Counted from the stretch's first letter, positions 1 to 12,138 are shown. The stretch: DNA of 12,138 bases from Promethearchaeota archaeon (GCA_016839765.1 JAEOTP010000054.1:1-12138); one strand, 5' to 3'. Notes: a model not told the origin generated them from the sequence alone. Translations and numbers: made by a program.

Positions 1-2
1 TA

Positions 3-497
3 TACTATGACCTTGATGGGATATCTTTTGTTGGTTGTGGTGGCGGAGGATGGGATGGAGTTAAAGGTGAAGCAAAATTAGATGCGGTAGATAAAGTTAA
101 ATTTATTGAAAATTATGAAAAAGTTTTTAATATTAAATCAAAAGATATTGCAGATATTTATGCATTTACAGAGGGACCAACTCTTTTTGGAGGACACTGG
201 TCTGAAAAGTACCAAGATTTTTTATTACATTGCCCTGATACTGCTAGGATTATAGTAAGAGATATAGAAAAGCTAGAACCTGTTAATGAGGGTATGGAAG
301 GCTTGTTAGAGGTAATAACACCATATGGTGTAAATGGTAGCATAAATCAAGCAGTTCTTGTTGATGATTTTGTAGAATTAATTTCAAAAAATAAATGTCC
401 AGAATGTGGGTATCAAGGGGCTACATTTAGAATTGTGGGAAGGTTAAAAAATGCCCAAGGTAAGAGCTGTTCTTCAATAATTGATTGGCTTCACTAA
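3..497 (+). CDS. LuxE-like acyl-protein synthetase (ANL/adenylate-forming fold), 5'-truncated at window edge
   Basis: The frame is open from base 3 to TAA at 495-497, so the 294..497 ORF-track entry starts at an internal Met. My translation: YYDLDGISFVGCGGGGWDGVKGE...IADIYAFTEGPTLFGG...LHCPDTARIIVRDIEKLEPVNEGMEGLLEVITPYG...VLVDD...CPECGYQGATFRIVGRLKNAQGKSCSSIIDWLH*. This follows the LuxE motif order: GGGW, D-x-Y-x-x-TE, H-x-P...IRD...LEP...GE-x-GL, C-x-(x)-CG...F-x-x-x-GR, and a terminal Cys. Confidence 0.85.
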   Translation, partial: YYDLDGISFVGCGGGGWDGVKGEAKLDAVDKVKFIENYEKVFNIKSKDIADIYAFTEGPTLFGGHWSEKYQDFLLHCPDTARIIVRDIEKLEPVNEGMEGLLEVITPYGVNGSINQAVLVDDFVELISKNKCPECGYQGATFRIVGRLKNAQGKSCSSIIDWLH

Positions 498-513
498 CTG
501 CTTTATTTAATTT

Positions 514-1476
514 TTACCTCTTATCCACTTTTTTTAGTAAGTAGATTAAATTATAATTTATTATACTGAAAATTATACTAAACTTATATAATTTGTAAAT
601 TATGTCTATTCTTCTCATAAGTCGAAAAAATAAAAAAATCAAAAAAGCTAGTGAGAAAGCATTTAATGATAAATAAAATATCATATTCAAAATTATAAAG
701 CCACAAATAAACAGTGCCAAAAGTAATACAAAAGGGAATGCAATTAACTGCAAATAATTCCAAATGGTTTTTCTATCATAAATTGATTCTGGTTTAAAGG
801 AAATATCCATGTTATGAACGGCTGCTATTTTTGAATATGATTTTCCATATTGTATATACTTTTTGATATTTTGAAGTGTAGTTCTTTTTCCATGATGAAT
901 TACCAGTCCCTTTGGTACATAAATTAGTCTAAATCCTTTCTTTATTGCCCTCCATGAAAATTCCAGATCTTCAATTCTATAATTTAAAAAGCCACCAGTA
1001 TGTGTCACTAATTCTTTTTTAAATAACATATTACTTGAATTAAGGAAATTAACGGTGGACTCTTTTTTTAGAACTGTTTCAATTTTTATAGATGGATTTA
1101 ATTTTCTTTCTGCTCTATCACAAAATTCAACTCTTCCTCCAACTATATCGTATCTATTCAAAAAAGGAACTAAATCTTTTAACCAATTTCTTGAGACAAA
1201 GCAATCAGAATCAGTTAAAGCAATAATGTCATTTTTCGCCTCGTTAATGCCAATATTTCGAGCTTCAGCTGATCCAACTGATTTTTCTAATACTATGGAT
1301 TTAATGGGATATTTTCTTAATAGATTTTTCGTATTATCTGTTGAACAATCATCAACAATTATTATTTCATAATTAGGATAGTTCAAATTAGATAGATTTT
1401 TAATTAAATTAGGTAAGAGACTGCCTCTGTTTTTTATAGGCACAATTATTGATACGGGTTGTAACACTGAACTCAT
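514..1476 (-). CDS. GT2 family (GT-A fold) glycosyltransferase with C-terminal transmembrane helices
   Basis: Motifs VSIIVPIKNR, IIIVDDCSTDNT, GSAEARNIG, DxD motif TDSDC, GGF...EDLEFSWR, YVPKGLVIHH and QYG. A hydrophobic C-terminal region suggests about 2-3 TM segments. Confidence 0.93.
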   Translation of the reverse strand: MSSVLQPVSIIVPIKNRGSLLPNLIKNLSNLNYPNYEIIIVDDCSTDNTKNLLRKYPIKSIVLEKSVGSAEARNIGINEAKNDIIALTDSDCFVSRNWLKDLVPFLNRYDIVGGRVEFCDRAERKLNPSIKIETVLKKESTVNFLNSSNMLFKKELVTHTGGFLNYRIEDLEFSWRAIKKGFRLIYVPKGLVIHHGKRTTLQNIKKYIQYGKSYSKIAAVHNMDISFKPESIYDRKTIWNYLQLIAFPFVLLLALFICGFIILNMIFYLSLNAFSLAFLIFLFFRLMRRIDIIYKLYKFSIIFSIINYNLIYLLKKVDKR

Positions 1477-1517
1477 TAATGTTTTTTAGTATTATTAATT
1501 ATTTTAATCTATTCTGA

Positions 1518-2570
1518 TTGAAGGGACTTGAAATATATATCAACAATATGAAAAATAAAATATTAAGGAAGTTGGGAATAAGTTATTTAAAAAGAATTCT
1601 CAGAGTAATAAACGGGCCAGTATTTATCAGCATATTTTTTACTCGAAAATGTAATTTTAATTGTTATTATTGCGCTACTTCAAAAAACATACAAAAAAAT
1701 GATATTTCATTAAAGCAATGGAAAGATATAATAAATCAAATTTATAATCAAGGATGTCGATTTATTACAATATATGGGGGGGAACCAACACTTCGGTCGG
1801 ACTTAGGCGAATTAATAAAGCATTGTATAGATTTAAATATTTTTACTCATGTAGTTACTAACGGCTCTCTATTAAATGAAGAGTTACTTGAGGAATTTGC
1901 ATCCTATGGATATTTCCTTTTAGGTATAAGTATTGATGGGTTTTCAGAAACTAATTTTAGTCCCAAGAAATATCATCCCGAATTAATCGAATTACTTCAT
2001 AAAATAAAAGAGAAACATCCTGACAATATAGATTATAGCATTCATATTATCCCTACCAAAGAGAATATAGAGGAGGTTGCTCCATTAATAAGAACCATCA
2101 ATTTAAAATTGGAGTGCCGGTTTTCAATAGATCCTGTACATTCATCAATGAATCCTGATGAACAATATCAGTATAGAAGTTATTGCCCAGATTTATTAAT
2201 AAAAAAGGAAGATATGGATCGAATAAGAAAAATGATTCAATATTTAAAGAGACAAGGGGTTCAATTCTTTTCTCCTAACATTTATTATTATTATATGAAT
2301 AAATGGTATCAAAAAAAATATTCTTGGAAATGTGATGCTGGAGATTTATATTATGCAATTGATAATGATGGAACTGTAATGCTATGCGAAGACGTTAGCA
2401 CACCTATTCACTTTAGCGATTTTATCAAATTATCTCATAGGAAGCGAGTTAAAACAATAAATAAATTTAAATTTGAATATTGTGATTGTTTTAAACCATG
2501 TTATTGGAATCCTACTAATTTTGTTAAGCACCCAATTAGAAATTTCAGATATCAAAATATATTAAAATAA
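1518..2570 (+). CDS. Radical SAM enzyme with C-terminal twitch/SPASM-like auxiliary Fe-S domain
   Basis: CxxxCxxC motif CNFNCYYC (1650-1673), GGEPTLR, VTNG and ISIDG. C-terminal CDAG...IDNDGTVMLC...CDCFKPC. The ORF track starts at TTG 1518; ATG at 1548 is an equally plausible start. Confidence 0.93.
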   Translation: MKGLEIYINNMKNKILRKLGISYLKRILRVINGPVFISIFFTRKCNFNCYYCATSKNIQKNDISLKQWKDIINQIYNQGCRFITIYGGEPTLRSDLGELIKHCIDLNIFTHVVTNGSLLNEELLEEFASYGYFLLGISIDGFSETNFSPKKYHPELIELLHKIKEKHPDNIDYSIHIIPTKENIEEVAPLIRTINLKLECRFSIDPVHSSMNPDEQYQYRSYCPDLLIKKEDMDRIRKMIQYLKRQGVQFFSPNIYYYYMNKWYQKKYSWKCDAGDLYYAIDNDGTVMLCEDVSTPIHFSDFIKLSHRKRVKTINKFKFEYCDCFKPCYWNPTNFVKHPIRNFRYQNILK

Positions 2571-2591
2571 ATGTTTTTAATGAATAATTAA

Positions 2592-3374
2592 ATGCCATTT
2601 ATTACGATAAATCAACTGAAAATTTTCTTTTACGAAAATACAGTAGCAGGCGCACCTTTAGTATTCATTCATGGATGGCTAGGAAGCTCAAGGGAATGGA
2701 TTCATCAATTATGTTATTTTAATTTTAAAGAACATATTACCATTCTAGATTTACCTGGATTTGGAAAATCCGATAAACCAAAGGCAAAGTACTCTATTGA
2801 ATTTTTTACTAAACAGGTATTAAATTTTCTTAAATTACTTGGATATAATGAAGCCATTCTTATAGGGCATTCTTTAGGAGGAATGATTGCATTAAATATA
2901 ACTATTCAGAATCCAAAATTAGTGAAAAAATTAATCTTAATTAGTTCTAGCGCTGCAATTTCTCAATCACTTAAAGATAAAATAAAGTTATTTTGGGTGA
3001 ATTTGATTTTCAAATTAATTTATAAAAAATTCTTGAAAAATATTGTTAAACAAATTCTTTCACCTAAATTTAAAAATCGAGAATTAAAAAAACTCTATAC
3101 AATTGCATTAAAAATCCCAAAGTCAATAGTTTTAAGGACATTTAAAAATATGACCTCCAAATTTAATATACATAATCAACTATCTCAGATTTCTCAACCA
3201 ACCCTAATTATTTATGGAAATGAAGATAAAGTAATTTCTGACTCAATGATTAATGAGTTAGGTAATTTAATACCCAATTCAGAAATATTTAGCATTGAAA
3301 ATAGCTCACATAGGGTAATGGTTGACAATTATGAAAAAGTTAATAAAATTATTGATGAGTTTATTAAAAAATAA
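2592..3374 (+). CDS. Alpha/beta-fold hydrolase (esterase/thioesterase/lipase-like)
   Basis: Oxyanion motif FIHGW, DLPGFGKSD, nucleophile elbow GHSLGG, acid in PTLIIYGNEDKV and His in SSHRV. This gives an intact Ser-Asp-His triad. Confidence 0.93.
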   Translation: MPFITINQLKIFFYENTVAGAPLVFIHGWLGSSREWIHQLCYFNFKEHITILDLPGFGKSDKPKAKYSIEFFTKQVLNFLKLLGYNEAILIGHSLGGMIALNITIQNPKLVKKLILISSSAAISQSLKDKIKLFWVNLIFKLIYKKFLKNIVKQILSPKFKNRELKKLYTIALKIPKSIVLRTFKNMTSKFNIHNQLSQISQPTLIIYGNEDKVISDSMINELGNLIPNSEIFSIENSSHRVMVDNYEKVNKIIDEFIKK

Positions 3375-3375
3375 A

Positions 3376-4461
3376 TTAATACTTCTTATCTACCTCTCCT
3401 TTTTCATATTCATTTAATTGCCGGATAACTTTAGCAGGAACACCATATGCTATAGAATATGGGGGGATATCCTCCGTTACTACTGAACCTGCTCCAATTA
3501 TCGATCCTTTACCGATTGTAACCCCTGGTAATAGAATTGAATATGCTCCTATTCTTGCATTTTTACACACTTTAATAGGTCCAAAGCTGAATGTTCCATG
3601 TTTTATATGCATTGCATTATGAGTTAACATTTTTACTCCAATCCCGCAGCCGCTCCCTTCTTCAAATTCAATTAAATCAGGCAAGAGTGGATCAGGTGCT
3701 GCTTTTTGAGAAATATGGCAATTTTTTCCTATTTTCATTCCTGTAAAACGAAATAATTTGTTTCTGGCTCGTGGCCATCCAATTAAATATGTAATAATCA
3801 ACGATATTACATGGTTAAAGGCACCTTTCACAAACCAGGAAATAGAAAAGCCCTTACTCTGAAGATACTTTGCAATAATTAACATTGGTATAGGAGTAAA
3901 AATATGTTCCTCGGTGTCAATATTAATATATGTTATTTTTCCTTTTACTTGAACTTCAAATTCGGGTTTATTATGCTTCCATACTTTTCTCGCTTTTACT
4001 AAATCCTTAAAAAAAATAACAAAATCTATATTTACTAGAAATAGAACTAAGCTCAATGCGAAATTTATTGGCAAAAAAAGTATAAATAACATTAATCTTG
4101 TATTAAGTGCTAAATCTTGATTAAATAAGACACTAAAATATGTAAAATAAGATGCTATGAAAGTAATTGCTACAAATCCTAATAGACTAAAAATATATAT
4201 TATTGAACCAGTTAATTGTTTAGATTTTGCTAAATTATACCCTAAGACATATAATACAAGTAAAAATGTAAAAGTGATAAAAATTCCGCCATAAATATAA
4301 GTATTATATTCATTGAAAATTAATGATAACCAAGGTACTATGTATTCATATATTGTACTTATCCAAGGAATTGAAATAAATAATCGATTGATTACAAATA
4401 AAATAAGCACTATAGAACTTACAATTAAAAAAATAAATGGAAGTACAAATCCTTTTTTCAT
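3376..4461 (-). CDS. Hexapeptide-repeat (left-handed beta-helix) acyltransferase fused to an N-terminal multi-TM domain
   Basis: The C-terminal half reads GMKIGKNCHI...MLTHN...GPIKVCKNARIGAYSILLPGVTIGKGSIIGAGSVVTEDIPPYSIAYGVPAKVIR, a classic LbH acetyltransferase. The first ~150 aa contain about four hydrophobic helices. Confidence 0.9.
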   Translation of the reverse strand: MKKGFVLPFIFLIVSSIVLILFVINRLFISIPWISTIYEYIVPWLSLIFNEYNTYIYGGIFITFTFLLVLYVLGYNLAKSKQLTGSIIYIFSLLGFVAITFIASYFTYFSVLFNQDLALNTRLMLFILFLPINFALSLVLFLVNIDFVIFFKDLVKARKVWKHNKPEFEVQVKGKITYINIDTEEHIFTPIPMLIIAKYLQSKGFSISWFVKGAFNHVISLIITYLIGWPRARNKLFRFTGMKIGKNCHISQKAAPDPLLPDLIEFEEGSGCGIGVKMLTHNAMHIKHGTFSFGPIKVCKNARIGAYSILLPGVTIGKGSIIGAGSVVTEDIPPYSIAYGVPAKVIRQLNEYEKGEVDKKY

Positions 4462-4560
4462 TTTATTTCAATTATTACCTTTTAAAATACTAAAAAATCA
4501 TATATTAATAATAAATGAATGATTTAGAATATAATAATCATTCTGCTTACAAAAAGTAAA

Positions 4561-5328
4561 ATGAAAGCATTTAATATAAAGCATAAACCTAAAATTTCAG
4601 TTATTATCCCCACATATAATGAGGAAGCTAATATAGAGGAAACACTAATAGCAATTAAGAAACAAATATGCGATTTTTCTTATGAGATTGTTGTAGTGGA
4701 TGGACAAAGCACCGATAAAACCATGGATATAGCTAAAAAATTTGCGAACGTATATATATCGCCACAGAAAGGTAAAGCTTATCAATTAAATTATGCTGCT
4801 CCAAAAACATCGGGAGATATACTTTTATTTTTAGATGCAGATACATTGATGGACCCCTTTTTCTTACAAAAAGTTTATAAAATTTTTCAAAGGAAAAAGA
4901 ATCTTTTTGCCTGCAGTGCTAGAATTCAATATTATGATGGGATTGCATTTTCATTTAAAATTGGTTCTTTAGTATGCACTATAACAAAATATTTTTTTCA
5001 AAGCATTGCTGTTCATCTGTATTATTTCTTTAAAAGTTTATTTGGATATCCTGAACTTTCCGGAACAAACATGATTGTTAGACGAGATATATTCTTTAAA
5101 GCAGGTGGTTTTAAGCAACCACCACATTCCTTAGGAATTGACAAAGTTTTCTCAGATTCTATAATATATGTGACTAGAATATTAAAAAAAGGTAAAGTTA
5201 AGAGCTTAAATTTTGTTTCAGTATTAACTAGTGGAAGAAATTTAACAGTTAAACGTAGCTTAAAACGCATTAACCTATATTTTTCAAAGAAAGATGTTTA
5301 TTATGAATTAGCAAAAAAAATTGATTGA
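4561..5328 (+). CDS. GT2 family glycosyltransferase, no obvious TM anchor (resembles TIGR04283-type GTs)
   Basis: KISVIIPTYNEE, VVVDGQSTDKT, GKAYQLN, DxD motif LFLDADT, GGF and a late VLTSGR motif. Confidence 0.92.
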   Translation: MKAFNIKHKPKISVIIPTYNEEANIEETLIAIKKQICDFSYEIVVVDGQSTDKTMDIAKKFANVYISPQKGKAYQLNYAAPKTSGDILLFLDADTLMDPFFLQKVYKIFQRKKNLFACSARIQYYDGIAFSFKIGSLVCTITKYFFQSIAVHLYYFFKSLFGYPELSGTNMIVRRDIFFKAGGFKQPPHSLGIDKVFSDSIIYVTRILKKGKVKSLNFVSVLTSGRNLTVKRSLKRINLYFSKKDVYYELAKKID

Positions 5329-5355
5329 AAGTAAATCCTATATTTTGATTAATAA

Positions 5356-6810
5356 ATGAATACAATATTAATTTATCCCCAACTTGAATTTGCAAAGGCT
5401 CAAATTCCTACCCCGCCTTATTCTATTTTATTTATTGCTGATTACCTAATTAAAAGAAATGTAGATGTAGCACTCTTTGATTTACGATTTGATTCATACT
5501 CCCAAGTTATAAATGCTATTTCCAATAATGAGCCAAAATACATTGGCATCTCTGTAATGACTGGACCACAGATTTACCATGCATTGAAAGTGTGCGAAGA
5601 AATCAAAGAACAATTTAATAACGTTAAAATTGTATGGGGTGGTATCCACTCAACCATTCTTCCAACACAGACTCTTCAAAATAATTTAATTGATTTTGTA
5701 ATCAGGGGAGAAGGTGAAAAACCTTATTATGAACTTGTAAGTGGAAAAAATAAAAGTCAAATAAAGAGCCTTTCAATAAAAAAAGGTAGAAAAGTATATC
5801 ATAATCCTAATTCTGCTCTATTAAAAAGCATTGAAATAAATAAGTTGAGTATTCCTTGGGAGTTGATAAATCCAAAGCATTATATAAGAAATGGAAATTT
5901 CAACATGATTACTAGTCGTGGCTGTCCGTTTGGATGTGCTTTTTGTTATAATACCCTATTTCAAAATGTATGGAGAGGATGGACTGCCGAGAAATGCTTT
6001 GAGGAACTTGATAAATGCATAGATTTTGGTGCAAAAAAAATTAATTTCTATGATGATTATTTTTTCGCAAAATGGGAACGGATTAAAGCTCTTTTTAATT
6101 ACTTTAAAAAGAAAGACATCATATGGAAAGCAGAATTACGTGTTGATCACTTAAATTCTTCATTAGCTAAAGAAGCAAAAGAACATGGCTGTAATCAACT
6201 GTTTTTTGGGGTAGAATCTGGCTCTCAACGAGTATTGAATATCTTGAATAAAAAGATTTTAATAAAAGATATAATTAAAAGTGCTAGAATTACAAAAGAC
6301 GTAGGTCTTATTGCTGATTATAGTTGGATGATTGGTGTACCAGGTGAAACAAAAAATGATATAAAAAAAACCATATTTTTAGCAAAGAGAGTTAAAAAGA
6401 TCAACCCTGATTGCGAATTTTCAATAAAAGTACTCTTTCCATATCCTAAAACTCCAATTTATGATGAAGCTATAAAAATGGGATTTAAAGCTCCATTTAA
6501 TCTCCTTAGCTGGGCGAAAATTAGAAGAGAACGTGCACCAAGTTATTTAAAACACAAGAATCTCCTTGAAATGATTTCAATTACAAGTGCCATTGTGGGT
6601 AAGAAAGTTTTTGAACAAAATAATATCCCAATTCTTAAGTTAATTAGAGCTATAGCAGAATTTAGGTGGAAAAATGAGATTTTCATCGTTGGATTCGAAA
6701 ACTTTTACTTTAAAATTTTTAGAAATATAGTTGAGAAAAGAATCGTTAAAAAAGATACTCTTGAATATGACCCATTTTCACATAAAATAGTGTTAAAAAG
6801 GGAAGAATAA
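5356..6810 (+). CDS. Cobalamin (B12)-binding radical SAM enzyme (BchE/HpnJ/HpnP/class B methylase superfamily)
   Basis: N-terminal B12-binding Rossmann domain (LIYP...PPYSILFIADYL...IGISVMTG...IVWGGIHST...DFVIRGEGE). Then TSRGCPFGCAFC (Cys codons 5923-5946), FYDDYF, RVD, GVESGSQRVL and MIGVPGET. Confidence 0.94.
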   Translation: MNTILIYPQLEFAKAQIPTPPYSILFIADYLIKRNVDVALFDLRFDSYSQVINAISNNEPKYIGISVMTGPQIYHALKVCEEIKEQFNNVKIVWGGIHSTILPTQTLQNNLIDFVIRGEGEKPYYELVSGKNKSQIKSLSIKKGRKVYHNPNSALLKSIEINKLSIPWELINPKHYIRNGNFNMITSRGCPFGCAFCYNTLFQNVWRGWTAEKCFEELDKCIDFGAKKINFYDDYFFAKWERIKALFNYFKKKDIIWKAELRVDHLNSSLAKEAKEHGCNQLFFGVESGSQRVLNILNKKILIKDIIKSARITKDVGLIADYSWMIGVPGETKNDIKKTIFLAKRVKKINPDCEFSIKVLFPYPKTPIYDEAIKMGFKAPFNLLSWAKIRRERAPSYLKHKNLLEMISITSAIVGKKVFEQNNIPILKLIRAIAEFRWKNEIFIVGFENFYFKIFRNIVEKRIVKKDTLEYDPFSHKIVLKREE

Positions 6811-6877
6811 AGCTTGACTTCTACAAATCTTTCAAAATAGTAGCCTAGAATAAAATCCTATCAGAAAAATTACGTAT

Positions 6878-6920
6878 AAAAAAAACAAGAAAGAAAAAAA
6901 GTGAAGAGATTTTAATCTCT
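6878..6920 (-). terminator. Putative intrinsic terminator of the 6926..7408 gene
   Basis: On the minus strand, just after the TAA: a 6-bp stem AGAGAT/ATCTCT with a 4-nt loop (6905-6920), then a ~23-nt U-rich pyrimidine tract (6878-6900). Confidence 0.6.
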
Positions 6921-6925
6921 AAAAT

Positions 6926-7408
6926 TTAAATTCTTGAGTCGCTCGTCGAAGGAATTGTTTCTACTCTATTACGGTTATAGATTTCAGCGAAAATATTAAA
7001 GAAATCTGCCTGTCTTTGTCTAAAATGAGGCTTTGGCTCATTCTTATTTTGCTGTAATATTAGTTTCCATTTCTTTTGTTTGGGATTACCTTTACCATCA
7101 ATTATTAACGCACTGTCTTTTCGCTTATTTACCCATAATATTATGACGCCAGGTTTTTGTAGCTGAATATTATTTACATCGTGCCATCTTACCCATTTAC
7201 TTTTTCCCATAGAATACATTGAACCTCTCATATACGTAACCTGTATCCTCCAGGCAAATCCGTTGTCAGTCACTACTAGAAAACCATTCTCTTTACTAAG
7301 CCTACATTTTGAAGTAATTATCGGGTCGCCTACATCGTCTTGACCCAACATTTTTTCATATTTCTCAACTCTATCGGGAGAAACCTCCCAACCTTCCATT
7401 ATTGGCAT
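6926..7408 (-). CDS. Hypothetical protein, possibly PH-like/GRAM-like fold
   Basis: 160-aa ORF with SD-like AGTGA just upstream of the ATG and a terminator downstream. The pattern ENGFLVVTDNGFAWR...WVRWHDVNNIQ...GVIILWV followed by a C-terminal amphipathic helix (QADFFNIFAEIYNRN) resembles PH-like domains. The fold call is tentative. Confidence 0.8.
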   Translation of the reverse strand: MPIMEGWEVSPDRVEKYEKMLGQDDVGDPIITSKCRLSKENGFLVVTDNGFAWRIQVTYMRGSMYSMGKSKWVRWHDVNNIQLQKPGVIILWVNKRKDSALIIDGKGNPKQKKWKLILQQNKNEPKPHFRQRQADFFNIFAEIYNRNRVETIPSTSDSRI

Positions 7409-7586
7409 TTTAATTCACTTTAAGTTTTTAATTTCTGGATTTCATTTATTATTATTATAGCATAATTTTTATAAATAATTTCCTAGAAAATTTAATTATA
7501 AATCCAGAGTTTATAAATAAAATAAGCATTAAACTCAAATTTATGTTTAATATTTCAAATCTAAAATTATAAATTTTACGTATATA

Positions 7587-8351
7587 ATGAAAATTATATT
7601 GACCTTTGATATTGAAAGGGATATTCCAAATAATTTAAATACTTTTTTTGGGGTAAAAGTTGGCCTATTGAAAATATTAAAACTTTTAGATAATTTTAAT
7701 GTTAATGCAACTTTTTTTTGTACGGGACATGTTGCTAAATATCTACCAGATTACATAAGATTAGTTGAGCGTAAGGGTCATGAGATTGCTTGTCATGGTT
7801 TAAGTCATGAACGATTAAACCATTTAGGGTTTAAAAAATGCCAAGCAATAATTTCTCAAAATAAAAAAATAATAGAGAATACATGCCAAAATTCAGAAAT
7901 TTTTGGGTTTCGTTCACCATATTTAAATCCTCCAAAATACTTATTCAAGGTATTAAATAATTTGGGATTTAAATATGATTCATCAATTAAATCTCAGAAA
8001 AATGTGAAATTTTATCAAAAATATAATGATGGAATTCAAGAATATCCTCCCTCGAATTATAATATATCTCTTAGAATTTGTATAAATTATTCTTTTTTAT
8101 TAAAATTGATGTTTAAAAAGGAAGTAATTATCTTATGTTTTCATCCTATAGAATGGATAAATATGAAAGAAGTGTTACGCAATCAAATGAGCGGTTTTAA
8201 TTTATTTCTCAATCTTTCTTATAGACCAGATCGTTGGTTAAATACAGGAGATAAATTTAACACCAAAATTCATAATTTTATCAAAGACTCTCTTTCTAAA
8301 AAAGCCGAGTTTCTCACTTTAAAACAATTATATTTTCAAGACAGTCGTTAG
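7587..8351 (+). CDS. Polysaccharide deacetylase family protein (carbohydrate esterase 4, NodB-homology)
   Basis: Motif 1 LTFDIE, ATFFCTG, metal-binding motif 2 GHEIACHGLSH, motif 3 GFRSPY, YDSS and motif 5 LCFHPIE. No signal peptide is evident. Confidence 0.92.
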   Translation: MKIILTFDIERDIPNNLNTFFGVKVGLLKILKLLDNFNVNATFFCTGHVAKYLPDYIRLVERKGHEIACHGLSHERLNHLGFKKCQAIISQNKKIIENTCQNSEIFGFRSPYLNPPKYLFKVLNNLGFKYDSSIKSQKNVKFYQKYNDGIQEYPPSNYNISLRICINYSFLLKLMFKKEVIILCFHPIEWINMKEVLRNQMSGFNLFLNLSYRPDRWLNTGDKFNTKIHNFIKDSLSKKAEFLTLKQLYFQDSR

Positions 8352-8372
8352 GATCTAATTTTAAAAAAATAT

Positions 8373-9653
8373 ATGAGAAACGTATTATTTCTTCTTTTAA
8401 TAATAATAAGGTATAAAATTGTGCCAATCTCGAAGAAATTTTCTAAACATCAAACCAAAAATTCAATAATTAATTATCGCGTTTGGCCATTATTTTTGCT
8501 TTCGTTTATTCGCTTATTTTATGTTTCGATTTTTGAACGGGCTCTTCAAAACTATCTATATAGAGTCATACTTATTAGTGAGAGTACTTTAGGGATTATA
8601 TCTTCTGCTGGAGCTATAGCATATATTTTTGCCCCCATTTTGGGGCAATTTATTACCTCAAAGTTGGGAATTAGGAATTCTCTCATACTATCTTGTGTGC
8701 TTACTCCAATACTAACTGGAGCTCAAATAATATATTTTGAGCCTTGGTTTTTAATCATGTGTCGTATATTTTCAGGAATATCATTGGGAGTTTTTTGGCC
8801 AAATTGCTTTAATTTATTAAGTAAATGGCAAAAGGTAAGTAATATAGAGAAATCTAATAAAAATTTTAAACATTTTAACTTTTCATGGAATTCTGGATTT
8901 CTTCTCGGGCTTCTTGTAGGTTATACCTGGGCATTTGTTTGGAATGATTATTTTGCCATGATCGCTTCTTGTGGTATGTCATTTCTATTAATCCCGGTTA
9001 GTTTATTCTTAAAAAAAGAATTAAGTGTGTCTTTATCAAATCAAGAGCCACATATTCAAGTAGATTCTACGATTTCTCATATAGAAATAAAAGAGAATAC
9101 CCCAATGATTATTTATCCAATACTATTCTCATGGATTGGAATAATTTTTTTGGCAATCGCTAAAGCAAATTTTCTCTTTTCATATCAAATTTTTTTAAAA
9201 GCTTCAGCAATTACCTCTACTCCAACTTATCTCGTACAATTTGGGATTCAAGCAACTCAACTAATAGGGTTAACTTGGATCAATTCCATGAAAATAAATA
9301 ATAGAAAGATGTCTGTATTAATAAGTATAATTTTTGTGATTTTATTTTCAAGCTTGATTCTCTTTTTTGACGATATTTGGTTTATATCAATAATAAGTGT
9401 GTCAACTGGTCTTTTTTTCGGATTAATTCATGGAACATCGATGAAAATTATGCTTGAACATGGAACAGCAAAAAACACATCAAAATTCTCAACTATAAAT
9501 GAAATTTTAGTAGGAATTGGTTTTGGAGTAACACCTATTATCGCCGGATACGTTGCTGAAATAAATATTTATTTTATGTTTCTATTTCTTTCATTATTGG
9601 GGATTATAGTATTAATCTTTTTAATTTACCTTTCTAGAAATGTTAAAAAATAA
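8373..9653 (+). CDS. Major facilitator superfamily transporter
   Basis: About 12 hydrophobic segments in a 6+6 arrangement with a central hydrophilic loop. Motif A-like GQFITSKLGIRNS, TM4 RIFSGISLG and C-terminal GFGVTPIIAGYVAE. The true start may be the in-frame GTG at 8421. Confidence 0.9.
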   Translation: MRNVLFLLLIIIRYKIVPISKKFSKHQTKNSIINYRVWPLFLLSFIRLFYVSIFERALQNYLYRVILISESTLGIISSAGAIAYIFAPILGQFITSKLGIRNSLILSCVLTPILTGAQIIYFEPWFLIMCRIFSGISLGVFWPNCFNLLSKWQKVSNIEKSNKNFKHFNFSWNSGFLLGLLVGYTWAFVWNDYFAMIASCGMSFLLIPVSLFLKKELSVSLSNQEPHIQVDSTISHIEIKENTPMIIYPILFSWIGIIFLAIAKANFLFSYQIFLKASAITSTPTYLVQFGIQATQLIGLTWINSMKINNRKMSVLISIIFVILFSSLILFFDDIWFISIISVSTGLFFGLIHGTSMKIMLEHGTAKNTSKFSTINEILVGIGFGVTPIIAGYVAEINIYFMFLFLSLLGIIVLIFLIYLSRNVKK

Positions 9654-9762
9654 AGTCAATATTGAAGGATTACTTGAGATATTCATCTGTATATTATTTT
9701 AATTTTTAAATGGGCACCAGATGTTCTTAATAAAAAGAATTAACAAATTTTGAGACCAAATA

Positions 9763-10617
9763 ATGCAAATCCTATTAGTTCTCTCCTATTTTGATCGCAA
9801 AATGGGCCCTTCAGTTTTTTATTCTTATCCGGAACATAAATTTAAGGAAGAAAATGCTACGGTTATAGCAAACTTAATGGATCAGGTCATATCAGAAGGT
9901 TTTTTTACTCACTCCTTTAACTCATCTTACACCCTCAATTATTATTTCGAAATTGATTCAATGTGGGCTCGTGGAAATAAAGAGTTCCTTATGATTTCAA
10001 TAATTTTTAATCAGCCACCATCTCTTGAAACTGAAAAAGCAGTTTTCAATCTCTGTATTGAATTTTCAGAATGGTTAAAAACTAAAAAGGAAATCTTTAC
10101 AGCATTTTATGAAGGAACAAACTTATACAATCAAAATTATAAAAAAGAAATTAAATATAGCATACAATTAGTTAAAAGCTGGATAAAAGAGTTTAATTCG
10201 GCGGTTCTCGATGAAATTCAGGGTAAACTTGAAGAAGAAAATATAATTTCATTATTAGAAAGAAATGATGTAATACAAGTATTAGAACTTTTAGGCATTA
10301 AACCTGTACCAATTAAAGATTTAAAAGTTTGGTATAATGAAAAATTTCCTCACAATAACTTCCACAAAATGCTAACCACTCTTTTTAGAAATCATTTAGT
10401 TTTTATACCAGATATTGGTGGAAGAAGAAAGCCCCCCTTTAAAATACAAATTAAAAAGGAAGTTAAAACAATCGCCGGTTTAATAAGTCTAAAGAATAGA
10501 TTAATCAAAAAATACTTAAAGAATAATCAAATTAAGGATAATAATATTTTAGAAAGAAATACTAAAGAGTTTCATAAGTTTCTGGAAAAAGTTTTTTCTG
10601 AAAAACAAGTTATTTGA
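9763..10617 (+). CDS. Hypothetical protein with N-terminal uDENN/longin-like domain and possible C-terminal winged-helix-like region
   Basis: The N-terminus LVLSYFDRKMGPSVFYSYP fits the F-D-x3-GP-x6-P pattern of uDENN/NPR2-type longins. It is followed by FFTHSF...NYYFEIDS..ARGNKEFLMISII and a long helix, a pattern I associate with Lokiarchaeal proteins. Confidence 0.75.
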   Translation: MQILLVLSYFDRKMGPSVFYSYPEHKFKEENATVIANLMDQVISEGFFTHSFNSSYTLNYYFEIDSMWARGNKEFLMISIIFNQPPSLETEKAVFNLCIEFSEWLKTKKEIFTAFYEGTNLYNQNYKKEIKYSIQLVKSWIKEFNSAVLDEIQGKLEEENIISLLERNDVIQVLELLGIKPVPIKDLKVWYNEKFPHNNFHKMLTTLFRNHLVFIPDIGGRRKPPFKIQIKKEVKTIAGLISLKNRLIKKYLKNNQIKDNNILERNTKEFHKFLEKVFSEKQVI

Positions 10618-10642
10618 TATTAAAACCTCTGAGCAGAAATAT

Positions 10643-11038
10643 TTATAATTTTTCTTTCTCTTTCAACTGTTTTTCTAATAGCTTAATCTCTCTGTTGATG
10701 TCTTTCATCTTACTATCCTTTTCTTTAGTAATTGACTTAAATTCTTTCTTTAAAATTCCCGTTTTATCTTTCTTCAATGAATTACATTGCTTATTTAAGT
10801 CGCTAATAAATGAATTTAACTTTTTCTTCTCTAGGTTCAATTTATCAATATTTTTATTAACTTCATCTAATCTATTTTGTCCAACTTGGAGCTTTGATTC
10901 ATACTCACTAATTTTATTATTAAATTCTTCATCAATTTTATTTTTTATATAAGTCTCTTTCTTTTTTGCTCCCTCTTCTACTTCCATTATTTTACTTGCT
11001 ATTTTGTTAATTTGATCCCTAAGCTCTTCTTCTGACAT
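10643..11038 (-). CDS. Small, highly charged coiled-coil protein of unknown function
   Basis: 131 aa, K/E-rich, with no Pro and heptad-spaced I/L throughout. It is convergent with 9763..10617, 25 bp apart. Confidence 0.8.
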   Translation of the reverse strand: MSEEELRDQINKIASKIMEVEEGAKKKETYIKNKIDEEFNNKISEYESKLQVGQNRLDEVNKNIDKLNLEKKKLNSFISDLNKQCNSLKKDKTGILKKEFKSITKEKDSKMKDINREIKLLEKQLKEKEKL

Positions 11039-11057
11039 TTCAATTTCTTGCTTTTAT

Positions 11058-11077
11058 AGTTTATTTCAAAATAAACT
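11058..11077. promoter_or_regulatory. Palindrome AGTTTATTT-CA-AAATAAACT, candidate operator in a divergent intergenic region
   Basis: Perfect 9-bp inverted arms with a 2-bp spacer, about 20 bp upstream of the start codon of the minus-strand coiled-coil gene. Confidence 0.35.
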
Positions 11078-11245
11078 TGAATAAATGAATAATATATATT
11101 TTTATTTTAAGTCTTTATATTTTAAGTTAGTTTTTGAACATTAACTTTCGTTACAACATCACAGATTCTAGGAGATTATGATAATTTTATAAATTTCAAA
11201 TTAATCTTATGTTTAATGGGGATATTAATTTAATTTGAAATTTTT

Positions 11246-12138
11246 ATGGTATATTTTCAGGTTAGTAGAGTAGGATTTAACTGCGGAATAGATAAAAAGG
11301 AATGTAATAGATATCCAGAAGGCTGCACAGAATGCATTAAAGCTCAATTTGTTAAATTTGGGTGTGATGTTAGTCAAAATATAAGAATTAACGTAATTGA
11401 TTCTGAAGAAAAAAGAAATCAGATGTTTCGAGATTTAATCTGGCAAAAATTTTTGGATGTTTTAAATATTAAACATATTTTATTGATGACTAAAGATACC
11501 GGATTACCTATAGTGGATTATCCGATTTCCGGAGCAGGAGTAGATGTTGGATTTTTAACAGGGTTCATTCAAGCAAATATCACTTTTTCAGAATCGGGAA
11601 AAGCCTCAAAAGGTAGCACTACTCAAGTATTAAATCACAAATTTTATGAATTCCAATATGAGACATTTAATATTCTGTTAAAAAACGACAATTTGATTAG
11701 ATTATGTTTAGTATTAGATAGAAAAGCTTCTAACAGTCTAAAAAATCTGGTAAGTGAATTTTTAACTGATTATGAAACAAGATATCGAGAGAAACTTGAA
11801 AAGCTTATAAAAATAGGCGTACTTGAATTTGACAATACGATTGATTTTATCATTGACACTTTTAATATAAAATTAGTATTCCCAATGGTTCTTACTCATA
11901 CATTTTTACCTAATGTTTTAGAAACGATTAATAAAAATCATATTCAAAAAGCTATAGTAGATTTTGCAAAAGAAATTTTAGCTTCGAGACAAGTCTTTTT
12001 TATCAACAATCTCCTGAATAAAGTGCAAAAAATAGTCGACATTGACGCAAGTATTATACTTTATGAAATTTATCAGCTTTTAATAAGTAAGGTAATTATT
12101 CCAACAAATATTGAAACTGCCTCAAATGAAATTAAAAA
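11246..12138 (+). CDS. Hypothetical protein: N-terminal Cys cluster + longin-like domain + possible winged helix; 3'-truncated at window edge
   Basis: Absent from the ORF track. ATG at 11246, with an in-frame TAA at 11231-11233 upstream, and open to the end of the window. Translation: MVYFQVSRVGFNCGIDKKECNRYPEGCTECIKAQF...NIKHILLMTKDTGLPIVDY...DVGFLTGFIQANITFSE...FYEFQYETFNILLKNDNLIRLCLVLDRKASNSLKNLVSEFLTDYETRY...ILYEIYQLLISKVIIP... Confidence 0.85.
   Translation, partial: MVYFQVSRVGFNCGIDKKECNRYPEGCTECIKAQFVKFGCDVSQNIRINVIDSEEKRNQMFRDLIWQKFLDVLNIKHILLMTKDTGLPIVDYPISGAGVDVGFLTGFIQANITFSESGKASKGSTTQVLNHKFYEFQYETFNILLKNDNLIRLCLVLDRKASNSLKNLVSEFLTDYETRYREKLEKLIKIGVLEFDNTIDFIIDTFNIKLVFPMVLTHTFLPNVLETINKNHIQKAIVDFAKEILASRQVFFINNLLNKVQKIVDIDASIILYEIYQLLISKVIIPTNIETASNEIK

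What the first reader, a model, noticed from the sequence alone, without database searches (positions are those of the whole stretch)
1..9653. Candidate undescribed biosynthetic cluster for an acylated, radical-SAM-tailored glycoconjugate or glycolipid in a probable Asgard archaeon
Seen in the sequence: nine of ten consecutive genes are tailoring or transport functions (LuxE-like acyl-activating enzyme, two GT2s, two different radical SAM enzymes, Ser hydrolase, membrane-fused LbH acyltransferase, CE4 deacetylase, MFS), mostly tightly spaced. Established: these families cover acyl activation, glycosyl transfer, N-deacetylation, acyl transfer, radical oxidation/methylation/rearrangement and export. 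Inference: together they form one pathway that builds and exports a modified (amino)sugar-lipid or small molecule. I do not recognise this gene set as a characterised pathway. No scaffold-forming enzyme is visible here; it may lie upstream of base 1, or the scaffold may be a housekeeping lipid.
Basis: partly seen in the sequence, partly recalled or inferred. Interest (0 to 1): 0.8.

Follow-up and report, generated by a model that had tools for sequence, protein, structure and literature searches.

The report
Asgard membrane-lipid head-group tailoring island
This contig is the right-hand part of an optional gene island, found almost only in one family of Asgard (Loki-type) archaea, that most likely builds and decorates an unknown sugar-bearing, acylated membrane lipid; none of its enzymes has been characterised.

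Summary
In close relatives, the DNA missing to the left holds a divergent CDP-alcohol phosphatidyltransferase, a membrane GT2 with a QRTRW motif, and the rest of the LuxE-like gene. That triad is the island's core.

Across 135 genomes of the family, CDPOH, GT2-450, the membrane LbH acyltransferase and LuxE are nearly all-or-none: 60, 58, 57 and 48 carriers, and 72 genomes with none. They co-localise despite heavy rearrangement. The B12-radical SAM gene, with a newly recognised PH-like partner (hyp160), is an add-on nested within carrier genomes. The MFS transporter does not follow the island.

Best reading (about 0.6): a modular pathway for an acylated, de-N-acetylated, radical-SAM-tailored glyco-phospholipid or lipoglycan. 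It resembles the mycobacterial PIM operon, early GPI steps and hopanoid HpnI/K/J in logic, but uses different enzyme families.

I found no paper describing it. This scan has met the same island before on other DNA (e1-3559465, e1-3210291, e1-4612312), with a concordant reading. The product is untested.

The parts
3..497 (+). C-terminal 164 aa of a LuxE-like adenylating (acyl-protein synthetase type) enzyme; the 5' part is lost at the contig break
   Evidence: PF04443 at 64.1 bits against a cut-off of 24.9. It matches residues 273-436 of the 436-aa orthologue in L017. The C-terminal GKSCSS aligns to the C-terminal Cys motif (QKGCSL) of LuxE in PDB 7XC6; that this Cys is LuxE's acylation site is my own knowledge and an earlier scan note. 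LuxE forms a contiguous triad with CDPOH and GT2-450 in 6 genomes.
514..1476 (-). GT2 glycosyltransferase 'GT2a' (320 aa, with a C-terminal hydrophobic segment)
   Evidence: PF00535 at 112 bits. It is syntenic with rSAM g03 in genus g1 and in G250 of genus g12.
1518..2570 (+). Radical SAM enzyme (350 aa) with CX3CX2C at residue 45 and a C-terminal Cys cluster (272, 290, 322, 324, 328)
   Evidence: PF04055 at 94 bits. No NCBIfam model reaches its cut-off. Motifs. Syntenic.
2592..3374 (+). Alpha/beta-fold serine hydrolase or acyl-transferase (260 aa, GHSLG nucleophile elbow)
   Evidence: PF00561 at 110.9 bits. Motif. Syntenic in 8 genomes of genus g1 and in G250.
3376..4461 (-). Membrane-anchored (about 4 TM) left-handed beta-helix acyltransferase
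   Evidence: PF00132. The best NCBIfam hit is heptaprenylglyceryl-phosphate O-acetyltransferase, at 68.5 bits against a cut-off of 300. TM segments. Present in 57 of 135 family genomes, 55 of which also carry CDPOH.
4561..5328 (+). Soluble GT2 glycosyltransferase 'GT2b' (255 aa)
   Evidence: PF00535 at 99.5 bits. It lies next to LbH and/or the B12-rSAM in 16 genomes.
5356..6810 (+). Class B (B12-binding) radical SAM enzyme, 484 aa; an accessory module of the island
   Evidence: PF02310 and PF04055, with CPFGCAFC at residue 190. Orthologues occur in 27 of 135 family genomes, nested in the CDPOH-positive set. The best NCBIfam hit is HpnJ, at 134.8 bits against a cut-off of 577.6.
6926..7408 (-). 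hyp160: a conserved 160-aa PH-like (bacterial-PH/GRAM-type) protein, convergent partner of the B12-rSAM
   Evidence: No Pfam or NCBIfam hit. AF2 model with pLDDT 84. Foldseek hits are all PH domains. VIA-align gives Z 10.6 and 10.1 to PH-like/GRAM domains. The atlas's nearest named clusters are bPH_3, YokE and GRAM. It lies beside the B12-rSAM in 21 of 27 family genomes; three of the other six contigs end near the gene.
7587..8351 (+). CE4 (NodB-type) polysaccharide deacetylase, 254 aa
   Evidence: PF01522 at 66.2 bits. TFDIE and HGLSH motifs. Syntenic in 15 genomes and beside the triad in G196.
8373..9653 (+). MFS transporter, 21 bp downstream of CE4; comparative data do not support its membership of the island
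   Evidence: PF07690. Homologues occur in 79 of 135 genomes, uncorrelated with the island (p = 0.86), and on other contigs in carriers outside the closest group at 85% identity or more.

Best explanation
The window is the right-hand two thirds of an optional, modular gene island of one Asgard (Lokiarchaeia-type) family. The island most likely makes a decorated glyco-phospholipid, or a short lipoglycan, anchored on an archaeol-type lipid.

Proposed order of steps. All are inferred from family chemistry; none is shown.
(1) A divergent CDP-alcohol phosphatidyltransferase paralogue joins a CDP-activated lipid to a polyol or sugar phosphate. It lies just left of the contig in relatives.
(2) The adjacent membrane GT2 with a QRTRW motif adds one or more HexNAc-type sugars.
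(3) The CE4 enzyme removes N-acetyl groups.
(4) The LuxE-like enzyme works without any LuxC reductase. It adenylates a carboxylic acid and probably carries it on its conserved C-terminal Cys.
(5) The membrane-anchored LbH acyltransferase and/or the alpha/beta hydrolase pass acyl groups to the exposed amine or to hydroxyls.
(6) GT2a and GT2b extend the glycan.
(7) The radical SAM enzyme, and where present the B12-radical SAM enzyme with its PH-like partner, carry out anaerobic C-H chemistry on the head group: methylation, oxidation, or an HpnJ/Cds-like ring contraction.

The PH-like protein may hold or present the lipid head group to the soluble radical SAM enzyme.
For: Shown:
- Domain content.
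- Intact catalytic motifs in CDPOH, GT2-450, both radical SAM enzymes, the hydrolase, CE4 and LuxE.
- CDPOH and GT2-450 are an adjacent pair wherever both are assembled (58 of the 60 CDPOH-positive genomes).
- CDPOH, GT2-450 and LuxE form a contiguous triad in 6 genomes of 2 genera.
- The tailoring genes LbH, GT2b, CE4, GT2a, rSAM, the hydrolase and a sulfotransferase abut the triad in two genus-g12 genomes that lack the B12-rSAM.
- Contingency over 135 genomes, as both / first only / second only / neither: CDPOH with GT2-450 58/2/0/75; with LbH 55/5/2/73; with LuxE 46/14/2/73. The B12-rSAM is nested at 24/36/3/72. The MFS control is uncorrelated.
- In all 12 genomes with the extended cluster where both are assembled, the CDPOH pair lies on the same contig, adjacent to 25 kb away.
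- The divergent Hel and Hermod loci again pair the B12-rSAM with CDPOH-like and GT2-450-like genes.
- The cluster CDPOH is an extra paralogue, scoring 60-72 bits on the AIP-synthase model. Three canonical enzymes per genome score 135-164 bits.
- The host has an inositol-1-phosphate synthase.
- Three enzymes are membrane proteins.
- Extended loci add SCP2, a sulfotransferase and Glf.
- No Wzx/Wzy or AglB was seen in any locus annotated.
- No LuxC was found in 5 carrier genomes.
Against: - No enzyme of the island has been assayed, and no lipid has been tied to it.
- Every NCBIfam match is far below its curated cut-off, so the substrates are unknown.
- QxxRW membrane GT2s include true polysaccharide synthases such as PgaC, NodC and BcsA. 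GT2 + CE4 + membrane acyltransferase is also the logic of PNAG exopolysaccharide loci.
- The CDP-alcohol transferase family also holds enzymes with soluble products, such as DIPP synthase.
- The window's own genome lacks an assembled CDPOH/GT2-450. For this organism the link therefore rests on relatives at 84-100% identity.
- The genomes compared are kin, so the Fisher p-values overstate independence.
Confidence: 0.6

Rival explanations
1. The island makes a secreted or surface homopolysaccharide of the PNAG, chitin-oligomer or cellulose type. GT2-450 would be a processive synthase, CE4 would partly deacetylate the polymer, and the membrane LbH/LuxE pair would O- or N-acylate it, as in the ica/pga loci. 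The CDP-alcohol transferase would only add a phospho-alcohol substituent or a primer.
For: GT2-450 scores best against PgaC/IcaA (101.6 bits) and NodC, and has the QRTRW motif and flanking TM helices. CE4 scores best against the XrtA-system polysaccharide deacetylase and NodB. Its nearest solved relatives include cellulose synthases.
Against: A phospholipid-type CDP-alcohol transferase sits directly upstream of GT2-450 in all 58 genomes that have both. No PgaA/PgaD, IcaD, BcsB-like or export partner was seen. All PgaC/NodC scores are far below cut-off. Lipid-related neighbours such as SCP2 occur in the extended loci.
Confidence: 0.2
2. The genes decorate a dolichol-linked N-glycan or an S-layer glycan, that is, generic archaeal protein glycosylation.
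For: GT2 enzymes, a deacetylase and an acetyltransferase are common in agl-type loci. There are weak hits to AglJ, AglG and dolichyl-phosphate hexose transferase models.
Against: Those hits score 20-41 bits against cut-offs of 325-440. No AglB, flippase or polyprenyl-phosphate GT was found in any locus annotated. The optional all-or-none distribution and the CDP-alcohol transferase + LuxE core are not features of known agl clusters (known agl content is my own knowledge).
Confidence: 0.07
3. The island is a RiPP or small-molecule natural-product cluster. The radical SAM and B12-radical SAM enzymes would modify a peptide, the GT2s would glycosylate it, and the MFS would export it.
For: Several B12-rSAM paralogues, radical SAM enzymes with extra C-terminal cysteines, tandem small Zn-ribbon genes and an MFS occur in or near some versions. 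GT2b has a faint hit to the SunS peptide S-glycosyltransferase (26.7 bits).
Against: No precursor-like gene was found. The small genes are a conserved folded PH-like protein, a soluble multi-Cys Zn-ribbon protein and a 3-TM membrane protein. The MFS is not island-linked. The core is a phospholipid-type transferase plus a membrane GT2. No protease or RRE domain was seen.
Confidence: 0.05
4. The grouping is a chance juxtaposition of unrelated cell-envelope genes in one lineage.
For: Mixed strand orientation gives at least seven transcription units in the window. The MFS and the genes to its right are indeed only lineage-specific neighbours.
Against: Co-localisation survives rearrangement across at least 8 genera. 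Co-occurrence is near all-or-none, while the MFS control is not. No partner genes were found around distant paralogues.
Confidence: 0.02

Closest known systems
Mycobacterial/corynebacterial PI-mannoside operon pgsA1 - patA (Rv2611c) - pimA (own knowledge, not checked in a paper here)
   Same: A CDP-alcohol phosphatidyltransferase gene is clustered with a glycosyltransferase and an acyltransferase, giving an acylated glycosyl-phosphoinositide membrane lipid.
   Different: PimA is a soluble GT4 and PatA is an LPLAT-type acyltransferase. Here the enzymes are a QxxRW membrane GT2, an LbH acyltransferase with TM anchor and a LuxE-type adenylating enzyme, plus CE4 and radical SAM steps. The CDPOH scores only 50-64 bits on the PIP/AIP synthase models.
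Early GPI-anchor steps PIG-A / PIG-L / PIG-W, and the glucosaminyl-archaetidylinositol of Methanosarcina (own knowledge)
   Same: The same order of chemistry is inferred: a HexNAc is put on a phospho-polyol lipid, it is de-N-acetylated, and then it is acylated.
   Different: The enzyme families differ entirely: GT2 rather than GT4, CE4 rather than LmbE-type, LbH/LuxE rather than PIG-W. The identities of the alcohol and the sugar are unknown.
Hopanoid side-chain route HpnI (GT2) - HpnK (deacetylase) - HpnJ (B12 radical SAM), and calditol synthase Cds (review PMC13459092)
   Same: A membrane GT2 adds GlcNAc to a lipid polyol, a deacetylase follows, and then a radical SAM enzyme remodels the sugar ring. 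HpnJ is the best NCBIfam match of the window's B12-rSAM.
   Different: The HpnJ score is 134.8 bits against a cut-off of 577.6, and the HpnI score is 25.7 against 310. The lipid is not a hopanoid. The B12-rSAM is dispensable for the island: 36 carriers lack it.
PNAG loci icaADBC / pgaABCD
   Same: A QxxRW membrane GT2, a CE4 deacetylase and a membrane acyltransferase.
   Different: No PgaA/D or IcaD partners are present. There is a CDP-alcohol transferase and a LuxE-like enzyme instead. The PgaC score is 101.6 bits against a cut-off of 422.
LuxCDE fatty-acid reductase (LuxE structure 7XC6)
   Same: A LuxE-family fold whose C-terminal Cys motif aligns with that of LuxE; I take this Cys to be LuxE's acylation site. 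An alpha/beta hydrolase sits in the cluster, as LuxD does.
   Different: No LuxC was found in five carrier genomes. The adenylation loop reads SSSTTG. The equivalog score is 24.7-32.9 bits against a cut-off of 550. The enzyme is 436 aa and has a PaaK-like N-terminal region.

Membership tests
LuxE acyl-protein synthetase (PF04443 / NF052244) | Sequence match above the family threshold | tested here: met
   Pfam gives 64.1 bits for the fragment and 76.6 for the full-length orthologue, against a cut-off of 24.9. The NCBIfam equivalog gives only 24.7-32.9 bits against 550. It is therefore a family member but not an equivalog of luminescence LuxE.
LuxE acyl-protein synthetase (PF04443 / NF052244) | Conserved C-terminal cysteine that carries the acyl group | tested here: met
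   GKSCSS aligns to QKGCSL of the PDB 7XC6 LuxE and is present in the window fragment. That this Cys carries the acyl group in LuxE is my own knowledge.
LuxE acyl-protein synthetase (PF04443 / NF052244) | Works with a LuxC acyl-CoA/acyl-protein reductase | tested here: not met
   PF05893 was not found in G000, G013, G015, G012 or G196, while the control genomes gave hits.
Archaetidylinositol-phosphate / PIP synthase | CDP-alcohol phosphatidyltransferase motif D-x2-DG-x2-AR...G-x3-D-x3-D | tested here: met
   The motif is present and conserved in 7 orthologues. PF01066 scores 41-44 bits against a cut-off of 22.
Archaetidylinositol-phosphate / PIP synthase | Score above the equivalog cut-off (NF040950, 180 bits) | tested here: not met
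   It scores 60-72 bits. The same genomes hold three canonical enzymes at 135-164 bits.
HpnJ (TIGR03471) ring-contracting B12 radical SAM | Score above the equivalog cut-off (577.6 bits) | tested here: not met
   134.8 bits. It is only marginally better than ApyD (124.9), PhpK (122.2) and BchE (114.8).
Class B (cobalamin-binding) radical SAM | N-terminal B12-binding domain plus a radical SAM core with CX3CX2C | tested here: met
   PF02310 at 71.3 bits and PF04055 at 73.2 bits; CPFGCAFC at residue 190. Cobalamin binding itself cannot be tested here.
PgaC/IcaA poly-GlcNAc synthase (TIGR03937) | Score above the equivalog cut-off (422 bits) | tested here: not met
   101.6 bits. The Q-x-x-RW motif is present, but non-processive lipid GT2/GT21 enzymes share that motif (own knowledge).
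CE4 / NodB deacetylase (PF01522) | Family threshold and the metal-binding His pair | tested here: met
   66.2 bits against a cut-off of 23.1. TFDIE and HGLSH are present.
PH-like superfold (hyp160) | Seven-stranded beta-sandwich capped by a C-terminal helix, with structural matches to PH/GRAM domains | tested here: met
   AF2 pLDDT 84 with topology H-7E-H. VIA-align gives Z 10.6 and 10.1, and nearly all 50 rows are PH-superfold domains. Foldseek and the atlas clusters bPH_3/GRAM agree. There is no sequence-family membership. Lipid binding was not tested.
Archaeal N-glycosylation (agl) cluster | AglB oligosaccharyltransferase, a flippase, or Agl-equivalog glycosyltransferases in the locus | tested here: not met
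   The AglJ/AglG/DPhHxTase hits score 20-41 bits against cut-offs of 325-440. Neither enzyme was among the neighbours annotated.

The most novel reading that the evidence does not exclude
A lineage of Asgard archaea makes a GPI-core-like or PIM-like lipid: an acylated hexosaminyl-(inositol/polyol)-phospho-archaeol whose head group is further remodelled by radical SAM enzymes. A dedicated PH-like protein would recognise that head group. This would be a prokaryotic pairing of a phosphoinositide-type glycolipid with a PH-fold reader in the closest relatives of eukaryotes.
Probability: 0.15. Interest if true: 0.85.

Novelty: new variant of a known kind. Interest (0 to 1): 0.6.

Why it matters
The polar lipids of Asgard archaea are almost unknown, yet they are central to the debate on how eukaryotic membranes arose. 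This island gives a concrete, testable candidate for a lineage-specific head group. It has a core of three genes, a defined set of optional tailoring modules, and natural carrier and non-carrier genomes within single genera. Comparative lipidomics or heterologous expression could therefore assign it directly. It also links a LuxC-free LuxE branch, a TM-anchored LbH acyltransferase and a PH-like protein to one pathway. Each of these is an uncharacterised enzyme or protein class.

Tried and rejected
- Extending the contig: the window is the whole contig. No other G000 contig holds the LuxE N-terminus, CDPOH or GT2-450.
Contexts came from the genome search/get_from_genomes and one genome-contig scan, whose 80 rows were mostly ~30% paralogues.
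- RiPP reading: the small recurrent genes are folded or membrane proteins, not precursor-like.
- Association beyond Asgard: 71 loci around distant B12-rSAM relatives in DPANN, CPR and others lack the partner genes.
- hyp160 as an obligate B12-rSAM partner: only 2 of 5 hyp160 paralogues have a B12-rSAM paralogue within 3 kb. The pairing holds for the orthologous pair only.
- MFS as exporter of the product: comparative data do not support it.
- Sequence searches against solved structures gave only generic anchors: AprD4, viperin/SuiB-type radical SAM enzymes, a crenarchaeal minimal GT2, and LuxE.
- Literature searches on Asgard head groups, Asgard BGCs with radical SAM enzymes, and calditol found no description of this cluster.
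- I did not fold the enzymes, because fold matches would not separate lipid GT2s from polymer GT2s.

Full report
OBSERVATION. The window is the complete 12,138-bp contig C32 of a 3.32-Mb, 96-contig genome (29.7% GC; contig 27.8%), so neither end can be extended in this assembly.
- a LuxE C-terminal fragment (3-497, +)
- GT2a (514-1476, -)
- a radical SAM enzyme (1518-2570, +)
- an alpha/beta hydrolase (2592-3374, +)
- an LbH acyltransferase with about four TM helices (3376-4461, -)
- GT2b (4561-5328, +)
- a B12-binding radical SAM enzyme (5356-6810, +)
- an unannotated 160-aa gene (6926-7408, -)
- a CE4 deacetylase (7587-8351, +)
- an MFS transporter (8373-9653, +)

The gaps between genes are 1-178 bp, and the mixed orientations give at least seven transcription units. 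No NCBIfam equivalog model is reached by any protein, so none can be named beyond its superfamily.

ASGARD ORIGIN. Close homologues of the B12-rSAM (61-96% identity, about 100 clusters) and of the upstream CDP-alcohol transferase (244 proteins at E <= 1e-10) carry only Asgard labels where named (Loki, Promethearchaeota, Hod, Thor, Hel, Hermod, Heimdall, Odin). Orthologous clusters lie inside contigs of 100-460 kb in same-genus genomes. The genome holds dozens of Ras-family GTPase genes. Bin contamination is therefore unlikely.

WHAT LIES LEFT OF BASE 1. In three near-identical relatives (G013, G019, G116 = JAEOSD010000002; 84-100% amino-acid identity, same gene order), the LuxE-like gene is 436 aa. 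It is preceded by a 450-aa membrane GT2 and a 312-aa CDP-alcohol phosphatidyltransferase ('CDPOH'). The window's fragment corresponds to LuxE residues 273-436. No other contig of G000 carries the missing pieces.

CDPOH has the complete D-x2-DG-x2-AR...G-x3-D-x3-D motif and six predicted TM segments. GT2-450 has a conserved QRTRW motif and flanking TM helices. CDPOH scores best on the archaetidylinositol-phosphate and PIP synthase models, but at only 50-64 bits. The same genomes each hold three canonical 200-250-aa enzymes at 135-164 bits, so the cluster enzyme is an extra, divergent paralogue. The host encodes an inositol-1-phosphate synthase. GT2-450 scores best on PgaC/IcaA, far below its cut-off.

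CONSERVATION.
(i) Synteny. Around B12-rSAM orthologues in 27 family genomes plus Hel and Hermod MAGs, LbH-GT2b-B12rSAM-hyp160-CE4 recurs across five genera, with inversions and insertions. GT2a-rSAM-hydrolase is added in genus g1 and in G250 of g12. G001 has the compact form CDPOH-GT2_450-B12rSAM-ZnR-hyp160.
(ii) The triad. CDPOH-GT2_450-LuxE is contiguous in G013, G015, G110, G012, G196 and G250. In the two g12 genomes, which lack the B12-rSAM, the tailoring genes lie directly beside it. G196 carries LbH, GT2b, CE4, a sulfotransferase and Glf. G250 carries LbH, the hydrolase, rSAM, GT2a and a sulfotransferase.
(iii) Phyletic profiles over 135 family genomes. CDPOH is in 60, GT2-450 in 58 (always adjacent to CDPOH; both exceptions sit at contig ends), LbH in 57, the LuxE orthologue in 48 and the B12-rSAM in 27. 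Seventy-two genomes have none and 43 have all four core genes. The B12-rSAM is nested in the carrier set (24 of 27). Of the exceptions, G000 and G244 break at the cluster and G370 is 79% complete.
(iv) Controls. MFS homologues occur in 79 of 135 genomes, in the same two large genera, yet are uncorrelated with the island (p = 0.86). They lie on other contigs in all carriers checked outside the closest relatives. Separately, 1.1 Mb around 71 B12-rSAM paralogues of ~30% identity in DPANN, CPR and other lineages holds no CDPOH, LuxE, LbH or hyp160.
(v) Range. In a 301-genome sample of the phylum, CDPOH orthologues occur in 33 of 68 genomes of the window's family, in one genome of a sister family, and in none of the 232 others. 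hyp160 occurs in 19 of 301.

The genomes are kin, so the Fisher values are descriptive. The patchy within-genus pattern and the contrast with the MFS control still argue for a unit that is gained and lost together.

THE TENTH GENE. hyp160 has a fixed length and invariant termini (MP..GWEVS... and ...SDSR) across 45-96% identity. An AlphaFold model from nine orthologues (pLDDT 84) shows one helix, seven strands and a long C-terminal helix. Foldseek returns only PH or PH-like domains. VIA-align gives Z 10.6 (PH-like domain 4TYZ) and Z 10.1 (Lam6 PH-like/GRAM), and nearly all 50 rows are PH-superfold domains. The protein atlas's nearest named clusters are bacterial PH (bPH_3, YokE-like) and GRAM.

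hyp160 lies beside the B12-rSAM in 21 of 27 family genomes; three of the other six contigs end near the gene. Its paralogues are less faithful: only 2 of 5 have a B12-rSAM paralogue within 3 kb. A shared fold does not show lipid binding, so that role is an inference.

MECHANISM (inferred). The core pairs a phospholipid-type head-group transferase with a membrane GT2 and an adenylating enzyme. The tailoring set adds de-N-acetylation, acyl transfer by a membrane-tethered LbH enzyme, further glycosyl transfer, and in some genomes sulfation and galactofuranose supply. Radical SAM chemistry suited to anoxic life completes it.

The LuxE-like protein keeps the cysteine that aligns with the C-terminal Cys motif of LuxE in 7XC6, which I take to be the acyl-carrying residue. 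No LuxC exists in five carrier genomes. The enzyme therefore more likely donates an acyl group than feeds a reductase.

The most economical product is an acylated hexosaminyl phospho-lipid or short lipoglycan. The logic parallels three systems: the mycobacterial PIM operon and GPI steps 1-3 (both from my own knowledge), and hopanoid HpnI/HpnK/HpnJ and calditol synthase (PMC13459092). Every membership test against those specific families failed on score, so this is an analogy and not membership.

RIVALS. A PNAG-like exopolysaccharide is the serious alternative, because QxxRW GT2 + CE4 + acyltransferase is also the logic of those loci. The invariant CDPOH partner and the absence of polymer-export partners weigh against it. 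N-glycan, RiPP and chance readings are weak, for the reasons given in their entries.

LITERATURE AND EARLIER NOTES. Searches on Asgard lipids and head groups, on Asgard BGCs with radical SAM enzymes, and on calditol found no description of this island. This scan has noted the same island on other DNA several times. Two of those notes were followed up, e1-3559465 ('Asgard glycolipid-type island with rSAM trio') and e1-3210291 ('reductase-free LuxE enzymes in Asgard island'), and e1-4612312 describes a near-identical cluster in another genome. I reached my reading before consulting them, and it agrees.

This report adds four things: the core/accessory dissection with phyletic profiles and controls, the exclusion of the MFS, the PH-like identity of hyp160, and the link of this truncated contig to the CDPOH/GT2 core.

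VERDICT. This is a real, conserved, uncharacterised and Asgard-restricted island. The product is unknown.

Noticed in passing
window 1-3; G022:C156:2-592; G211:C132:1-771 and C89:1-648: Assemblies of three different genomes break inside the luxE-like gene: G000 at residue 273, G022 at residue 197, and G211 at three contig ends. This suggests strain-level heterogeneity, or a repeat shared with the 35-41% LuxE paralogues, at this spot.
   Followed up: no
window 9763-12136: g11 (284 aa) and g14 (297 aa here, 453 aa in L017) have no Pfam hit. g11 falls with Promethearchaeota-only hypothetical clusters in the atlas. Both have paralogues elsewhere in G000 (C50 at 44%, C25 at 49%). They are syntenic with the island only in the closest relatives. 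Of the two overlapping ORFs at 10614-11038, the minus-strand 131-aa coiled-coil protein is the conserved one (77-93%). The plus-strand 112-aa ORF looks like a low-complexity antisense artefact.
   Followed up: partly
G000:C15:23757-24236: The same genome holds a second hyp160 (PH-like) paralogue at 53% identity, 3 kb from a contig end. No B12-rSAM is visible on what remains of that contig.
   Followed up: partly
L121 (G015:C188:6000-21600), L122 (G110:C8:1-11300), L123 (G012:C27:163300-181000): Between the CDPOH triad and the tailoring block, three genomes share another block. It holds an ABBA aromatic prenyltransferase (PF11468, 173 bits), a U32-family protein, an SCP2-like protein, two 390-470-aa radical SAM enzymes, a B12-rSAM and two or three Zn-ribbon membrane proteins. 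It may be a separate anaerobic pathway for a prenylated aromatic or quinone-like compound, or a further part of the island.
   Followed up: partly
L021:13338-19872, L023:521-7027, L026:15784-20275, L106: Three to four tandem B12-radical SAM paralogues (26-34% identity to the window's enzyme) follow the CE4 gene in six to seven genomes. In G015 and G012 a methylmalonyl-CoA mutase large subunit comes next.
   Followed up: partly
G166:C51:58248-59690; G163:C44:35220-36659; G374:C10:340942-342375; G022:C156:689-2038: Some orthologues carry a single in-frame stop: TGA in the B12-rSAM of G166 and G163, TAA in that of G374, and TAA in the GT2-450 of G022. Earlier notes report selenoproteins and mRNA introns in this group, so these could be Sec codons, introns, pseudogenes or sequencing errors.
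   Followed up: no
L017:607-1122 (G013:C26) and genome-wide in G000: A Ras-family small GTPase sits next to the island's left end in G013, and another precedes LuxE in the Hel MAG (L030). G000 has more than 60 tblastn matches to it.
   Followed up: no
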